NCBI GenBank assembly: GCA_963757865.1
Contig: CAVWSU010000013.1
Location: 320,350 to 384,349 of the forward strand
DNA length: 64,000 nt
Direction of reading: 5' to 3'
DNA from: an uncultured Chloroflexia bacterium
GTDB lineage: Bacteria; Chloroflexota; Limnocylindria; Limnocylindrales; CSP1-4
The position numbers and the translations under genes are program-made. The notes beneath the pieces are model-generated. The model had not been told where the DNA came from. It ran no database searches and saw only the letters and a program-made list of their open reading frames with translations. This document shows positions 1-64,000 of this stretch, in pieces. The number at the start of each line of letters is the position of its first letter. Positions within the stretch are counted from its first letter, which is position 1.

Positions 1-669
1 GACCAGGTCCCGCACGGTCTCGCGGCACGCGTCCACCAGCTCGTCGTGGCCGCTGTAGGCGACCGCGAACGTCGCGAGCGGGCCCCGGCTGGTGGATGTC
101 GCGGCCTCGGCCGCCTCGATCGCCGCGCGCACCTGGTCCGGGAGCGCATCGCGGCGCCCGATCACGCGGACCCGCATCGGAGCCGGGCGCCCCTTCCGCC
201 CGGCCAGACCGGCGAGCCGCTCGGTGACCACGTCGAGCAGTGCGGCGAGCTCCTCGGGCGAGCGGTCCAGGTTCTCCATCGACAACGCCCACAGCGTGAC
301 CTCGTCGATGCCGAGGATGCTGCACCAGCCGAGGACCTCGAGGATCTTGTCGGCGCCGCGGCGATGACCGGCGCCGGGGTCGGCGAGGCCTTCCCGCTGG
401 GCCCACCTGCGGTTGCCGTCCATGATGATCGCCACGTGCCCCGGGCGAGGCCGCGACATCACCTGGTTGCGCAGGCGGTGGGCGTACAGGCGGTAGACCG
501 GCGCGAGCGCGAGTGCCCCGGCCCGGTGGCGGACGGCCCGGGCGAGCGACCGGGTGGACCGGGCGCGCGGTGCGACGTGCCCGGCGGGGCCGGTTGCGCG
601 GGACGCCTGCCCCGCGAGAGGCCCGGAGAGCTCGCCGGTGAGCCTGGAGGGGTCCATCGATCGCATCAT
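1..669 (-). CDS. uppS: Polyprenyl diphosphate synthase (cis-isoprenyl transferase); 3' end runs off the window
   Basis: Not in the ORF track. Reverse-strand translation from ATG 669 gives ...YRLYAHRLRNQVMSRPRPGHVAIIMDGNRRWA..., the hallmark cis-prenyltransferase motif. Confidence 0.9.
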   Translation of the reverse strand, partial: MMRSMDPSRLTGELSGPLAGQASRATGPAGHVAPRARSTRSLARAVRHRAGALALAPVYRLYAHRLRNQVMSRPRPGHVAIIMDGNRRWAQREGLADPGAGHRRGADKILEVLGWCSILGIDEVTLWALSMENLDRSPEELAALLDVVTERLAGLAGRKGRPAPMRVRVIGRRDALPDQVRAAIEAAEAATSTSRGPLATFAVAYSGHDELVDACRETVRDLV

Positions 670-838
670 ACCGGCCCGGTCTCGCGCGGCGATCACCCGA
701 TCGGTGAGCTGGAGCGCGGACGTCGGTCCCCGCCCGCTCCCGTCCGGTCCTTTGAGATGCCCCTGTAACATGCTGGTTCGTCACCACGCCCGCCGCATCT
801 GGCATGATCGTGGGGCGTCCCCACCGCCCGGAGGACAC

Positions 839-3019
839 ATGCCGCCTGCGCGCCGTTCCGGTGCCGCCCACGCCCAGGGGACCACCGTGGAAGACGCATG
901 GGGGTGCGTCGGCAGGCTTGCCGCGGAGATCGCGGGAACCGCCGACCGGCACGAGATCGCGGGTGCCCTGCTCGCGCACGGTCTCCCGGCCGTGCACGCC
1001 TCGGGGGGACTCGTGGCCGTCGCGGACGTTGGGGCCGTCGGGGCAGTCGCGGACGTCCGTGCGGGTGGCGCCCTTCTCGTCCTCGCCTCGCAGGGTTACG
1101 ACGGCGCGTCGGAGCGCCCCTTCGAGGCGGTGCCGCTCGACGCGGATGCTCCGCTCGGCGAGGCGGCGCGCACGGGGAGCGACGTGATCGTGGGCGACCT
1201 CGCCGGCGCCGCCGGCCGCTGGGCCGGGGGTCCGTTCGTGCCCGGATCCGGCGCGCTCGCATGCATTCCGTTCGCCGTCGGCGAGGACCGCACGGGCGTC
1301 CTGGAGTTCCGCTGGCACGCGCCCGTGCGGTTCGACACGGCCACGCGCCGCATCCTGCGCGCGATCGGCGCCCTGGCCGCGCAGGCGTTCGACCGCACGT
1401 CCCTGGCCGACACGGCACGTCGTGCGCGGGTCGAGGCCCTGCAGGCCGACGTGCGCTCGGCCGCGCTGGCGGCCGTGGCCGAGGCGTTCTCCGCTGCTCG
1501 CGACGAGGAGGCGGTCCTCGATGCGCTCGTCGCGTCCGGGCTCCCACCGGCCGGGGCGACGTCGGCGGCCGTCCTGAGGCTCGACGAGAGCGGTGCGCTC
1601 GTGCCGGTCAGGCTGGTCGGCTATCCGGACGGCGCCCACGCGCCGACGCAGAACCTGCCCGTCGCGGACGCGATGCGCCGGGGCGAGCCCGTCATCGTCC
1701 CCGACGCCGAGTCGATCGCCCGCATGTACCCCGACATGGCGGATCTCGCCGCGCAGATCGGCGCCCGCACCATCGTCGCGCTCCCGCTGGTCGCGCACGG
1801 GCGCCAGATCGGCGGCGTGCGCCTCGGGTTCCCGGATGAGCGAGCCGTCGCGCCTGCGACACTCCGCTACCTGGCGACACTGGCGGACGCCACCGCCCAG
1901 GCATACGAACGGGCGCGGCTGCATGAGGCCGAGCGCCGCTGGTGGGGCATCCTGGAAGCCGTGATCCGTCAGCTGCCGGTCGGCGTCGCGGTCGCGGAGG
2001 CCCCGTCCGGCCGGCTGGTGCTCGTGAACGACCGGCTCAGGTCGGCGTGGGGAGTCGCGGGCGCCGACGAGCCCGCCGCGGAGCATGCCACCCGGCCCCG
2101 CCCGAGGATGGCCGGCTACCACCTCGACGGGCGGCGCTACCGCGACGACGAGTGGCCGCTGGAGCGGTCTCTGCGGCTCGGCGAGGTCGTGACCGACGAG
2201 CGGATCGAGGTGGCACTGGCGGATGGGTCACGGGGCGTCATGTCGGTCAGCTCGGGCCCGGTGCTCGACGAACACGGCGCGATCGTCCTCGGCGCGGCCG
2301 TGGTCGCGGACGTGACCGAGCGCGTGAGGACGGAACGCCTTCGCGACGCCTTCATCGGGGTCCTTTCTCACGAGCTGCGGACGCCCATCACGGCGATCTA
2401 CGGCGGCTCCAAGGTCCTGCTCCGGCGCGCCAGGCCGGTCAGTGCCGCGATCCGACGCGAGCTCCTCGAGGACATGGCCGCGGAAGCGGAGCGGATGCAC
2501 CGGCTGGTCGAGAACCTGCTGGTTCTCGCTCGCACCGAGCGAGGCATGAACCTGCACGCCGCCGATCCGGTGCTGCTCCAGCACCAGGTGCCGCGCGTGA
2601 TCGATTCCGTCCGGACGCAGTGGCCGGCCGTCGAGTTCCTCGTCTCGATCCCGGAGCGGCTCCCCACCGTGTCGGGGGACGACGGATACGTCGAGCAGGT
2701 GCTTCGCAACCTCCTGTCGAACGCCGCGAAGTACGGGCCTCCCGGCGGTCCGGTCGAGGTGTCGCTGCGTCAGGCCGGGGACGAGGTACAGGTCCTCGTG
2801 CTCGACCGGGGCCCCGGCGTGGGCGACGAGGCGCAGGACGTCTTCGAGCTCTTCTACCGGTCCGATCGCACGTCGGCTGCGGCTCCGGGTGCCGGGATCG
2901 GGTTGTTCGTGGCCCGCCAGCTGGCGATCGCCATGGGCGGCCGGATCTGGGCGACCGACAGGCCCGGGGGTGGGGCGGTCTTCGGCTTCTCCCTGCCGCT
3001 CTTCGACGTCAACGCCTGA
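839..3019 (+). CDS. GAF-GAF-PAS sensor histidine kinase
   Basis: GGAGG RBS before ATG 839. H-box SHELRTPIT, N-box NLLSNAAKY, G boxes DRGPG and GAGIGL; two GAF-like and one PAS-like segment. Confidence 0.9.
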   Translation: MPPARRSGAAHAQGTTVEDAWGCVGRLAAEIAGTADRHEIAGALLAHGLPAVHASGGLVAVADVGAVGAVADVRAGGALLVLASQGYDGASERPFEAVPLDADAPLGEAARTGSDVIVGDLAGAAGRWAGGPFVPGSGALACIPFAVGEDRTGVLEFRWHAPVRFDTATRRILRAIGALAAQAFDRTSLADTARRARVEALQADVRSAALAAVAEAFSAARDEEAVLDALVASGLPPAGATSAAVLRLDESGALVPVRLVGYPDGAHAPTQNLPVADAMRRGEPVIVPDAESIARMYPDMADLAAQIGARTIVALPLVAHGRQIGGVRLGFPDERAVAPATLRYLATLADATAQAYERARLHEAERRWWGILEAVIRQLPVGVAVAEAPSGRLVLVNDRLRSAWGVAGADEPAAEHATRPRPRMAGYHLDGRRYRDDEWPLERSLRLGEVVTDERIEVALADGSRGVMSVSSGPVLDEHGAIVLGAAVVADVTERVRTERLRDAFIGVLSHELRTPITAIYGGSKVLLRRARPVSAAIRRELLEDMAAEAERMHRLVENLLVLARTERGMNLHAADPVLLQHQVPRVIDSVRTQWPAVEFLVSIPERLPTVSGDDGYVEQVLRNLLSNAAKYGPPGGPVEVSLRQAGDEVQVLVLDRGPGVGDEAQDVFELFYRSDRTSAAAPGAGIGLFVARQLAIAMGGRIWATDRPGGGAVFGFSLPLFDVNA

Positions 3020-3132
3020 TCGGGCGGGATGTTCGGGCGCGACTTCGTGCGCGCCCTTCACGCGGCCCGGTACGCGACCAGGTGCCCGACCTTCACGCGG
3101 CCCGAGACGGGTCCCGGCGGCAGCCCGTCGAG

Positions 3133-3600
3133 TCAGGCCAGCGCGCCTTCGTAGCGATCGCGGTGAACCCACACCCAGAGGGCGATGCCGAAGCGGACGA
3201 CCAGCGTCAGGCCGTAGGTCGCGCACCAGACACACACCGCACCGAGCACCACGACCTGGATGTAGGTGAACCTGATCTCGAAGATCACGCCGACCAGCGA
3301 AAGCGCGTAATGGGAGAGCAGAAGCTGGACGCCGCCCCGGCGCCACCACGCCAGGGCGAGGACGAGCAGCGTGATCGACAGCCCGACGCCGAAGACGGCG
3401 ACGGGCACGCCGAACATTCGCGCATACGAGGATTCCGCGACCTGTTCGCAGCCGTGGAGCATGCCGCAGTACGGGGTGCCGTTGCCGAGCTCGACGACGG
3501 CGAGGTACGTGGCGACCGTCAGCCCGATCGCGTCGAGCGTCGCCAGGACGAGGGCCGGATGCGTCCGGCGCAGTGATCGGTATGCGGAGCGCAGGTCCAT
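3133..3600 (-). CDS. Vitamin K epoxide reductase (VKOR) family protein
   Basis: Loop Cys pair (YCGMLHGC), S-x-Y-A motif and CVWC active site in a 4-TM protein. Confidence 0.85.
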   Translation of the reverse strand: MDLRSAYRSLRRTHPALVLATLDAIGLTVATYLAVVELGNGTPYCGMLHGCEQVAESSYARMFGVPVAVFGVGLSITLLVLALAWWRRGGVQLLLSHYALSLVGVIFEIRFTYIQVVVLGAVCVWCATYGLTLVVRFGIALWVWVHRDRYEGALA

Positions 3601-3800
3601 GGAACTCCTCTGGCATGCCGGCACGAGGCCGCATTCGCAGGCTCGGCGCGGCCCGGCCTGCCGTCAACGGACCCTGCGACGCGTTGCGGGGATGCCGAAC
3701 CGCCCGAAGAGACCGGTCCATCGGAGCGACCACGGAGGCGGTCGATCCTCTGCCCGAACCCGTGCCCTGCGCTACTGTTGGCCCTCCAACGACGGAGCCG

Positions 3801-5072
3801 TTGCACCTGGGGGGCTACCTGGGCGTGGGAGCGAGCGCGACACGCGGACGCCTGCCATCGGGCGCGCAGCCCGCCGGCGGGCTTTCCGGGCTGCTCATCG
3901 GGGCGACGCTGGGCCTGCTCGCCGCGGTCGCCAAGGTTCCCGTCAACCTCGCCTCGGGCGGCGACGTCGGCCTGCTGCCGCTCGTCGTCGGCGTCGGCAT
4001 CGCGACGTGGTACGGAAACCGGGTGGGGGGCGTCGCAGCGACGGCCGTGTCCGCGGTCGTCGACACGTGGCTGTTCGCCCTGCAGGGCGGGGACGTCGTC
4101 CTCGCCGGTCCGCGCCACTGGGCCGCCCTGCTGCTCTACCTCGTGGTGGGCCTGCTCGCGGTCGTCCTCGTGGCGGCGTTGCGCGATTCGCGCGAGCGCG
4201 AGCACGCCGACGCCCGGGCCCGGGACCTGCTCAACGCGACGCTCGCCGAGCGCGAGGGCCGGCTCGAGACCCTGCTGGAGCAGGAACGCCAGGCGAAGCG
4301 CATGCGCGACGCGTTCATCGACATCGTCTCCCACGAGCTCAGGACGCCGATCACGCTGATCGTCGGCTCGGCGCGCCTCCTGGGGCGGTCGACGGCCCGT
4401 CTCGAGGGCAGGGACGCCGGACTGGTGCGGGACATCGAGGACGGCGGGGATCGCCTGGCCCGGCTCGTCGAGGACCTCGTGATCCTGGTCAGGTCCGAGC
4501 GGGAGGCGATCGCGGCGGCCACGGAGCCCGTGCGGCTCGAGCCGATCGTATCGAGGGCCGTCGCAGTCGAGGCGCGTCGATGGCCGAACATGGCCTTCGA
4601 GCAGTCGCTTGAGCCCGGGCTCCCGCTCGTCCGCGGGAGCGACGGATATCTCGAGCAGGTGCTGGGGAACCTGCTCTCGAACGCGGCGAAGTACAACCTG
4701 CCGGGTGGCGGCGTGCAGGTGCAGGTGACGCGCGACGGCCCGGGGGTGGTGGTGCGTGTCCTGGACGATGGCCCGGGGATCGCCGAGTCCGAGGCGCAGC
4801 GGCTGTTCGATCTCTACTACCGCTCCGACGCCACCGCCCGCTCGGTGGGCGGCAGCGGGATCGGCCTGTACGTGTCCAGACGCCTCGTCGAGGCGATGGG
4901 CGGCCGGATCCGGGCGATGCGTCGGCCGGAGGGCGGGTCGGTGTTCGAGGTCACGCTGGCCGAATACGACGGCGATGACGACGCGGGCACGGATCCCGGC
5001 ACCGATGCCGACGCGGGCACGCATCCCGACAACGATGCCGACCCCGAGCTGGAGGTCGGCGCCCGGGCCTGA
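3801..5072 (+). CDS. Membrane sensor histidine kinase (DUF4118-like N-terminus)
   Basis: Four hydrophobic helices, then SHELRTPIT, NLLSNAAKY, DDGPG, GSGIGL. Start uncertain: TTG 3801 chosen from GGAG and an upstream TACTGT. Confidence 0.85.
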   Translation: MHLGGYLGVGASATRGRLPSGAQPAGGLSGLLIGATLGLLAAVAKVPVNLASGGDVGLLPLVVGVGIATWYGNRVGGVAATAVSAVVDTWLFALQGGDVVLAGPRHWAALLLYLVVGLLAVVLVAALRDSREREHADARARDLLNATLAEREGRLETLLEQERQAKRMRDAFIDIVSHELRTPITLIVGSARLLGRSTARLEGRDAGLVRDIEDGGDRLARLVEDLVILVRSEREAIAAATEPVRLEPIVSRAVAVEARRWPNMAFEQSLEPGLPLVRGSDGYLEQVLGNLLSNAAKYNLPGGGVQVQVTRDGPGVVVRVLDDGPGIAESEAQRLFDLYYRSDATARSVGGSGIGLYVSRRLVEAMGGRIRAMRRPEGGSVFEVTLAEYDGDDDAGTDPGTDADAGTHPDNDADPELEVGARA

Positions 5073-5174
5073 CCAGCCGGGCATGACGAGGCGGTCCGCC
5101 GCATGACCCGCACGAGGCAACGAGGGCGCGGTCGCGGGGTCGCGCCGGGCGGCGCAGGGCCGCCTGGACCGCGA

Positions 5175-5996
5175 CTACCGGGCGACGAGCACCGCCAGGT
5201 ACGTCATCGACAGCACGAGGCCGTTCGCCACGTTGTGCCCGACGATGGGCCCGAGCAGCGACCCCGTGCGCTGCCGGAGCGATCCGCAGAAGACACCCAG
5301 CACGAAGGCCCAGGCCACCTGCGACCAGTTCGGGTCGAACCGGAACGGCAGCATGAAGGCCTGCTGGTAGATGACGCCGTGCGCCAGCGCGAAGGCCACG
5401 GCCGACACGATCACCGCCACCGAGACCTGGAACCTTCCCACCCGGATCTGCCGCTCGACCGCGCGCGCGAGCATGCCCAGGAGCAGGCCGCGGAAGAGCA
5501 GTTCCTCGCCCACTCCCACGAAGAGCCACTGGAAGGCGAGCGTGCCGATCACGTTGACGGGCGTGAGGGCGTAGGGGAGGGCAGGCGCCGTGCCGGAGAC
5601 CAGGAACGGGAACGCGTCGAACGCGAACGCGAGCACGGCAACGACCGGGACGAACACGGCCAGCGCACGCGTCGCCGTCCTCCAGCTTCCCGGCGCCAGC
5701 CTCCGTTCCCGGAGCGGCTGGCCGGCCAGCAGCATCAGGCCGACCGCCAGGATGGCCATCACGGCGTGGTGGACGGTGATGTAGCCGAAGGTGTCGTCGG
5801 GATCGAGCGATGCCAGCGCCGGACGGGCGGAGATCGCCGCGTTCATCGCGATCCACGGCACCGCGAGCACGATGGCCAGTGCCGTGGTTCCCAGTGCCAG
5901 GGCGATGGCGCCTGTCCGCAGGCGGGCCAGGGCACCGCCGGGCGGCCCCCAGTTCCAGGCGGCTCCGCGCCGCCCCACATCGACGTACTGGCTCAC
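5175..5996 (-). CDS. CPBP family intramembrane glutamic endopeptidase (CAAX protease-like)
   Basis: EELLFRG, FALAH and HNVAN motifs in a multi-TM protein; start approximate. Confidence 0.85.
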   Translation of the reverse strand: MSQYVDVGRRGAAWNWGPPGGALARLRTGAIALALGTTALAIVLAVPWIAMNAAISARPALASLDPDDTFGYITVHHAVMAILAVGLMLLAGQPLRERRLAPGSWRTATRALAVFVPVVAVLAFAFDAFPFLVSGTAPALPYALTPVNVIGTLAFQWLFVGVGEELLFRGLLLGMLARAVERQIRVGRFQVSVAVIVSAVAFALAHGVIYQQAFMLPFRFDPNWSQVAWAFVLGVFCGSLRQRTGSLLGPIVGHNVANGLVLSMTYLAVLVAR

Positions 5997-6200
5997 GTGC
6001 TGGCTCCCGCGTCCCGAACGCGGGTGCCGTCCCGCTGCCCGACCCCCATGCCGAAGCTTCGTGGTGTCGACGCCAGGGACCAAGGGCCGACGGGCAACCG
6101 CGTCGGCGCCAAACGGCAGGGATCGCTACACTCCGCGCGACGACGAGCCGGCGACCCCCCGGTCGTGGGCCAGCGAGGCGGTGACAGCGAGGAGGCTCAC

Positions 6201-6902
6201 GTGGGGTACGAGCCGGAGGTGGTGGCCGCCCTGTCGGGCGTGTCCACGGCCACGATCACGACGCTCCTGCTGCGGCGGGGCTTGCGCAACGTCTGGATCC
6301 GTGGCGCCAGGCCGTTGCAGCCCGGGTCGGGACGGCTGGTCGGGCCGGCGTTCACGCTCCGCTTCGTGCCCGCGCGGGAGGACCTCGCCACGCCCGAATC
6401 GTGGGGATCCGCGCGGTCGACGCGCGCCGCGATCGAGGCGATGCCGGAAGGCTGCGTCGCGGTCGTTGACGCCGCGGGCATCCGCGACGCCGGGATCTTC
6501 GGCGACATCCTGTGCGCCCGGATGGCGAAGCGCGGCGTGGCGGCGCTGGTCACCGACGGTGCGGCCCGCGACGTGAGCGGGGTGCTCGCCACGGGCCTGC
6601 CCGTGTGGTGCGGAGGCGTCGCGGCCCCGCCATCGGTCGCGGGACTGACGTTCGTCGGCTGGCAGGAGCCCATCGGGTGCGGCGGTGTCGCCGTGATGCC
6701 GGACGACCTCATGGTGCTCGACGACGACGGAGCCGTGGTCATCCCCGCCGCGCTCGTCGCCGAGATCGTTGAGAAGGGCCCGGAGCAGGAGCGATTCGAG
6801 GCCTGGGTCATGAGCGAGGTGGACGGCGGAACCCCGCTCCCCGGGCTGTACCCTCCGAACGACGAGACCCGCGCGCGCTACGAGGCCGGCCGGAGGGGCT
6901 GA
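6201..6902 (+). CDS. RraA-like / HMG-CHA aldolase family protein
   Basis: GGAGG before GTG 6201. STATITTLL, GPAFTLRF, GIFGDIL, TDGAARD and DDDGAVVIP motifs. Confidence 0.8.
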   Translation: MGYEPEVVAALSGVSTATITTLLLRRGLRNVWIRGARPLQPGSGRLVGPAFTLRFVPAREDLATPESWGSARSTRAAIEAMPEGCVAVVDAAGIRDAGIFGDILCARMAKRGVAALVTDGAARDVSGVLATGLPVWCGGVAAPPSVAGLTFVGWQEPIGCGGVAVMPDDLMVLDDDGAVVIPAALVAEIVEKGPEQERFEAWVMSEVDGGTPLPGLYPPNDETRARYEAGRRG

Positions 6903-6964
6903 CCGGGCTCGACCCCCGGGATGACGCTCCGGCGGGCGGCCGCGGTATCAGGCGGCCCGCGGTA

Positions 6965-9142
6965 TCAGGCGGGATTGACGCCCCGTGGCGCGGCCCCGGT
7001 CCGGCCGTCCTGCTCGCCGGTCCCAGTCGATGGTGACGTCTGCTGGCCGCTGGTCAGCAGGGCCTGCACATCGTGCACCGCCCCCGCGGTCGCGAACACG
7101 CTCAGCCTGTCGCCCTCCGCGAGGCGGACGTCGCCGCGAGGGACGACCAGGACATCCCCGTGCTGGACCGTGACGACGACGGCGTCACGCGGCCACGGGA
7201 CGGAGGCGATCGACGCGCCGGCCAGCGTGGATCCGGGCGCGATCGTCGCTTCCACGATCGTGCCGTTGTCGTCCGCGCCGCGAAGCTGGCCCGTGGCCCC
7301 GCGCATCGCCCTTCGGTACGTGTGCATGACGTCGCGGACGCTCAGGACGCCGATCAGCCGGCCATCGTCGGCCACCGGGACCCAGCTCACGCCGTTGTCG
7401 CTCATCGCCTCGAGCACGTGGTCCAGCCCGTCGGTGGAACGGACCATGGGGTGGCTGGTGTTCACCAGCGAGTCGACCAGCGCGGCCGGGTCGGCCTGCT
7501 GCAGGGTCGCCAGCGCCACCGTCCCGGCGACGAGACCTGAACCGTCGAGCACCGGCACCCCGGGGACCCGCATGAACCTGGCACGTTGCAGGATCTCCGC
7601 CGCGGTCTCCTGCGGTCCCGCCACGCAGCGCGGGACGTGGAGTGCGTTGCCGGCGGTCAGCGAGGCCATCAGGGGCATGGCCGACCGGTACTGGTGGGCC
7701 GGCAATTCCGTCCGGTCGCGGAGCTGGCCCTCGTAGATGGACGCGTCACCGACCACGAACGTGGCGAGGCCGACGGCAACCATCGCCGGGGCGAGCATCG
7801 AGAGGTTCCCGGTCATCTCCGCCACCATGAGCATGACCGCGAGGGGTGCATGCGCGATGCTCCCGAAGAGCGCCATCATCGCCACGATCGTGAACGGCGC
7901 CGGGTCGGGCGGCATCCCGGGAGCGATCGGATGGAGCACGGTCCAGATCCCCGCGCCGAGCAGGCCCCCGATCACCATGCCGGGCCCGAAGACGCCGCCC
8001 GACCCGCCCGACCCGATGCTGAGCGACGTGGCCAGGATCTTCGCGAACGGGAGCAGCAGGATGAGCCAGAGCGGGAGGCCGAGCAGCTGGGTGCTGAAGC
8101 CCGACTGGAGCCAGCCGTACCCGGTGCCGAGCGCGCCCGGCATGACGATGCCCATCACGCCGACTGCGACGCCGGCGATGGCGGGCCGGAACATGCGCGG
8201 AATGGTCCAGCTGCGGAACCACTTCGTGAGCCCGTAGAACGTCCGGATGTAGAGCAGCCCGACGAGGCCGGCGGCGATCCCGATGAGCGCGTAGTACAGG
8301 AGCTGGGACGGCTGCGAGAACGTCGCGTGGGTCTGATCTCCGAAGATCGGCGAGAAGCCCTCCACGCTGCCGTAGATCGAGTACCCCACGATCGAGGCGA
8401 TGAACGAGGGGACGAGCGCCTCCGCCTCGACGTCGTCGCGATACAGGATCTCGGCGCCGAGCACGGCGCCACCGAGCGGCGCCCGAAAGATCGATCCGAT
8501 CCCGGACCCGATGCCGACGGCGACGGCGATGCGGGCGTCCCGGGCGTCCAGGTCGAGCAGGCGGCCCAGGAACGACCCGAACCCGGCGCTGATCTGTGCG
8601 GTCGGGCCCTCGCGACCGCCGGACCCACCCGAGCCGATCGTGATGGCCGACGCGATCACCTTGATCAGCGGGACACGGGCCCGGATCCTTCGAGGACCGT
8701 GGTGATACGCGGAGATGGCGGCGTCCGTTCCGTGTCCCTCGGCCTCCGGCGCCCACGTGAAGACGATGAACCCGGAGATCAGGCCGCCGAGACCGACGAT
8801 GACCGGCAGGAGCCAGGGCCGCGCGACCGACGTGACGGGCGCGGCACCTTCGCCGGCCGGGGTCGGCGGGTAGTAGCCGGCCACGAGCCCGAGGAGGTAG
8901 TGCGTTCCCAGCTGGAGCGCGGTGATGAAGACCACCGCGCCCACGCCGGCGACCACGCCGATCAACGCCCCCAGGATGACCCACTTGCGCAGGTACGGGG
9001 CCGTGCGGATCCTGCGGCGGATGCCGACCATCCAGCCGGCGGCACGCAGGCGCAGGCCGGGCCTTCTGGCCGGAGAGGGCGTGGGTGGCGGAACGGCGCG
9101 CGGGGTGCGTCCGGCAGGCCGCGGATCGCCGTCGTTCGTCAT
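6965..9142 (-). CDS. ClC chloride channel/antiporter with CBS pair and TrkA-C domain
   Basis: GSGGREGP and GGVFGP ClC signatures, two CBS repeats, C-terminal ...VPRGDVRLAEGD TrkA-C. Confidence 0.9.
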   Translation of the reverse strand: MTNDGDPRPAGRTPRAVPPPTPSPARRPGLRLRAAGWMVGIRRRIRTAPYLRKWVILGALIGVVAGVGAVVFITALQLGTHYLLGLVAGYYPPTPAGEGAAPVTSVARPWLLPVIVGLGGLISGFIVFTWAPEAEGHGTDAAISAYHHGPRRIRARVPLIKVIASAITIGSGGSGGREGPTAQISAGFGSFLGRLLDLDARDARIAVAVGIGSGIGSIFRAPLGGAVLGAEILYRDDVEAEALVPSFIASIVGYSIYGSVEGFSPIFGDQTHATFSQPSQLLYYALIGIAAGLVGLLYIRTFYGLTKWFRSWTIPRMFRPAIAGVAVGVMGIVMPGALGTGYGWLQSGFSTQLLGLPLWLILLLPFAKILATSLSIGSGGSGGVFGPGMVIGGLLGAGIWTVLHPIAPGMPPDPAPFTIVAMMALFGSIAHAPLAVMLMVAEMTGNLSMLAPAMVAVGLATFVVGDASIYEGQLRDRTELPAHQYRSAMPLMASLTAGNALHVPRCVAGPQETAAEILQRARFMRVPGVPVLDGSGLVAGTVALATLQQADPAALVDSLVNTSHPMVRSTDGLDHVLEAMSDNGVSWVPVADDGRLIGVLSVRDVMHTYRRAMRGATGQLRGADDNGTIVEATIAPGSTLAGASIASVPWPRDAVVVTVQHGDVLVVPRGDVRLAEGDRLSVFATAGAVHDVQALLTSGQQTSPSTGTGEQDGRTGAAPRGVNPA

Positions 9143-9571
9143 CCGATGCTCCTCATGGCGGCCGCCAGCCTGTCGAGTGGCACGCGAGCCGCGGGTTCCA
9201 GGGGCTCCAGCGGTGCGATCGCCATGGACAGCAGCTCACGCCGGCGCGCGAGCACCCGGTCCCGGATCGCCAATCCCTCGTCGCTGAGCTGCACGCGCGT
9301 GGCCCGGTGATCCTGGGGGTCCTTCCGGGTCTGCACCATGCCGTGCTCCCGCATGCGGGCCACGAGCCGGCTGGCGGGGGATGTCGCCGATCCGATCCGG
9401 GCGGCGATCTCCCCCACGGTCGCGCCGTCCGGCGCTGTCCGCGAGGATCATCAGCACGCGCCACTGGGCGAACGTCAGCTCGACCCCGGCCTGCGCCAGC
9501 GACAGCGTCGTCACCGCCACGGCACCCACCGCCAGCGACTCGAGCGCGTCGATGATCTCGTCCGGTTCCAC
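9139..9571 (-). pseudogene. MarR family regulator split by a +1 frameshift near 9436 (probably intact; sequencing error suspected)
   Basis: ORF 9236-9571 carries ELTFAQWRVLMILAD. ORF 9139-9417 carries VGEIAARIG...DPQDHRATRVQLSDEG. Removing one base at ~9436 joins them; the stop overlaps the clc start. Confidence 0.75.
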
Positions 9572-9590
9572 GTTCGGAGCCTATCACATT

Positions 9591-9608
9591 ACGTTCCGTA
9601 CGGAACGT
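9591..9608. promoter_or_regulatory. Perfect 18-bp palindrome, likely MarR operator
   Basis: ACGTTCCGTACGGAACGT, 20 bp upstream of the marR start. Confidence 0.65.
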
Positions 9609-9714
9609 TTCTCGGTCCGCCGGAGAGCCGCTCGTCCGGCGAAGGGCCGCTCGTCCGGCGGACGTCGCCCGGCGGCGTCCTTCGGTCCGGCAGGATCGCA
9701 TCCGGCAGGCACTG

Positions 9715-9744
9715 GTTGCCCTATGGCAACTACCGCCCTATGAT
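9715..9744 (+). promoter_or_regulatory. Sigma70-type promoter with overlapping inverted repeat, upstream of the MerR-like gene
   Basis: TTGCCC-N17-TATGAT; GTTGCC-ctat-GGCAAC overlaps the -35 box. Confidence 0.5.
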
Positions 9745-9805
9745 TGCGGGGAGGGCTCGGGGGACACGCGGGAGGCTGACACCTTCGCTGCCTGGAGCCG
9801 AACGT

Positions 9806-10126
9806 ATGAACATCTTCGAGTTGGCCCGTTCCGCGGGCGTGACGCCGTCCGTGGTGCGTTTCTATGCCAGGTCGGGCGCCTTCCCACGGCCGCATCCGCA
9901 GCCCGATGGTCGTCTCGGGTATGACGAGCGGGATGTCGCGCGCCTGCGCCTGGCCGTGACACTCCACCGGCTCGGCGCGGACCCGGCAGGCCGGATCGCG
10001 GCAATCGACCCGCACCCGGCTCCGGACCGACCGGACGATGCGCCCCGAGCAGGCACGGACCCTGCCGGCACCGCGGCGAGCGACACCGCACCCGGGCAGA
10101 CGCCCTTGCCGGATCGGGGGCGCTGA
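9806..10126 (+). CDS. MerR-family HTH protein (short)
   Basis: MNIFELARSAGVTPSVVRFYARSG...GRLGYDERDVARLRLAVTLHRLG. Confidence 0.75.
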   Translation: MNIFELARSAGVTPSVVRFYARSGAFPRPHPQPDGRLGYDERDVARLRLAVTLHRLGADPAGRIAAIDPHPAPDRPDDAPRAGTDPAGTAASDTAPGQTPLPDRGR

Positions 10127-10128
10127 CC

Positions 10129-10383
10129 GTGGAGATCCGCACCGGCTGCTGGGTGTACGGCTCTCATGGCACCTTCATCGGAACCGTCGAAGGTGCCGGT
10201 CCGACGCTGCTCCGGGTGCGTGGTGGACGCCCGTTCTCGCCCGTCTACTACGTTCCATTGGACGCGATCCTGGGAGTGCTCGGGGAAGGCCGGGAAGTGG
10301 TGCTCGCCTGTCGCGCCGACGAACTCGGCCGGAAGGGCTGGCTGGCGCCGCCGGGATCGGCGGACGGCCGGTCGACCCACTGA
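10129..10383 (+). CDS. Small PRC-barrel-like / DUF2171-like protein
   Basis: WVYGSHGTFIGTVEG...YYVPLDAI pattern; resembles the protein at 57146. Confidence 0.55.
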   Translation: MEIRTGCWVYGSHGTFIGTVEGAGPTLLRVRGGRPFSPVYYVPLDAILGVLGEGREVVLACRADELGRKGWLAPPGSADGRSTH

Positions 10384-10433
10384 TCGAGGGCTCGGAAGCC
10401 CTCCCGGTTCGTGATGCAAGCCGGCTTGCCCGC

Positions 10434-10485
10434 TTGACACGAGGTGCCGGCCGGGGGCACCATCGCATGACTGACCAGTCAGTCA
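10434..10485 (+). promoter_or_regulatory. Promoter and TetR operator
   Basis: TTGACA-N18-CACCAT followed by the inverted repeat TGACTGAC-ca-GTCAGTCA (10468-10485). Confidence 0.65.
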
Positions 10486-10497
10486 CGAGGCGGCGCA

Positions 10498-11118
10498 GTG
10501 ACCCCTGCCGGCGGGCCCGATCGGAAGAGCCAGATTCTCGACGCGGCGTCCATCGTGTTCGCCCGGCTCGGGTTCGCCCCCGCCCGGATGGACGACGTGG
10601 CGAGCGAGTCGGGCTTGAGCAAGGGCGCGCTGTACCTGTACTTCCGCAGCAAGGACCAGCTGATCGACGCGCTCGTCGGACGCATGGTGGACCTCGAGAT
10701 GCGTCGCCTGTCCGAGATCCGCTCGAGCGAGGGGACCGCATCGGAACGGCTGGCGCGTTTCGTCGCCTACTACGTGGCCGAACTCGAACGGATCGCGCTT
10801 CTGGCACCCATCGTCATGGAGGTCTACGCGCGGGCGATGCGCCACCACACGGTCCGCGAGGTGATGCAACGGTATCTCGAGGGGTTTCGGGCCGAGCTCG
10901 CCGCGCTCGTGGCCGACGGCATCGCGCAGGGCGAATTCACGAGTGTCGATCCGGACACGGTCGCGGTCGCCCTGACCGGGCTGCTCGAAGGACTCGCGCT
11001 CCTGTGGCTGCTCGATCGCGAGCGTGTGCAGCTCGCGGACGCCGCTCAAACCGGCCTGCGCCTGATGCTTGCGGGGCTTCGGCCTCCCCATCCCCGGAAC
11101 GCCGAGGTGACACCGTGA
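10498..11118 (+). CDS. TetR/AcrR family regulator
   Basis: ILDAASIVFARLGF...MDDVASESGLSKGALYLYFRSKDQL HTH. Confidence 0.92.
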   Translation: MTPAGGPDRKSQILDAASIVFARLGFAPARMDDVASESGLSKGALYLYFRSKDQLIDALVGRMVDLEMRRLSEIRSSEGTASERLARFVAYYVAELERIALLAPIVMEVYARAMRHHTVREVMQRYLEGFRAELAALVADGIAQGEFTSVDPDTVAVALTGLLEGLALLWLLDRERVQLADAAQTGLRLMLAGLRPPHPRNAEVTP

Positions 11119-12035
11119 CGCCTCCGCCCGCACGGGGCGACCGCGCCGTCCCAGCCCTCCGCATCGAGGGGCTCGTCAAGGACTACGGCGCGATCCATGC
11201 CGTCCGCGGCATCGACCTCGAGGTCCGTCGCGGCGAGGTGTTCGGTTTCCTGGGCCCGAACGGCGCCGGCAAGACGACGACGATCCGCTGCCTCCTCGAC
11301 CTCCTGCGACCCACGGCTGGCCGCATCGAGGTGCTCGGCCTCGATCCGCGGCGGGACGGCGTCACGGTCCGCTCGCGCGTGGCGTACCTGCCGGGGGAGC
11401 TGCGACTCCCCGAGCGGTGGACCGGCGCCGAACTGGTCGAAAGTGTCGGTCGGCTGCGCGGGAGGTCGGATGGCAGACGTCGCGACGAGCTCGCGGAGCG
11501 CCTGGGTCTCGACCTCGGCCGGCGGATGCGCGATCTCTCGAGCGGCAACCGTCGCAAGGTCGCGCTCCTCCTGGCGTTCCTGGCGGATGCGGAACTGCTC
11601 ATCCTCGACGAACCGACGAGCGGGCTCGATCCGCTGGTGCAGCACGAGTTCCTGCGCCTGGTCCGGGAGGCTCGGGAGGCCGGCAGGACCGTCTTCCTCT
11701 CGTCGCACGTCCTCAGCGAGGTGCAGCGTGCGGCCGACAGGGTGGCGGTGCTCAGGACCGGGAAGGTCGTGGCCGTCGGAACCGTGGAGGAGCTGCGCGG
11801 CAGAGCCCGCCAGCGCGTCGAGGTGTGGTTCGCCAACGACCCACCGGCATCGGACCTCGCGGGCCTGCCGGGCCTCGCCGACGCATCCGTGGACGACCAC
11901 CGGCTGAGCGCGGTCCTCTCGGGGCCGATCCAGCCGCTGCTCGAGGTCCTCGCCCGCCACGAGGTGGTGAGCATGCTCGTGGAGGAGCCGGACCTCGAGG
12001 ACGCGTTCCTCGACCTGTACGCGGAGGGATCATGA
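11115..12035 (+). CDS. ABC transporter ATP-binding protein
   Basis: GPNGAGKTT, LSSGNRRK, LILDEPTSGLD; GTGA overlap with the tetR stop. Confidence 0.92.
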   Translation: MTPPPARGDRAVPALRIEGLVKDYGAIHAVRGIDLEVRRGEVFGFLGPNGAGKTTTIRCLLDLLRPTAGRIEVLGLDPRRDGVTVRSRVAYLPGELRLPERWTGAELVESVGRLRGRSDGRRRDELAERLGLDLGRRMRDLSSGNRRKVALLLAFLADAELLILDEPTSGLDPLVQHEFLRLVREAREAGRTVFLSSHVLSEVQRAADRVAVLRTGKVVAVGTVEELRGRARQRVEVWFANDPPASDLAGLPGLADASVDDHRLSAVLSGPIQPLLEVLARHEVVSMLVEEPDLEDAFLDLYAEGS

Positions 12036-12838
12036 ACAGGCGGCGAGTCGAATTGATCCTCGTCCCGCTGGGGGCACTGCGTCGCAGCAGCCTCATCTGG
12101 GGTGCCGTCCTTGCCGTCTTCGCCGGCGTGACGGTGGCCTTCTGGCCGGCCTTCCAGGGCTCGTCGGCGATCAGCCAGGCATTTGACCAGATGCCGAGCG
12201 GAATCGTCCAGGCCCTCGGCATGCAGGACATCGGTACCCCGGCCGGCTTCCTGCGTGGCAACCTCTACGACTTCCTGATCCCGCTCCTGCTCATCGGCGC
12301 GGCCGTCGCGATGGCCAGCGGCCAGACCGCGGGCGAGGAGGACGCGGGCCGCCTCGAGCTGTTCCTGGCACAGCCCGTGTCGCGCGGCGCGCTGTTCATC
12401 GGGCGCGTCGTGGCACTGGTGATCGCGGTTGCGATCGTGGTGGTCATGGTGCTCGTGGGCCAGCTCGCATCCGACGCTGCGGTGGGCCTGGACCTCCCGG
12501 CGTCGAATCTGATCGCGACGGTGCTGCTGTGCGCCATGCTCGCGCTCATGCACGCCGGTCTCGCCTTCACCATTGCCGGGTGGCTGCCCCGCCCGTCCGC
12601 GGCACTCGGTGTCGCGATCGCGGTCGGCGTGGCGGGATATCTCGTGGTCGCCCTCTTCCCGCTCACCGCGACCCTGGCTCCGTGGCGACACATCTCACCG
12701 TGGGACTGGGCGTTCGGCGGCGATCCGCTGGTGCACGGAACCGACGCCTGGCGCTACGTCGCCCTCGCCGTGCCCGCCATCGCGCTGGCCGGGTTGGGGG
12801 CGTTCGGCTTCAGTCGGCGCGACGTCCGCGCCGGCTGA
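12032..12838 (+). CDS. ABC-2 type exporter permease
   Basis: Six TM segments, GEEDAGRLELFLAQPVSR motif, ATGA coupling. Confidence 0.85.
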   Translation: MNRRRVELILVPLGALRRSSLIWGAVLAVFAGVTVAFWPAFQGSSAISQAFDQMPSGIVQALGMQDIGTPAGFLRGNLYDFLIPLLLIGAAVAMASGQTAGEEDAGRLELFLAQPVSRGALFIGRVVALVIAVAIVVVMVLVGQLASDAAVGLDLPASNLIATVLLCAMLALMHAGLAFTIAGWLPRPSAALGVAIAVGVAGYLVVALFPLTATLAPWRHISPWDWAFGGDPLVHGTDAWRYVALAVPAIALAGLGAFGFSRRDVRAG

Positions 12839-12898
12839 CAGGGTGCACGGAGGCGCGCCGACGCACGGCGCCGGCGAGACACGGAAGGATCGGCGGCC

Positions 12899-14077
12899 AT
12901 GAGTTCGGGCCAGGTGGACCAGCCGGCGCCGCCCGCCGGCGTGCTCCGGTGGATTCTCACGCTGCCCGTCTACCTCTTCCGGGCGCACCTCGGGTTCCTG
13001 TTCGGACACCGGTTCCTCGTCCTCGTGCACGAAGGCCGGCACAGCCACCGGCGCCGGGAGACGCCGCTGGAGGTCCTGCACTTCGACCCGGATTGTGGCG
13101 AGGCGATCGTGGCGGCGGGGTGGGGGCGGCGAACCGGGTGGCTCCATAACGTCGAGGCGGGCCTTGGCCGTGAGGTCTGGATCGGCCGCAGCCGCTTCGT
13201 GCCGGCGTGGCGCCGCCTCCCGACCGACGAGGCCGTCGCCGTCCTCGAGCAGTACGAGCGCCAGGCCGGCATACCGCCATCGATCGTCCGGGCCGTCCTC
13301 GGGCGTCTTCTCGGCTGGCCCTACGACGGCACGCCGGCCGCGCGCCGGCGGGCCGCGGAGCAGCTCCCGCTCCTCGCCCTCCGGCCGGCAGCCCCGGAAC
13401 CGCCGACGCCGTGGACCGGCGTCAGCCGCGTCCGTCGCACGCACGACCAGGCGCGCACCAGCTACGACCGTCTGAGCCGCTGGTACGACGTGTTCGAGGA
13501 GCCGTTCGAACGCGCGGCCCGTCGACGAGCGATCGGGATGCTCACTCCCGTCGCGGGGCAGACCGTCCTCGAGGTCGGCTTCGGGACGGGGCACGACCTG
13601 GTGACGCTGGCGCGCGCCGTCGGCTCGACCGGGCACGTCTGGGGGTTGGACCTCTCCGCCGACATGCGCCGGGTGGCCGAGCGGCGGGTCCGCGATTCGG
13701 GTCTGACCGATCGCGTCGAGCTCCGGACGGGTGACGCCGTGTCGATGCCGTACGCAGACGGCACGGTCGACGCCCTCGTCATGAGCTTCACGCTGGAACT
13801 CTTCGATACCCCGGAGGTGCCCCTGGTCCTCGCCGAATGCCGGCGCGTGCTGCGTTCGGGCGGCTCCGCGGCCGTCACGTCGCTCGGACGGCGCGATCGC
13901 CCGAGCGCGTGGGTCCGGCTCTACGAGCTGGGGCACGAGCTGCTCCCCGCGGTGGTCGACTGCCGTCCGATTCCACTCGAGGCCGCCCTGGCTGAATCGG
14001 GCTTCGACGTCCGCGATGCCGAACGTGGATCCTTGTGGGGATTGCCGGTCGACACCGTCCTTGCGGCCCGACCCTGA
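12899..14077 (+). CDS. Fusion of a deazaflavin(F420)-dependent nitroreductase-family (DUF385) domain and a class I SAM methyltransferase
   Basis: N-terminal FLVLVHEGRHSHRRRETPLEV...AAGWGRRTGWLHNV; C-terminal VLEVGFGTG, GLDLSADM, TGDAVSMPYADGTVD. Confidence 0.8.
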   Translation: MSSGQVDQPAPPAGVLRWILTLPVYLFRAHLGFLFGHRFLVLVHEGRHSHRRRETPLEVLHFDPDCGEAIVAAGWGRRTGWLHNVEAGLGREVWIGRSRFVPAWRRLPTDEAVAVLEQYERQAGIPPSIVRAVLGRLLGWPYDGTPAARRRAAEQLPLLALRPAAPEPPTPWTGVSRVRRTHDQARTSYDRLSRWYDVFEEPFERAARRRAIGMLTPVAGQTVLEVGFGTGHDLVTLARAVGSTGHVWGLDLSADMRRVAERRVRDSGLTDRVELRTGDAVSMPYADGTVDALVMSFTLELFDTPEVPLVLAECRRVLRSGGSAAVTSLGRRDRPSAWVRLYELGHELLPAVVDCRPIPLEAALAESGFDVRDAERGSLWGLPVDTVLAARP

Positions 14078-14087
14078 GCGTGGCTCG

Positions 14088-15074
14088 TCACCCACCGTCG
14101 GATCGCTGCGCACGCGTCTCCGCCCCGCCCGCCGCCTTCCGCTCGAGGTCGACGACCAGGCGTTGCCCATCGTTCACGGCGGCGCGCGCCGCCTCCGGCG
14201 CCGTCTCCGCGCGCCGGAGCGCGACGGAGCTCGGGCTCACGCTCCACGGCGAGGAGCGCGACGAGCTCGGCGGCCGCCACGAGCACGATCGCCGTCAGGT
14301 AGAACCAGAGCACGACCACCACGGCCCCTGCCACCGGGCCGTACGTCGCTCCGTACGACGAGTGCCCGATGTAGAAGGCGAACCCCGCCGTCATGACCAG
14401 CCAGCCCACGGCGAACACGACGCCTCCCACCAGTATCCAGCGCCAGGGGGTGTGGACGTTCGGCGCGAGCCGGAAGACGAGCGCCGCGGCCGCCGACAGC
14501 AGGGCGAACATCGCGGGCCAGCGCAGCAGCACGAGGAGCGTCGACGCGAGGGCGCCGAATCCCTGCTGGCGGCGACCTCCTGGATAATCCCGGCTCCCGC
14601 TACGAGCGCCACGAACGCGACGACCACGCCCGTGCCGGCAAGCACTGTGAGGATCACGGCCACGGCGATGCGTGCGAGGAACGGACGCGTCTCGTGCACC
14701 TCGTAGGCCCGGTTCATGGCGTCCATCAGCGCGTTCAGGCCGCCCCCGGCCGCGTAGATCGTGCCGAGGGCGCCGATCGAGAGCAGGTCGGGCCGTGCGC
14801 GCATCGCCAGGTCGTGCAGCTGTGTGGCGATCGGGCCGGTCAGTCCGCCGGGCCGCGTGCCGAGCAGCGTGTGGGCGAGGGCGTCACTCGGGTTGCCGGG
14901 GCCCGAATGACCGGCCAGGAGCGCGCCCACCGACGCGACGAAGACCCCGAACGGGAAGAGCGCGAGCAGGAACCGGAACGCCAGCTCGGCGGCCAGGCCG
15001 GTCAGGCCGGTCAGGTCGTCGTCGAGGCACCGCCTGACGTACCGGCGGACCGCGCCCGGTACGACGTCTCTCAT
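14088..15074 (-). pseudogene. YihY/virulence factor BrkB family membrane protein, frameshifted
   Basis: LAAELAFRFLLALFP in one frame continues as YGATYGPVAGAVVVVLWFYL in another. One base is missing at ~14568; a possible second shift near 14220 makes the 3' end uncertain. Confidence 0.7.
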
Positions 15075-15300
15075 GACACGGCAGCAGGCCACGAGGACGC
15101 AGCCGGCGATCGCACCCGGACGGCCGTTCGGGCTGCCAGTGGCGTTACGGTGCCGGCCCGGATCCATGGCGCCCTCGACGCTGCCCGGGCACGCGATTCG
15201 CCTGTGCCGGCCTGCCGGCACGATCGCTACCCTGATGGGATGAACCTCGCCCGGCGGTGTCGCCACGGCAGCGCCTGCGGCCGCCGCGAACGGCACCCGC

Positions 15301-16005
15301 GTGTCTGACTTCACGACGCTCCGCGAGGGCTCGCTCCACGCGGCGCTCAAGGCCCGCTATGCCGCGACCGTCGTCGACGGGCGGGTCGAGGTGGACGTGG
15401 ACGGCTTCGTCGTCGACGTCGCCGGCCGGGACGAGCTCGTCGAGATCCAGACCGCGAGCTTTGCGTCCCTCCGGCGCAAGCTCGAGCGACTCGTCGCGTC
15501 CCACCGCGTCGTCCTCGTCCATCCCGTCCCGATCGAGAAGTGGCTCGTGAGGGTCGATGCCGACGGCGTGATCCTGGGGCGCCGCCGCTCTCCGAAGCGT
15601 GGTCTCGGGCTCGACCTGTTCGACGAGCTGGTGCACATCCCCGCGCTCGTCGCCGATCCGTGCTTCCGGATCGAGCTTCTGCTCGTGCGAGAGGAGGAGA
15701 TCCGGGGGCCGGTCCCCGTGGGCGCCAGGTTCCGCTATCCGCGGGACTGGTGGCGCCTTGACCGCCGGCTGATCGAGGTGGTCGAAACCCGGCGCATCGA
15801 CGGCCCGGCCGACCTGCTCGGTCTCCTCCCGCCGGGACTGCCGGAACCCTTCACGAGCGCCGACATCGCCACGGCAAGCGGACGCCCCAGGCGCCTGGCG
15901 ATGCGCGCCGCCTACTGCCTCGAGCGATCGGGCGCCATCGACCGGCTGGATCGCCGGGGGCGGCTCATGACGTACGCGCGTCGGGTCCCCACCGCGCCAG
16001 GTTGA
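15301..16005 (+). CDS. Hypothetical protein with PD-(D/E)XK nuclease-like motif and C-terminal HTH-like segment
   Basis: EGSLHAALK...EVDVDGFVVDV...VEIQT pattern; function inferred only. Confidence 0.6.
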   Translation: MSDFTTLREGSLHAALKARYAATVVDGRVEVDVDGFVVDVAGRDELVEIQTASFASLRRKLERLVASHRVVLVHPVPIEKWLVRVDADGVILGRRRSPKRGLGLDLFDELVHIPALVADPCFRIELLLVREEEIRGPVPVGARFRYPRDWWRLDRRLIEVVETRRIDGPADLLGLLPPGLPEPFTSADIATASGRPRRLAMRAAYCLERSGAIDRLDRRGRLMTYARRVPTAPG

Positions 16006-16483
16006 CGTTCAGGTACGCCGGGTCGGTGCTCACCTCTCGCACGACCCGGAGCTCGGGCGGGAGGTCCGGCTCCGGCGCGTCGGGCCGATCGAACTCGATC
16101 TCGAGCACGACGAGACCGGCCGGCTGCTCGAACACGTCGAGCTCGAGCGTGTTGCCGGCGTAGGAGAACACGTGGCGGGTCTTCCGGATCGGGTGGCGGT
16201 CCACATCGGCCTCGTCCAGCAGGCGCGTGTACTCGGCGACGTCGATCGCCCGCTCGCGCTCCTCGCGCACGATGCCCGACACGGCGGCCTTCTCGGTGTA
16301 CGTCCACGTGGTCCGCCCATCGAGGACGCTGGACCGCACACGGCGCACCGGCGCCCCCGGTGTCGGGCGCAGGTAGATCTGCTCGATCCGGATCGCGCGT
16401 GCCCCGAGCGAGCGCAGTTCGGCGGCCGAGGGCGCCTCGGCGAGCAGCCATTTTCGCTCGATCTCGAGTCCGGAACCCTTCAT
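15965..16483 (-). CDS. CYTH (triphosphate tunnel metalloenzyme) domain protein
   Basis: EIERKW N-terminal motif, IEQIYL, REERERAI, RKTRH, ELDVF, LEIEF. Confidence 0.85.
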   Translation of the reverse strand: MKGSGLEIERKWLLAEAPSAAELRSLGARAIRIEQIYLRPTPGAPVRRVRSSVLDGRTTWTYTEKAAVSGIVREERERAIDVAEYTRLLDEADVDRHPIRKTRHVFSYAGNTLELDVFEQPAGLVVLEIEFDRPDAPEPDLPPELRVVREVSTDPAYLNVNLARWGPDARTS

Positions 16484-16576
16484 CGGCCAGCCTCCGTGGG
16501 GGAGGGCGGGGCGACGGTCTTCACCGCCGGTCGCCTCACGGCTGCGAGTCCCGCATGCACGTCGGGCACGACGAAG

Positions 16577-16604
16577 ACGGTATCCCCGACGGGTGCGCTG
16601 TCAA
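16577..16604 (-). promoter_or_regulatory. Sigma70-type promoter of the CYTH gene
   Basis: TTGACA-N16-TACCGT on the minus strand. Confidence 0.5.
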
Positions 16605-16754
16605 GCAGGCGAGGCGGGCATGTGCGTCACAGCCGGTTGGCAACTCTTGCGTGCGGGGTGTTCTAGCTGTGGGCGGTTGCCCGCGCAACGGGTACATCCG
16701 CGCCATAGCAGACAGCCGGGCAGGTGCCGCCCGCCCCCGAGCTGCGTTAGGGCA

Positions 16755-18641
16755 TCACGGAGAGGAGAAGGTGATCGGGGCGAGGGTATAGGCGAAGCCG
16801 TTGCCGAGGGTTGCGACGATCACGCACTGGTCGGTGCAAGCGATCGTCGGCGCAGCCAGGGGCCCGGACGCCGCGTGCGACTGGACGGTGAAGGTCCCCT
16901 CGCCAGCACGCGTCGCATCGGTCCCGAGGAAGGGTTGCCCGGCCAGCTGCGCCCCGCACCCGAGGTCGGTCGCGTCCGCGGCCGACGCGCACTCCGAGAG
17001 GAACACCTTGCCGCCCACGCCGAAGCCCGTGACCCGCACGACCACGAGCAGGCCGTCGATGAGCCCGTGGGAGGGCAGCACGACGATCGTCGGGTGATCG
17101 ACGGACAGCGCGGGCACGAGCGAGCCGACCGGAACGGGCGAGGTCGGCGCGACGGCTGCGCTCGGCGACGGTGCGACTGCCGTCGCATGCCAGACCGGGG
17201 TCGCGGTGGTGTCGCCGGTCCCCCAGCCAATCGCCACCAGGCCATCCGGCACGAGGAACACCTGACGCAACCAGCGGCCCGTCTGCTGCGGCACCGCGTT
17301 CGCCGGATCCGTGGCGGTCGCGCCGGACAGCGCGAGTTCGCGCCAGTCGGTGCCGTTCGTCGAGACCCAGTAGGAAAGGAGGGGCTGGCTCGTATCGGCG
17401 ACAGCGAGGATGTGCGTGCCGTCGTCCGCGAGCGTGTAGGACGGCAGGCTGGCCGCACCGGGTGCAGGCGATGGAGCGCCGGACACGCTGGCGGCGATCG
17501 GCACCCAGGTGCGCCCGTCGGGCGAGGTCCAGGCCGCAGAGTCCCGGCCGTCGCTCGTAGCGCCGACGGCGACAAGCCCCTCGCTTCCGGCGTAGATCAT
17601 GGCCAGATTCGATCCGCCACTGCCCGGGCCCTCCACGCTCGCCTTGGTCCAGGTCCGCCCGTCGGCCGACCACCAGGCCGCCGCGGTCGTCGGGATGGTC
17701 GATGCCGGTCCCCCCGTGACGCTCACCTGTTGGCTGCCGGTCCCGCCCCCCACCACGTAGCCCGGCCCGGCAGGGCGGACGGTCGAGAGATGGGCGTCGG
17801 CGAACGCCGCGCCAAGATCCAGGCGCGTCCAGGTCGCACCGGTGCCCGAGACCCAGATGGCCGGTGCGTTCCAGCCGGTGTCGCCGACCGCGACCAGGCC
17901 CGCCGGACCGTCGGTGATCGCGCTGATGCTTGCGCCGACGAACGGCGAGGCGTCCGGGATGGGAGTCCATGTGACCCCGTCGGGCGAGATCCAGAGCATG
18001 AGCGGCGCCGGGCTGCACGTCGCCGCAGCTCCCTGGCCGTGGCAGGCCGGCTGCCCGTCCGCGCCCCACGCCACGAGGCCGTCTCGTGCGCCCACGAGCA
18101 CGACCATGTCCGTGCCTGCGAACTGCGATCCGGCGCGCCCGAGCCTGGTCCACGTACTTCCGTCCGCCGAGCGCCAGACGGCTGCCTCCACCACGGTCCC
18201 CGACACGGCCTCGCCAGCCGCGTAGAGCGCGCCGTCGAACGACACCATGCTCGTGACGAACGACGCGTCGGGGATGCCCAGCGGGGCCGACCAGCGCAGG
18301 CCGCTCCAGGGGCCGCTGACCGCCCCTATGCCCGGCGACTGGGCGGGCTGCGGCGAGCCCACACTGGGAGTCCCGGTCGCGAGTGGCGGCGCCGTCCCCG
18401 GCAGCGCCCCGGTCTGCGCCGGTGGCCGAGTCGCGACGAGGAACCCGCCCGCGACGACGATCACGGCCGCGGCCGTGAGTGCCGAGACGAGCCGCAGGCC
18501 GAAGCGGTCGATGAGCCGGTGTGACGGCACAGCGTCGGCTGGGATCCGCCGGATGCTCGCGCGCAGCTCGTCGGGCACGTCGCCCGTCGCCCGCCGCAGG
18601 AGCGCGTCGCGCACCTCGCGCTCGAAGCGCTCGTCGTTCAT
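16755..18641 (-). CDS. Membrane-anchored anti-sigma candidate: cytoplasmic N-terminus, TM helix, Asp-box/BNR-like repeats, C-terminal neocarzinostatin-apoprotein-like domain
   Basis: ATGA-coupled to the sigma gene. About six W-x-S-x-D/T-G-x-x-W repeats. C-terminal VLPSHGLIDG...VTGF...SECA...GC...ACTDQCVIV...PITFS with four Cys. Confidence 0.75.
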   Translation of the reverse strand: MNDERFEREVRDALLRRATGDVPDELRASIRRIPADAVPSHRLIDRFGLRLVSALTAAAVIVVAGGFLVATRPPAQTGALPGTAPPLATGTPSVGSPQPAQSPGIGAVSGPWSGLRWSAPLGIPDASFVTSMVSFDGALYAAGEAVSGTVVEAAVWRSADGSTWTRLGRAGSQFAGTDMVVLVGARDGLVAWGADGQPACHGQGAAATCSPAPLMLWISPDGVTWTPIPDASPFVGASISAITDGPAGLVAVGDTGWNAPAIWVSGTGATWTRLDLGAAFADAHLSTVRPAGPGYVVGGGTGSQQVSVTGGPASTIPTTAAAWWSADGRTWTKASVEGPGSGGSNLAMIYAGSEGLVAVGATSDGRDSAAWTSPDGRTWVPIAASVSGAPSPAPGAASLPSYTLADDGTHILAVADTSQPLLSYWVSTNGTDWRELALSGATATDPANAVPQQTGRWLRQVFLVPDGLVAIGWGTGDTTATPVWHATAVAPSPSAAVAPTSPVPVGSLVPALSVDHPTIVVLPSHGLIDGLLVVVRVTGFGVGGKVFLSECASAADATDLGCGAQLAGQPFLGTDATRAGEGTFTVQSHAASGPLAAPTIACTDQCVIVATLGNGFAYTLAPITFSSP

Positions 18642-19198
18642 CGTGCCACCCCTGCGGCCCGCTCGGCCGCCTCGTAGCTCGCCCGCAGGGCAGACAACCC
18701 GCGGTGCAGACGGCTCTTCACGGTTCCCTCGGGCAGGCCCATGCGAGCCGCGATGCCGGGTACGCTCAGGTCCTCGACGAACCGCAGCGCGAGCACGAGA
18801 CGCTGGTCGGCCGGGAGGTCGGCAAGCGCCTGATCGAGGGCCTCGTGCTCGGCGGTACCGGCGAACGGGTCCGGGGCAGGCGGATCCGGCAGGGCGACCG
18901 GCAGCAGCCGGCGGCGGCGCGAGCGATCCCGGCACTGGTTCACGAGGATCCGGTCGAACCAGGCGTCAAAGCGGGCCGGATCGCGCAGCTCGTGCCAGTG
19001 GTGCCATGCCTGCAGCGCCGCATCGTGCACGGCGTCCTGCGCCTCCGACGGATCGCCGAGCACGATGCCGGCGAGCCGGTAGGCGCGCGTCAGTCGCGCG
19101 GCCGTCAGGCGCTCGAACGCCTCCCACGCCCCCGTCCGCGTCCCCCCGGACGTGCTGTCCACCAGCCCGACCCTCTCAAGCTCCTCCGCCCCGATCAT
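18638..19198 (-). CDS. ECF (sigma-70 group 4) RNA polymerase sigma factor
   Basis: Region 2 AQDAVHDAALQAW...FDAWFDRILVNQCRD; region 4 RLVLALRFVEDLSVPGIAARMGLPEGTVKSRLHRG. Confidence 0.92.
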   Translation of the reverse strand: MIGAEELERVGLVDSTSGGTRTGAWEAFERLTAARLTRAYRLAGIVLGDPSEAQDAVHDAALQAWHHWHELRDPARFDAWFDRILVNQCRDRSRRRRLLPVALPDPPAPDPFAGTAEHEALDQALADLPADQRLVLALRFVEDLSVPGIAARMGLPEGTVKSRLHRGLSALRASYEAAERAAGVAR

Positions 19199-19205
19199 GT
19201 TTTCC

Positions 19206-19233
19206 AGACGAACGAGACCAGGCCGATCGTTCC
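19206..19233 (-). promoter_or_regulatory. Putative ECF autoregulatory promoter (leaderless transcript)
   Basis: GGAAC-N18-CGTCT, ending 7 nt before the sigma ATG; no Shine-Dalgarno. Confidence 0.5.
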
Positions 19234-19454
19234 ATCTTCGTCGGTCGGAGGTTCAATCGTCGCGCCAGCCTGGGCTGGATGGCTGACCCTGTCCAGTGGA
19301 CCGAAGTTCGTCAGGTTGGTTGTGTCCGCAACCGCCCCACAGTTAGCACACCCCCAGGCCGCGAGATACCAACCGGCTGTGACGCACAAGGAGGCGGGCA
19401 CACGACGGCAGTCGGGCGCGTCTTCGGCGGCGCGGTGGGTGCCGCGGGCGCGAC

Positions 19455-20066
19455 CTAGCGTTTCGTCAGGATCCGCTCCAGAACCTCGCCGCTGTCCTCC
19501 ATCGCGTCGATGGCTTCTTCGAGGCCGGCGTAGATCTCCCGCCAGCGCAGCGCGAACATCGCGTCGCTCTGCCCCCTGAAGAGCGCGGCGATCGCCGCCC
19601 GCGAGAGCCCGTCGGCTTCGTGCTCGAGCTCGTGGACCACCTTGAGATGCGGCTCGAGGCCCTTGAACGTAGCCAGTCGGTGGAGCGCGCCGTGGAGCTG
19701 CGACGCGGCAGCCGAGAGGACGCGGACCAGCGCGATCGCCTGTGGAGTGGGCCGATCGATGCCGTTGATGACGAACGCCTCGGCGACCGCCTGGATCTCG
19801 TCGACGACGTCGTCGAGGCGCGACGACAGGGCGTGCACGTCCTCGCGGTCGAAGGGCGTCACGAGCGTCCGCTCCAGTCGGAGCGTGATCTCGCGATCCA
19901 CGATGTCCGCCTCGTGTTCGATGGAGCGGATCTCCGCGATGCGCTCCTCGAGCCGGTCGTACTGCTCGATCAGCGCCGCGAGCTTCTGCGCCGCGTCGAG
20001 CAGATGGTCGGCGAACTGGGCAAACAGCTCGGCGAAGTGCTCGTCGCGGGGGATGAGTCGGTGCAT
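19455..20066 (-). CDS. DUF47 / PhoU-like phosphate transport regulator
   Basis: EHEADIVDREI...TPFDREDVHAL...DDVVD and duplicated EHEAD motif. Confidence 0.88.
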   Translation of the reverse strand: MHRLIPRDEHFAELFAQFADHLLDAAQKLAALIEQYDRLEERIAEIRSIEHEADIVDREITLRLERTLVTPFDREDVHALSSRLDDVVDEIQAVAEAFVINGIDRPTPQAIALVRVLSAAASQLHGALHRLATFKGLEPHLKVVHELEHEADGLSRAAIAALFRGQSDAMFALRWREIYAGLEEAIDAMEDSGEVLERILTKR

Positions 20067-20233
20067 CGGTGCCCTCTGAGCTTGGGACGCGAAGCGGACG
20101 GCCCAAGCGTGGCACGTCCATCAGGACGCTGCTCGCCTCGGGCGCGCTCCGGACGCCGCGCGTCGAGCAGGACCGGGCGCCTCGCGCCCGGGTTCGTACG
20201 CGCGCCGCACCGGATGCTCACGCGAGCGCAGGG

Positions 20234-20725
20234 TCAGGCTGCCCGGGTCGTCCTCGCCGCCTCGTCCATCTCGGTGAACAGCCGCCCTGCCGTCTCGGTG
20301 GTCAGCCGTGCGTCGAGCAGGGGCAGGTAGACCTCCTCTTCCTTGGCGAAGTGGAGCGCGACGATGGCGTGCAGGCCATACAGCACCTGCCGAAGCGCGC
20401 GGACGTCGGGCCGTCCGGCTTGTGCGTCGGACGCCAGCACCTGCAGCTCGTCGCTCATGCGGGCGATCTCGACGTGGTCGCGCGACATCGTCGCGGTCGC
20501 CTGCGCGCCGCCCAATGCCCAGCCGACGATGGGGTAGAGCGCGGCCTCCTCGGCTGCCGCGTGGCGCAGCAGGTGCTGGTGGAGGAAGGCCGAGACGGCG
20601 GTGATGCGCTCGCTCGGAAGGTCGTGCTCGGCGTCGCCGAGCAGGTCGGCAACCGTGAGGATCTCGTCCACCCTGGCGCGCAGCTCGCGATGCTCGTCGC
20701 GCAGTGGTTCGGTCAGGCGGGCCAT
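20234..20725 (-). CDS. Hemerythrin domain protein
   Basis: EH...HAAAEE...H...HFAKEE metal-ligand pattern. Confidence 0.85.
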   Translation of the reverse strand: MARLTEPLRDEHRELRARVDEILTVADLLGDAEHDLPSERITAVSAFLHQHLLRHAAAEEAALYPIVGWALGGAQATATMSRDHVEIARMSDELQVLASDAQAGRPDVRALRQVLYGLHAIVALHFAKEEEVYLPLLDARLTTETAGRLFTEMDEAARTTRAA

Positions 20726-20985
20726 GCGGTACTCCCTGCCGGATTGGAGGCCCCGGGCCGAGCTTCGAGCTCGAACATGCGGTGCCGTGCCTTCGTCCGG
20801 CGTCGTACCGAGCATCCATCGCGCGGCGGGCAGTCGCAGTGATGTCGGTCGGGCAGGTGCAGGCGTGACGTGGCGGGCGCGTTCCCGGGCGACGCGGCAC
20901 AGCGCACGACCTTCACGACAGCCCGATCCCCGCGCCGTGAGCGCGTCGTCGCCTGTCACGGAGGCGACCCGCGTAAGATCGGTCA

Positions 20986-22074
20986 ATGACGCTCGACCGA
21001 TTTGCCGCCCTGGCGGATCCCCTGCGCCGCCGGATCCTGGTCGAGCTGGCGCGCGGCGGCTCGGCGGGCCGGACCGCGGGGGAGCTGGCGAGGGATCTCG
21101 GTCGGGGTCGTCCACTGATCTCGTACCACCTCGAACGGCTCGTCGCCGCGGCACTCATCACCGTGGAGCCCGATCCCGCCGATCGCCGGCGGCGCATCTA
21201 CCGTGCGGCCGGCGCCGCGAAGGCCCCCACCGGCGCCCCGAAGACGGTCGGTGGACCGGGCGCGGAGGGCGTGCCCGGGGGACTCGCGCCGGACGGGACC
21301 GGGATCGCAGGTCAGGCATCGCCGGCGGCGGGTGGGTCGCGCCCGACCGTCCATCCCCTCGTTGCGCCCGCGGATCTGCCCGTCGGTGCCCTGGCGAACG
21401 GGCTCCGGGTGCCGCCCGGCGGTCCGCAGCCCCTGCTCGGTCGGGGGCTCACGCCGGAGGTGCGTGCCCGGCTGAGCCGCCACCTCCAGCGCCACCGGGG
21501 TGCGGCGGGTCAGATCCTCTTCTCGCAGGACGATCCGCCGAGCGGGATCTGGTTCGTCGAATCCGGCGCGGTTCGCCTCTACACCTCGGACGCCGACGGT
21601 CGCGAGCAGACGCTCCAGGTGGTGCGGGCGGGTGCATCGTTCAACGAGGTCCCGTTCTTCGATCTCGGGCCCGAACCGGCGACGGCGCAGGTGGTGGAAC
21701 CGTCCGAGCTGCTCGTGCTGCCGGTCGAGCGTCGCGAGGAGATCCTGCGGGCCGCACCGGAGCTCGCCATCGCGGCGGCGGCGAGCTTCGCCTTCCGCCT
21801 GCGCCAGGCCATCGCGCTGGTGGAGGATCTCTCGTTCCGGCAGCTGGGAGGCCGCGTGGCGCGCGTCCTGCTCCAGGCGGTGGCGCCGCACCCCGGCGTC
21901 GGAGCGGGGTCCGGCGGACGGCCCCTGACCCAGCGCGAGATCGCCGAGATGGTGGGTTCGAGCCGCGAGGTGGTGGCGCGCACGCTGCGCCAGCTCGAGC
22001 GCGAAGGCCTGATCCGCGTCGAACGCGGCCGCATCCTCCTGCTGGATCGGGACGGGCTGGCGTCCCGGGAGTGA
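20986..22074 (+). CDS. ArsR-type HTH fused to a Crp/Fnr regulator
   Basis: N-terminal ALADPLRRRILVEL...ISYHLERL; cNMP-binding domain ILFSQDD...VESGAVRL; C-terminal LTQREIAEMVGSSREVVARTL. TAAGAT 6 nt before the ATG suggests a leaderless start. Confidence 0.8.
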   Translation: MTLDRFAALADPLRRRILVELARGGSAGRTAGELARDLGRGRPLISYHLERLVAAALITVEPDPADRRRRIYRAAGAAKAPTGAPKTVGGPGAEGVPGGLAPDGTGIAGQASPAAGGSRPTVHPLVAPADLPVGALANGLRVPPGGPQPLLGRGLTPEVRARLSRHLQRHRGAAGQILFSQDDPPSGIWFVESGAVRLYTSDADGREQTLQVVRAGASFNEVPFFDLGPEPATAQVVEPSELLVLPVERREEILRAAPELAIAAAASFAFRLRQAIALVEDLSFRQLGGRVARVLLQAVAPHPGVGAGSGGRPLTQREIAEMVGSSREVVARTLRQLEREGLIRVERGRILLLDRDGLASRE

Positions 22075-22225
22075 GGACGCGCGCGTCGGCACGACGCGGT
22101 CCGAGGGCGTGGGCTGGCCACGGCTGACGTCCTGCTTCCCCCGGGGCCGCCACGGCAGGCCGCCGGTTGACCCATCCCCGACGGATGTCACATCGCCGGC
22201 CGGCCCGGACGGCGATCCTGCGGCC

Positions 22226-22510
22226 ATGGCAGCGCACACGGCCGGCATGCAGGCGGACCGGCGGGGACGGTGGGACGAGATCGCGCCGGGGCCGGTCCCG
22301 CGCATCGATGTCGCCGTCTGCACGGCGTGCGGGCTCTGCCTTGTCGTGTGCCCCTCCGGCGCCATCGGCCTCGCGTGGAGTCGCGATGGCGCGATGCTGC
22401 CGTGGATCGACGAGCGACGTTGCGTGTGCTGCGACGAGTGCGAGCGGGCATGTCCCGAGCGTGCCGTCGAGGTTCCGTTCGAGGTTGTCCTGCAGGAGAG
22501 GAGTCGGTGA
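22226..22510 (+). CDS. 2x[4Fe-4S] dicluster ferredoxin
   Basis: CTACGLCLVVCP and CVCCDECERACP motifs; start uncertain. Confidence 0.85.
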   Translation: MAAHTAGMQADRRGRWDEIAPGPVPRIDVAVCTACGLCLVVCPSGAIGLAWSRDGAMLPWIDERRCVCCDECERACPERAVEVPFEVVLQERSR

Positions 22511-22824
22511 TGAGCGACGTGAAGACGGATGTCCCGGCCGTGGGCCCCGATGCGCCAGGGTCGGCGGGTGCGCCGGCGGTGAGTGCCGCCGTCCGGGAGA
22601 TCCGGGCCGCGGACATCGACGTGAGCGTGCGCCACCAGACGATCATGGGCGCCATCGACGCGCTGGGGCCCGGTCAGGCCGTGCGGCTGCGCGTGGACCA
22701 CGAACCCAGGCCGCTCTTCTACATGCTCCAGGCCGAACGGCCCGGCCTGGTGAGCTGGGAGCCCGAGCTGGAGGGGCCACGAGAGTGGGTCGTGCTCGTG
22801 CGCCGGCTGCCCGGCGACGCCTGA
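22510..22824 (+). CDS. DUF2249 domain protein
   Basis: RHQTIMGAIDALGPGQAVRLRVDHEPRPLFYML...WEPELEGPREWVV. Confidence 0.8.
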   Translation: MSDVKTDVPAVGPDAPGSAGAPAVSAAVREIRAADIDVSVRHQTIMGAIDALGPGQAVRLRVDHEPRPLFYMLQAERPGLVSWEPELEGPREWVVLVRRLPGDA

Positions 22825-22828
22825 GCTG

Positions 22829-23473
22829 ATGCGGGGGACCGGGTCGATGCTTCAGGGCCGCGGGGACGGGTCGCAGATCGGGGCCACTGTTGTCGTGCTC
22901 GTCGCGCTCACCAGCAGCGCGGCAGGGATCATCCACCTCCTGGTCGCGCCCGAGCACCTGGCCGAGATCCCGTGGCTGGGGAGGGCGTTCCTCGTCACGG
23001 GGTGGCTGCAGGTCATGTTCGGCTGGGCGTGCCTGCTTCGCGCCCCTGGCCGGCGCGGCGCAGCCCTCGCCGCGGCCATCAACGTCGCCTTCATCGGCGT
23101 GTGGGCGTGGTCACGGACGGTCGGCTGGCCGATCGAAGCCCCGGGCGAACCGATCCAGGCGATCGATCTGACGTGCGTCGCGTTCGAAGGCCTCACGGCA
23201 GCACTGCTCGTGTGGACCGCCGCGCGGCCGCTCGCATCCCTGGGCTGGCGCCGCGACGGAGTGGGCATCGTGGCAGCCGTGCTGGCGGCCGTCGTCGTGA
23301 GCGCGGCGCTCCTCCTGACCCCGCCGGACACCAACGGGATGAACGGGAGCGCATTCGACCGTGCGGGTGAGGGCACCGGCTCGGCACGCACGATCCCGTC
23401 GATCGGACGGGACGCGGCCGGCACGCCCGCGGTCGTGGCGCGCGCCTCGACCGCAACGACCCGGCGCCAGTGA
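22829..23473 (+). CDS. Hypothetical membrane protein with a His-containing TM motif
   Basis: About five TM segments, AGIIHLLVAPEH; no confident family. Confidence 0.6.
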   Translation: MRGTGSMLQGRGDGSQIGATVVVLVALTSSAAGIIHLLVAPEHLAEIPWLGRAFLVTGWLQVMFGWACLLRAPGRRGAALAAAINVAFIGVWAWSRTVGWPIEAPGEPIQAIDLTCVAFEGLTAALLVWTAARPLASLGWRRDGVGIVAAVLAAVVVSAALLLTPPDTNGMNGSAFDRAGEGTGSARTIPSIGRDAAGTPAVVARASTATTRRQ

Positions 23474-24255
23474 ACGCCGCCACGCTCGACGCCGGCGGAC
23501 GGTCGGGCGAGCGGGTGCCATGGATCCCACGCCAGCACGGCGCCTGGGCGATGCTCGCCGTCAGCGCCCTGCTCGGCACGGCGGCCAGCCATGTCGATCT
23601 CCGGCAGCTCGTCCTCTCGGTGACCGCCGTGAGCGGCTACCTGGCGTCGAGCGCGGGCCTCGACTGGATCCGCGCGCGCCGCCGGGTCTATCTCGAGCCC
23701 GTCGCGGTCTTCGGTGCCGTGTGCGTGGCGTCGGGCGGGTCCCTCCTCGTCGCGTTCCCGGCGCTGGGCGTCGTCGCCGCCGTGGTCGCGGTGGCCGCGG
23801 CCGTGACCGCCGCCATGGCCCGGCTTGGGCATCCGCGCAGCCTGGTCGCGAGTCTCGCCCAGGTGGCACAGGCGGCCTGCCTCGTTCCCGCGATGGCGCT
23901 GGTTGCCGGGGCCGGCAGCGAGCCGACGACGGTCGCACGTGCCACCGTCGTCGCGGGCCTCTACCTCGCCGGCTCGGTGCTGGTCGTGCGCTCGATGATC
24001 CGCGAGCGGGGCAATCGCCCCTTCCGGGCAGTCTCGATCGGGTATCACGTCGGCGTCGTGGTCGTCGAGGCGTGGCTGCTGCCCGCCGCGTACGCCGTGC
24101 TCGCAGCTGCCCTCGTCATCCGCGCGGTCGGGCTACCCGCCCTGCAGGACCGACTCGCGGCCGGGCCTCGCCGCCTGCGGCCCATCCACCTCGGGCTGGT
24201 CGAGTTCGCCGCATCCGCGGCGTTGGCGGCGGCGGCCTTCCTCGTCGGGTTCTGA
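23470..24255 (+). CDS. YwiC-like family membrane protein
   Basis: WIPRQHGAWAML N-terminal signature, VRSMIRER, GLVE. Confidence 0.85.
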   Translation: MNAATLDAGGRSGERVPWIPRQHGAWAMLAVSALLGTAASHVDLRQLVLSVTAVSGYLASSAGLDWIRARRRVYLEPVAVFGAVCVASGGSLLVAFPALGVVAAVVAVAAAVTAAMARLGHPRSLVASLAQVAQAACLVPAMALVAGAGSEPTTVARATVVAGLYLAGSVLVVRSMIRERGNRPFRAVSIGYHVGVVVVEAWLLPAAYAVLAAALVIRAVGLPALQDRLAAGPRRLRPIHLGLVEFAASAALAAAAFLVGF

Positions 24256-24416
24256 CCATCCGAACTGACCGTGGCGACGCGGATCCGCGACACCGCTGCG
24301 CGATCGCGTCAGGCCGGAGAGGCGTCGATCACGAGCCCGTGTCCGAGTGGGCCCACCCACCCTGGTTTCCCCACCCCAGGCAATGGTGCCGGGGTGCCCG
24401 GCCCTGCTCCGGGCCC

Positions 24417-25397
24417 TCACACTCCATGCAGGGACAGGACCCGCCGCGGATTCTCGACCGTCATCCGGTGGATCGCGTCGTCGGATACGCCGGCGGCGCG
24501 GAGGCGCGGCAGGTACGTGTCCTGCAGGTACGTGTAGCCGTGGCCGCCGTACGCGGCCAGCTGCAGCGTATGGCAGACATCCTGCGAGAGCAGCAGGTGA
24601 TCCGCGTGCCCTCGACCGATCAGGTCGCAGAGCAGCCGTTCGCCGCGGGGCTCCATGGCCGCGTCCAGGCGGGAGAAGTCCATGCCCAGGAAGTCGAACT
24701 CGATGGATGCCCCACGCTCCAGCAGCGCGAGGTGGTAGTCGAGATAGGGGTACGAGTCGACGTGGCCGATCACGATGCGCCCCGGGTCGAGCCCCTCGTC
24801 CAGGAGCACGCCGAGCTGGGCGAGACCGACGCGCGATTGGGCCGCGTGGGTCGTCACCGCCATGCCGGTCGCCTTCGCCGCCCGTGCGCACGCTCGAAAG
24901 ACCCGCTCCTCCTGGGCCGACATCCAGGGCTTGTCGGTGCCGATCTCGCCGATGATCCCCGGCCTGATCCCGGTACCGGCCACCCCGTCGTGGAACTCCC
25001 GTATCAGCTCCTCGGCCAGCTCGTCGACGGAGCGTCGGTCCACCAGGGCCTCGACCGGGTAGTAGGCCTGGCGGTACCAGCCCGAGCCCATCACGATGGG
25101 CAACCCCGTGCGTTCCGAGAGCCGGCGCAGGCGCATCGCGTCCCGGCCCAGTCCGTGGTTGGTGACGTCGACCAGGCACGTCCCGCCACGTGCGCGGAAG
25201 CGCTCCAGCTCCGGCGCGATCACATCCTCGTCCCGGATCAGCTCCCAGTAATCCCAGCGGTTCTGGATGTGCCAGAGCTCGAGGCCGGTGTGCTCGTGCG
25301 GCAGGATGAAGCCGAGCGTTCCGGCGGCCACCGTGCCGGTGACCGTCTGGACGATCGGCTCCCGCGGCGGATGGCTCGAAGACGGTGACGCCGACAT
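24417..25397 (-). CDS. Phosphotriesterase-related protein (amidohydrolase superfamily)
   Basis: LPHEH, GIIGEIG, TTH, IGHVD, LSQDVC metal-binding motifs. Confidence 0.9.
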   Translation of the reverse strand: MSASPSSSHPPREPIVQTVTGTVAAGTLGFILPHEHTGLELWHIQNRWDYWELIRDEDVIAPELERFRARGGTCLVDVTNHGLGRDAMRLRRLSERTGLPIVMGSGWYRQAYYPVEALVDRRSVDELAEELIREFHDGVAGTGIRPGIIGEIGTDKPWMSAQEERVFRACARAAKATGMAVTTHAAQSRVGLAQLGVLLDEGLDPGRIVIGHVDSYPYLDYHLALLERGASIEFDFLGMDFSRLDAAMEPRGERLLCDLIGRGHADHLLLSQDVCHTLQLAAYGGHGYTYLQDTYLPRLRAAGVSDDAIHRMTVENPRRVLSLHGV

Positions 25398-25517
25398 GGC
25401 GACATCATCGCGCACTTGCCGGCGTGCGGTTCGCAGGGTGCGCGCGGTCGTGTTCACCGCCGCCGAGCCGCGCCCCCGCTGCCCCAGGGCGCAGTGGTGA
25501 TCCCTTCGGCGACCTGC

Positions 25518-26612
25518 CTATGCGGAGGGGGAGACGATCTCACCCTGTGCTGGCGTCTTCAGCAACGCCGGTCCGAGCACGTAGTAGCGTCCGCGCTTTT
25601 CGCCGGTGGCTCGCAGCCAACCGTCCTTCACCGCGGCCTCGAGGTCACGGGTCGTGTTCTGCGGCGACCGCCCCGTGAGGCGGATGTAGTCCCCGGCTCG
25701 CAGGTGCCGATTGACCCATGCGTAGGCGAGCCCGTCGATCATCGCGGGCGGGAGCGACCCATCTGTGATCGCCCGGCGGATCTCGACCATGACATCGCCG
25801 AGGCCTCGGAGCCTTGCCAGAACGTAATCGGCCGATCGGGTGATCGACGTCACGAAGTAGCGGGCGAAGGGCGTTGCGTCATACCCCGGCGCGTAGTCTT
25901 GGCCGAGCGTGTCGCGGATGGCGGCGAAGTAGGCGGATCGGTCCAGATCGAGTTGAGCGTCGAGCGAGACCAGACCGCCGAGGGCGTAGCCGTCGCGCAC
26001 GAGGATCAACCGGGCGATCGCGCGTGCCGTCCGCCCGTTGCCGTCGTTGAACGGGTGGATGGCGACGAACTCGAGGTGGGCGAGGGCCGCGACGACAGGA
26101 GGAGCGTGACGCCTGGTTGCCGTAGCGAGCCAGGCGGCCAACTCGCGCATGAGCTCGGGGACGTCGCCAGAGGGGGGCGTCCTGAAGGTCGGGCTGCCGT
26201 CCGCGTCCACGACCCGGTTCTCACCACGGCGATACTCGCCCGGCGTGAGCAGCGGGCTCTGGTTCCATAGCACCCGCCGATGCAGCTCTCTGATGACGGC
26301 CTCGTCGGGAACGACGCGCGTCGCGGCCAGTTCGTCGGCGAGCGTCAGCGCGTCACGTGTACCGATGATCTCGCGAGCCTCCTTGTCACTGACCTTGGTC
26401 GAGCCCTCTCCGGCGAGCAGCGCCGCGACCTCGACGTCGGAGGCGGTATTGCCCTCGATACGGGCGGTGCCGTGGATGGTCCGCACCCACGCGCGGCGCC
26501 GCATCCACTCGGCGTGGGTGGGGTCGATCGGCAGGTTATCGAACAGCCAGCGCCGCTGCTCGAGGTCGGCAAGCGGCTTGGCAAGGGCGCGCCCGCGCAG
26601 TCGGTATCGCAT
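25518..26612 (-). CDS. Fic family protein with C-terminal winged HTH
   Basis: Canonical HPFNDGNGRTAR; N-terminal inhibitory TARIEG motif; C-terminal TTRDLEAAVKDGWL...GEKRGRYY. Confidence 0.9.
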   Translation of the reverse strand: MRYRLRGRALAKPLADLEQRRWLFDNLPIDPTHAEWMRRRAWVRTIHGTARIEGNTASDVEVAALLAGEGSTKVSDKEAREIIGTRDALTLADELAATRVVPDEAVIRELHRRVLWNQSPLLTPGEYRRGENRVVDADGSPTFRTPPSGDVPELMRELAAWLATATRRHAPPVVAALAHLEFVAIHPFNDGNGRTARAIARLILVRDGYALGGLVSLDAQLDLDRSAYFAAIRDTLGQDYAPGYDATPFARYFVTSITRSADYVLARLRGLGDVMVEIRRAITDGSLPPAMIDGLAYAWVNRHLRAGDYIRLTGRSPQNTTRDLEAAVKDGWLRATGEKRGRYYVLGPALLKTPAQGEIVSPSA

Positions 26613-26622
26613 GAGGGCCTCT

Positions 26623-26672
26623 GGTAATCGTGTCAAGTATTACCGCAGACGGTAAAATGTCAAGGTATTACC
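26623..26672. promoter_or_regulatory. Two tandem palindromic operators in the fic promoter
   Basis: GGTAAT-N10-ATTACC (26623-26644) and GGTAAA-N10-ATTACC (26651-26672), each enclosing TTGACA on the minus strand. Confidence 0.65.
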
Positions 26673-26997
26673 GCCCTCGCGAAGCCCCTCACGACGCCTG
26701 CCCGGCGGGGAGCGAGGCGCGCGTTCGTCGCAATCGGCCACACGATCCTCGGCATCGTCTATCACGCCATCCGAACCGGTAGACCATACGAGGACCTCGG
26801 CCCCACGTACTTGGACGCCGCCCCGAGCGGGAGCACGCACCTGGCGAGCCACCGGCGAACAGGGCTCCGTGCGGGCGCGTCGTGACGCCGACCGCGTCAC
26901 CAGGCGGCTCACGCGTCGCCTCGAGGATCTCGGGTATGACGTGGTCCTCCGTGAGGTCCACGGCTGAGCCGCCGCCGGCGATGTTCGAGGCAGGCTC

Positions 26998-27384
26998 TCA
27001 GGCGTCGCCGGCGCGGCGCAGGCGCTCCAGTTCCCGGCGGAGGCGCTTGCTCGGCCGTCCCTCACCGCGCACAGCCATGATCCCCGGCCGGACTTCCGTC
27101 ACCACCGGCGGCGGGGTGTGGTCCACGTAGCATGTCACGGCGACGGGGGCGCCGACGCGCGACTCGATCGGCCGCACGACCTCGACGATGCGTTCCCGCC
27201 CGGCGATCAGCGCGTCGATGCGGTCGCCGGCGCGGACCTTTGTCGAAGGCTTCGCGTCGTTTCCGTTCACGCGGACGTGTCCGGCGTCGCACAGCTGCGT
27301 CGCCGCCGGGCGCGTCTTCACGAGCCGCACCGCGCACAGCCAGCGGTCGATGCGGGTCTCGTCGGTCGCAGCGGGATCAGCCAT
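26998..27384 (-). CDS. RNA-binding S4 domain protein (Hsp15-like)
   Basis: RIDRWLCAVRLVKTR...GHVRVNG...KPS...GRPSKRLRRELERL. Confidence 0.88.
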   Translation of the reverse strand: MADPAATDETRIDRWLCAVRLVKTRPAATQLCDAGHVRVNGNDAKPSTKVRAGDRIDALIAGRERIVEVVRPIESRVGAPVAVTCYVDHTPPPVVTEVRPGIMAVRGEGRPSKRLRRELERLRRAGDA

Positions 27385-27528
27385 GCGCTCCAGGATCGCA
27401 CGGGTCGACGCGCGGGGCTCCAGCCCGGGGTCAGCCTGACGACGACGAACGACCGCGGTCGAGCGAGACACGAGGTGCCTGTCTCGGCACTCCGCCGCCG
27501 CCGCCCGAGGCCCGGGTCAGGGGAGGAA

Positions 27529-27604
27529 TGGTGGAGATGAGGGGACTCGAACCCCTGACCCCCGCGATGCGAACGCGGTGCTCTCCCAGCTGAGCTACAT
27601 CCCC
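27529..27604 (-). tRNA. tRNA-Ala(CGC)
   Basis: Reverse complement GGGGATGTAGCTCAGCTGGGAGAGCACCGCGTTCGCATCGCGGGGGTCAGGGGTTCGAGTCCCCTCATCTCCACCA: 76 nt, G3-U70 pair, CCA encoded. Confidence 0.97.
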
Positions 27605-27704
27605 ACAGAACAGGCCAAAGGCCCGCACCCGCCAGGGCGCATGGGAGTGTAGCAGGTCGGATCGGCGCGGTATCGTGGCAACACGCCCCCCGACGAGGAA
27701 TCCG

Positions 27705-28424
27705 ATGCAACCCACACTCTCTCCCGGCCTGCGCCTGCTCCCGATCGAGCGTGCCGCGACGCTCGTCGCACGCCTCGGGTTCGTGCTCGTGCACGATGAC
27801 CGGCTGGGCGAGATATCCGCGCCGTCCGGCTCGCACCTCGTGGTGGCCCTTCGCGACCGGCCGACGCTGACGCATTTCGACCCCGAGCGGATGACGTGGT
27901 TCGTGACTTCGGGCGCCAAGGGCCAGGCGGTGGAGTTCCACCGGTCGCGGGCGCTCATCGAGCGGATGGACATCGCGTGGGGTCACATCCACCTGTTCGA
28001 CCGTCTCGAGGTGCAGAACGCGTTCATGACGTTCGGGGGCGTCGTGCGCGCCGTGCAGGCGGACCCGGAGACCACGCTCGTCGTGATCGACTCACCCGTG
28101 CCCATCCTGCGCTGGAGCGGGCACAGCCAGGACGTCGACCCCGTGGCGCCGGAAGTCGCGGCGTTCTTCGCCCGGCTGCTGGTGCCGATCGATTTCACGC
28201 CGGGCGCCGAGGGTCGGATCGCGGCCCTCGCCCCCATGGGGCTGTACGCGGCGTTCGTCGGCGACCTTCGCGGGCGGTACCAGGCGGCCCGCATCCTGCG
28301 GCAGGCCCATCCGCAGCTCAACGAGTGGCTGACGCGCGAGGCGCATCGCCTGGAGACGGGCTGGCCGGCCGACTGGGAAGCGGGCCACCAGCTGCTGCTC
28401 GAGCTGGCGCTGACGGCGGTCTGA
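27705..28424 (+). CDS. Hypothetical protein
   Basis: GAGGA RBS before ATG 27705; globular composition; no family recognised. Confidence 0.65.
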   Translation: MQPTLSPGLRLLPIERAATLVARLGFVLVHDDRLGEISAPSGSHLVVALRDRPTLTHFDPERMTWFVTSGAKGQAVEFHRSRALIERMDIAWGHIHLFDRLEVQNAFMTFGGVVRAVQADPETTLVVIDSPVPILRWSGHSQDVDPVAPEVAAFFARLLVPIDFTPGAEGRIAALAPMGLYAAFVGDLRGRYQAARILRQAHPQLNEWLTREAHRLETGWPADWEAGHQLLLELALTAV

Positions 28425-28529
28425 CGGCTGATCGTCGGACCCGGGCGCGTCGCCAGCGCGAGGCCGGCATCGCGGCACGTGACGGCCGCCCGAGGGACGC
28501 GGGCCGGAGGGAGAAGCGGCCGCAGGCCA

Positions 28530-28557
28530 TTGACAAATAGAACGTCTGTTCTATCAT
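28530..28557 (+). promoter_or_regulatory. LexA-repressed promoter (SOS box) of imuA
   Basis: TTGACA-N16-TATCAT with TAGAACGTCTGTTCTA (GAAC-N4-GTTC) in the spacer. Confidence 0.88.
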
Positions 28558-28567
28558 GAGTCGGGCG

Positions 28568-29740
28568 ATGATCCGTCCGATCCTCCCCGCAGACGCCTCC
28601 TCCGGTGACCCCCGGCGGTCTCCCGAATCGCTGGCCACGGCCCTCGCACGGCTCGAGGCGCGCTGGGGGAGCGCCGCGATCCGGCTGGGGAACGGGAGCG
28701 CGTTCGCCGCGGGATCCGCGAACCGGGAAGGTCCCCCGCCCACGTCCTTTCCCGTCGAGGGAGCGCTCGCGCCTCTGCCCAGCCCCGCTCCTCCGCCTCC
28801 CGATCCGCTGGCCCCGCTCGACGATCGCGTCGTTCCCACCGGCTTCCCCGCCCTGGATGCGATCCTGGGACCGGGCGGGCTCGTCCGCGAGGCGCAGGTG
28901 ACGCTCCGCGGGGAGGGGTCGTGCGGCAAGACCACGCTCGCCCTGCGGCTCGTCGCGGAGGCGCAGGCGCGCGGCGCGATCGCGGCATGGCTCGACCTCG
29001 GCCGGGCGTTCGATCCCCTCGAGGCCGTCGGCAGGGGCGTGGACCTGGCCTGGCTCCTGGTGCTCCGCACCCCCGATTCCATCGAGGGACTCCGGCTTGC
29101 GGGCGCCCTGCTCGGAGGGCGCGCGGTCGAGGTCCTCGTGGCGGACCTGCCCGAACGGATGCCGGTGGACCGGGAGGAGCTCCTCCGCCGGCTGGCCGCC
29201 CGGGCCAGGCAGGTCGGTGCCCGCCTCGTGACGCTCGAGCCGGCGAGCCTCGCGTCGGCTTTGCGGGGTGCGCTCGCCGAATCCGCGGGGGTCGGCCTGG
29301 ACCTGCAGCGGCGGGCGTGGATCCGCGCCGGCCGGGACGTCGTGGGTCAGCGGACGGAGGTCACGGTGGAGAAGAACCGGTTCGGGCCGCCGGGCCGCCG
29401 GGTCGAGCTGGAGATCCGGTACCTCGACGAGGGAGACCGGGACCGGGGGGTCGAACGGCTCCTCGACACCCCTCCGCCGCCGAGGTCGGCATCGCCGCCC
29501 GCACCGTCCCACCCTTCACCGGAGAGAACCATCGCCGTTTCGACCCATGCGACTCCTCCATCTCGACTGGCCCCACCTGCCCCTCCGGCTCGAGCGCATG
29601 GCGCGCCCGCTCCCCGAGCTGGCCGTCCTGGGCGGCCATCCCTGGGACCCCGGACGGGTGCTCGACTGCAGCCCCTCGGCGCGCCGGCACGGCGTGCGCC
29701 GGGGGATGACCCTCGCGGCGGCCCACGCGCTCGTCCCTGA
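28568..29740 (+). CDS. imuA: RecA-like mutagenesis protein (ImuA/ImuA'-like)
   Basis: Walker A GEGSCGKTT, WLD...FDP, KNRFGPPG; SOS box upstream; precedes imuB. Confidence 0.75.
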   Translation: MIRPILPADASSGDPRRSPESLATALARLEARWGSAAIRLGNGSAFAAGSANREGPPPTSFPVEGALAPLPSPAPPPPDPLAPLDDRVVPTGFPALDAILGPGGLVREAQVTLRGEGSCGKTTLALRLVAEAQARGAIAAWLDLGRAFDPLEAVGRGVDLAWLLVLRTPDSIEGLRLAGALLGGRAVEVLVADLPERMPVDREELLRRLAARARQVGARLVTLEPASLASALRGALAESAGVGLDLQRRAWIRAGRDVVGQRTEVTVEKNRFGPPGRRVELEIRYLDEGDRDRGVERLLDTPPPPRSASPPAPSHPSPERTIAVSTHATPPSRLAPPAPPARAHGAPAPRAGRPGRPSLGPRTGARLQPLGAPARRAPGDDPRGGPRARP

Positions 29741-30854
29741 CGCCGCGTTCCTCGTCCCGGACCCGGACCGGTACCGGGCGGCCGCCGAGGCGGCGCTCGA
29801 CGCGCTCTCCGCCTTCGCCCCCTACGTCGAGGGCGAGACGGATCCGATGCGGGACGGCTTCGGCGGGGCATACCTCGGGATCGACGGGCTCGAGCGGCTG
29901 TGGGGCCCGGAGCCCGTCCTGCTCGGTCGTCTCGCCACCGCGATCGCGCCGCATGTGCCCGGGCCGCTCCGCGCCGGGATCGCCGGGTCCCGCTTCGGGT
30001 CCCTGGTGGCAGCCATCCTCGCCCGCGATCCGGTGCCGGGGACCGGGGTGACGTGGCTCGCCGCGCCGGCTGGCGGCGCGGAGTCGGAGGCGGCGTTCCT
30101 GGCCCCGCTGCCCGTGACGCTCCTGCCCGCCTCTCCGGACACGCAGGAGCGGCTGCGAGTGCTCGGCGTTCGCCGCATCGGCGAGTTCGCCGCGCTTCCG
30201 CGAGCCGCGGTCATGGCGCGGTTCGGTGCCGAGGGAAGCTTCCTGCACGACCTCGCGACCGGGTGCGACGGACGGAGGATCGTGCCGCGACGGCCCGCGG
30301 AGCGGCTGCGGGCCGAGGCGGAGCTGGATCCTCCCGTCGACTCGCTCGAGTCGATCCGCTTCGTCCTGCACCGGCTTGCGGATGCGCTGTGCGGCCAGCT
30401 GGCGGCACGCGGCGCGGGAGCGACGCTCGCCCGGCTGGAGTGCCACGAGGTGGTCGCCGGCCGGAGGACCCGGCCCGTTCCCGGGGCGCGGCCGGGGGAA
30501 CACGGCACGCTGCCGGACGTCATGGTCGTGGAGCAGCCGCTTCCCGGGCCGATCGCCAGGGCCGAGGCGGTCGAGCGGCTCCTCCTGGCGCGCCTCGAGA
30601 AGGCGCCGCCCGGGCGACCCGTCGAGCGGATGGTCCTCGAGCTCGACCGCGTGGTCCCCGCCGCCGGCCGCCAGCTCGGGCTGTTCGCGCCACAGGCGGC
30701 ACGCGCGGCGCGGCTCGAGTGGCAGCTCGCCGACCTCGCGATCCGCTTCGGCGAGGGCCGTGTGCTGCGGGCGGCACTGCACGACCCGGAGGCCCGCCTT
30801 CCCGAGCAGCGTTCCGGATGGCTCGAGGCGACGAGGGCGGGGAGGGTGACGTGA
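29547..30854 (+). CDS. imuB: Catalytically inactive Y-family polymerase homolog (ImuB-like)
   Basis: Y-family fold motifs (ARRHGVRRGMTLAAA, LPVTLL, LRVLGVRRIGEF) without the catalytic acidic pair (GGAYLG in place of DEAYL); QLGLF clamp-binding motif. Confidence 0.8.
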   Translation: MRLLHLDWPHLPLRLERMARPLPELAVLGGHPWDPGRVLDCSPSARRHGVRRGMTLAAAHALVPDAAFLVPDPDRYRAAAEAALDALSAFAPYVEGETDPMRDGFGGAYLGIDGLERLWGPEPVLLGRLATAIAPHVPGPLRAGIAGSRFGSLVAAILARDPVPGTGVTWLAAPAGGAESEAAFLAPLPVTLLPASPDTQERLRVLGVRRIGEFAALPRAAVMARFGAEGSFLHDLATGCDGRRIVPRRPAERLRAEAELDPPVDSLESIRFVLHRLADALCGQLAARGAGATLARLECHEVVAGRRTRPVPGARPGEHGTLPDVMVVEQPLPGPIARAEAVERLLLARLEKAPPGRPVERMVLELDRVVPAAGRQLGLFAPQAARAARLEWQLADLAIRFGEGRVLRAALHDPEARLPEQRSGWLEATRAGRVT

Positions 30855-31099
30855 CCCGTCTGCTCGAGGCGCATCCCACGATCTCCATGGAGCTGGATGC
30901 CGACGGCCGTCCTGTCGCGTTCGCCTGGAACGGCAGGCGCGAGCGGATCGAGGTCTGCAACCGCTGGCGAGTCGAGGAAGCCTGGTGGCGCCGTCCGATC
31001 CTGCGCGACTACTACAAGGTGGTCGGGTCCAGGCTCCTCGCGCTGGTCTACCGCGACGGTGTCGACGGGACCTGGCACCTGGAGCGCCTGTACGACTGA
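30851..31099 (+). CDS. Small protein resembling the ImuB C-terminal domain (DUF6504-like)
   Basis: WRVEEAWW...RDYYKV...VYRD...WHLERLYD; GTGA-coupled to imuB. Confidence 0.75.
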   Translation: MTRLLEAHPTISMELDADGRPVAFAWNGRRERIEVCNRWRVEEAWWRRPILRDYYKVVGSRLLALVYRDGVDGTWHLERLYD

Positions 31100-31238
31100 C
31101 CGCGCGCCCGCGTCTCCGCACCTGATCCCTTGCCCGGCTCCGAGCGTGATCCCTCGCCTGACCCCGCACGATGGGACCCCGGACGCGAAGGCACCCGGAA
31201 AGCCAAGGGACTCCGACACCACGGCGGCCTGGACGCGA

Positions 31239-31266
31239 CTCGACCCCGGCCATGGCCGGGGTCGAG
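31239..31266. repeat. Perfect 28-bp palindrome
   Basis: CTCGACCCCGGCC-AT-GGCCGGGGTCGAG. Confidence 0.8.
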
Positions 31267-31419
31267 ATCGAGCGCCGCTTCCGAGCCGGGGAGGAGGAGT
31301 ACCCGGACCGCCACGGCCGCACCAGTGGGGAGATGGTGGTACCCAGATGACGAAGGGGATCGCGCCCGTGTGACGGCCGGCATCGCATTCTCGTGACGGA
31401 TTTTCCCGAAACCGGCACT

Positions 31420-31547
31420 GACGTGATCGGGCCGGCGTTCCGTAGTCGGGCCTCCGTTCCGTACCTGCCGAGACCGCGAAGGCGAGGTTCGCACAGCCTC
31501 GCGAAGGGCAGCCCTCAGAGGATCGGCGGCGGCCCGCTCAGCACGTC
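31420..31547. ncRNA. Candidate rod-like structured RNA
   Basis: Nested pairings found by eye: 31424-31434/31530-31540, CCTC/GAGG, CTGCC/GGCAG and GCGAGG/CCTCGC, with an internal bubble. No family match recognised. Confidence 0.3.
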
Positions 31548-31622
31548 GGCCAGCCAACGCTTACCGGCATGCGGCCGCACGTCATCCACCGCGCGCGATC
31601 GCGCGTCACCGCCGTCCGGCGG

Positions 31623-31730
31623 TCAGGGATGGGCGGGCGGAAGGGCGGCCGCCACGAACGCGACCAGCAGCACGAGGAGGATGAGGACGAAGATCGCGAT
31701 ACCCGCGAAGTCGCGAGTGGTGGGTCGCAT
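31623..31730 (-). CDS. 35-aa single-TM peptide
   Basis: MRPTTRDFAGIAIFVLILLVLLVAFVAAALPPAHP; TATCCT 6 nt before the ATG (leaderless pattern). Confidence 0.5.
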   Translation of the reverse strand: MRPTTRDFAGIAIFVLILLVLLVAFVAAALPPAHP

Positions 31731-31771
31731 GAGCGGAGGATACCGCGAGACGCAGGCGCCCGAGCGACGAC

Positions 31772-31859
31772 GGGCGCCGGGGAACCGGTCGCCCCCCCCG
31801 GGGCGAGCCCGACCGGCGAGGGGCGCCGGGGAACCGGTCGCCACCCGGGGCGAGCCCGA
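31772..31859. repeat. Two ~40-bp direct repeats
   Basis: GGGCGCCGGGGAACCGGTCGCC...CCCGGGGCGAGCCCGA at 31772-31812 and 31821-31859. Confidence 0.75.
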
Positions 31860-32045
31860 GCGACGACCGAACCCAGGGAACGCCGCTCGCGCTGCCGGCG
31901 CTGCCCGAGCGGCGACTGGTGCCCGGAACGGGGGTCTCGCCGCCCTCCCGCAGGTGCCTACAATGGCCCCAGGGTGTCTCGCACGGACCTGCGCGGCCCG
32001 ACCCTCGCGCGGCGTGCCGCGCCACGATCTCTGGGAGCGTGTCGC

Positions 32046-32978
32046 TTGACCGACTTCGCCATACGGACCGAGGGGCTGACGCGTGACTTCGGGCCGCTGC
32101 GGGCCGTGGACGGCATCTCGCTCGAGGTGCCGGCCGGAGCGATCTTCGGGTTCCTGGGGCCGAACGGATCGGGCAAGACGACGACGATCCGCCTGCTCCT
32201 CGGGCTCCTCGAACCCACCCAGGGCTCTGCCACCGTCCTCGGCCACGACGCGCGCACCGACGCGGATGCCATCCGCCAGCACTGCGGCGCCCTGCTCGAG
32301 CACTCGGGGCTGTACGAGCGGATGACGGCGCAGGACAACCTCGAGTTCTATGCGCGGGTCTGGCACCTGGAACCCTCGCAGCGTCGCGAGCGAGTGCACG
32401 AGCTGCTGTCCGGGCTGGCGCTGTGGGACCGGCGTCACGAGCTCGTGGGCGCGTGGAGCCGCGGCATGAAGCAGAAGCTCGCCGTCGCGCGGGCGCTGCT
32501 CCACCGGCCCGATCTCGTGTTCCTCGACGAGCCGACCGCGGGGCTCGACCCCATCGCCGCGGCGGCCCTGCGCGAGGACCTCACCGAGCTCGCCAGGCGC
32601 GAGGGCGTGACGGTCTTCCTCACGACCCACAACCTCGGCGAGGCGGAGAAGCTGTGCGACCAGGTGGCCGTGATCCGGTCCGGGCACCTGCTGGCCGTAG
32701 GACGCCCGGACGAACTGCGCGGCCAGGCCCGGCGCGACCGCATGGAGATCACGGGCCGCGGCCTCGACGCCCGCGTGACCGCGCTGCTGGCGGCGCAGCC
32801 GGCGGTCGAATCGGCCGAGAACGACGGGGGCCGCCTCACGCTGCGGCTTCGCGACGGCCAGGACACGGCGCCGCTGGTGACGCTGCTCGTGCACGAGGGC
32901 GTGGAGATCGACGAAGTGCGCAAGGGCGGCGCCGACCTGGAGGAGGCCTTCATGGCGCTGGTGGGGACCGACCAGTGA
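32046..32978 (+). CDS. ABC transporter ATP-binding protein
   Basis: GPNGSGKTT, WSRGMKQK, VFLDEPTAGLD. Confidence 0.92.
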   Translation: MTDFAIRTEGLTRDFGPLRAVDGISLEVPAGAIFGFLGPNGSGKTTTIRLLLGLLEPTQGSATVLGHDARTDADAIRQHCGALLEHSGLYERMTAQDNLEFYARVWHLEPSQRRERVHELLSGLALWDRRHELVGAWSRGMKQKLAVARALLHRPDLVFLDEPTAGLDPIAAAALREDLTELARREGVTVFLTTHNLGEAEKLCDQVAVIRSGHLLAVGRPDELRGQARRDRMEITGRGLDARVTALLAAQPAVESAENDGGRLTLRLRDGQDTAPLVTLLVHEGVEIDEVRKGGADLEEAFMALVGTDQ

Positions 32979-33712
32979 TCTCCGACGTTGTGACGATCGC
33001 CTGGAAGGACCTCCGGGAGGTGCTGCTGCAGTCGGGGACGCTGCGGAAGTCCCTGCGCGGCCTGCTGTTCTCGTTCCTCATCTTCGGCGTATTCCTGCCC
33101 CTCCAGATCGGCCCGGACCTCGTGCGCGAACCCGCCGCGATCCTGCCGTTCGCCTGGGTGCCGCTGCTGCTCGCGAGCGGGATGGTCGCCGACGGGATCG
33201 CGGGCGAGCGCGAGCGTCATACCCTCGAGACGCTGCTGGCGAGCAGGCTCTCGGACCGGGCGATCCTGTTCGGCAAGGTCGTCGCCGCCATCGCCTACGG
33301 CTGGGGCTTCATGCTGGTCAGCGCGGCCGTGGGGCTCGTCACCGTGAACCTCGCCAACACGGGCCACGGGATCCTGCTGTACTCGCCCGTGGCACTCGTG
33401 CTGCTCGGCGTGTTCGGCGTGCTCGGGGCCGGGCTGGTCGCGACCGGCGGGGCCCTCGTTGCGCTGCGGGCTCCGACGGTTCGCCAGGCGGCGCAGAACA
33501 TGAACCTGGCGATCTTCGCGGTGATCCTGGTCCCCGTCCTCGCGCTGCAGGTCCTGCCGGAGGATGTCCGCCGGCAGGTGTTCACCACGCTGAGCGGGCT
33601 CGACTGGCCGACGATCGGGGCCGGCGCGGCAGTGTTCCTCGCGGTCGCTGACCTGCTTCTGCTGAGCGCGGCGATGGCGCGGTTCCAGCGGGCGCGGCTG
33701 ATCCTGGACTGA
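32975..33712 (+). CDS. ABC-2 type permease
   Basis: AGERERHTLETLLASRLSD...LFGK motif; six TM segments. Confidence 0.88.
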   Translation: MISDVVTIAWKDLREVLLQSGTLRKSLRGLLFSFLIFGVFLPLQIGPDLVREPAAILPFAWVPLLLASGMVADGIAGERERHTLETLLASRLSDRAILFGKVVAAIAYGWGFMLVSAAVGLVTVNLANTGHGILLYSPVALVLLGVFGVLGAGLVATGGALVALRAPTVRQAAQNMNLAIFAVILVPVLALQVLPEDVRRQVFTTLSGLDWPTIGAGAAVFLAVADLLLLSAAMARFQRARLILD

Positions 33713-33786
33713 CGCCCGCCGGGGTTTCGGCAGGGCTCGTGGTGCCGGCCGGCGGCCTCGCAGGTCCAACCGGGCAGGTGCTCGGA

Positions 33787-33806
33787 TAGCACAGATGTTC
33801 TATACT
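33787..33806 (+). promoter_or_regulatory. SOS box and -10 element of dnaE2
   Basis: TAGCACAGATGTTCTA (one mismatch to GAAC-N4-GTTC) abutting TATACT; same geometry as at imuA. Confidence 0.75.
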
Positions 33807-33829
33807 GGCGTGCCGTTTCGAGGCCAGCA

Positions 33830-36800
33830 TTGCCGCGGTACGCCGAGCTCCACTGCCACACCGAGTTCTCGTTCCTCGACGGAGCGTCGTCCGCCGACGA
33901 CCTCGTCGAACGTGCGGCGCAGCTCGGCATCGAGTCGCTCGGGGTCACGGATCACCAGGGCCTGTACGGCGCGGTCCGGTTCGTCACGGCGGCCCAGTCG
34001 GTCGGGATCCATCCCGTCGTCGGCGTGGAGATCGAGCTGCTCGACGCGGCGGTCGCCGATCCGCATGGGCTGGTGGTGCCGGCACGACGCAGGGCGCGGA
34101 AGCCGGTGCCGGCCCGGGCGGAGTGGGAGCCGTGGGACGCGGACCAGTCGGGTGTCGATGACCGTGCCGTGGAAGCGCGACCCGTCACCGGAGGACCCGA
34201 GTCGGGGCGACCGGTCCATCCCCGGGCGGAGCGGGCCCGTCTTCCCGGCCACCGCGAGCCCGTGCGCGAGGACCTGCGCGGGGTGGGGGACGGCCAGCGG
34301 GGCCCGCATCTCGTGCTGCTCGCCCGCGACCAGGCGGGTTACCGGAGTCTCTCGCGGCTCGTCAGCGCCGCGAACCTCGCCGGCTCCAAGGGCGTCCCGC
34401 GATTCACGCACGCGCTGCTCGAGCGTCACGCGGAGGGAGTCGTGGCGCTTTCCGGGTGCCGGCACGGCGAGATCGCACGGCGGCTCCTGGCGGGCGATCG
34501 GGAGGGCGCGGCCAGGGCGGCGGAGCGCTACGCGCGGATGTTCGACGCCACGAGCGAGCGTGCCCGCGGGGGCGGGCGTGCGTCGGGCACGCGGGTCGGA
34601 TCCGTCGGCAACCGGTTCGCGGACCGTGGGATCGTCGGTCGAGGTTTCCCGGACTCGGGCGCCCCGGGCGGCGGTCGAGGCCTCCCGGCCACTTCGGCCA
34701 ACTCGGCCAATTCGGGCGACCCCGGGCAACTCGGGCGGCCTGTTCCAGTTCCGACGCAGCCGGGGAGCCATCGGCGGGTTCGTCCTCGAGCTCCAGCATC
34801 ACCTGTTGCCGGACGACGACTGGCTCGTGGCCGAGACGGTCCGGCTCGCCGCGGAACTCGGCCTTCCGGTTGCCGTCACGAACGACGTCCACTACGCACT
34901 CCGCGAGGACCGCGAGCTGCAGGACGTGATGGTCGCGATCCACCACGGCCTGACGCTGGACGAGTCGGCGCATCTTCGGCGCCCGAACGGAGAGTTCCAC
35001 CTGAAGCCGGCGGCCGACCTGCTCGCGTTGCCGCCGGGCGACCCCGATGCCGACCCCGCGATCCGGCGGGCCTGGTCGGAGGGCATGACGACCGCGGCCG
35101 AGATCGCCGAAACCTGCCGGGTCGACCTGGGATTCGAGCGCTACCGGTTCCCGGGATTCGAGGTGCCGAAGGGCGAGACGCCGTTCAGCCACCTCGAGGC
35201 ACTCTGCCACGAGGGGGCACGGCGCAGATATCACCCGCTCACGCTGCGCGTGCTCTCGCAGCTCGCCCACGAGCTCGACGTGATCTCGCAGACGGGGCTG
35301 GCCGAGTTCTTCCTGATCTGCTGGGACCTGATGGCGTTCGCGCGGGAGCGGGGCATCCCGGCGCAGGGGAGGGGGAGCGCCGGCGATTCGATCGTCGCGT
35401 ACGTGCTCGGCATCACGCGGGTCGATCCCATCCGCCACAACCTGCTGTTCGAGCGGTTCATCAACGAGGGTCGCACGAGCTACCCCGACGTGGACATCGA
35501 CTTCGCCTCGTCCCGGCGCGAGGAGGTGATCCAGTACGTCTACGAGCGGTACGGCCCGGAGCACACGGGGATGGTCTGCAACGTCATCACGTACCGGGCG
35601 CGATCGGCCGTGCGGGAGGTCGGCTGCGCGCTGGGGTTCCCGCGTCCGCTGGTCGACCGGGTCGCGAAGGCGCTCGAGACCTACGACTCGGTGATGGTCC
35701 GGCGCGACCTGGAAGCGGAGGGCGGATTCGCGGAGTTCTTCGCGCTGCCCGAGGCGGCCACCGACGACTCCGGCCGTGCGGCCCGGCCGACCACGGCCGT
35801 GCTGGCCTGGCCGACGACTCCGGCCGTGCTGGCCCAGCGGGCGGCGGGCATCGTGCCCGGGGCGGTCCTGGCCGAGCAGGCATCGGGAATCGTGCCCCAG
35901 CCGGCGACCCGGGCGGTCCTTCGGGCCGTGCTGGCTCAGCCGGCGACCCGGGCCGTGCTGGCCCGGACGGTCCTGCCCAGGCCGGCGCCGGGAATCCTGC
36001 AGAACGCGCTCCCATGGAACGGTATGTCGGTTACGGGCGCCCGGAAGGCGTTCCCGGGGGGGAAGTTGGGACGTCCGGACGCTCTTCCCCGCACGATCCG
36101 GGCGTGAGGGGCGGCCGAATCGCGACCCTCCCAGGACGGGAGCCCCGGCCGATCGGACATACCGTTCTGCAGGAGCACGAATTGCATGATTGGCATGGGG
36201 TGGCGAGTCACGGACCCGACGCGGGTCGCGAACCCGACCGCGCGGCCGATCGCGAACCCGACGGCGCGGCCGATCCCAGACCCGGCGGCGCCGATCCCGA
36301 ATCCGGCGGCGTGGCCGATCACGAACTCGACGCGGGATCAGGTCACGAGCCGGACCTCTCGCGCCTGGCGGCCGACCCCGGATCATTCGCGACCTTCGAC
36401 TCGGGCAACGGCACGGTTTCTCCGGCGGTCGCGCGAGCCGTCGCCGCCTCGACCGGGTTCGTCGACGAGATGGGTCAGCTCAACCATGCGCGCGGTGGCC
36501 GCTGGAGACGGGCCGGACACGGGCTCTCCGGCGCGGGCCCGGATCCCGACGAGCACGGGGATGGGCGGCGGGTGCGTCGCGAGGATATCGGCCGGACCGA
36601 GGCCGGAACCGTCCGGCACCGCGGTCGGTCGGACGACGAGGGCGGGCCAGGGGATACGCCGGTGAGCGTTGCGTGGCTTCGGGCGGAGCGAGAGCACGGT
36701 CCGGGCCGCTGGCCCGAGGCGCCGGGGTGGGAATATCGAGAAGCGCCGGGAACCGTCGGCGGCCGGCGGATCGATCCCGAGAGCGGCGTGCTGCTGCCGG

Positions 36801-39800
36801 CCGAGCGACGGATCGACGGCCCGGCCGAGCGACACGCGGAGCTGGGGCGGATGGTCGACGGAGCCGGACACCGGATCGACGGCGCCTCGGAGCCGGCCGC
36901 GAGCGGCCACGGACCCGCGAGCGGCCACGGACCCGCGAGCGGCCACGGACCCGCGAGCGGCCACGTACCCCGCTCCAGCGTCGCCCGACTCGAGCCCGAG
37001 CCTCCGCCGGAACGTCGTGCGGGCTCCACCATCGGACTGTCGCCATGGGAGCGCTGGCTCGAGCTGTGCGCGCGCATCGACGGCCGCCCCCGGCACCTCG
37101 GCATCCACGTCGGCGGCATGCTCGTCACGGCCGCCCCCCTCGTCGAGATCGCCCCCCTCGAGCGTGCCTCGATGGCCGGCCGGGTCGTCGTCCAGTTCGA
37201 CAAGCGCGACGTCGAGACGATGAAGCTCATCAAGCTCGACCTGCTCGGCCTGCGCATGCTGTCGGCGATGGACGATGCCCTGCGCGACGTCACGGCCGAC
37301 TGCGGGGTGGGACTCGACCTGGACCGCCTCCCCGAGGACCTGCCCGACGTCTTCCGCATGATCCGCGCCGCCGACACGACCGGCGTCTTCCAGATCGAGT
37401 CGCGGGCGCAGATGCAGACGCTGCCGAAATCAGCGCCGACCACCCTGGACGACCTGGTGGTCGAGGTCGCGATCATCCGCCCCGGCCCGATCCAGGGCAA
37501 CGCCGTGCATCCGTACCTGCGCCGCCGGCAGGGGCTCGAACCCGTCGCGTACCTCCACCCCAGCCTCGAGCCCATCCTGCGCGAGACCCTGGGCGTGATC
37601 CTGTACCAGGAGCAGGTGATGGAGATCGCCATCCAGGTCGCGGGCTTCAGCGCGGCCGAGTCGGATGGATTCCGGCGTGCCATGGGGACCTGGCGGTCGA
37701 GCCGTGAGATGGAGAAGCTCCATCGGAGGTTCGTGGAAGGGTGCCTGGACGTGAGCGGTCTCGACGACGAGCAGGCCGAGGAGCTGTTCCGGCAGGTCGC
37801 CGCCTTCGCGAGTTTCGGCTTCAACAAGAGCCACGCGGCGGCGTTCGCGCGGACCGCGTACGAGTCGGCGTTCCTGAAGCTCTACTACCCGGCGCAGTTC
37901 ACGGCGGGCCTCGTCAACAACCAGCCGATGGGGTTCTATCCGGTCGAGGTGCTGATCAACGACGCGAAGCGCCACGGCGTGGCGGTGCTGCCGGTGGACG
38001 TGAACCGGAGCCGGTTCCGGACCACGACCGAGTGGGTGGGGATGCCGGGCCAGCCTCTGCCCGAGGGATGCGGGATCGAGCACAGGCCGCCGGTCGTGCG
38101 CTCGTCGGGGTGTGTCGTGCCGGATCGCCGGACGCGCCGGCAGCTTGCGGCCGAGTCGGCCGAGGGGTACGGGGTCCGGCTGGGGCTCCACCTGGTGAAG
38201 GGGATCGGCCAGGAACACGCGGACCTGCTCGACGGCGAGCTGGAGCGTGGGCCGTACGGGTCGCTGGCGGACGTCGTGGCGCGCACCGGGCTGGCCGAAG
38301 AGGTGATCGAGCGACTGATCCGGGCCGGTGCCCTCGATTCGCTGGGCCGGCCCCGACGCGAGCTGCTGTGGCAGCTGCGCGAGGTGGCGACGTCGACGGG
38401 GCGGACGAAGACGGGCGCGACGACGACGGGTGCGACGACGACGGACGAAGACGCGCGACGACGGACGAGTGCCCCGACGACGACGGGTGCCCCGGGACCG
38501 GCGGGCACCTCGACGCGGACGGGTGGCCCAAGGCCGGCTCGGCACGTGCCTGTGAGGCGAGTCGAAGCGAGCTTGGAACCTGCCGGAACGCTGCCTGGCG
38601 GCATCCCATTGCCCGGACGCAGCTCGGTGCCCGGACGCGGCTTGCCGCCCGAACCCGGCTCGCCGCCCGAACCCGGCTCGGTGCCCGGACCTGGCTCACC
38701 GCCCGGACGCAGCTCGGTGCCCGAACCCAATCCTGCAGATCGCGTCCCTGCAGAAACGTATGTCGGATCCGGGGACGTTGCGGACGCTCTCTGGGCTCCT
38801 CCGGCAGGGTCCCGCGCCATCTCCGAGCACGAAGAGGGCACGAAACGGCGCAGCCTCGAGCCGATCGGGGGGCGGGGTGGCGCCGCCAACCGACATACCG
38901 TTCCCCACGAGCGTGTTTTGCAGGATATGCCGGGCTCCTCCCCGTCGCCGGGCTCCTCCCCGTCGCCGGGCTCCTCCCCGTCGCCGGGCTCCTCCCCGTC
39001 GCCGGGCTCCTCCCCGTCGCCGGGCTCTCCCCGCCGCCGCAGGCCGCTCGGTTGCGCCTGTCCGTGCCGAAAGTGCTAGCGATGTCCGATACGAGTTCGG
39101 GAGACGCGGCCCACGCCCAGCCGGGCATGGAGCCGGCCACCCAGGCCGCCCGGGGCGAACTCGGAATGGAGCCGGCCACCCGGGCCGCCTGGGGCGAACC
39201 CGGAATGGAGCCGGACCCGTCGGCTCAGCCGGGAATGGAGCCGGCCACCCGGGCCGCCTGGGGCGAACCCGGAATGGAGCCGGACCCGTCGGCCCAACCA
39301 CGGACGTATGCCCCGGCGGTCCTGGACCTGCGATTGCCACCCACCGACGCGCCGGATCTGCCGCCTCCCACCGAGGTCGAGAGGCTGGCCGACAGCTACG
39401 CGATCCTCTCGCTCGACGCGAGGCGTCAGGTGGTGGAGCTGTTCCGCCCCGCGCTGGATCGCCTCGGCGTGACCCCCAACGCGAGCCTCGCCGATCGGCG
39501 CCCAGGTCGGGTTCGAATCGCGGGCCTGGTCGTGACCCGGCAGCATCCGATGACGGCACGCGGCACCGTCTTCCTCGCGCTCGAGGACGAGACGGCGATG
39601 GTCAACGTCACGCTGTGGCCCGACCAGTGGGCCAGGTTCCGATCGGTCGTGCGGCGCCACGCACTCCTGTGGATCGACGGCGAACTGCAGCGGGAGGCGA
39701 GTGTCGTGAACGTGGTGGCGCACGACGTGCGCGCCCTTCCGGCCGTCGCACGGACCGCCGGGGGTCCCGAGCCCCCAGGTGGAATCCGGGCACAGGGCTA

Positions 39801-39822
39801 CTCGGGACTGCGACGAGGGTAG
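33830..39822 (+). CDS. dnaE2: Error-prone DNA polymerase III alpha DnaE2, very long, interrupted by three single-base frameshifts (~34770, 35779/80, 39026/27)
   Basis: PHP domain (ELHCH, TDH, NDVHY), YPDVDIDF, KLDLLG, FGFNKSHAAAF, C-terminal OB fold (AGLVVTRQHPMTARGTVFLALEDE) spread over three frames. Reconstructed length ~1,997 aa. Confidence 0.88.
35994..36190. mobile_element. 197-bp MITE/palindromic element, copy 1, inside dnaE2
   Basis: 37-bp imperfect inverted ends ATCCTGCAGAACGCGCTCCCATGGAACGGTATGTCGG and rc ATCATGCAATTCGTGCTCCTGCAGAACGGTATGTCCG (27/37). Confidence 0.7.
36899..36970 (+). repeat. 4 x 18-bp tandem repeat (ASGHGP) in a dnaE2 insert
   Basis: GCGAGCGGCCACGGACCC three times plus one copy with a single mismatch. 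Confidence 0.9.
38730..38926. mobile_element. 197-bp MITE/palindromic element, copy 2 (opposite orientation), inside dnaE2
   Basis: Ends ATCCTGCAGATCGCGTCCCTGCAGAAACGTATGTCGG and rc ATCCTGCAAAACACGCTCGTGGGGAACGGTATGTCGG; the latter matches the copy-1 left end at 31/37. Confidence 0.7.
38929..39035 (+). repeat. 5 x 18-bp tandem repeat plus a partial sixth unit lacking one C
   Basis: GCCGGGCTCCTCCCCGTC five times, then GCCGGGCTC-TCCCCG. Confidence 0.9.
39118..39300 (+). repeat. Nested repeats (PGMEPATRAAWGE / PGMEPDPSAQ) in a dnaE2 insert
   Basis: GG(A/C)ATGGAGCCGG recurs five times within longer duplicated units. Confidence 0.8.
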
Positions 39823-40135
39823 CGATCCGCGACGAGGGCAACGATCGGCGCCAGGAACGCGATCGACGCGAGGATGCGCGAGCGGCGCGAGAGCAGGCGA
39901 TCGGCGACGAAGACCCGCGATCGCCGAGGAAGGCGATCGGCGGCGCGAGAGCAGGCCATCGGCGTGGGTCGGCGACAGGGCGGCGATCGGCGGCGCGAGA
40001 GCAGGCGGGATCGTTGACGAGGGTAACCGACCGGCGACTAGGGCAGGCGACCGGCGACGAGGGCAAGCGACCCGCGACGCGGAAGCGATCGGCTCAAGAA
40101 CAGGCGATCCGCCACTGGGTCAGACGATCGGCGCC
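39823..40135. repeat. Degenerate intergenic repeat array
   Basis: Many copies of a GCGATCGGCG(A/G)CG-type core; CGGCGCGAGAGCAGGC appears three times. Confidence 0.65.
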
Positions 40136-40157
40136 GGCTGGAGCCCAGCGGTCGAGC

Positions 40158-40859
40158 TCAGCGGGCCCGCTTCGCCTCAGGGCGTCGTGCATCCCGGCGC
40201 TGCGCGCGCTTGCGTGCCTCGGCCGCCTCCCGGCTGCGAGCCTGGGAACGGCGGAGGAAGTCGCGGTACCACGACGCGAACCAGCCGAAGATGGCGCCGG
40301 TGAGAACGAACTGCACGAGCTGCCAGAGCGAGTACAGCACGCGGTCGGTAACGCTCATCGTGTCCAGCGTGGCGAACATGCCGACCAGCCCCAGCGCAAG
40401 CACCACGAACAGCACCGAAGCGACCAGGCCGAGGAGCGCCCCGAACAGGTACGCGCCGCGGGGGACCAGGAAGCCGACCGCGAAGAACAGCAGCGTCGGC
40501 TGCAGGAAGGCGAGCTGCACGTACAGCGACGCGATACCTGCACCGTTCACCTGGTCCCTGGGCAGCACCGCGGCCACGATCGCGCCCACCACGAGCAGCG
40601 CGAACGGGACGAGGATCAGCGGCTTTTCCCGCGCCACGGCCGGCGCGGCCTGCAGGTCGGCGCCGACGTCCGGCATGTGGAACCGCCCGATCGCCCGGCG
40701 CGCAGATTCGACCAGGGATGTCGGGGGCTCGGACGGCGAGCGCCCGGATGACGAGTGCTCGAACGAGGCGTCGCGATCGGCTGCCGCGACATCTGTGACC
40801 TGCGTCGCGCGATAGCGCTTTCGAGCTTCGGCGCGCTCGGTCCTCTTTGCGCGGGCCAA
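40158..40859 (-). CDS. Hypothetical 4-TM membrane protein with basic termini
   Basis: AAAGGAG RBS before TTG 40859; hydrophobic core flanked by Arg/Lys-rich ends. Confidence 0.7.
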   Translation of the reverse strand: MARAKRTERAEARKRYRATQVTDVAAADRDASFEHSSSGRSPSEPPTSLVESARRAIGRFHMPDVGADLQAAPAVAREKPLILVPFALLVVGAIVAAVLPRDQVNGAGIASLYVQLAFLQPTLLFFAVGFLVPRGAYLFGALLGLVASVLFVVLALGLVGMFATLDTMSVTDRVLYSLWQLVQFVLTGAIFGWFASWYRDFLRRSQARSREAAEARKRAQRRDARRPEAKRAR

Positions 40860-41056
40860 CGATCGACTCCTTTGCTGCGCCTGACGGCCGGCGGGGTGCT
40901 CGGCCGGCGGCACCTGTGCGCACTCGGATGATCCGGGCGACGGTGCTCGGCCGGTGCTGCGCATGGTACCCCGACCGGGCCGGTAAGCGGGAGTGGATCG
41001 GCAATTGAGTCGACTGCGCTACAAGGGCGTTACCGCCGGCGCCCGGAGGTGCTGTC

Positions 41057-44000
41057 ATGGATCGCCCGATTCGTTGCCGTCGCCCGCGCTTCCCTCGCGG
41101 GGCCCTCGTCTCGAGCATCGTGCTCGTACTTGCCATCGCCGGACTGGCGATGGGGGCGGGATCGGCCGCGTCCACCCCCACCTGGCCCGCGTCGACCGGG
41201 CTGCTCGTCAGCGAGATCCAGACCGGCGGCGCCAGTGCCTCGGACGAGTTGATCGAGCTGTTCAACGCCGCCTCGCAGCCGGCGGACCTGTCCGGAATCG
41301 AGGTCGTGTACGTGACGTCGACGGGAGGCACGGTGACCCGGAAGGTCGCATGGACTGCCTCCCTCCTCGTCGATCCGGGCCGGCACGTCCTGCTTGCGAA
41401 CGTCTCCGGTGTGCATGCGACCGGCGCCGACGCGACGTACTCGGGCGGCCTGTCGGCCACAGGCGGCAGCATCGTGCTCCGGGCGATCGGCGGGGCACCC
41501 ATCGACGCGGTGAGCTGGGGGGATGCTGCGAACGGGTACGCGGAAGGCATTTCGGCACCTGCGCCCGCCGCCGGATCCAGCCTCGAGCGACTGCCCGGCG
41601 GCCTCGACGGCAACTGGCGGGACACGAACGACAACGCGGGCGATTTCGTGATCCTCGCGTCTCCGACACCTCAGCGGCTCTCCGATCCGCCGGTCGGGCT
41701 TCCGCCCGCGACGCCGCCACCGAGTGAGTCACCCACGCCCGAGCCGACGCCGACCCCGGAGCCGACGCCGACACCGATCCCCACGCCGACCCCCGAGCCC
41801 TCCGCGACGCCGACTCCCGAGCCGACGTCGACACCAACCTCCACGCCGACGCCGACGCCGACGCGCCGACGCCGACGCCGACACCGACGGCCACGCCCCA
41901 GCCCACCCCGACCGCCACGCCGACGCCGACTCCAACGCCGACGCCAACGCCCCTGCCGACGGCGACGCCGACTCCCGTGCCCACCCCGACCCCGATCCTG
42001 CCGATCGCCGAGGCCAGGGCGCTGGCGGATGGGCAGTCCGTCGTGGTCGCCGGCATCCTCACGACGCCGCCGGGTTTCGTCGAGTCCGCTCTCGAGGCGT
42101 TCATCGAGGATGCCACCGGGGGCATCGCGCTGCACCTGACCGCCGCCTGGCCGGCCTACGCGATGGGCGACGGCGTGCTGGCGCGCGGCACCCTCGACAC
42201 ACGGTACGGCCAGCGCATCGTGCGCATCGCCTCTGGCGCCGACCTCGAGCGGTCCATCCTGCCGCCCATCGGCGCCCCCACCTCCATCGCCACCGGCTCC
42301 GCCGGCGAGGCATGGGAGGGACGGCGAGTCGAGGTCGCCGGTGTCGTCCAGTCGGGCCGGACGACGCTGGCCGACGGATTCGGTGTCGACGTGGACGACG
42401 GCTCGGGTCCCGTCCGAGTCGTGGCAGTCGTCGCGAGCGGCGTGGCGACCACGGACCTCGTGACCGGAGCGACGGTGACGATCACCGGCGTGCTCGGTCA
42501 GCACGACTCCGGGGGCAGTGGCGGCTACCGCCTGTACGTCCGCGACCGATCCGACGTGGTCCTCGCACCGGACCCGACGCCGACACCCACGCCAGAGCCC
42601 ACCCCCACCCCAACGCCCACTCCGACGCCGAGCCCGACTCCAACGCCGACCCCCACACCCACCCCGACGCCCTCGCCCAGCCCGAGCCCGTCGGCATCGC
42701 CCTCCGCCCCCACCCCGATCGGGTCGGCACGCAAGCTGGCGGTCGGCAGCAAGGTCACCGTGGAAGGCGTCGTCACGTCGGAAACGGGTGCGATCCTCGA
42801 TCTGCGGACGGTCGCCGTCCAGGATTCGACCGGCGGGATCCTTGTCCTCCTGCCGACGCGCGACGCCCCGATCCTGGCCCGCGGCGACCGCGTATCCGCA
42901 ACCGGCAAACTGGCCTCTCGCTCGGGAGCGCTCGAGGTCAGCGTGAGCAGCGCGACCGCCGTGCGCATTCTCGGCACCGGGACACTGCCCATCCCTCACG
43001 CCGTGACCTCGAAGGGCCTCGGCGAGAGCAGCGAAGGGCTCCTCGTCGGGGCGACCGGCACGATCACGCGGCTCACACACGCGACGTCGGGCGCCGCGAC
43101 CATCGTCATGTCCGACGGCGACGGGAGCCTGACCGTCTCGTGCTGGCAGGCCTGCGCTCCCACCGCCAGCCGTGGCTCGCGCGTCGAGATCACGGGCATC
43201 GCCGGGCAGCGCTGGACCCGTTCGGGCGCCGCCGACGGGTACCGGATCTGGCCCCGTGATGCCTCGGACGTGCGGGTCCTCGGATCGGGCGGCGCCGCGG
43301 ACGATGGTGATGCCCCGGCGAGCGCAGCCCCCGGCGGCTCGGCCGCGCCATCCGGCGTGGTCACGATCACCTCCGCGCGATCGCGCAGCGGTGTCGACGT
43401 GACGATCGAGGCCGCCGTGACGACGGTCCCCGGGTTCATCGACACCGACGCTCGGCGGGTCGTCGTGCAGGACGCCAGTGGGGGCATTCTCGTGCGCATG
43501 CCCGCGGACGGCCCGATGGTCGCCCTGGGCGATCGTCTCCGCCTCACCGGCCGCATCGGGACCTTCGGAGGGGCCCCACAGCTCGCCGTGACGAAGGTCA
43601 CGGCCGTCGGCCACGGGTCCACTCCGACCCCTACGGCCCTTGCGGCCGCACCGGGACCGGCGGACGAGTGGCGCCTCGTGCGCATTGATGGCCGCGTGCA
43701 GTCGGTCAGGCGGTACGGCTCGACCTGGCGCGCGGAAATCCAGCTCGTGTCCGGTGCCACCGTATGCATCCAGGGCACCACGCGCAGCGGCGTGCCATCG
43801 ACCGCCCTCGTGGAGGGCCGTGACGCGAGCGTCACCGGCATCGTCCGCCGTCCGTCGAGCGGCGCGAGCGACCAGCGCCTGGCCGTCCTGCCGCGGTCTC
43901 CCGCCGACGTCGCGCTCGGGCCCGCGCCAGCCGCCGGGTCGTCGCCCGAAGGTGCCACGACCATCGCGGGCGCGAGCGGCAACGGCTCCGCGGCTGGGGG

Positions 44001-44622
44001 TGCTCGCGCGGCGAGCCTCCAGAGCGGCGCCGGCCCAGCAACCGACGTCGACCTGAGTGATCTCGCGGCGCATGTCGGGCAGCTCGTGCGGGTGGGCGGA
44101 ATCGTGTCCGCCACGCGCATCGACGGCCTGACGCTCGACGACGGTACCGGACAGGCCGGCATCCGCATCGTCGACGAGGCCGCGACGCTGCTTCCCTCGA
44201 TCAAGCCCGGCGATGTGCTCAACGTGATCGGCAGGGTCGAGCAGGCCGGCGACGAGCCCGCAGTGGTGGTCACGAGCGATCCTGCGGCGGTCGCCCGCGT
44301 CGGGAGCCTCGGCGAGAGCATCCCTCTCGCCGGAGGGCCCGTCACCGAAGCCTCCGGCGCGCCCGGCGCCGCGGGCGACGGCTCGGAATCCGCACTCCGG
44401 CCGCTGCACGAGATCCGTCTCGGCGCGGTCGCGGTGCCGTTGCCGGACGGCCTTCCGGGATGGACGCTCGTCCTGGCCGTGGGCGTCCTCCTCGCCGGCT
44501 CGATCGTGACGGCCCTCGTCGGGCGCCGCGTGGTGGCCGACCGGAGGGAGCGCACGGGAAGGAGCATGGTCGACCGGCTCGCACGCGTGGTCGCGGCCCC
44601 GTCGCGGGACATGCACCGGTGA
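41057..44622 (+). CDS. Secreted, membrane-anchored lamin-tail-domain (LTD) + multiple OB-fold protein with Pro/Thr linkers; -1 frameshift at ~41863
   Basis: Signal peptide; [10 protein letters not shown]...[11 protein letters not shown]; PT repeats; repeated PI-x-x-AR...V-x-V-x-G-x-V-T OB-like modules; C-terminal TM. ACGCGCCG in the (ACGCCG)n tract lacks one base. Confidence 0.75.
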
Positions 44623-44715
44623 CCGCGCCGGCCTCGAGGCGAACACATGGTCCCGCTCGGGGGCCACCGAAGCACGGCGAAAGGTCCCTCGTGTGGGACG
44701 GGACTGCCGGTTCGC

Positions 44716-44745
44716 TTGACGCTCGCGTTTGCGCTTCTCTATGCT
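44716..44745 (+). promoter_or_regulatory. Sigma70-type promoter
   Basis: TTGACG-N18-TATGCT upstream of the nucleoside phosphorylase. Confidence 0.55.
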
Positions 44746-44789
44746 CGGCGCCAGCTCCGCGTGGCGGAGGCGGTACGAGGAACGTTGAC

Positions 44790-45644
44790 TTGCCGAATGC
44801 GGACCCCCGCGTCGCGGTGCCCGAGACCGATCGCCAGTACCACATCGACCTCGCCCCCGGCGAGCTCGCCGAGTACATCCTTCTCCCGGGCGATCCCGAA
44901 CGCATCGAGCGGATAGCGGCCCGCTTCGACACCATCGAGCTCTCGCGCCATCATCGCGAGTTCGTCAGCGTCACCGGCACGTACCGGGGACTTCGCGTGT
45001 CGGCCGTTTCCACGGGCATCGGCACTGACAACGTGGAGATCGTGCTCGCCGAGATCCTGGCCATCACCACGCGCCCGGCGCTGATCCGCGTCGGGTCCTG
45101 CGGCGTGCTGCGCGAGGAGATCGGCATCGGAGACCTGGTGGTGACCACTGGGGCCGTCAGGCTCGAGTCCACCACCTCGTACTACGTCCACGAGGGGTAC
45201 CCTGCCGTCGCGGATTACGCCGCGGTGGGCGCGCTCCTCGAGGCAGCCGCCCGCCGAGGCAAGCGGGCACATCTCGGGATCACGGCGACCGCCCCGGGGT
45301 TCTACGGCGCACAGGGACGGCCGATCCCCCAGCTGCCGATCCGCTTTCCGGATCTGGCCGAGGAGATGCGCCGGCAGGGCGTCGTGAACTTCGAGATGGA
45401 GGGCTCGGCGGTGCTGGTGCTGGCCGGGCTCGCTGGATGTCGTGCAGGCGTCGTCTGCACGGCGTTCGCGCACCGGACGACAGGGGAGTTCCTGCAGGGG
45501 GAGGCGAGGGAGCGAGCGGAGTCCGACTGCATCGAGGTGGGCCTGGAGGCCCTGATGGTCCTGTCCGAGATGGACCGCCAGGTCCAGGAGGCAGGGGCGA
45601 CGCGCTGGCGTCCCGGGCTCTGGTCCGAGGGCTCGGGCGCGTAA
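44790..45644 (+). CDS. udp: Uridine/nucleoside phosphorylase
   Basis: QYHI, LLPGDPER, HREF, STGIG, IRVGSCG, NFEME motifs. Confidence 0.85.
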   Translation: MPNADPRVAVPETDRQYHIDLAPGELAEYILLPGDPERIERIAARFDTIELSRHHREFVSVTGTYRGLRVSAVSTGIGTDNVEIVLAEILAITTRPALIRVGSCGVLREEIGIGDLVVTTGAVRLESTTSYYVHEGYPAVADYAAVGALLEAAARRGKRAHLGITATAPGFYGAQGRPIPQLPIRFPDLAEEMRRQGVVNFEMEGSAVLVLAGLAGCRAGVVCTAFAHRTTGEFLQGEARERAESDCIEVGLEALMVLSEMDRQVQEAGATRWRPGLWSEGSGA

Positions 45645-45722
45645 GCGTTGGAGCGACCGACGGCGACCGGCGTTGCCGGTGGGCGTCACGAGTGCCGGGT
45701 CGACCGGCGAGAGGAGCACCCG

Positions 45723-45863
45723 ATGGCTGAAGCGTATTGCGTCAAGTGCAAGACCAAGCGAGAGGTCAAGGACCCCGAGCAGGTCACGATGAAGAACGGC
45801 AAGCACGCCCTCAAGGGCAAGTGCCCGGTCTGTGGGACCAGCGTCTTCAAGATCGGCGGCTGA
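45723..45863 (+). CDS. Small zinc-ribbon protein (DUF5679-like)
   Basis: MAEAYCVKCKTKRE...GKCPVCGTSVFKIGG, with two CxxC; GAGGAG RBS. Confidence 0.85.
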   Translation: MAEAYCVKCKTKREVKDPEQVTMKNGKHALKGKCPVCGTSVFKIGG

Positions 45864-45885
45864 CCGACACCCTTCGCGTCTCCCC

Positions 45886-46093
45886 GAAGGCCCCGGCTCC
45901 GGCCGGGGCCTTCGCACGTCCGGCGCCGATCGATCCCGGCCGCCCGGACGGGTTTCGAGCGTCCGGCCCCGACCGACAGGCTCCCGGTCCGGTCCAGCGC
46001 GTGTCTTGCCACACCATCGCGCCGGCCGGCCGGGGCCTTCGCACGTCCGGCACCTCGACCGCCCCGGCTCCGGCCGGGGCTTTCGCACGTCCG
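45886..46093. repeat. REP-like hairpin repeats (three copies); the first may act as a terminator
   Basis: GAAGGCCCCGGC-TCCG-GCCGGGGCCTTC (12-bp stem); GCCGGGGC(C/T)TTCGCACGTCCG recurs at 45902, 46029 and 46073. Confidence 0.7.
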
Positions 46094-46175
46094 CCGGCCG
46101 GTCGACCCCGGCCACCCGCGCCGGGCGGCCCATCCACATCGGGCCTTCCGGGCCGATTCCGGGGCGGAATCCGGT

Positions 46176-46184
46176 TGGTACAAT
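46176..46184 (+). promoter_or_regulatory. Extended -10 promoter for the gap-pgk operon
   Basis: TG-g-TACAAT about 240 nt upstream of gap. Confidence 0.5.
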
Positions 46185-46427
46185 CGCGGGGACATGGATC
46201 ATCGGCAGACGGCGCCCGGTTGGCGCCCGCCTGCGGCGGCGGCCTTCGGAGCGGGATGCGTTCTCCGCGACGCGGCCTGCCGGAGCGTCACCGATCACCC
46301 GGCCCGCTGTTTCCACTCGCCGGTGGCCTGAGCAACCGGCGGTCTCTCGCGATCACGGGGGTTCTGGAGCCCCCCATGCCACGCCATCGATGCGCCCGCG
46401 CGGGCGGGCACCAGGAGGTACCGCACC

Positions 46428-47435
46428 ATGACCACTCGCGTCGGGATCAACGGCTTCGGCCGCATCGGGCGACAGGCGCTCAAGGCGATCATCGAGCGCT
46501 CGCCCGAACTCGAGGTCGTCGCGGTCAACGACATCGTGGACGTGGCCACCAACGCCCTGCTCTTCAAGCACGACTCCACGTACGGCGCATTCGCCGGCAC
46601 CGTGGAGCACACCGACGACGCGATCGTCGTGAACGGCCGCGTCATCCGCAGCCTCATGGTCTCGAACCCGGCCGAGCTGCCGTGGCGCGAGATGGGCGTG
46701 GACATCGTGATCGAGTCGACCGGCCGGTTCACCGACGCCGACAAGGCTCGCGCCCACGTCGAGGCCGGCGCGAAGAAGGTCATCATCTCGGCGCCCGCGA
46801 AGAAGGAGGACGTCACCATCGTCCTGGGCGTCAACGAGGGCACCTACGATCCCGCCGCCCACACCATCATCAGCAACGCGAGCTGCACGACGAACTGCCT
46901 CGCGCCGGTCGCGAAGGTGCTCAACGACACGTTCGGCATCGAGCGCGGGCTGATGAACACGATCCACAGCTACACCAACGACCAGCGGATCCTCGACGTC
47001 GCCCACAAGGATCCGCGCCGCGCACGGTCCGCCGGACTGAACATCATCCCGACGTCGACCGGCGCCGCCAAGGCGCTTTCCCTGGTGATCCCGGAGCTCA
47101 AGGGCAAGCTGGACGGCTTCAGCCTTCGCGTGCCGACGCCCACCGTCAGCATCGTCGACCTCACCGTCGACCTCGGGCGCGAGGCCGTGGCGGACGACCT
47201 CAACGCCGCCTTCCGTGCGGCCGCTGCCGGTCCGATGAAGGGGATCCTCGGCGTGTCCGACGAGCCCCTCGTCTCCACGGATTTCAGGGCGGACGCCCGA
47301 TCGTCGATCGTCGACTCCGCGTACACGCTCGTGATCGGCGGCCGCTTTGCCAAGGTCCTGGCCTGGTACGACAACGAGTGGGGCTACAGCTGCCGCGTCG
47401 CCGACCTGGCGAGGTTCGTCGCCGAGCGCCTGTAG
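46428..47435 (+). CDS. gap: Glyceraldehyde-3-phosphate dehydrogenase, type I
   Basis: [30 protein letters not shown]. Confidence 0.98.
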
Positions 47436-47512
47436 CGCCACCGAACCGTCCGGGGCCGCGTCGCGCCGGCGGCCGGCCCCGACGCATGCGAGACGCATAC
47501 GAGAGGACTCCG

Positions 47513-48712
47513 ATGGACAAACAGACCGTGCGGGACTTCGATCCCAGCGGCAAGCGGGTCTTCGTCCGGGTGGACTTCAACGTCCCCCTCGAGGACGGCA
47601 AGGTCACTGACGACACGCGGATCCGTGCCGCACTGCCGACGATCAAGTACCTCCTCGACAAGGGCGCCATCGTCATCCTCGCGAGCCACCTCGGGCGGCC
47701 CAAGGGCAAGGTCGTGGAGAGCATGCGCCTCCGGCCTGCCGCCGAGCGTCTGAGCCAGCTCCTCGGCCGCAGCGTCCGCGTGACCGGCGACGCGATCGGC
47801 TCCGGGACGAACGACGCACTGGCGCGGATGAAGCCGGGCCAGATCGTCCTGCTCGAGAACCTCCGATTCCACCCCGAAGAGGAGGCGAACGACGCGGAGT
47901 TCGCGAAGACGCTGGCGAGCTACGCCGACGTTTACGTGAACGATGCATTCGGCACGGCCCACCGGGCGCACGCCTCCACGGTCGGCATGGCCCAGCTGCT
48001 GCCCGCGTATGCCGGCTTCCTGATGGAGCGGGAGATCAACGCGCTCTCGCGCCTGATCGAGAACCCGGAGCGGCCGTTCGCGGCCGTCCTGGGTGGTGCC
48101 AAGGTCTCCGACAAGGTCAAGGTGCTCGAGAACCTCGTCTCGCGATGCGACACGTTCTGTATCGGCGGAGGGATGGCGAACACGTTCCTCGTCGCGAAGG
48201 GCTACACGGTGGGCAAGAGCCTGCTCGAGCCCGACCGTGTCGAGGACGCGAAGCGGATCCTCGCGGACGCCGAGACGCGCAACGTCACCTTCGTGCTGCC
48301 GACCGACGTCGTGGTCGCCAAGGAGGTCACGCGCGGCGCCGAGCGCAAGGTGGTCCAGGCGAACAAGGTGCCGAACAGCTGGTCCATCGTGGACGTCGGC
48401 CCGAACACCGTGAAGGCGTTCGAGGAGGCGCTGGAGCCTGCCCGGACGGTCCTCTGGAACGGCCCGCTCGGCGTCTTCGAGATCCCCACGTTCGGGGATG
48501 GAACCCGCGCGATGGCGCGCTTCCTCGCCGCCCGCGCCGACGAGGGCGTCACCACCGTGGTGGGTGGCGGCGATTCCGTCGCGGCGCTCGACCAGCTCGG
48601 TCTCGCCGAGAAGATGACCCACGTATCGACCGGCGGCGGCGCCTCGCTGGAGTTCCTGGAGGGGATCACGTTGCCCGGCGTCGCCGTGCTGAGGGACCGC
48701 GCAGCCGCCTAG
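47513..48712 (+). CDS. pgk: Phosphoglycerate kinase
   Basis: RVDFNVP, SHLGRP, LLENLRF, NDAFGTAHRAHAS, HVSTGGGASLEFLEG. Confidence 0.98.
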   Translation: MDKQTVRDFDPSGKRVFVRVDFNVPLEDGKVTDDTRIRAALPTIKYLLDKGAIVILASHLGRPKGKVVESMRLRPAAERLSQLLGRSVRVTGDAIGSGTNDALARMKPGQIVLLENLRFHPEEEANDAEFAKTLASYADVYVNDAFGTAHRAHASTVGMAQLLPAYAGFLMEREINALSRLIENPERPFAAVLGGAKVSDKVKVLENLVSRCDTFCIGGGMANTFLVAKGYTVGKSLLEPDRVEDAKRILADAETRNVTFVLPTDVVVAKEVTRGAERKVVQANKVPNSWSIVDVGPNTVKAFEEALEPARTVLWNGPLGVFEIPTFGDGTRAMARFLAARADEGVTTVVGGGDSVAALDQLGLAEKMTHVSTGGGASLEFLEGITLPGVAVLRDRAAA

Positions 48713-48806
48713 CCCCTTGCCGGCACGACCCGGCGATACGCGTCATCATCACGCGTGAGCGGTTCACGCCCGAACCGTTCACGCGTGAACGATTCCCGGA
48801 GGATCA

Positions 48807-49391
48807 ATGAGCCGCGTCCTCGACCGTGGCGCCGTCTTCGCCGGCTGGGTCGGCGCCGGAATGGCCGCGGTCATCGTGCTCAGCTTCGAGCTGGTGATCC
48901 CGGTGCAGCCGGTCGTCTTCTATTCCGCGCCTCTCGCCGGGCTGCTCATCGGCTACTACGCCAACGCCCGCTCGCTGCGGGCCGGCGGACCCTGGGCACG
49001 CGTCGCCGCCAACGCCGTCTACGCGGGGCTCGTGACCGGCGTGTCGCTCGCGCTGCTGTACGGAGCCGTGCGGCTGCTCTTCTTCTACGGGGATTCCGGG
49101 AACGTCGCCACCGGGCAGGGCCCCGCCGTGGCGTGCCAGTCCGGTCCGGACTGCACGTACCAGCGATACCTGGCCGATCCGTCCTCGGCCGCCGAGCTGC
49201 GCGCCGCGGGCATCACGGACGCGGCCGGGTTCGAGCGCTATTTCCTCGGGCAACAACTCGACGGCGGGCTGATCCTCACCCTGTGGACGGTGGTGCCGGC
49301 CCTCTTCGGCGGACTGGGATACCGCGCCGCGAACGCCCGCCCGGGCACCGGTGGCGCCGGGGTCGAATCGGTCCCCCAGGCGGGGCGATAG
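48807..49391 (+). CDS. Hypothetical membrane protein
   Basis: Four TM segments and a Cys-pair loop (CQSGPDC). Confidence 0.65.
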   Translation: MSRVLDRGAVFAGWVGAGMAAVIVLSFELVIPVQPVVFYSAPLAGLLIGYYANARSLRAGGPWARVAANAVYAGLVTGVSLALLYGAVRLLFFYGDSGNVATGQGPAVACQSGPDCTYQRYLADPSSAAELRAAGITDAAGFERYFLGQQLDGGLILTLWTVVPALFGGLGYRAANARPGTGGAGVESVPQAGR

Positions 49392-49451
49392 CGGCACTCG
49401 GGTCGGGCAGCCGACCCGGCCGGGCATCGGCAGCCCGGCACGATAGCGGCA

Positions 49452-49513
49452 GGCGGGCAAGGAAGAGCCCCGGGCGGGCAGGGAAGAGCCCCGGCGGGCA
49501 AGGAAGAGCCCCC
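49452..49513. repeat. 3 x ~21-bp tandem repeat between convergent genes
   Basis: GGCGGGCA(A/G)GGAAGAGCCCC(G) three times. Confidence 0.8.
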
Positions 49514-49580
49514 GGAGCCCGCGCTTCGGGGGCCTGCCTTCGAGCCGGTGCAGTCGTGGGGCGATGTGGCCCCGCGGCGG

Positions 49581-50318
49581 TTACTTCTCCGGAGCCTTCT
49601 TCGCCCTGGGGGCGCGAGCCGGCTTGGTCTCAGCCTTGGCCGCACCCTCGGCCGGGGCCGCGGTGGCCTTCGTGGCGCGAGGTGCGCGTGTCCTGGGGGC
49701 CGCCGCTTCGGGCGCCGCGGCCTGGTCCTTTGCGGCCGTGCGGCTGGCCCGCGGGGCGCGGGTGGCCGCCGGCTTCGCGGAGGCCGACTTCGCCGTGGCC
49801 GCCTTCCCCGGGGCCTGGGCCGACGTCGCGGTCGCGGCGGGAGTCTCGGCGGTGTTCGCCTCGCCTCGCGTCGCGCGATGGACGGCGGCACGCGCCTTTC
49901 CGGCAGCCGTCTGCTCGCCCTTGGCCTTCGACGCGCGCGATGCGGCCACGCGGGCCTTGGCCGCCTTGGCGGCCGCGGCCTTGCCGGTGGTCTTGGTCGC
50001 GCGGGCGGTGCCCACGACGGCCGCGCCGGCCAGCGCGGCGTTGACCTTCCGCATCAGGCGGCTCTTGCGCCGTGCCGCGGCGTTCGGATGGATCGCACCG
50101 GACTTCGCGGCCCGGTCGAGCGCCGACTCCGCCTCCGGGATCGTGGCGGTCGCGACGTCGGCGTCGCCGGCCACGGCGGCCCGCAGCGCCTTCGTGACGA
50201 GGGTCCGCGCGCGCGATTCCCGCGGCTGGTTGATCTCGTGCCGCCGGGCTGCCTGGCGGTCGCGCTTGATGGCCTGGGGCGTTCGTGCGCCCTTCCAGTT
50301 ACGAGCCGAATGTGCCAA
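49581..50318 (-). CDS. rpsT: 30S ribosomal protein S20 with a long Ala/Lys/Thr-rich C-terminal extension
   Basis: AIKRDRQAARRHEIN...ALDRAAKSGAIHPNAAARRKSRL S20 core; divergent from lepA. Confidence 0.88.
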   Translation of the reverse strand: MAHSARNWKGARTPQAIKRDRQAARRHEINQPRESRARTLVTKALRAAVAGDADVATATIPEAESALDRAAKSGAIHPNAAARRKSRLMRKVNAALAGAAVVGTARATKTTGKAAAAKAAKARVAASRASKAKGEQTAAGKARAAVHRATRGEANTAETPAATATSAQAPGKAATAKSASAKPAATRAPRASRTAAKDQAAAPEAAAPRTRAPRATKATAAPAEGAAKAETKPARAPRAKKAPEK

Positions 50319-50462
50319 GGCGGATCGATCCTCGATGCAGAGCTGATGTGACGGCCGGCATGCCGGTTGGGCGCGGCCGTGTTCAGCGCGCGCGACCGCC
50401 CATGGTATCAGGTCGATGCCGGGCGGGCGAGCGTCCTTCCTCTGCTACACTCGGCCGGCCCC

Positions 50463-52274
<1,812 letters not shown>

Positions 52275-52313
52275 GGGTTCGGGCGGAGAGGGTCTCGGGA
52301 GGCGAGGGTTCCC

Positions 52314-53000
52314 ATGCCGGTCGACGAGCTTCGGACGCTGATGGCGATCGCGCTCTCCGGGCTCCTGCTCCTCGTGCGTCTCGACGCGCCACGGTTCGGC
52401 TCCGCCGAATACGACGTCGACAACTCGGCCGGTGGACGCCTGACACGGCTCGCCTGGCCGCTGCTGGCGATCGTCCTGGTGGCCGCCATCGCGGCGCTGC
52501 TGCCTGCCGGGCCGGGTGCGCTGGGGCTCGGGATGGACGCCGGAACATCCCCGGGGTCCATCGTCCTCGCGATCCTCGGCTCCGGCCTCGGCATCGCTGC
52601 CGTGCTCGTTCTCGCGCGGGTGCGGGCACCCGACTGGCCGCCGCGCCTGAACCCGGCCGACGAGGTGCCGCGCTTCGCGTTCGATGCCGTCGCGACGGCG
52701 ATCGTGGACGAGCTGACGTTCCGTGGCGTGCTGCTCGGGCTGCTGCTCCTCGCGGGCGTGCCGGGCGGGGTTGCCTTCGCGGTCCAGCTGCTCCTCTACG
52801 GGCTGGAGACGCGACTCGGCCGGTCACGGATCACGTTCGACCTGCTGGCCGAGGCGCTCCTGCTCGGTGCCCTCACCGGAATGCTCGCACTCGCGACCGG
52901 CAGCATCGTCGCCCCCCTCGTGGCCCATGCCGTGACGAGGTTCGCGGCGCTGTACCTGGCCGACGCGATCCCGCCGCTGCTCCCGCGCGACGCACGCTGA
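52314..53000 (+). CDS. CPBP-like intramembrane protease
   Basis: AIVDELTFRG and VAHAVT motifs; multi-TM. Confidence 0.65.
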   Translation: MPVDELRTLMAIALSGLLLLVRLDAPRFGSAEYDVDNSAGGRLTRLAWPLLAIVLVAAIAALLPAGPGALGLGMDAGTSPGSIVLAILGSGLGIAAVLVLARVRAPDWPPRLNPADEVPRFAFDAVATAIVDELTFRGVLLGLLLLAGVPGGVAFAVQLLLYGLETRLGRSRITFDLLAEALLLGALTGMLALATGSIVAPLVAHAVTRFAALYLADAIPPLLPRDAR

Positions 53001-53064
53001 CCCGCGGGGCCGGCAGGCGTTCGGGCCGCCCACGCTCGCCGCCGGGGTCCATCACAATCGTGGG

Positions 53065-54360
53065 GTGCCCGACACAGCCACCTCCGGTCCCGCCGCGCGG
53101 CCCATCCATGGCCGACAGGCGCCGGAGAACCGCTCCACCCTCGTGACCTCAGGCCCGTCCGCCCCCGTTGCCCTCTACGCGCACGTCCCCTTCTGCCTGT
53201 CGATCTGCCCGTACTGCGACTTCGTGGTCTACGCGGGTCGTGCGGCGCGCGGGCCGGCCTCCCGCGTGGATGCGTTCCTGGCCGCGCTGGCGGTGGAGCT
53301 CGGGCTGCGCGCCGACGGGCTGGATGCATCGGCGGCCGCACGACCGCCACTCGGCAGCGTCTACCTCGGCGGGGGCACGCCATCGCTGCTGTCCGCGCGG
53401 GCGGTCGGCACGCTGCTCGACCTGGTCCGAAGGCGATTCGGCATTGCCGAGGGGGCGGAGGTCACCATCGAGGCCAATCCCGGACCAGACGAGCGTGGCG
53501 ATCTCGCGGGCTTCGCAGCGGCCGGCGTCAACCGGCTCAGCCTCGGCGGGCAGAGCCTGGACCCGGCCGAACTGCGGCGCCTCGGGCGCCGTCACTCGCC
53601 GCGTGACGTGGTGGGCGCCGTCGCCGCCGCCCGGCGTGCCGGGATCGCGTCGGTGAGCGTGGACGTCCTGTACGACGTGCCGGGGCAGACACTGGCCTCA
53701 TGGCGGCACACGCTCGAGTCCGTCCTCGCCGCCGGCGTGGACCACGTGTCGGCCTACGCACTGACGCTCGACGATCCCTCGGCCGAGGGGCTCGCCGGGC
53801 CGGACGGCGATCACCTGCCGACGAGGCCCGGCGCCCGCTCGTGGCGGGACCGCGCGCGCCGGGACCAGGACGAGGACCGGGCCGCCGACCTGTACGTGGC
53901 CGCGGACGAGATCCTGGCAGCGTCCGGGATGCGGTGGTACGAGCTGTCGAACTGGGCCCGCCCGGGCCACGAGAGCCGGCACAACCTGGCGTACTGGCGG
54001 CACGAGCCGTACGAGGCCGCCGGTCCCGGCGCGCACGCCTTCGACGGACGCGATCGCCGGCGCTGGAACGCCGCACGGCTCGAGCGCTACGTCCCGCCGC
54101 TCGCCGGCACGCCCGCACGCCTCCCACCCGGCGGCGAGGAGCGGCTCGATGCCGCGACGTTCGCGGCCGAGGAGGCGATCCTCGGCCTCAGGCTCCGCGA
54201 GGGGATCGGCGCGGAGGTCGCCACCCGGCCGGGGGTCGCGGAGGTGCTGGGCTGGGCGCGCGGGCACGGACTCGTGGAGGATCTCGGCGGCGGCAGGGTG
54301 CGTCTCTCGCTGCGCGGCCGCCTGCTCTCGAACGAGCTGTTCTCGCGGCTCCTTCCGTGA
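53065..54360 (+). CDS. hemW: Radical SAM heme chaperone HemW
   Basis: YAHVPFCLSICPYCDF, YLGGGTPS, YELSNWA, HNLAYW; follows lepA. Confidence 0.9.
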   Translation: MPDTATSGPAARPIHGRQAPENRSTLVTSGPSAPVALYAHVPFCLSICPYCDFVVYAGRAARGPASRVDAFLAALAVELGLRADGLDASAAARPPLGSVYLGGGTPSLLSARAVGTLLDLVRRRFGIAEGAEVTIEANPGPDERGDLAGFAAAGVNRLSLGGQSLDPAELRRLGRRHSPRDVVGAVAAARRAGIASVSVDVLYDVPGQTLASWRHTLESVLAAGVDHVSAYALTLDDPSAEGLAGPDGDHLPTRPGARSWRDRARRDQDEDRAADLYVAADEILAASGMRWYELSNWARPGHESRHNLAYWRHEPYEAAGPGAHAFDGRDRRRWNAARLERYVPPLAGTPARLPPGGEERLDAATFAAEEAILGLRLREGIGAEVATRPGVAEVLGWARGHGLVEDLGGGRVRLSLRGRLLSNELFSRLLP

Positions 54361-56054
54361 GGCGGTCACCCTTTGCGTCGTCGCTCGGCCGGCCCATCGC
54401 GCGGCCCTTCGCCGGGTCCCTCACGCGGCCGCCCGGTGCGTCGCTCAGCCGTCGGCAGCTCCTCCGGGCCGCCGCATCGGGCTCGCTCGCGCTCGCCGCC
54501 GCCGCGTGCGGCGCCAACACGCCGCGCCGTCGGGCTGCCGGCTCGACCGCGCCCGAGGACGAGCTGGCGATCCTGCCCGGGCCTGGTGCCGGACTGAGCC
54601 GCGTTCCGCGCGAGAACCACATCGCGGGGACCGATCTCTGGCAACTCCCGCGCGACGGCACCGGCGGGGTCGAGGGGTACTTCGATGACGCGTCGGTGTC
54701 TCCCGGCGATCAGCTGGTCCTCCGGATGCGAGCCGCCACCGCCTCGGCATCGGTCCACGTCTACCGGCTCGGCTGGTACGGCGGCGCGGGCGGCCGCCTG
54801 GTGGGTCGCTGGCCGGGCCTCGCCGTGGCGGCACAGCCGGCGGCCGTCCAGGACCCGTCGACCGGATGGCTCGCCTGCCGCTGGTCGCCGGCGCTGCGCC
54901 TGACCGTGCCGGCCGACTGGGTGACCGGCACGTACGTCGCCGTGATGAGGCCCCCAGGCGGCGAGCCGCAGTGGGCCACGTTCATCGTCCGCGAGCCCGC
55001 CGTTTCCCCTGGGGCGCCGTCTGCGGCAACGCCGGGCCCGGAAGGCCGCGCGCCCATCCTCTTCGTCTCGTCGGTCACGACGGAGCAGGCCTACAACGCA
55101 TGGGGTGGACGCAGCCTCTATGCCGACAACAGCAGCGGGGCGCCCACCGTCGCCGGCAGCGCGCGGGCCGTGAAAGTCAGCTTCGACCGCCCGTACCAGC
55201 GGACCCGCGGTGCGGGCACGCACCTGGCGTGGGAACTGCCGTTCGTGCGGTGGCAGGAGGCGCACGGGTACGACGTGGGCTACTGCGCCGACCTCGACCT
55301 CGGCCGGTACCCGGAGGTCGCGTCGGGACGGAGGCTGCTCATCGTGGCCGGGCATCCCGAGTACTGGTCCCCGGCCATGCGCGCGACGCTCGAGCAGGCG
55401 ATCGCGGCGGGGACGAACGTGGCGTTCTTCAGCGGGAACGAGATGTACTGGCGCGTCCGGTTCGAGGACGCCGGCGCGTCCTCGACCGCTTCCCCCGGGA
55501 CGGATCCGGCCCGTGGTCGCACGCTCGTGTGCTACCGCGATCCGGCGCTCGATCCGCTGGCAGCCGCGGATCCCCGGGCCGCCACCGCGGCCTGGGGCAA
55601 GCCACCGGCCGCTCGACCGGAGGGCCTCGTCGTCGGCCTCTCGTACGGGCAGGTGTGCGACGGTCTGGCCGATCTCGTCGTGTCGGCGCCGGATCACTGG
55701 GTGTTCCACGGCACCGGCCTTCGCGCAGGCGATCGAATTGCCATGCTGGTCGGGACCGAGTTCGACACGTGGGATCCCGACCCTGCGAGCCGCCCCGGCA
55801 ACGTTGCGCTCCTGTGTACCTCACCCGTGCGGGCCCGGCTGTCGGGCGACGACGCGACCGGAACCACGACGCAGGCCACGCAGAACAGCGCGATCTACAC
55901 GGCGCCTTCGGGAGCGACCGTCTTCGCCGCCGGGACGATGACCTGGGGATGGGGGCTCGACGACTGGGGCGACCGGGCATACATGGGCGAGACCACGCCC
56001 GTCGATGCCCGCGCAGGCCGGATCACGGCGAACCTGCTGGACAGGCTCGGCTGA
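54357..56054 (+). CDS. Tat-lipoprotein with N,N-dimethylformamidase beta-subunit-like (DUF6605-type) domain
   Basis: SRRQLL twin-arginine motif plus AAAC lipobox; VYRLGWYGG, QAYNAWGG, VSFDRPY, GHPEYWS, FFSGNEMYW, VFAAGT. Confidence 0.75.
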   Translation: MRRSPFASSLGRPIARPFAGSLTRPPGASLSRRQLLRAAASGSLALAAAACGANTPRRRAAGSTAPEDELAILPGPGAGLSRVPRENHIAGTDLWQLPRDGTGGVEGYFDDASVSPGDQLVLRMRAATASASVHVYRLGWYGGAGGRLVGRWPGLAVAAQPAAVQDPSTGWLACRWSPALRLTVPADWVTGTYVAVMRPPGGEPQWATFIVREPAVSPGAPSAATPGPEGRAPILFVSSVTTEQAYNAWGGRSLYADNSSGAPTVAGSARAVKVSFDRPYQRTRGAGTHLAWELPFVRWQEAHGYDVGYCADLDLGRYPEVASGRRLLIVAGHPEYWSPAMRATLEQAIAAGTNVAFFSGNEMYWRVRFEDAGASSTASPGTDPARGRTLVCYRDPALDPLAAADPRAATAAWGKPPAARPEGLVVGLSYGQVCDGLADLVVSAPDHWVFHGTGLRAGDRIAMLVGTEFDTWDPDPASRPGNVALLCTSPVRARLSGDDATGTTTQATQNSAIYTAPSGATVFAAGTMTWGWGLDDWGDRAYMGETTPVDARAGRITANLLDRLG

Positions 56055-56170
56055 GAACGCGCGGCCCCTTACTCCGGCTGGCCGGGCCGCGTACCCTCGC
56101 AACCGCTGCGGCGCTCGACCGGCTCGGTTCCTCGGTCTATGGGCGGGCACCCTCGGCGCGAGGGCGCCGG

Positions 56171-56944
56171 TCAGATGCCGGAGGCGCCGATGAGCGTCCC
56201 CACCGCGTAGGTCACGACCGCGGCCGCGAGCCCCAGGAGGAGCTGTCGGACGCCGGCACGCAGAGGGCTCCTGTGCGTGAACTGGCTCACGCCCATGCCG
56301 AGCAGGAACAGGCCCGCCAGGCTCGCCAGCAGGCTGGCCCAGAAGGCGAGGCCACCGGATCCCAGGAGATACGGCACCACCGGGACGAGCGCGCCGAGGG
56401 TGAAGGCCAGGAACGATCCGCCGGCGGCGCTCCAGGGCGACCCGATCACGCGCGGATCGAGCCCGATCTCCTCCCGCACGAGCGCGTCGAGGGCGCGGTC
56501 GGGCTCCGCGAACATGCGATCGGCGATCCGCCTGGCCTCGTCGCGGGGGAACCCTCGCCCGACGTAGATGCCGACGAGGATGTCGTACTCCGCCTCGGGT
56601 GTCACTTCGAGCTGTCGCCGTTCGAATGCGACCTGGTACTCGAGCAGCTCGCGCTGCGACTGGACCGAGACGTACTCGCCGACGGCCATGCTGAACGCCC
56701 CGGCGAGGAGGCCCGCGATACCGGCAAGGACGATGATCCCGGGAGCCGGCGCCGCGCCGGCAACGCCCATGACCAGGGCAAGGTTGCTCACCAGCCCGTC
56801 GTTCCCGCCGAACACGACCGGCCGCAGTACCCCGGTCGCACGTGACTCGTGTGGCGATCGCGTGCCGCCCGTTGCCGGCACGCGACGCCCTTCGATGAGC
56901 GCGGCGATGGCGCGGAGCGGGCTCGGACGTGGCCCTATGCTCAT
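56171..56944 (-). CDS. VIT1/CCC1 family Fe/Mn transporter
   Basis: VVFGGNDGLVS, AGAFSMAVGEYVS motifs. Confidence 0.9.
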   Translation of the reverse strand: MSIGPRPSPLRAIAALIEGRRVPATGGTRSPHESRATGVLRPVVFGGNDGLVSNLALVMGVAGAAPAPGIIVLAGIAGLLAGAFSMAVGEYVSVQSQRELLEYQVAFERRQLEVTPEAEYDILVGIYVGRGFPRDEARRIADRMFAEPDRALDALVREEIGLDPRVIGSPWSAAGGSFLAFTLGALVPVVPYLLGSGGLAFWASLLASLAGLFLLGMGVSQFTHRSPLRAGVRQLLLGLAAAVVTYAVGTLIGASGI

Positions 56945-57145
56945 CGTGAGATCGCCCATGAACAGCAGGAGACGAACGGTTCACGGGAGGGCCCATCCGG
57001 GCAGATCTGCGGCGGCGTGCCGACGTTCCGCCGATCATCCCGCGGCCGCACGTTGCCGTCGTCCGGGTGCGGTTCCGCGGGATACTTGAGCACGGTCGTA
57101 CGCTGAGCGGGCGGACACGAGCGCCGATGTGGAGGCGGGACCAGC

Positions 57146-57427
57146 ATGCGCATGGGCGACCTGAAGACCGGGTGGGCCGTCATCGGGAATGACGGGCGTC
57201 GCCTCGGCACCGTACAGGATGTGGGCCAGGAGTACCTGGTGGTGTCGCGCGGCGCGTTCTCCGGCGACCTGTACGTGCCATCGTCGGCGATCGCCAACGT
57301 CGAGCACGAGCTGGTGCACCTCAATCTCGCGAGGAACGAGGCCGACCAGATGGGTTGGGAACAGCCGCCGCGGGAACCGGACTCGCCGGATTCCACCCCT
57401 GACGCAGAGCTGCACCGGCACGTCTGA
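57146..57427 (+). CDS. DUF2171 / PRC-barrel-like small protein
   Basis: GWAVIGNDGRRLGTVQDV...YVPSSAIANVE. Confidence 0.75.
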   Translation: MRMGDLKTGWAVIGNDGRRLGTVQDVGQEYLVVSRGAFSGDLYVPSSAIANVEHELVHLNLARNEADQMGWEQPPREPDSPDSTPDAELHRHV

Positions 57428-57789
57428 CGGAGCGGCGATCACCTTCCGGCGAGCCGAGGCTTCCCGATCGGCTGCCGCGGCGTCGTTGCACGCCGCCGTT
57501 CACCGGCGCCGTGATCCAGCCGCATCCTGTGATCCGGGGATTCGAGCGTCATGACGGGCCGTCGCCAGCGCAGCCGGGCGTGCTCCGGCTCTGACGGGAT
57601 TCCATCCTCGCGGCGGTGACCCCCGCCACTCCAGACTCGCGGCAGCACGAAGAAGCCGGGGAACATCGAGGTCAGTGCCCCCCTCGGCGTGCTTGGCCAA
57701 GAGGACGACATGAAGACCCGGCTCCACTGTTCCATCCTCGTCGTCGGCCGACGACGAGGGTGGGCGTCTCATGCGGGACCGAGCGACCG

Positions 57790-57903
57790 GTGATCCGGCT
57801 CACGTTCGTCGTCGCTGCGACGATGCTGCTGGTGCTGCTCATCCCGGTGGCGGCAATGCTGGGTGCCCTTCTCGGGTTCATGGTCGCGGCACACCTGGCA
57901 TGA
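57790..57903 (+). CDS. 37-aa hydrophobic peptide
   Basis: VIRLTFVVAATMLLVLLIPVAAMLGALLGFMVAAHLA. Confidence 0.35.
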   Translation: MIRLTFVVAATMLLVLLIPVAAMLGALLGFMVAAHLA

Positions 57904-58024
57904 AGAGCGCTTCCGGGAGCCACGCGCCGTGACGAGCATCGAGTCCGGCGATCAGGCGCGGGACCTGGTTGCCGGCACCGGCATCCCGGCCGTGCGGGGA
58001 GCGCGCCGACGGGACGACATCGAG

Positions 58025-58108
58025 ATGCTCGGCCTCGTCCTGGGGATCCTGCTCGTCCTCCTCGTGCTCGCGCTCACCCTCGGCGTGAACCCCGTCTATC
58101 CCGGGTGA
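58025..58108 (+). CDS. 27-aa hydrophobic peptide
   Basis: MLGLVLGILLVLLVLALTLGVNPVYPG. Confidence 0.35.
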   Translation: MLGLVLGILLVLLVLALTLGVNPVYPG

Positions 58109-58268
58109 TGGAGCGGGACACCGCATCGACGGTGCGCAGCTCCCTCGACCGGCGATGAACGTCCGGCCACGAGCCGGACGCGGGCGTGGACGTGCTCTGG
58201 CCCGCGCCGACGGAGGGGTAGACTCGGGACTCATCGGGAGCGCACCCGGCCCTGACGGGGACGATGGC

Positions 58269-61200
58269 ATGCCGCAGGCACCCACAACCGGGACCAATCG
58301 CCACGTCGTCGTGGTCGGCGCGTCGGCAGGCGGCGTCGAGGCCCTGTCCGAGTTCCTCGCATCCCTGCCCTCCGACTTCGGCGCGCCGGTCATCGTCGCC
58401 CAGCACCTCAACCCGGGACGGGCAAGCCACCTGCACGACATCCTCGGTCGCCGATCTCCGCTCCCGCTGCGTGTCGCCGGTGAGCGGGAGCCGCTGGAGC
58501 CGGGCGTGGTCTTCGTGATCCCGGCAAACCACGACGCCGAGATCCAGGACGCGTCCATCGTCCTTCACGAGATTTCCGGCGGGCGCGCCGCGCCCTACAT
58601 CGACCGGTTGCTGAGGACTGCCGCCGGGTCGATCGGCGCGGGGACGATCGCGGTCATCCTGAGCGGCAGCGGTTCCGACGGCGCCGCCGGGGCGCACGAC
58701 GTCGCCGCCGCCGGAGGCACGGTGATCGTCCAGGACCCGGGGAACGCGGCCTTCCCGTCGATGCCGCTCGCCGTCGCCGCCAGCGCGGTCGACATCGTCG
58801 CGCAGCCTTCTGCGATGGGTTCGCTGCTCGCACGGCTCCTCGCCGGCGGCCCCGCCGTCCGCAATCCGGACGACGATCGGCAGCTCCGTCTGCTGCTGAT
58901 GCGGCTCGGCGAGTGGAGCGGGATCGATTTCGCGGCCTACAAGCGACCGACGATCCTGCGCCGGCTGCAGAGCCGGATGGCCGCCACGCGGCAGGAGTCG
59001 CTCGCCGACTACGTCGCGTACCTCGAGGAGGTACCCGACGAGTACCAGCACCTCGTCGGCAGCCTGCTCATCAAGGTGACGGAGTTCTTCCGCGACGCAA
59101 AGGTGATGGATCACCTGCGCCGACGCGTGTTGCCCGAACTCCTCGCGCATGCCGGTGTCGCCGGGGAGCTGCGCGTCTGGTGCGCCGGGTGTGCCACCGG
59201 CGAAGAGGCGTACACCGTCGCGATGCTGGTCGCGGACGCGCTCGGGGACGACCGCCAGCAGATCGAGGTGCGCATCTTCGCCACCGATATCGACGCCGCG
59301 GCGCTCGCGTTCGCCCGGCGCGGGGTGTACGGGGCCGGGGCCGTGCGCAACGTGCCCGCCGACCTCCTCGAGCGGTACTTCGTGGCGACCGGCGACGAGT
59401 TCTCCGTCACCAAGGAACTGCGCGACCTGGTCGTATTCGGCGAGCACGATCTCGGTGCGCGGCCACCGTTCCCACGGATCGATCTCATCCTGTGCCGGAA
59501 CGTCCTGATCTACTTCAAGCCCGAGCTCCAGCAACGCGTCCTGCGGGCCTTCGCCTTCGCACTGCGCGACGGCGGGTGGCTGGTGCTGGGCAGCTCGGAA
59601 AGTGCGTCGGCACTCGGCACGACCTTCGCGGCCGACCGCGGGCCGCTGAAGATCTATCGGCGCGTCGGCCCGGCACCGGCCCCGCCGCTCGGCCCGTCGA
59701 GCGCGACCATCCCGCGTGCCCGGGCGAGCGTGCCCCCGGCCGGCCCATCACGCCGCGTCGCCGCCCATCCGGTCACCCTCACCGGCGACGGTCGCATCGG
59801 AGACGGATCGGGGACGGGACAGGCCCACGCCGAGCGGACCCTGCTGGATCTGCCCGTGGGCGTGGTCACCCTCGGCCGGCACTGGGAGACGCTGGGGATC
59901 AACCCTGCGGCACGCCGGCTGCTGGGCGTCCACGGAGTCGCCCTCGGCGACGACTTCGCGCACCTCGCGGAGTCTCTCCCGGCGACCCCACTGCGCGACG
60001 CGCTGCGCGACGCGTTCCAGGGCGAGGCGACCACGGCCGTGTGGGAGACCTTGACGCCGGAGCTGCTGACGGGGCGGCCGCGCCACCTGGAAGTCATGTG
60101 TACGCCCTTCCGCCGTCAGCCCGGTGACCCGGTCGCGGGCGCCATCATCGTCATCGGTGACGCCAGCGGCGCGGCGGAGGACCGCACCGCGCTCCCCATC
60201 CTGCGCCAGAGGCTGGATCAGGCGATCGACGAGGGCAGGCGACTGCTCGCGCAGAACGAGGAGGTGACGACCCTCAACGATCGGCTCCGCGTCTCGAACG
60301 AGCGGCTGCTGATGGGCGTCGAGGACGCGCTGGCCGCGCGCGAGGAGGCGGAGACGCTCGCGGAGGAGTTGCAGGCCTCCAACGAGGAGCTCGAGACCGT
60401 CAACGAAGAGCTGCAGGCGAGCGTCGAGGAGCTCAACGTCGCCAACGAGGACCTCGCCACCCGGACGGACGAACTGGCCGCCCAGACCGCCGTCCTGGCG
60501 GCCCAGGCGCAGGAGTTGGCCCAGGAACGCGACCGGATGAGGTCCATCCTCCACGGGATGGCCGACGCGGTCCTGGCCGTGGATGCCGACGGCCAGGCCG
60601 TCATGTGGAACGAGGCGTACCAGGCGACATTCGGCGACCCCCGGATGCCCCTGGTCCCCGAGGACGAGGCAAGCCTTCCGCTCGACCCCGAGGCCTGGCC
60701 ACAGCAGCGCGTGCGCCGCGGCGAGTCCTTCAGCATGGCGTTCACGAAGCGTGGCCCGGATGGGGCGCGGCGGTGGTTCGAGGCGAGGGGTTCCGGGCTG
60801 CAGCTGCCGATCCCCGGCTGGGCAGGCGTGGTGGTGATCCGCGAGGTGACCGAGCGAAGCCTGCGCACGCTGCAGGAGCAGTTCATGATCGCGGCGAGCC
60901 ACGAGCTCCGCACGCCGATCGCTGCCCTCCACGGGTACGTTCAGCTGCTGGCCCGGCGTCTTGGCTCCGGCACCGACGACACGGCCGCCGGCTACGCTGC
61001 GAGCGCGCTCTCCCAGACCCAGCGACTCGGAGAGCTGACGGACCGCTTGTTCGATCTGAGCCTTTTCGCGCTGGACCGGGCGGTGCTCAAGTACGAAAGG
61101 GTCGATCTCGTGGCCCTGGCCCGCCGTGTCGCGGAGATGACCGCCGTGCTCGCGGACGGAACGCTCATCGAGGTCCATGGCGGGTCCCGGCGGCTCCTCG

Positions 61201-61559
61201 TGGACGGCGATGTCGGGCGCCTCGAGCAGGTGGTGGGCAGCCTCATGACGAACGCCCTCGTGCATGGAGCGGCCGAGCACCTGGACGTGACGCTGCGGCG
61301 GGTCGGGCCGTGGGCAGAGATCGTGGTCGCCGACGACGGTCGCGGGATCCCGCCCGACGAGATGCCGGGCCTGTTCGACCGTTTCACCCGGGCGGGGCAG
61401 CCCCGCCAGGGCGTGCGGGTGGGTCTCGGCCTCGGCCTGTTCCTGACGCGCGAGATCGTGGTTGCCCACGGTGGCACGATCGAGGCCTCGTCGGACCTGG
61501 GGCGCGGGACGACGGTCACGGTCCGACTGCCGGCTTCGCCGCGTCGGAGTCGAGCGTGA
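58269..61559 (+). CDS. CheB methylesterase-CheR methyltransferase-PAS-histidine kinase fusion
   Basis: CheB GASAGG/QH/SGSGSDG; CheR WCAGCATGEEAY, ATDID, CRNVLIYF; coiled coil; SHELRTP; DDGRGI, GLGLGL. Confidence 0.9.
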   Translation: MPQAPTTGTNRHVVVVGASAGGVEALSEFLASLPSDFGAPVIVAQHLNPGRASHLHDILGRRSPLPLRVAGEREPLEPGVVFVIPANHDAEIQDASIVLHEISGGRAAPYIDRLLRTAAGSIGAGTIAVILSGSGSDGAAGAHDVAAAGGTVIVQDPGNAAFPSMPLAVAASAVDIVAQPSAMGSLLARLLAGGPAVRNPDDDRQLRLLLMRLGEWSGIDFAAYKRPTILRRLQSRMAATRQESLADYVAYLEEVPDEYQHLVGSLLIKVTEFFRDAKVMDHLRRRVLPELLAHAGVAGELRVWCAGCATGEEAYTVAMLVADALGDDRQQIEVRIFATDIDAAALAFARRGVYGAGAVRNVPADLLERYFVATGDEFSVTKELRDLVVFGEHDLGARPPFPRIDLILCRNVLIYFKPELQQRVLRAFAFALRDGGWLVLGSSESASALGTTFAADRGPLKIYRRVGPAPAPPLGPSSATIPRARASVPPAGPSRRVAAHPVTLTGDGRIGDGSGTGQAHAERTLLDLPVGVVTLGRHWETLGINPAARRLLGVHGVALGDDFAHLAESLPATPLRDALRDAFQGEATTAVWETLTPELLTGRPRHLEVMCTPFRRQPGDPVAGAIIVIGDASGAAEDRTALPILRQRLDQAIDEGRRLLAQNEEVTTLNDRLRVSNERLLMGVEDALAAREEAETLAEELQASNEELETVNEELQASVEELNVANEDLATRTDELAAQTAVLAAQAQELAQERDRMRSILHGMADAVLAVDADGQAVMWNEAYQATFGDPRMPLVPEDEASLPLDPEAWPQQRVRRGESFSMAFTKRGPDGARRWFEARGSGLQLPIPGWAGVVVIREVTERSLRTLQEQFMIAASHELRTPIAALHGYVQLLARRLGSGTDDTAAGYAASALSQTQRLGELTDRLFDLSLFALDRAVLKYERVDLVALARRVAEMTAVLADGTLIEVHGGSRRLLVDGDVGRLEQVVGSLMTNALVHGAAEHLDVTLRRVGPWAEIVVADDGRGIPPDEMPGLFDRFTRAGQPRQGVRVGLGLGLFLTREIVVAHGGTIEASSDLGRGTTVTVRLPASPRRSRA

Positions 61560-62167
61560 TCGACCTGGTCATCGTGGAGGACCATCCGGCGATCGCGGAA
61601 GGGCTGGCGGCGCTGCTCGGCAGCGAGCCGGACGTGCGCATCGTCGGGACGGCCGGTGATCGGGCCGCGGCGCAGACGTTGATCGAGCAGGGTCATCCGG
61701 ACGTGGTCCTGTGCGACGTCATGCAGGACGGGCTCGACAGCGGGCTCGATCTTCTCGCTCAGTTCGCCGGTCATGGGCCCGCCTTCGTCATGTACAGCGC
61801 GTACAGCAAGGCGAGCTTCCTGGCCAAGGCCGTCTCGCTCGGGGCTGCCGCCTACGTGTCGAAGCTGGAGTCCGCCGAGGAGATCATCCGGGTGATCCGG
61901 GAGGCTGCCCGGGGGCGGCGCGTCTTCGGGGCCGACACGCTTCGAGAGGCCCGCGGCGCACGGCGGCCGCCCACAGCGCGCGAATTGGAGACGATCAGCC
62001 TGATGGCGCGCGGTCGCACGAACGAGGAGATCGCGACCGCCCTCTCGATCCAGGTCAAGACCGTGGAAAGCCGTCTCCGTCGGTTGTTCGATCGATACGA
62101 CGTGACGAACCGCATGAGTCTCGTGTACCTCGCCCGGCACGAGGGCTGGCTTCTCGACCTCGGGTGA
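61556..62167 (+). CDS. NarL/LuxR-type response regulator
   Basis: VEDH, VLCD, YVSK receiver residues; C-terminal HTH RELETISLMARGRTNEEIA; coupled to the kinase. Confidence 0.9.
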   Translation: MIDLVIVEDHPAIAEGLAALLGSEPDVRIVGTAGDRAAAQTLIEQGHPDVVLCDVMQDGLDSGLDLLAQFAGHGPAFVMYSAYSKASFLAKAVSLGAAAYVSKLESAEEIIRVIREAARGRRVFGADTLREARGARRPPTARELETISLMARGRTNEEIATALSIQVKTVESRLRRLFDRYDVTNRMSLVYLARHEGWLLDLG

Positions 62168-62179
62168 TGCCGTCGCGGG

Positions 62180-62590
62180 TCAGGCTCGTGTCCGTGACGT
62201 GCGCGGCCCGGCGTGGTCGTGACCGCCTGCGGTCGTGACGGGTCGCAGCACCATCGCCGCGCCCATGATCAGCGCCGGGAGAACCCCGGCGGCCGTGGCC
62301 ACCCGTGGCGCGCCGGAAAGGTAGAGCCCTGCGCCCAGGCCCACGGAACCGGCAGCCAGCCATCGAAGCGTGGAGTCCGGCAGCGCCTGCAGTGTGCTCG
62401 CCGTGCCCTGCGCTCCGGTTCGGGCGGCGCGCATCGCATCGGGCGCTCGCCGCAGGAGTGCCGCGGTGCCCGTGCGCGCGATCCCGACCGCGGCCGAGGC
62501 GCGTCGCGTTACCGCATCCCGGTGGGGGCGGCGGACAGGCGCGCGTGCGACGTCACCGGGCGAATGCCGCGTGGCATCGACCTTCGTCAT
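62180..62590 (-). CDS. Hypothetical protein with C-terminal TM hairpin
   Basis: Lies in a run of co-directional small stress-type genes; no family recognised. Confidence 0.5.
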   Translation of the reverse strand: MTKVDATRHSPGDVARAPVRRPHRDAVTRRASAAVGIARTGTAALLRRAPDAMRAARTGAQGTASTLQALPDSTLRWLAAGSVGLGAGLYLSGAPRVATAAGVLPALIMGAAMVLRPVTTAGGHDHAGPRTSRTRA

Positions 62591-62611
62591 GTCCCGCTCC
62601 AGATCCCCGGC

Positions 62612-62887
62612 TCACGTCCGTCGCGCGCCGACCGCCCCGCGTGAACCCATGAACGTCCTGGCGACGACGATGACGATGATGGCGCCGACAACGGCTACCA
62701 CGAGACTCTCGAGGTTCAGGCCCGTCACGTCGGCGATGTTGAGCACGGTGCCCGCGACGAATCCGCCCACAACCGCACCGACGATGCCCAGCACGACCAT
62801 CATCACGAGCCCTTCACGGGAGCCCATGATCAGGTTGGCAATGAACCCGGCGATGGCACCGAGCACGATCCAGGAAATGATGCCCAT
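62612..62887 (-). CDS. GlsB/YeaQ/YmgE family (transglycosylase-associated) membrane protein
   Basis: MGIISWIVLGAIAGFIA...GIVGAVVGG...VAVVGAIIVI. Confidence 0.9.
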   Translation of the reverse strand: MGIISWIVLGAIAGFIANLIMGSREGLVMMVVLGIVGAVVGGFVAGTVLNIADVTGLNLESLVVAVVGAIIVIVVARTFMGSRGAVGARRT

Positions 62888-62978
62888 CGGACTTGTCCTT
62901 CCTTCGGGTGGCTGCCTCGGCGGTGCTGGCCGGTCGCGTGGGCCACGAGCGTGAGGCTCGTGGCGCCGCGTCCCGGTC

Positions 62979-63407
62979 TCAGGCCGGCTCGCGCCGGAAG
63001 ATCCCGACGGCCCAGAGGATGACCAGCTCGAGGATCGACCAGCCGATGAAGGCGACGATGGCGCTCACGTCGAGCACCGAGCCGCCCGATGTCAGGGCAT
63101 TCGTGTTGAGGATGCCCTCGAACGGGGCGACGAAGATCTTGCTCACGTCGAGGATGCCCGACACGAGGGCGTTGCCGGTGCGGGCGTCGAGCAGGAGCAG
63201 GACGATCCGCAGGCCGATCACGATCTGGATCAGGCCGAAGACGAGGATGATCACGCGACTGGCCAACTGGCCGCCGCCGATGGGCCGGGTGTCTGCCACG
63301 GGCCGGACGTCTGTCGTGGGCTGTGCGAGGGTGCGAGCCGGCTGGACGGCCGGAGTCGTGCCCGGCGGCCCCTCTGTGACGACGCCGGGTGCTTCCTGGA
63401 CGGTCAT
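62979..63407 (-). CDS. YggT family membrane protein
   Basis: IGLRIVLLLL...FVAPFEGI...DVSAIVAFIGW. Confidence 0.75.
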   Translation of the reverse strand: MTVQEAPGVVTEGPPGTTPAVQPARTLAQPTTDVRPVADTRPIGGGQLASRVIILVFGLIQIVIGLRIVLLLLDARTGNALVSGILDVSKIFVAPFEGILNTNALTSGGSVLDVSAIVAFIGWSILELVILWAVGIFRREPA

Positions 63408-63516
63408 GATTGCCACTTCCCCTGGCGACGGAGGACGAGGCACGCTGCCGGCCGAACGGCCGACTGGACCGTCGCTCCGAGGTCAACCCCGATCGTAGTC
63501 AACCCGCCCCCGCGTG

Positions 63517-63577
63517 CGCGAGGATGGAAACCCGCCCAGCTGGATACCCGGCGACAAGGCGGGTTTCCATCCTCGCG
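63517..63577. repeat. Perfect 20-bp inverted repeat with a 21-nt loop
   Basis: CGCGAGGATGGAAACCCGCC / GGCGGGTTTCCATCCTCGCG. Confidence 0.85.
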
Positions 63578-64000
63578 GGCACTCGCCCAAGCCCGCCAGA
63601 CTGGCGCGGGTCGAGCTCGCCATGCCCGACGTCCGCGAGAACCGGCTCGCGAGCGACCACGCGCGCCGCTGCGCGACGGGGGCGGCACGGCAGCTCATGC
63701 ACGCCGGGTAGGCCGCGTACGCTGCCACCGACGCCGTGCCAGGCCGGACCCGGTCGGAAAGGGGAGCGAACGAGAATGCTGGCGCGTCGATCCCCGGCCC
63801 GTGCCGTTGCAGTCCGTGGCGACCGCTGGCGGGTGGCTCGGTCGCCGAATGGTTCCGACCCCGGGCCCGCTGCGCGGGCGGGTTTCAGGCCCGAGACGGA
63901 GACAACAGGGCCCCGGCCCTTCTCCGCGTCTCGTCCATGAGACGGACGCCCGCCCTTCGCGACCGGCCGCGAATGCTCGGCGGGTCGGACGTCCTCCACG

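Follow-up and report, generated by a model that had tools for sequence, protein, structure and literature searches.

Non-autonomous transposable elements that carry passenger genes are an already known kind of element. They include the mobile insertion cassettes (MICs), such as MIC231, an IS231 derivative found in the Bacillus cereus group, which have been reviewed (PMC6199540), as well as the mosaic elements built from Tn3-derived TIMEs (PMC4133298). A further group, the p-MULT elements, possesses repeats of 18-39 bp with a terminal C and generates 8-9-bp duplications (PMC3942029). Its TnGBS, ISLre2, and ISKra4 groups insert 15-17 bp upstream of sigma-A -35 boxes, and some of these elements contain passenger genes (Guerillot et al. 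2014, PMC3942029). Insertion of IS256 is reported to be random (PMC3942029).

The current analysis concerns a 64,000-nucleotide stretch of DNA from an uncultured Chloroflexia bacterium, hereafter the window, in which a 2.8-kb stretch is a stripped-down, passenger-carrying transposon without a transposase. This cassette occupies positions 16619-19390 (2,772 bp), and inside it are only the gene for an ECF sigma factor, a membrane partner translationally coupled to that gene, and an ECF-like promoter. The features of the locus are as follows.

15965-16483, minus strand: CYTH-domain gene (PF01928, 5e-6), downstream of the targeted promoter
16577-16604, minus strand: putative sigma-A-type promoter facing the CYTH gene, the insertion target, with TTGACA at 16604-16599, a 16-nt spacer, and TACCGT at 16582-16577; conserved in the sister species G005
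16611-16618, no strand: left target-site duplication, GAGGCGGG, with the same geometry as in five other elements
16619-16708, plus strand: left arm, consisting of block A (16619-16646, terminal inverted repeat CATGTGCGTCACAGCCGGTTGGCAACTC), block B (about 16655-16689), and block C (16691-16708, 18 nt, GGTACATCCGCGCCATAG)
16755-18641, minus strand: candidate anti-sigma factor gene (628 aa), its start overlapping the sigma factor stop codon as ATGA
18638-19198, minus strand: ECF (group IV) sigma factor gene (186 aa; Sigma70_r2 7e-11, Sigma70_r4_2 6e-17)
19211-19233, minus strand: predicted ECF-like promoter motif GGAAC-N14-CGTT, ending 12 nt ahead of the sigma factor ATG
19316-19390, minus strand: right arm, consisting of block B (19319-19354) and block A (19363-19390, terminal inverted repeat CTTGTGCGTCACAGCCGGTTGGTATCTC in minus-strand reading)
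19391-19398, no strand: right target-site duplication, GAGGCGGG
19455-20066, minus strand: flanking DUF47/PhoU_div gene (PF01865, 1e-24)

The inverted ends of the cassette extend over roughly 75 nt and share a perfect 20-nt core. Without gaps, the arms pair over 53 nt (16621-16673 with 19336-19388, 79% complementary), and when two small gaps are allowed, homology spans about 16619-16695 versus 19390-19316. Within the window, the core 20-mer, TGTGCGTCACAGCCGGTTGG, is present at 16621 on the plus strand and at 19388 on the minus strand and at no other position, as compared with no occurrence in 100 shuffles, and no further occurrence was found in the window's 3.43-Mb assembly. Directly outside, the 8-mer GAGGCGGG abuts the arm tips CATGTGCG... 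and ...CGCACAAG. The base following GAGGCGGG is a C on either side, which we assign to the repeat rather than to the duplication because of the comparison with other copies: the 28-nt block A begins with C at both window tips and in those copies as well. The family consensus of this 28-nt terminal repeat, CTTGTGCGTCACAGCCGGTTGGTAAGTCC, likewise has the terminal C, and over its 28 positions the right arm deviates at 2 and the left arm at 4. An earlier, sequence-only reading of this DNA had described the inverted ends, the flanking 8-mer, and an interior of a sigma factor gene plus coupled partner, all of which are borne out here.

When other genomes are examined, it is evident that the 28-nt tips represent not a regulatory motif but the terminal repeats of a transposable-element family that is present at low copy number in Limnocylindria-type Chloroflexota. 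The same 20-28-nt terminus is present in 10 other MAGs labelled Chloroflexota or Limnocylindrales, in one MAG labelled Anaerolineaceae, and in 39 metagenome contigs; among the 151 family genomes it occurs in 11, at 1-3 copies apiece. Five two-ended copies besides that of the window were identified, each flanked by its own, different, perfect 8-bp duplication: CAVRMJ010000009.1 (77416-80404, GACGCAGC), G005:C26 (158495-173487, GCACAGGG), metagenome contig L127 (498 bp, GTGTCGGA), G164:C63 (1.1 kb, GGCCAACC), and G129:C222 (72 bp, ACGTGCTG). Several two-ended MITE copies in metagenome contigs are without matching duplications. The interpretation of the repeats as transposon termini and of the 8-mer as a target-site duplication, proposed initially from the window, is upheld by the five elements sharing these termini. 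Neither of the patterns that had been named as contrary to it, namely the sigma pair at this position without the repeats in relatives or a dispersed motif without duplications or a cognate transposase, was encountered. Conceivably, the repeats could instead be a dispersed motif with a regulatory or structural function, for example an operator or a small RNA, that brackets the operon. One arm does lie upstream of the sigma factor gene, and in relatives the repeats are intergenic beside regulator genes (lexA, lacI-type, padR-type). Despite this, we consider a regulatory motif extremely improbable, as there are six independent inverted pairs, each with a different duplication, whose two ends lie between 72 bp and 15 kb apart around unrelated contents and beside which transposase genes are found. 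Furthermore, a comparison of both arms with Rfam (E up to 1) and a tRNA scan returned no match, and the distribution is patchy and low-copy (7 of 49 genera).

The family is accompanied by a candidate transposase. A MULE-like transposase and/or a DUF4379 part adjoins the termini in G005 (twice) and in contigs L116, L118, L109, L128/L141, and L132, and the 28-nt window tips match the termini beside the MULE-like genes of G005, L116, L118, L128, and L132. The DUF4379 zinc-finger sequence is usually C-terminal to the transposase, either in the same or in an adjacent ORF. Matches of the enzyme to MULE PF10551 (E=4e-4 to 7e-3), IS1249 NF033544 (E=4e-7 to 1e-4), and IS256 NF033543 (E=7e-5 to 2e-4) all fall far short of the curated cut-offs, and no ISKra4 model was matched. 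The cognate enzyme is likely to be a distant MULE/IS256/IS1249-like DDE transposase. An autonomous copy that is complete, combining both termini and an intact gene with a duplication, was not recovered; in contig L128, the far end has diverged and no matching duplication is present. The IS231/IS4-family precedent invoked in the sequence-only reading does not hold, as the family is probably Mutator/IS256-like: the adjoining transposases are MULE-like rather than IS4-type, and the duplication is 8 bp. IS231 duplications are longer than this. As to its suggestion of mobilisation in trans, relatives offer a candidate cognate enzyme; tblastn found no homologue of the MULE-like or the IS1595 transposase in the window's own genome, and the 2.8-kb form was found as one copy only, single in its genome.

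The mention of IS1595 stems from the CAVRMJ010000009.1 copy, in which a transposase with PF12762 and PF12760 lies between the same termini. Members of the IS1595 family typically make an 8-bp duplication and carry passenger genes, and the cassette could on these grounds be assigned to that family. However, no such gene accompanies the termini elsewhere, and the one in CAVRMJ010000009.1 belongs to a 1.74-kb IS that is nested within the element and bounded by perfect 25-bp inverted repeats of its own (77964-77988 / 79678-79702). IS1595 was accordingly rejected as the cognate family, and we regard an IS1595-type origin of the cassette as highly implausible.

The left arm points to the probable ancestry of the cassette. 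Window 16692-19354 is 93.8% identical to G005:C26 166628-169286, and in this sister species the stretch lies inside the 15-kb element with transposase genes, which also carries a PadR-ABC transporter unit and an AbiE toxin-antitoxin pair. Window 16692-19354 is also 97.4% identical to contig ERZ27256814:k141_96753, which has the G005-type junction. In autonomous copies, the 18-nt block C is located directly upstream of the transposase start codon. In the window, the part of the left arm before block C corresponds to the end of the G005 transposon, and the part after it to the cargo junction of G005 and ERZ27256814. As read from these alignments, the left arm is a recombinant junction at the 18-nt internal repeat, which argues that the cassette most likely arose by deletion within a larger transposon. 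The earlier assertion that there is no transposase or remnant in the cassette consequently needs to be divided: the ORF list, a domain search, and tblastn all revealed no transposase-like ORF inside, but block C is itself a remnant from upstream of a transposase start.

Based upon these features, we propose that the cassette is, with high probability, a non-autonomous, transposase-less derivative of a DDE transposon family of Limnocylindria-type Chloroflexota, made by deletion at block C. Firstly, a family element bearing the ECF sigma/anti-sigma operon with its own promoter would have inserted upstream of the CYTH promoter, duplicating GAGGCGGG. Secondly, recombination between two direct copies of block C would have removed the transposase module, leaving the ends and the cargo. 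The order of events is presumptive, and the deletion may have preceded or followed arrival at the present site. A transposase provided in trans could presumably still mobilise the cassette. A fossil that decayed in place departs from this explanation only by denying any past or present mobility of the cassette itself: a large autonomous transposon would have inserted, made the duplication, and lost its transposase by internal deletions, such that a fixed operon with relic ends is now observed. This is supported by several observations: 1) the recombinant junction at block C, 2) the undeleted junction retained by the closer cargo relative (97.4%), 3) the single copy in a genome without a transposase, and 4) a composition like that of the flanks, as GC is 0.727 in the cassette versus 0.719 and 0.722 on either side, with no anomaly, and GC3 equals that of the flanks. 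However, the timing of the internal deletion relative to insertion cannot be set, and nothing bars mobilisation, because both 20-nt tip cores are perfect and the duplication is intact. In addition, two-ended, transposase-less copies that measure between 72 bp and 1.1 kb and are flanked by fresh duplications indicate that the family mobilises non-autonomous members. Decay in place therefore has, in our estimation, a chance only slightly short of even. The picture of a self-contained, portable cassette is correspondingly qualified: it seems to derive, by deletion, from a larger autonomous transposon that has the same cargo in a sister species, and it may have decayed where it stands. The one-step addition of a regulon, envisaged earlier for this cassette, would be a possible effect.

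The comparison with G005 bears upon one additional explanation, in which recombination between the 75-nt inverted arms would turn the sigma operon around with respect to the CYTH promoter. The orientation of the module versus CYTH is indeed reversed in G005. Nevertheless, the G005 element is inverted as a whole, ends included, and it has a different duplication, which indicates a separate insertion and not a flip. The block orientations, which show the whole element inverted, led us to reject a flip of the module alone between G000 and G005. There is also no recombinase gene in or beside the cassette and arm identity is only 79%, and we consider an invertible segment exceedingly unlikely. Third-codon-position identity is 0.91 for the cassette, 0.79 and 0.73 for the adjacent CYTH gene and ORF234, and up to 0.88-0.93 for other backbone genes; these values are only suggestive of a recent horizontal transfer of the cassette.

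Within the cargo, the sigma factor contains regions 2 and 4 only (PF04542, PF08281) and scores above the cut-off of the sigma70-ECF model TIGR02937, while its match to the SigE-family model TIGR02983 (1e-38, 132.8 bits) is slightly below the cut-off of 141.55. Hydropathy predicts that the partner comprises a 50-aa cytoplasmic N-terminus, one membrane helix at approximately residues 51-70, and a large outer domain. The protein contains at least four WxSxDGxxW (Asp-box-like) repeats and a C-terminal neocarzinostatin-like domain, with matches to PF00960 (E=0.0048) and NF040680 (E=2e-8) that are both under cut-off. No Pfam or NCBIfam anti-sigma domain was matched in it. The ATGA overlap, short cytoplasmic N-terminus, single membrane helix, and large outer domain fit an anti-sigma factor, and the gene pair is kept in relatives; as judged from these sequence features, the partner is probably an anti-sigma factor. 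A putative ECF-type promoter, reported previously, is present as a motif and is unchanged in contig ERZ27256814:k141_96753, but its spacer is off-consensus (AAC-N14-CGT). The usual spacing of ECF promoters exceeds the GGAAC-N14-CGTT spacer by 2-3 nt.

In all six duplication-flanked elements, including that of the window, TTGACA is found 14-16 bp past one end (14 bp; 16 bp in G129). At one fixed offset, TTGACA with at most 1 mismatch occurs at 15 of 55 unique ends, versus about 0.25 expected, whereas any other offset yields a match in no more than 5 of the 55. A -10-like nAnnnT follows at 16-18 nt in only 7 of the 15 TTGACA-bearing ends. In G003, the hexamer belongs to the lexA promoter, with a GAAC-N4-GTTC box between the hexamers, and in CAVRMJ it lies just 12 nt ahead of a start codon. 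Near element ends, TTGACA would probably function as a sigma-A promoter's -35 box. A generic scan of 16300-19600 for promoters and terminators returned zero sites; it passed over TTGACA-N16-TACCGT because the -10 of the window, TACCGT, agrees with TATAAT at only 3 of 6 positions. The CYTH orthologue of G005 has the same promoter with an element at the same spot, and this 15-kb element uses the same TTGACA as the window in the opposite orientation and with a different duplication. An empty site was not found by DUF47 synteny, with neighbours differing in every relative, nor by CYTH synteny among the genus members; the DUF47-GAGGCGGG-CYTH arrangement that had been anticipated thus occurs in no relative by synteny. 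In G001 and G013, the downstream neighbour of DUF47 is a convergent histidine kinase, not the sigma cassette, and in five genus members CYTH comes after a metallophosphoesterase gene, the promoter context of the window being common to G005 only.

A broader interpretation is that these elements constitute an undescribed, Mutator-related Limnocylindria family, a -35-aimed lineage besides TnGBS/ISLre2 and ISKra4 that shuttles entire regulatory modules, including in the 15-kb form the PadR-ABC and AbiE units, between species; one promoter would have been struck twice, in two sister species, and the window cassette would still be mobilisable in trans. We advance this tentatively and with more doubt than conviction.

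The locus provides a sequence-resolved example of a complete ECF sigma/probable anti-sigma unit inside transposon ends, one way in which bacteria could acquire a new signal-to-transcription channel all at once. The locus further illustrates a probable route to fixation, transposase loss by recombination at a short internal repeat, and adds, for an uncultured soil and freshwater lineage, a low-copy transposable-element family whose insertions keep a constant distance to TTGACA. Should this be confirmed, the targeting of sites upstream of promoters by Mutator-type transposases would extend to Chloroflexota, offering a natural system for its study. The case is tidy and moderately surprising to a specialist, and it entails no new principle.

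Relative to the described systems, the cassette has in common with MICs and TIME mosaics its IS-type terminal inverted repeats, target-site duplication, lack of a transposase, and at least one passenger gene unrelated to transposition. It differs in family, as those are IS4 or Tn3 derivatives and the window element is probably Mutator-like with an 8-bp duplication, in its host, an uncultured Chloroflexota, and in its cargo, a regulatory sigma/probable anti-sigma pair, and we only infer its mobilisation in trans. The Streptomyces coelicolor ECF-regulon island (bioRxiv 10.1101/247056) likewise places an ECF sigma factor on horizontally acquired DNA, but that island is large and holds regulon target genes, whereas here only the pair sits within transposon ends. 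With IS256, the family shares 8-9-bp duplications and a probable Mutator-superfamily DDE enzyme, IS1249, IS256, and MULE being its best, though weak, NCBIfam/Pfam neighbours; IS256 elements, however, are 1.3-1.5 kb with one gene, while members of the window's family are about 3 kb or larger and have a target motif. The p-MULT elements (TnGBS, ISLre2, ISKra4) show several parallels: a terminal C, a repeat length within the 18-39-bp range, 8-bp duplications (six elements here), and, at a constant short spacing from one end (14-16 bp in this family, 15-17 bp published), a hexamer resembling a -35 box. A circular intermediate with 6-10 bp between the ends is a further characteristic of these p-MULT elements. 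Both insertion orientations occur here, as in ISKra4 members with near-perfect repeats, and the hosts of the ISKra4 group include Chloroflexi. The distinction from p-MULT lies in the transposase, which here matches MULE, IS256, and IS1249 below threshold and is accompanied by a DUF4379 zinc-finger sequence, and in the window copy, which lacks a transposase.

The cassette occupies window positions 16619-19390 (2,772 bp) and is composed of the following features.

16611-16618 and 19391-19398: 8-mer GAGGCGGG, directly adjoining both arm tips
16621-16673 and 19336-19388: inverted pair, 53 nt, 79% identical
16755-18641, minus: sigma partner, candidate anti-sigma factor, 628 aa, starting within the sigma stop codon (ATGA)
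18638-19198, minus: ECF sigma gene (Sigma70_r2 and r4)
12 nt before the sigma start: GGAAC-N14-CGTT motif

The inverted arms, their 20-nt core, the abutting 8-mer and the sigma and partner genes had all been described in a sequence-only reading, and each was confirmed by repeat search, alignment or domain matches. The arms were the outstanding pair in the repeat search and reach ~75 nt each once aligned with gaps. Both arms contain the 20-mer TGTGCGTCACAGCCGGTTGG without a mismatch; it is absent elsewhere in the window (0 matches in 100 shuffles) and confined to the two arms across the 3.43-Mb assembly (22 contigs, 88.9% complete), where the search for further arm copies proposed in that reading found none. 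An 8/8 match at one fixed position has a chance probability of roughly 1e-4 to 1e-5 in DNA of 72% G+C. Rfam and tRNA scans of the arms were negative. No ORF or tblastn match resembling a transposase lies inside, in agreement with the earlier description of a transposase-free passenger cassette; the GC comparison also called for there yielded the same GC and GC3 for cassette and flanks. The 628-aa partner contains a single membrane helix, four or more WxSxDGxxW repeats and a weakly neocarzinostatin-like C-terminal part. Its homologues (40-53% identity) are common in Limnocylindrales metagenomes and differ in the C-terminal domain, which is of neocarzinostatin-like, DUF4232, DUF6242_C or BNR/sialidase type; this variation suggests a sensor family with exchangeable outer modules.

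The cassette tips are transposon ends, as established by five further inverted pairs, each with its own perfect 8-bp flanking repeat. This also upholds the original interpretation of the 8-mer as a target duplication. All five keep the window geometry exactly, with the 8-mer followed by C[A/T]TGTGCG..., and their contents are mutually unrelated; thus, what they have in common are the ends and the duplication.

Two-ended elements in other genomes and contigs, with their 8-bp duplications.
CAVRMJ010000009.1 (contig of a relative), 77416-80404: GACGCAGC
G005:C26 (sister species), 158495-173487 (L065, L103), 15-kb transposon with the same termini: GCACAGGG, one-base ambiguity in the G run (long-read assembly)
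Contig L127, 498 bp: GTGTCGGA
G164:C63 (relative), 1.1 kb: GGCCAACC
G129:C222 (relative; L156), about 23786-23857, 72 bp: ACGTGCTG, perfect

The 72-bp element, the smallest family member seen, consists almost wholly of two adjoining termini, with TTGACA 16 bp past one end. Some other two-ended copies, on short metagenome contigs, lack matching 8-mers and have one flank in common; these are taken to be nested or composite.

The family terminus is a 28-nt segment, block A. A blast search of 60 relatives matched the left arm in genus members G001, G003, G005 and G010, and 11 of 151 family genomes contain the terminus (1-3 copies each; 7 of 49 genera). Scanning 185,579 species genomes for the exact pattern gave 20 matches. 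Ten lie in further MAGs whose label is Chloroflexi, Chloroflexia or Candidatus Limnocylindrales and one in an Anaerolineaceae-labelled MAG; the other nine lack conserved flanking bases and equal the chance level in number. A metagenome scan added 39 contigs. Such a patchy, low-copy distribution is the pattern of a mobile element.

Past one end of all six elements, including that of the window, the order is 8-mer, about 6 nt and TTGACA. Allowing at most one mismatch, TTGACA occurs at one fixed offset in 15 of 55 non-redundant ends, with ~0.25 expected by chance, and at any other offset in no more than 5 of the 55. It faces CYTH in the window and, in G001, G003 and G010, a LacI-type gene, lexA and a PadR-type gene, respectively. 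TTGACA and TACCGT are separated by 16 nt in the window; in G003, TTGACA and TACGCT have a GAAC-N4-GTTC box between them; and in CAVRMJ, TTGACA and a start codon are 12 nt apart. Of the 15 sites, only 7 have a -10-like hexamer at a spacing of 16-18 nt, and a generic promoter scan did not call the window site. We infer that TTGACA serves as a working -35 box at these insertion sites.

The sequence-only reading had anticipated an empty site with DUF47 next to CYTH. In no relative examined are the two genes adjacent. In G001 and G013, a convergent histidine kinase follows DUF47, and homology to the window ends at the DUF47 stop codon. In G001, G003, G004, G006 and G008, a metallophosphoesterase gene precedes CYTH; of this metallophosphoesterase gene, the window and G005 have only an N-terminal remnant, downstream of TTGACA. 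Window 16484-16600 (minus), from the TTGACA site to the CYTH start, translates to ...DTVFVVPDVHAGLAAV..., resembling the N-terminus MRLLIVSDLHANLAALER of the metallophosphoesterase in those five genus members, and is what is left of the deleted gene; G008 carries a different internal deletion in it. Since the target duplication is intact, the cassette flanks were presumably contiguous before insertion in the window's lineage.

Window 16692-19354 is also present in G005, at 93.8% identity, inside the 15-kb element. The cargo of this element comprises the sigma/anti-sigma module, a PadR-ABC transporter unit and the toxin-antitoxin pair AbiEii/AbiEi; its two MULE-like transposase genes, which are divergent (about 35-40% aa), point inward. 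Long-read homopolymer errors may explain why several of its ORFs are broken. Like the window cassette, the element lies beside the TTGACA of the (orthologous) CYTH promoter, but as a whole in the opposite orientation, with a different 8-mer and with a DUF2975 gene instead of DUF47 as its far flank. Because of these differences, the same-cargo elements would have reached one promoter either by separate insertions or by excision and re-insertion. The DNA between cassette and common backbone is unrelated in the two genomes (window 19399-26996 versus G005:C26 157802-158490), spanning 7.6 kb in the window, where it includes DUF47, hemerythrin and a Crp/MarR-type regulator, and 0.7 kb with the DUF2975 gene in G005. 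The backbone resumes at window 26997, just before tRNA-Ala (27529-27604), and the unrelated stretch is thus a variable spot adjoining a tRNA gene.

The arms also contain two genus-specific segments, block B (about 35 nt) and block C (18 nt), the latter lying about 40 nt before the transposase start in autonomous copies. The window order is A-B-C, anti-sigma, sigma, B-A. Taken in the same order, G005 reads A-B-C, transposase plus 8 kb, C, anti-sigma, sigma, B, 4 kb (with the second transposase), C-A. In a four-way alignment, the left arm of the window tracks the transposon end of G005 as far as block C, and past it tracks the cargo junction of G005 and of metagenome contig ERZ27256814:k141_96753, whose module is 97.4% identical to that of the window and retains the undeleted junction. 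This switch at C from transposon end to cargo junction points to recombination between two C copies in direct orientation, a deletion in which the transposase module would have been lost. Hence, the cassette most likely derives by deletion from a larger autonomous transposon; a larger one with the same cargo still exists in G005. Elsewhere in G005 (L064, C7 268965-269042), four tandem 20-bp block C copies GGTACTTCCGCGCCATAG directly follow an A-B terminus, with a fifth 180 nt further on (269205-269222).

The proposed use of the arms to find a cognate IS yielded a candidate in relatives, where termini lie beside a MULE-like transposase; in the window's own genome, tblastn found no homologue of this DDE transposase. 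The gene recurrently adjoining termini combines a cysteine-rich N-terminal part with a DDE region; in most cases a DUF4379 zinc-finger sequence comes next, in the same or next ORF. The G005 element has such a gene at each end, directed inward, and whole or partial copies occur in contigs L116, L118, L109, L128/L141 and L132. In these contigs it reads away from the terminus in some and toward it in others, as a ~3-kb IS with the terminus on both sides would predict. An IS1595-type transposase between the CAVRMJ termini was rejected as the cognate enzyme, since it lies within a nested IS with its own repeats. This complete 1.74-kb IS1595-family IS (CAVRMJ010000009.1 77964-79702, L086/L085; perfect 25-bp inverted repeats CGCCGCTTGGACGCCTATCTCACAC) encodes a zinc-ribbon plus DDE_Tnp_IS1595 transposase and a DUF2442 gene, and a third, internal terminus copy lies at 79744-79768.

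The best database neighbours of the recurrent DDE gene are the MULE, IS1249 and IS256 models, each matched with a score well under the cut-off. By resemblance and element features, the transposase appears to be Mutator-like, short of proven membership in a named family. The IS231/IS4 precedent originally suggested gives way to a probably Mutator/IS256-like family with apparent targeting of the promoter-upstream type. Prokaryotic Mutator-like elements have repeats of 18-39 bp ending in C and duplications of 8-9 bp; for the TnGBS/ISLre2 family and ISKra4 group, the insertion point lies 15-17 bp upstream of the -35 box, and members with near-perfect repeats insert in both orientations (Guerillot et al., PMC3942029). 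The window-type family shares the published terminus and duplication features and the two orientations, and its TTGACA spacing resembles the published targeting. The cassette belongs with known kinds of element, namely mobile insertion cassettes and passenger-carrying Mutator-type transposons, among which its cargo and its poorly known host lineage are the unusual points.

Follow-up and report, generated by a model that had tools for sequence, protein, structure and literature searches.

The window analysed here, a stretch of 64,000 nt from the genome of an uncultured high-GC Chloroflexi bacterium (G000 in the comparisons below), contains a long gene, placed like all the features located in the following on the + strand, whose predicted product is DnaE2, an error-prone polymerase III α subunit of the ImuC type. 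Its Pfam domains are PHP, Pol III α palm, finger, HhH and OB, and the open reading frame ends just past the OB fold, the C-terminal τ-binding tail being absent. The best solved relatives of the protein are the Pol III α chains 2HPI and 5LEW, and a second Pol III α, with 34% identity, is encoded on contig C21 of the same genome. The start codon is TTG and not ATG, and the LexA-like box found upstream of the gene carries a mismatch in this genome, whereas it is perfect in the relatives G005 and G007. The coding sequence is distributed over four open segments: the PHP domain lies at 33830–34720 (frame 2) and the initial portion of the Pol III α palm/NTPase domain (positions 2–183 of PF07733) at 34731–35777 (frame 0); a third segment of 1082 codons at 35780–39025 (frame 2) comprises linker repeats and a first inserted element, then the remainder of PF07733 with the finger and HhH domains, and after these more linker repeats with a second element; and the last one, at 39028–39822 (frame 1), runs through linker repeats and the OB fold to the stop codon. 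Upstream of element 1, 35761–35964 is taken up by ~39-nt repeats with GGCCGTGCTGGC units (D6, D9, D11 and D16), and 21–24-nt repeats (D8, D17 and D19) follow directly 3′ of it at 36197–36336. On the other hand, 18-nt tandem repeats at 38593–38736 (repeat family D2) abut and then enter the left end of element 2, with further 18-nt repeats (repeat family D1) directly 3′ of this element at 38929–39050.

Both elements, already delimited in a first-pass annotation of this DNA, are indeed 197 nt long (35994–36190 and 38730–38926), and each carries imperfect inverted ends of 36–37 nt that match at 27/37 positions (73–75% complementarity for ends taken as 36–40 nt). The ends of element 1 lie at 35994–36030, where box 1 ATCCTGCAG and box 2 GGAACGGTATGTCGG are found, and at 36154–36190 (CGGACATACCGTTC...GAATTGCATGAT), and those of element 2 at 38730–38766 and 38890–38926. 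A core common to the element ends, CCGACATACCGTTC, occurs four times in the window, against an expectation of 0.38. The copies had initially been described as oppositely oriented on the basis of end matches across copies of 31/37 and 28/37; these counts are correct when recomputed, but direct matches of the ends are equally good (28/37 and 28/37), and the 123-nt interiors agree at 58/123 positions in direct orientation (37.7 ± 4.7 in shuffles) compared with 41/123 in inverted orientation. Moreover, both copies have a B-type end on the 5′ side, an A-type end on the 3′ side and the centre motif GCACGA, an orientation marker, at 36091–36096 and 38827–38832, 97 nt from the B-type end, so by sequence comparison they share a single orientation. 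The terminal AT...AT had been taken for a possible 2-bp target duplication, leaving a net insertion of 195 nt. Most family members show TT...AA at these positions, inverted and inside the inverted repeat, and the in-frame unit in intact orthologues turns out to be 198 nt (66 codons), that is, each element plus its preceding base (35993 or 38729). The corresponding peptides are NPAERAPMERYVG...HTVLQEHELHD and NPADRVPAETYVG...HTVPHERVLQD. The claim that both elements are stop-free in the gene frame stands: they share that frame with the finger and HhH domains inside the 1082-codon segment. In terms of secondary structure, only the ends pair when all family copies are folded, the interiors not forming one hairpin; fold z-scores are only moderate (−0.1 to −6, mononucleotide shuffles), no covariation supports an RNA structure in the family copies, and a scan of 33000–41000 against Rfam at E ≤ 1 matched no family and gave no intron or ribozyme signal.

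A search of the genome contigs with an HMM of the ends recovered 28 paired elements and two degenerate ones on nine contigs (E-values down to 6e-10), about 30 copies in all, which supports the earlier suggestion of a previously unrecognised MITE-like family. Family members measure 175–228 nt, with imperfect inverted ends of ~40 nt of two distinguishable types (A and B), and share the boxes CTTTCCTGCAG and GGAAACGTATGTCGG and the centre motif GCACGA. Their interiors are very diverged, near saturation, and so give no sign of a recent burst. The family is confined to some members of a single genus of uncultured Chloroflexi with high GC content. According to our own gene calls based on codon usage, 26 of the 28 paired copies fall between genes, in many cases convergent ones, and dnaE2 is the only gene with intragenic copies; tolerance inside proteins, as originally proposed, is thus a property of the two in-frame dnaE2 copies but not a trait of the family. 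Lengths of the intergenic copies show no preference among the three classes modulo 3 (8/10/8). Stops occur in every frame among the intergenic copies, which have no coding capacity of their own; since 65% of them are also open in the phase used in dnaE2, stop-freeness alone is weak and non-significant evidence of coding. Short size with terminal inverted repeats, dispersed copies, absence of coding capacity and insertion polymorphism are all features of MITEs, whereas a target-site duplication, another such feature, was not found. No direct repeats were seen outside the element flanks, which read CT...AG in inverted rather than direct arrangement and therefore belong to the repeat and not to a target-site duplication. 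Nor could a duplication be defined from the empty sites at clpX–valS and prs–secA, whose spacers have diverged too far and contain repeat padding. In this genome (89% complete), neither an autonomous element nor a transposase with ends of this kind was detected, as the end matches all form pairs ~200 nt apart and never 0.7–3 kb apart. With neither a target-site duplication nor an autonomous element, mobility of the family by transposition is something that we infer.

Both dnaE2 blocks are present at identical sites, with identical length and phase, in three other species (G005, G001 and G006). All eight copies, two sites in each of the four species with G000 included, are stop-free stretches of 198 nt with the leading base, read in the phase xAT CCT GCA...CAG GAT. 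In the short-read MAG G006, DnaE2 is encoded by one ORF that runs from M to stop through both elements, and in G001, also a short-read MAG, the gene is uninterrupted through both, as read over two overlapping contigs. The comparison of relatives for empty sites suggested with the first-pass annotation showed both elements to be absent from at least seven related species: the end model had no match in the dnaE2 loci of G007, G009, G002, G012, G015, G017 and G018. Within the genus, two spacers likewise carry a copy in certain species but not in others. The clpX–valS copy is common to G000 (where it measures 207 nt), G001 (302 nt), G005 and G013, and is absent in G009, G012, G011 and G007; the prs–secA copy is present in G000 and missing in G001, G006 and G013, which do carry the family. 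A nucleoside hydrolase neighbour, also tried for locating an empty site, is shared only with G005. The conserved leader upstream of valS had no Rfam match and is hence not called a T-box. Concerning selection, dN/dS is 0.08–0.10 for the polymerase core, with pairs that include G000 behaving as those of other species, compared with 0.6–1.45 for the element peptides, which evolve neutrally. The ends and centre are better conserved than the interiors, also when orthologous copies are compared (identity of 0.55–0.80 for ends and 0.33–0.58 for interiors), although identity of the ends between species is no higher than that of four-fold degenerate sites in the gene core (0.59–0.72). The exact length of 197 nt in all eight dnaE2 copies, despite interiors close to saturation, is not accounted for by neutrality alone.

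Each of the three frame changes in the window's dnaE2 comes from an indel of one base within low-complexity repeats, 100–1270 nt outside the elements. At the first one (34718–34742, frame 2 to 0), GACCCCGGGCAACTCGGGCGGCCTG contains one extra base with respect to the in-frame reading of G005. The second (35772–35784, frame 0 to 2) falls ~215 nt before element 1, where a T present in GGCCGTGCTGGC, a unit repeated four times, is missing from GGCCGTGCGGCCC. The third (39019–39033, frame 2 to 1) falls ~100 nt past element 2: five 18-nt units read GCCGGGCTCCTCCCCG, and the sixth, GCCGGGCTCTCCCCG, is one C shorter. Each break thereby coincides with a unit that is one base off from its repeat neighbours or from G005, and the in-frame relatives are free of the three indels. 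A GC3 frame plot had suggested switches exactly at the elements, a result overruled by homology with G005 and by the comparison of repeat units; the plot was misleading because GGC-CGT-GCT-GGC repeats give a higher GC3 in the wrong frame. Consensus errors of long-read assemblies are expected to cluster in low-complexity, very GC-rich repeats, and the three indels are most likely errors of this kind, or otherwise very recent slippage mutations. The C-terminal zinc motif of SecA likewise loses its frame past a low-complexity linker, and of 2925 called genes only 37 bear a 5′-truncation signature. G005, the close relative, is a Nanopore-only MAG, a kind of assembly whose polishing consisted of one Medaka round (PMC12313526).

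The explanation that we favour, and hold with good though not full confidence, is that old MITE-like copies reside in the linkers of DnaE2 and are translated in frame as neutral passengers, the frame breaks being unrelated indels. The two 197-nt sequences would be old copies of a non-autonomous and otherwise intergenic inverted-repeat family, landed in the same orientation in unstructured low-complexity linkers, one within the palm domain and one connecting HhH to OB. Each insertion would add exactly 66 codons, transcribed and, as the integrity of the ORFs suggests, translated with the protein, and the resulting peptides would be tolerated with no need for excision, splicing or bypass. Tandem repeats would later have expanded around the elements, taking DnaE2 from ~1050–1180 aa to ~1700–2000 aa, and the frame changes observed here would have arisen in such repeats.

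The first-pass annotation had left excision or recoding open as an alternative, here taken as loss of the elements at the level of DNA (excision), RNA (splicing) or the ribosome (bypass), at or before decoding. Removal of 197 nt (2 mod 3) does restore the frame at two of the three breaks, as frame 0 joins frame 2 without 35994–36190 and frame 2 joins frame 1 without 38730–38926, and the inverted ends could pair in RNA. However, a length of 2 mod 3 ‘repairs’ any −1 indel, with a chance of coincidence of roughly 1 in 4, and the Rfam scan offers nothing that would splice. Furthermore, in G001 and G006 the elements are in frame with both flanks, so that taking out 197 nt would break the ORF, while in the window both share their open segment with conserved domains and the breaks fall in the deviant repeat units 100–215 nt away. 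Given that intact orthologues read the elements in frame and that the breaks lie outside them, excision or recoding is not needed, and we regard it as extremely improbable. A genuine, very recent pseudogene, or an allele switched OFF by slippage with the elements as older passengers, is unlikely, though less so, since three breaks in one 6-kb gene greatly exceed what the genome as a whole shows (about 37 candidates in 3.4 Mb), and the mismatched LexA-like box and TTG start point in the same direction. Against it, the conserved domains are stop-free, the core dN/dS in pairs with G000 is like that of other species, all the breaks fall in repeats prone to long-read errors, and essential SecA shows a similar break.

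A different question is whether the repeats are maintained by the host, either as REP/ERIC-type sequences (protein-binding sites, terminators or RNAs) or through co-option of the dnaE2 copies for a function at the DNA, RNA or protein level. The many copies between convergent genes, the failure to find a target-site duplication or a transposase, the better conserved ends and centre, and the 197 nt kept in eight dnaE2 copies while the clpX–valS orthologues differ in length would agree with such a role. It becomes rather improbable when one considers that the ends do not surpass four-fold sites between species, that the element peptides have a dN/dS of about 1, that presence or absence varies among close species at three loci, and that covariation is lacking with only moderate fold z-scores. 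Even less credit is given to the idea that the elements remain substrates for a trans-acting activity or fold into DNA hairpins, which would drive repeated tandem duplications at the element termini and preserve the ends and the exact length, the indels being real OFF switches; if true, an SOS-regulated mutagenic polymerase gene would be a slippage-prone contingency locus.

Among known systems, the passengers of DnaE2 can be set beside the Rickettsia palindromic elements (RPE; Ogata et al. 2000), which insert in frame into protein genes and are translated (PMC10969869). According to that review, RPEs are also short palindromic repeats of about 100–200 bp without a transposase, giving in-frame, translated extra segments at fold-compatible sites common to related species, and in-frame insertion into intact conserved ORFs is found here in the DnaE2 of G001 and G006, with a core dN/dS of 0.08–0.10. 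The same review has RPEs in dozens of unrelated genes, whereas here one gene harbours two copies and all others are intergenic. Moreover, the RPE host is an obligate intracellular alphaproteobacterium and not a free-living high-GC Chloroflexi lineage, and the sites occupied here, unlike those of RPEs, were already low-complexity linkers and are ringed by expanding tandem repeats. The likeness, drawn from description, would concern the mode of existence only. Bacterial MITEs such as Correia, Nezha, ERIC (including intragenic ERIC) and the Anabaena MITEs (PMC10969869) resemble the family in size, imperfect inverted repeats, absence of coding capacity, tens of copies, insertion polymorphism and occasional in-frame fusions, but the present family differs in having no target-site duplication or identified parent IS, two end types with a conserved centre motif, and nearly saturated interiors. 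REP/BIME sequences are similarly palindromic, mostly intergenic and often located between convergent genes, though this family is much longer, with a non-palindromic interior of 120 nt and two intragenic copies. Inteins, introns and bypass elements also interrupt replication or repair polymerase genes non-destructively; the dnaE2 elements have no intein, intron or ribozyme motifs and are in frame and open in orthologues, requiring no removal.

What is new here is the MITE-like family of uncultured Chloroflexi, in-frame insertion of the RPE type being already known. The definition of the family can be used for annotating these soil Chloroflexi MAGs, in which frame breaks within GC-rich low-complexity linkers should not be taken as recoding signals. 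Through insertion and the growth of surrounding tandem repeats, a polymerase can become nearly twice as long, and the DnaE2 copies would offer, beyond Rickettsia, a clear-cut case of selfish repeat DNA held within an intact, selected protein, in frame across species, with a peptide that drifts neutrally.

Two elements of 197 nt lie within dnaE2 in the window, at 35994-36190 (element 1, in a linker of the palm domain) and 38730-38926 (element 2, in the linker between the HhH and OB domains), as the first-pass annotation had described from the sequence alone. Both have imperfect inverted ends of 36-37 nt with 27/37 matches within each element, and the counts formerly given for the crossed comparison of ends between the copies (31/37 and 28/37) were correct on recount. 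Their core CCGACATACCGTTC, expected 0.38 times in the window, is found there four times. The opposite orientation that had been deduced from the ends alone did not hold up, since the ends match just as well in direct comparison (28/37 and 28/37), the interiors agree at 58/123 positions when compared directly (shuffles, 37.7 +/- 4.7) versus 41/123 when inverted, and in either copy the left end is B-like, the right end is A-like and GCACGA lies at +97. This evidence points to a shared orientation, in which the B end is the 5′ one on the coding strand.

An HMM made from the four ends of the dnaE2 elements was run over the genome carrying the window (3.43 Mb, 22 contigs, 72% GC, with the window at C13:320350-384349) and revealed 28 paired elements, 175-228 nt long and most often 206-208 nt, and two further elements with one degenerate end. 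A typical copy, flanked by CT and AG, runs from TTCCTGCAG...GGAAACGTATGTCGG through the interior to CCGACATACGTTTCC...CTGCAGGAA. The family is directional, with a B-type end (GCAGATC...), an opposite A-type end (GCAATTC...) and a centre motif GCACGA ~97-108 nt from the B end, whilst the interiors are hardly alignable between copies; no Rfam family matches the element sequence. According to our own codon-usage gene finder, 26 of the 28 paired copies are intergenic, often between convergent genes, and the only intragenic ones are those in dnaE2. The lengths of the intergenic copies show no modulo-3 preference, and the family is therefore not a coding module. Four elements gather within 14 kb at C19:109890-123793, and a similar cluster occurs on contig C23 of a close relative (G005).

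Among the relatives compared, which are uncultured Chloroflexi/Chloroflexia MAGs, both elements recur at the same dnaE2 sites in three other species: MFD01872.bin.2.101 (G005), DBS2-1.bin55 (G001) and DBS1-1.bin137 (G006). All eight copies (two sites, four species) measure exactly 197 nt, or 198 nt (66 codons) with the leading base, and are stop-free in the phase xAT CCT GCA ... CAG GAT. The DnaE2 of G006 is a single unbroken ORF, from Met to stop, spanning both elements, and that of G001 is likewise unbroken across two contigs overlapping by 137 nt, both genomes being short-read assemblies. Element-free species (G007 and G009) have short linkers in dnaE2, and the end model gave no matches in the dnaE2 loci of G007, G009, G002, G012, G015, G017 and G018. 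That relatives stay in frame with the elements present argues that these are read through in frame, and that the frame breaks of the window are specific to its own assembly. The same observation, together with the position of those breaks outside the elements, refutes the earlier alternative of excision or recoding.

In the window, the Pfam domains of DnaE2 are spread over three different frames, with the PHP domain in frame 2, positions 2-183 of the Pol III alpha palm in frame 0, palm positions 194-260, finger and HhH in frame 2, and the OB fold in frame 1. The gene comprises four stop-free segments (33830-34720, 34731-35777, 35780-39025 and 39028-39822), the third of which, of 1082 codons, holds both elements and the finger and HhH domains. 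Frame switches at the elements, suggested by a first GC3 plot, were rejected as an artefact of repeat composition. All three breaks coincide with one-base deviations; two precede element 1, by ~1270 and ~215 nt, and the third follows element 2 at a distance of ~100 nt. The first (34718-34742, between PHP and palm) has one base more than the in-frame reading of G005, and eight relatives are in frame there. The second (35772-35784) reads GGCCGTGCGGCCC without the T of the four-times-repeated GGCCGTGCTGGC, and its Gly-Arg-Ala-Gly reading agrees with the in-frame reading of G005. At the third (39019-39033), the sixth 18-nt unit is one C short of five identical preceding units. The element-free dnaE2 of G007 (L013 4028-4100), also a highly contiguous assembly, shifts frame between PHP and palm too, in a G-rich run (AAGGGGSIGG region).

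Assembly error is the probable origin of the three breaks, all of which fall within low-complexity, very GC-rich DNA. Another one-base break in low-complexity DNA is found in SecA, whose C-terminal zinc-binding tail (C12:~63400-63600) is out of frame with the body after an Ala/Gly-rich linker. Only 37 of the 2925 genes called in the genome have a 5′-truncation signature, so that the assembly is clean for the most part. The dnaE2 of G005, a Microflora Danica long-read MAG, is full of indels; such MAGs are Nanopore-only assemblies with one round of Medaka polishing (PMC12313526), and the contiguity of the genome carrying the window suggests a similar long-read origin. Real recent mutation is rather unlikely beside assembly error, even with three breaks in 6 kb, which are many, and with two further signs in its favour. 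One is the LexA/Cheo-type palindrome TAGAAC-N4-GTTCTA, which precedes the dnaE2 start by ~30 nt, is perfect in G005 and G007 and reads TAGCACAGATGTTCTA in the window (33787-33802), with one half-site mismatch; the other is the start codon, TTG in the window and ATG in G005.

Regarding mobility, the clpX-valS spacer contains a family copy in the genome carrying the window, G005, G001 and G013 and lacks it in G007, G009, G011 and G012, where the spacer has tens of nucleotides versus ~730 nt. The padding that makes this spacer (C5:66150-67250; L029, L030 and L025 in other genomes) ~730 nt longer than in G009, G012 and G011 consists of the element and of ~95- and ~19-nt tandem repeats, and a leader-like conserved sequence before valS, with no Rfam match, is common to all the spacers compared. 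At the prs-secA spacer, only the genome carrying the window, of ten compared, has a copy; the other nine include G001, G006 and G013, which also bear the family. Family members were found in only a few Chloroflexi MAGs, all from this genus. Their copies show no target duplication: the AT...AT of the dnaE2 elements, once considered as such, and the conserved CT...AG flanks of the family are inverted and therefore part of the repeat. No long pair of family ends fit for an autonomous element was found in the genome carrying the window.

Both in dnaE2 and at intergenic sites, the elements sit within species-specific tandem repeats. Duplications take in an element terminus at the right end of element 1 and the left end of element 2 in G006, at the right end of element 1 and in the clpX copy of G001, and at 38593-38736 in the window. 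Partial extra termini 40-60 nt outside full elements (L018 3943-4031 and 1284-1370; L023 470-563; L032 319-402) show tandem duplications starting inside the element ends. The association between tandem repeats and elements is an observation; its cause, be it slippage set off by hairpins or nicking of the ends, is a matter of speculation. In the window, 39- and 69-nt units (GGAATGGAGCCGGCCACCCGGGCCGCCTGGGGCGAACCC...) are repeated in frame at 39124-39299, within the linker that joins element 2 to the OB fold, and in-frame tandem repeats also end many other genes, such as that of PRPP synthetase on C12. The linker of the second break and element 1 falls between residues ~525 and 559 of Thermus aquaticus Pol III alpha (2HPI), a region where the element-free G009 already has an insert of ~220 aa, and that of the third break and element 2 between the HhH and OB domains; both are evidently places of free length.

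The dN/dS ratio is 0.08-0.10 in the polymerase core (pairs with the genome carrying the window included) versus 0.6-1.45 in the elements, and between-species identity reaches 0.59-0.72 at four-fold sites of the core, 0.55-0.80 in element ends and 0.33-0.58 in element interiors. The peptides of the inserts behave as neutral passengers. The constant length of 197 nt in all eight copies is beyond what neutrality alone explains, in contrast with the orthologous clpX-valS copy, which measures 207 nt in the genome carrying the window and 302 nt in G001. The family has most of the defining features of a MITE, except for a target duplication and a parent IS. As in-frame fusions, the dnaE2 elements behave like Rickettsia palindromic elements, which, as do other intragenic MITEs, create fusions of this type (reviewed in PMC10969869), but here they are limited to one gene. 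Altogether, the repeat family is new, whereas the kind of phenomenon is already known.

Follow-up and report, generated by a model that had tools for sequence, protein, structure and literature searches.

DnaE2 is the catalytic engine of SOS mutagenesis, and the ways in which it is recruited and restrained are still being worked out, mostly in mycobacteria. The DnaE2/ImuC group of polymerases was defined by Timinskas et al. 2014 (PMC3919608). A second set of described systems, the Rickettsia palindromic elements (RPEs) and the Coxiella element QMITE1, consists of MITEs that lie in frame within protein-coding genes (reviewed in PMC10969869). Here we analyse a dnaE2 locus that is related to both. 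It lies at 33830-39822, on the plus strand, of the window (the whole 64,000-nucleotide stretch of DNA under study), which comes from a soil Candidatus Limnocylindria (Chloroflexota) MAG.

We found that all DnaE2 domains are present at the locus and in the expected order. On the plus strand, the Pfam matches run PHP (PF02811), DNA_pol3_alpha (PF07733), DNA_pol3_finger (PF17657), HHH_6 (PF14579) and OB fold (PF01336), and are spread over three reading frames; the DNA_pol3_alpha match is itself split, with profile positions 2-183 in frame 3 and 194-260 in frame 2. The core consists of five plus-strand segments: the N-terminal part of PHP (33830-34054) and a further part of PHP (34301-34546), both in frame 2; the end of PHP with the palm and the first part of the thumb (34773-35741, frame 3); the remaining thumb and palm with the fingers and HhH (37025-38389, frame 2); and the OB fold with the C-terminus (39355-39822, frame 1, coding to 39819 and closed by a TAG stop at 39820-39822). 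As assembled, the gene is thus read in frames 2, 3, 2 and 1, with three frame changes. The third segment holds YPDVDIDF (35481-35504), which includes the catalytic PDVDID, and the fourth holds KLIKLDLLGL (37223-37252), which includes the catalytic KLDLLG; in alignment, the two motifs correspond to residues 400-403 and 553-558 of E. coli Pol III alpha, and the catalytic Asp triad (D401, D403 and D555) is present. The initial annotation had described DnaE2 domains in order together with these two motifs, and both Pfam and the E. coli alignment agree with it.

The OB fold occupies residues 591-664 of a 693-aa ORF in frame 1, and DnaE2 ends shortly after it, without a tau-binding C-terminal domain. 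The window's genome holds two DnaE matches, the present locus and a DnaE1 at C21:291253-295593 that is 43% identical to DnaE2, has an uninterrupted core and carries an extra C-terminal domain. An uninterrupted reading frame is absent from the window's copy of dnaE2 and present in orthologues of 1,863 aa (G006), 1,791 aa (G017) and 1,919 aa (P0156), each of them an intact single ORF. The frame changes are a state of the window's copy or of its assembly, and have no bearing on the assignment of the locus to the DnaE2 family.

When three one-nucleotide indels are restored, a single open frame of 1,997 aa is obtained, the same length as had been proposed earlier after three repairs, and the largest DnaE2 seen. 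Of these residues, 1,090 belong to the core and 907 (45%) to inserts. The premise that DnaE2 usually measures about 1,000-1,100 aa does not carry over to this lineage, in which the median is about 1,420 aa (64 related species). Of the 150 nearest representatives of 50%-identity clusters, members of the Limnocylindria alone owe their length to inserts, and the other long ones are ImuB-DnaE2 fusions. The two longest representatives from outside the Limnocylindria, candidates for giant insert-bearing DnaE2 beyond the lineage, were rejected as ImuB-DnaE2 fusions.

Four plus-strand inserts separate the core segments. Insert 1, a variable PHP loop (34055-34300, 246 bp), is in frame, and its site is also filled, by 168-180 bp, in the insert-free outgroup family. 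Insert 2, the linker between PHP and palm (34547-34772), contains 9-bp repeats; its 226 bp leave a remainder of one when divided by three, and it probably has an extra C in the C4 run at 34720-34723. The thumb loop, insert 3 (35742-37024), measures 1,283 bp (remainder two) and lacks one base, probably at 35779/35780. Insert 4, the linker before the OB domain (38390-39354, 965 bp, remainder two), lacks one C at 39027/39028, in the last unit of an 18-bp GSSPSP array, and ends in a conserved LDLRLPPTDAP (39322-39354). The periods reported by Tandem Repeats Finder (9, 18, 24, 27, 39, 54 and 69 bp) are nearly all multiples of three.

The limits of inserts 2, 3 and 4 are within a few bases of those that the initial annotation gave for its tandem-repeat inserts (near 34545-34770, 35750-37020 and 38390-39310). 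Its frameshift at 35779/35780 was located exactly; the one given at 39026/27 was one base off, and the extra base given near 34770 belongs to the C4 run. The exact place of the second indel is nevertheless uncertain, because at 35750-35950 frame 3 fits the codon usage better than frame 2 does; repeat phase and in-frame relatives indicate a deficit of one nucleotide before 35995. All three indels lie inside repeat-rich inserts.

The neighbourhood of the gene resembles that of an SOS locus. Genes resembling imuA' and imuB, both with open frames, lie 3 kb upstream of dnaE2 behind a perfect GAAC-N4-GTTC box, a pattern that we take to be the LexA motif of Chloroflexota and that makes this a candidate box. 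The box, GAACGTCTGTTC (28540-28551, plus strand), has a TTGACA -35 element on one side and a TATCAT -10 element on the other. It shortly precedes the imuA'-like gene (28556-29740, plus strand), whose product has a RecA-fold domain at residues 92-198 and a Pro/Ala-rich tail, encoded where the gene overlaps the start of imuB. The imuB-like gene (29547-30854, plus strand) encodes an IMS / Y-family-like domain and is likely to start at 29547 with the Met of MRLLHLDW. An ABC transporter gene pair lies between imuB and dnaE2. Upstream of dnaE2 there is another LexA-type box, GCACAGATGTTC (33789-33806, plus strand, one mismatch), followed by a TATACT -10 element; box and -10 element are conserved in dozens of relatives, which have TAGAAC-N4-GTTCTA at this place. 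The window's box differs from that of all genus relatives in one half-site (GCAC for GAAC), and its dnaE2 starts with TTG, preceded by GAGG, where all genus relatives have ATG. Both differences are substitutions, which are atypical as Nanopore errors; they fit early decay and are also compatible with function.

The same four insert sites were found in about 95 related species (15 related genomes and 80 further species). The thumb insert, whose site corresponds approximately to residue 485 of E. coli alpha in sequence alignment, varies in length from 33 to 1,545 bp across relatives. In about 80 species, 284 of the 295 insert intervals, among them inserts of 1.2-1.5 kb, are divisible by three in length and free of stop codons. 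Given these frame-keeping lengths without stops, and the intact single-ORF orthologues, the inserts are translated and are not artefacts. They are rich in Gly, Pro, Arg and Ala (Gly and Pro make up 31% of residues and hydrophobic residues 13%), and they are intrinsically disordered, fast-changing and lineage-wide. An AlphaFold2 model of a 1,030-aa fragment of a relative, built from a 50-sequence alignment, had a mean pLDDT of 58.6, which is too poor to place the inserts or to show folding of motifs, and the sites were therefore mapped by alignment with E. coli Pol III alpha. Searches of six insert translations against Pfam returned no family at E <= 1 and no Hint/intein or homing-endonuclease domain; Rfam gave no match at E <= 1 over 33500-40300, hence no intron RNA or ribozyme; and a tRNA scan and a PDB search with the insert sequences were negative. 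Introns, inteins, tRNA-derived elements and known domains are ruled out in the inserts by these searches.

The thumb insert contains four motifs in frame 2, GFVDEMGQLNHARGGRWRR (36455-36511), SDDEGGPGDTPVSVAWLR (36629-36682), RRIDPESGVLLPAERRIDG (36764-36820) and SSVARLEPEPPPERR (36974-37018), which are at least 90% conserved in a 50-species alignment. The pattern DD[EK]GGPGD[ST]P[AV]S was found at 66 loci, and its codons vary freely at synonymous positions. Judged by these alignments, the thumb insert is not junk, and several short linear motifs in it are conserved as protein sequence throughout the order. We infer that the motifs are likely to dock partners in the mutasome (ImuB, ImuA', RecA or the clamp) or otherwise to regulate the enzyme. 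A more specific reading, which we hold tentatively and place somewhat short of probable, is that the thumb insert is a lineage-specific regulatory arm. It would be a disordered tether in which RGL.D.MGQLNH.RGGR, DD[EK]GGPGD[ST]P.SV.WL, IDPESGVLLPAERR.D and SSVARLEPEP recruit or gate ImuB, ImuA', RecA or the clamp, while the spacers are free to grow through repeat turnover and have even incorporated a mobile element into the coding sequence. If true, partner control would here be built into a C-family polymerase in a novel manner, and a free-living bacterium would provide a clear case of an exapted MITE. The occurrence, in an order of abundant soil bacteria, of a disordered thumb arm with motif conservation at the protein level suggests that control or partner binding has a further level here that is unstudied, and motifs of such short length lend themselves to direct pull-down or deletion tests.

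Two segments of the inserts belong to a repeat family that is dispersed through the genome. Copy 1, in insert 3 (35995-36189, plus strand), measures 195 bp, or 65 codons, and reads PAERAPMERYVGYG...IGHTVLQEHELH in frame 2; copy 2, in insert 4 (38731-38925, plus strand), also measures 195 bp, has the same orientation and reading phase, and reads PADRVPAETYVGSG...NRHTVPHERVLQ. The element is about 205 bp long, has inverted ends of about 38 bp (TCCTGCAG...GGAAACGTATGTCGG / CCGACATACGGTTC...TTGCAGGA) and folds as a long hairpin (z = -3.45). There are 30 full-length copies on 10 contigs of the window's genome (G000), and 14 BLAST matches in its closest relative (G005). Apart from the two copies in dnaE2, all (28 of 30) are intergenic, and these are mostly 204-207 bp long (range 173-226), compared with 195 bp for both dnaE2 copies. 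The flanks mostly read CTT on one side and AAG on the other, an extension of the palindrome and not a direct repeat; no target-site duplication was identified, and the element may be REP/REPIN-like. In being short and non-coding, with inverted ends and many dispersed copies, it is MITE-like, and the dnaE2 copies are in-frame coding elements of the RPE kind that have been kept in orthologues: the reading phase of the thumb-insert copy agrees with that of the upstream core in four short-read relatives (G001, G003, G006 and G010), and the intact 1,919-aa orthologue has both copies in its open frame. The initial annotation had noticed neither these two elements nor the order-wide motifs, nor that a long DnaE2 is the norm of the order.

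The core is under strong purifying selection. On the terminal branch leading to the window's genome, core dN/dS is about 0.10 at a dS of 0.24, equal to that of intact orthologues; there is no unique change at 388 invariant core columns; and 3.27 kb of core are without indel or stop. On this evidence, the cell most probably has a dnaE2 that is both unbroken and functional. Of the two options offered earlier, a functional SOS polymerase with very large disordered loops, their length changing by repeat turnover, is well supported by the lineage-wide in-frame inserts, the intact orthologues of 1,863 and 1,919 aa, the purifying selection on the core and the candidate LexA-type boxes before imuA' and dnaE2; a decaying gene finds no backing in the core, and would be correct only if decay were very recent.

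How the three indels arose is best judged against the rest of the assembly, in which one frame split was found among 65 orthologous ORFs (27.7k codons, a rate of about 1 per 80 kb of coding DNA). The inserts, by contrast, have three indels in 2.7 kb, a strong local excess that requires either a consensus failure specific to repeats or real mutation. Frame breaks in relatives were found in nine of 30 Nanopore-only MFD MAGs and in one of 50 other MAGs (P = 4.5e-4, Fisher's test). MFD MAGs were assembled from Nanopore data only and polished in a single Medaka round (PMC12313526); that the window's genome is likewise Nanopore-only is deduced from its 22 contigs and its relatives. Because frame breaks are associated with Nanopore-only MAGs, consensus error explains the indels better than decay does, and we infer that all three are probably errors of the long-read consensus. 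The opposing view, that the indels are real and that DnaE2 has just been lost (its loss tolerated or even favoured), with decay at its very start, appears unlikely to us. It draws on the contrast between three frame-breaking indels in 6 kb and the low rate elsewhere in the genome, on the mutated LexA half-site and the TTG start where all genus relatives keep GAAC and ATG, and on the fact that the gene is also broken in the closest relative, although that genome is indel-rich everywhere (more than 20 single-base indels, even in the core) and so is unfit to arbitrate the three sites. It is opposed by the selection statistics and the clean core, by the position of all three indels in repeat tracts, by the way in which frame breaks of relatives track Nanopore-only assemblies, and by the open frames of imuA' and imuB upstream. 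A near-identical intact copy was sought with the read-through protein (insert 4 and OB domain); none was found, and the best match had 86% identity over the OB part only.

Real indels could also be heterogeneous in the population, the gene being turned on and off by slippage or its frame being recovered by ribosomal frameshifting. We consider this very improbable, although each indel falls within or next to a short run or tandem repeat and single-base breaks of inserts also occur in several relatives assembled from long reads. Because the repeats have units divisible by three, slippage by a unit keeps the frame; the runs, of just 2-4 bases, fall short of the length needed for classical phase variation; with three independent switches in a single gene, all of them would hardly ever be 'on' at once; and one break was counted among the 175 insert intervals of short-read MAGs. 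Signals that stimulate frameshifting were not seen, and Rfam gave no match. Slightly more improbable still, and largely refuted, is the idea that the inserts are non-coding, whether as spacers between pieces of a split DnaE2, as introns or inteins, or as assembly artefacts. Their codon usage is that of non-coding DNA and they hold an otherwise intergenic element, and yet the interval lengths keep the frame without stops, the motifs are kept at the protein level with synonymous variation, both element copies are exactly 65 codons long, neither an intein, endonuclease or other Pfam domain nor an Rfam intron or ribozyme was detected, and the architecture recurs in many independent short-read and long-read assemblies. 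A split gene with intergenic spacers, which the predominance of intergenic element copies had suggested, is ruled out by the multiple-of-three, stop-free statistics.

The explanation that we favour, and that we regard as probable when taken as a whole, is that the cell has a single DnaE2/ImuC, encoded here, which serves as catalytic subunit of an SOS-induced ImuA'-ImuB-DnaE2 mutasome. In this lineage the polymerase carries translated disordered inserts at four fixed sites (PHP loop, PHP-palm linker, thumb loop and pre-OB linker), which lengthen and shorten in whole codons through turnover of tandem repeats whose units are multiples of three, and which have twice taken up the MITE-like element of about 200 bp. 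The thumb motifs would have the docking or regulatory role proposed above, and the gene in the cell would be free of the three indels. The locus illustrates that a catalytic core can tolerate interruption to the extent of 45% insert and remain under strong selection; it is also an extreme case of the published relation of DnaE2 length to GC content. There is also a practical implication: repeat-rich, GC-rich coding inserts appear to be a hot spot of residual indels in Nanopore-only MAGs, in which such genes are liable to be miscalled as pseudogenes or split genes.

Compared with DnaE2/ImuC proteins such as Mycobacterium tuberculosis Rv3370c, the present locus is alike in its domain order, its end after the OB fold and its Asp triad, and also in the presence of a separate DnaE1 and of nearby imuA'- and imuB-like genes behind a candidate LexA-type box. 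It differs in scale, with inserts making up 907 of its 1,997 residues where about 1,000-1,100 aa in all is usual, in that its thumb insert has conserved short motifs of its own and two of its segments derive from a mobile element, and in that an ABC transporter gene pair separates imuB from dnaE2. The low-complexity linkers of high-GC bacteria are similarly rich in Gly, Pro, Ala and Arg, with species-specific units, fast changes of length and a frame that is kept, and the DnaE1 of the same genome has a Gly-rich linker of about 250 aa; the DnaE2 inserts, however, interrupt the catalytic core (PHP and thumb) and not the joints between domains, and their motifs are conserved across an order. With RPEs and QMITE1, the element shares the character of a short palindromic, non-autonomous, multicopy repeat within an ORF, read through in frame and kept across species. 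It differs from them in its host, a free-living, high-GC member of the Chloroflexota; in the small share of intragenic copies (two of 30), both of which lie in one gene and within regions that were already disordered; and in the trimming of these copies to exactly 65 codons. The family lies outside those described, and the locus adds a free-living, high-GC case of a mobile element retained as coding sequence.

On the plus strand at 33830-39822, we found every DnaE2 domain in canonical order but spread over three reading frames, with Pfam matches to PHP, DNA_pol3_alpha, DNA_pol3_finger, HHH_6 and the OB fold. Core positions were set by tblastn with five core segments (all on the plus strand): s1 (33830-34054) and s2 (34301-34546) lie in frame 2, s3 (34773-35741) in frame 3, s4 (37025-38389) in frame 2 and s5 (39355-39819) in frame 1, with the stop codon at 39820-39822. 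As YPDVDIDF (35481-35504) aligns with D401/D403 of E. coli Pol III alpha and KLIKLDLLGL (37223-37252) with D555, the catalytic Asp triad is intact. The initial annotation, which had described all domains in order, intact catalytic residues and repeat-rich inserts between domains, is thus borne out, small coordinate corrections apart; Tandem Repeats Finder recovers the short tandem arrays, nearly all of them with periods that are multiples of three. Restoring three indels yields the same 1,997-aa product as had been proposed, in which the core accounts for 1,090 aa and inserted sequence for 907 aa. Four sites are occupied by inserts: the PHP loop (ins1, 246 bp, a multiple of three), the PHP-palm linker (ins2, 226 bp, remainder 1), the presumed thumb (ins3, 1,283 bp, remainder 2) and the pre-OB linker (ins4, 965 bp, remainder 2). 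Directly 3' of the stop codon, 39810-40088 carries tandem arrays with units of 19, 20, 22, 36 and 58 bp, mostly non-multiples of three; this stretch is apparently non-coding.

Among relatives (15 taken from whole genomes and 80 further species), the four insert sites are common, and insert length and sequence differ greatly: the PHP loop spans 138-573 bp (median 195 bp), ins2 0-165 bp (median 36 bp), ins3 33-1,545 bp (median 639 bp) and ins4 60-711 bp (median 105 bp). One family within the order, whose members have small genomes, is essentially insert-free (ins3 of 3 bp, whole gene ~1,140 aa). We found that 284 of the 295 insert intervals have a length that is a multiple of three and contain no stop codon. 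For inserts of 0.6-1.5 kb this cannot be chance, and it means that they are translated by read-through. The inserts are a lineage-wide feature and are translated; the suggestion that they might be assembly artefacts does not fit their recurrence at the same four sites. Single intact ORFs encode DnaE2 of 1,863 aa and 1,791 aa in two relatives (G006 and G017), and P0156, a public protein of 1,919 aa, is laid out in the same way as the window's DnaE2. The median for the order is ~1,420 aa, and 1,997 aa is the largest length seen. In a library of 1.8 billion proteins clustered at 50% identity, the 150 nearest representatives include long proteins, but only in Limnocylindria members is the length due to inserts; the other long representatives are ImuB-DnaE2 fusions. 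The library proteins P0101 (1,627 aa) and P0113 (1,547 aa) are natural fusions of this type, with an N-terminal Y-family-like ImuB of ~530 aa and a complete DnaE2, at ~45-50% identity in the fingers region.

The insert protein is rich in Gly, Pro, Ala, Arg and Ser (G+P 31%; hydrophobic residues 13% versus 35% in the core) and lacks the codon bias of the genome; no Pfam family, Rfam family or tRNA was matched in the inserts. The stretch adjoining the core is a species-specific tandem repeat (GPHPAA, AAHARAANP or SSGASG in three species), which indicates fast turnover in whole codons. Within ins3, whose insertion point corresponds roughly to residue 485/486 of E. coli alpha, a position that we take to lie inside the thumb, four motifs are kept across the order: RGL[VT]D.MGQLNH.RGGR, DD[EK]GGPGD[ST]P.SV[AR]WL, IDPESGVLLPAERR.D and SSVARLEPEP. 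The window has all four, read in frame 2. A 50-species alignment shows conservation of at least 90% for the DDEGGPGD residues, and this motif occurs once per locus in 66 loci with its amino acids fixed and synonymous variation free (e.g. four Gly codons), and therefore selection acts on the peptide. The conserved motifs probably serve a putative partner-binding function.

When the inserts were compared with the genome by BLAST, 35995-36189 and 38731-38925 proved to belong to a dispersed repeat family. Iterated nhmmer searches recovered 30 full-length copies in the window's genome; they are ~205 bp long and have inverted ends of ~38 bp (TCCTGCAGATCGCGTC.GCAGGGAAACGTATGTCGG ... CCGACATACGGTTC.GCAGGAGCGCGAATTGCAGGA), a variable middle and a central motif, GAGCACGA; examples are C19:397853-398057, C19:109891-110095 and C21:285046-285250. 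This MITE-like element folds as a long hairpin and is usually flanked by CTT before and AAG after; the flanks of the copies in this genome show no clear target-site duplication, and the element has no match in Rfam. The 28 other copies lie in non-coding intervals, frequently those that separate convergent genes, and among 31 relatives BLAST found dispersed copies in the window's genome and G005 only. The two dnaE2 copies share orientation and reading phase and are both exactly 195 bp (65 codons), versus mostly 204-207 bp for intergenic copies. Five other species of the genus carry the ins3 copy in their dnaE2, likewise at 195 bp; in the four of these with short-read assemblies it is read in the frame of the upstream core. 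The intact P0156 includes both element-derived segments. These observations suggest that two MITE-like elements have been co-opted as DnaE2 coding sequence.

The genome, a 3.4-Mb MAG of 22 contigs with 72% GC in which the window occupies C13:320350-384349, also encodes an uninterrupted DnaE1 on contig C21 (291253-295593); its catalytic core is continuous, and a Gly-rich low-complexity linker of ~250 aa runs from the OB to the C-terminal domain. Two ORFs, one imuA'-like with a RecA fold and one imuB-like with an IMS domain, lie 3 kb upstream of dnaE2, followed by an ABC transporter gene pair (a DrrA-like ATPase and an ABC-2 permease) that splits the mutasome cassette at 31569-33712, between imuB and dnaE2. 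The imuA'-like ORF (28556-29740) overruns the likely start of the imuB-like ORF (29547-30854) by ~190 nt; this tail is rich in Pro, Ala and Arg, and coding signal is absent past ~29400. It may be a natural stretch of low complexity, or the true stop may have been lost through another indel. Upstream of imuA', a perfect GAAC-N4-GTTC palindrome, which we take to be the LexA motif of Chloroflexota, lies between TTGACA and TATCAT elements, and dozens of relatives keep a TAGAAC-N4-GTTCTA box, with TATACT or TATCAT after it, immediately before dnaE2. From gene content and motifs, the locus would be a split imuA'-imuB / dnaE2 SOS cassette.

The three indels all fall in inserts. At site 1, with the C4 run at 34720-34723 shortened to C3, the 9-bp repeats of ins2 read CGGGCGACC followed by CGGGCAACT, and the repaired downstream frame ends ...RSRGAI, matching all relatives; the extra base expected near 34770 is probably in this run instead. 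At site 2, a base is lacking from the window between 35742 and 35995: in four short-read relatives the element is read in phase with s3. The first 27-bp unit reads GTGC-GGCC versus GTGCTGGC in sister units, in support of the position 35779/80 first proposed, but since codon usage favours frame 3 up to ~35950 the exact place is not certain. At site 3 the last 18-bp array unit reads GGGCTC-TCC versus GGGCTCCTCC in five sister units; the site deduced initially from repeat phase stands, with its coordinate moved from 39026/27 to 39027/28, and the restored ...GSSPPPQAARLRLSVPKVLAMS parallels ...SPPPAQPHLIAAKVAMS in a relative.

There is evidence both ways on whether these frameshifts are real, and its balance makes consensus error the probable explanation, the frame break being most likely an assembly artefact. 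Among 80 species, dnaE2 frame breaks occur in 9/30 'MFD' MAGs versus 1/50 others (P = 4.5e-4), or in 10/120 versus 1/175 insert intervals. The MFD MAGs were assembled from Nanopore reads only and given a single round of Medaka polishing (PMC12313526), and the window's genome, in 22 contigs, looks like an assembly of this type. The closest relative's dnaE2 (L023, G005:C26:142000-153500) has >20 single-base indels, core included; that genome has 30 contigs and an estimated completeness of only 61%, as is typical of long-read MAGs left unpolished.

A very recent pseudogene with three real indels is an unlikely alternative, though it draws support from the otherwise clean assembly (1 split in 65 orthologous ORFs, 27.7k codons), against which three indels in 2.7 kb are a strong local excess, and from changes seen in the window alone, where the LexA-type box before dnaE2 (33789-33800) has GCAC for the GAAC of relatives and the start codon at 33830 is TTG for the ATG of all genus relatives. 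The sole other possible split, in a comparison of 65 ORFs from a relative with the whole genome, is at C13:298318-299629, outside the window and near the N-terminus of a 466-aa ORF. However, core dN/dS, a check suggested in the initial annotation, is ~0.10 at dS ~0.24 on the terminal branch, the same as in intact orthologues; at the 388 columns that do not vary among 62 other species, the window's gene shows no replacement of its own, and its 3.27-kb core contains no indel and no stop. Thus, of the functional polymerase with large slippage-prone loops and the decaying gene originally envisaged, the former is well supported, with translated inserts and whole-codon turnover, and decay is disfavoured. 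Readings other than consensus error or recent pseudogenization are very improbable.

The window gene is a genuine, lineage-wide and extreme DnaE2 variant: disordered inserts that evolve by whole-codon repeat turnover break up a standard core of 1,090 aa. Its size alone extends the link between DnaE2 length and GC content published by Timinskas et al. (PMC3919608), at the extreme of which it stands, whereas the novelty, open to testing, lies in the conserved thumb-arm motifs and in the mobile element read in frame. As in-frame MITEs are already known within genes of Rickettsia (RPEs) and Coxiella (PMC10969869), the dnaE2 element adds a case to a known principle.
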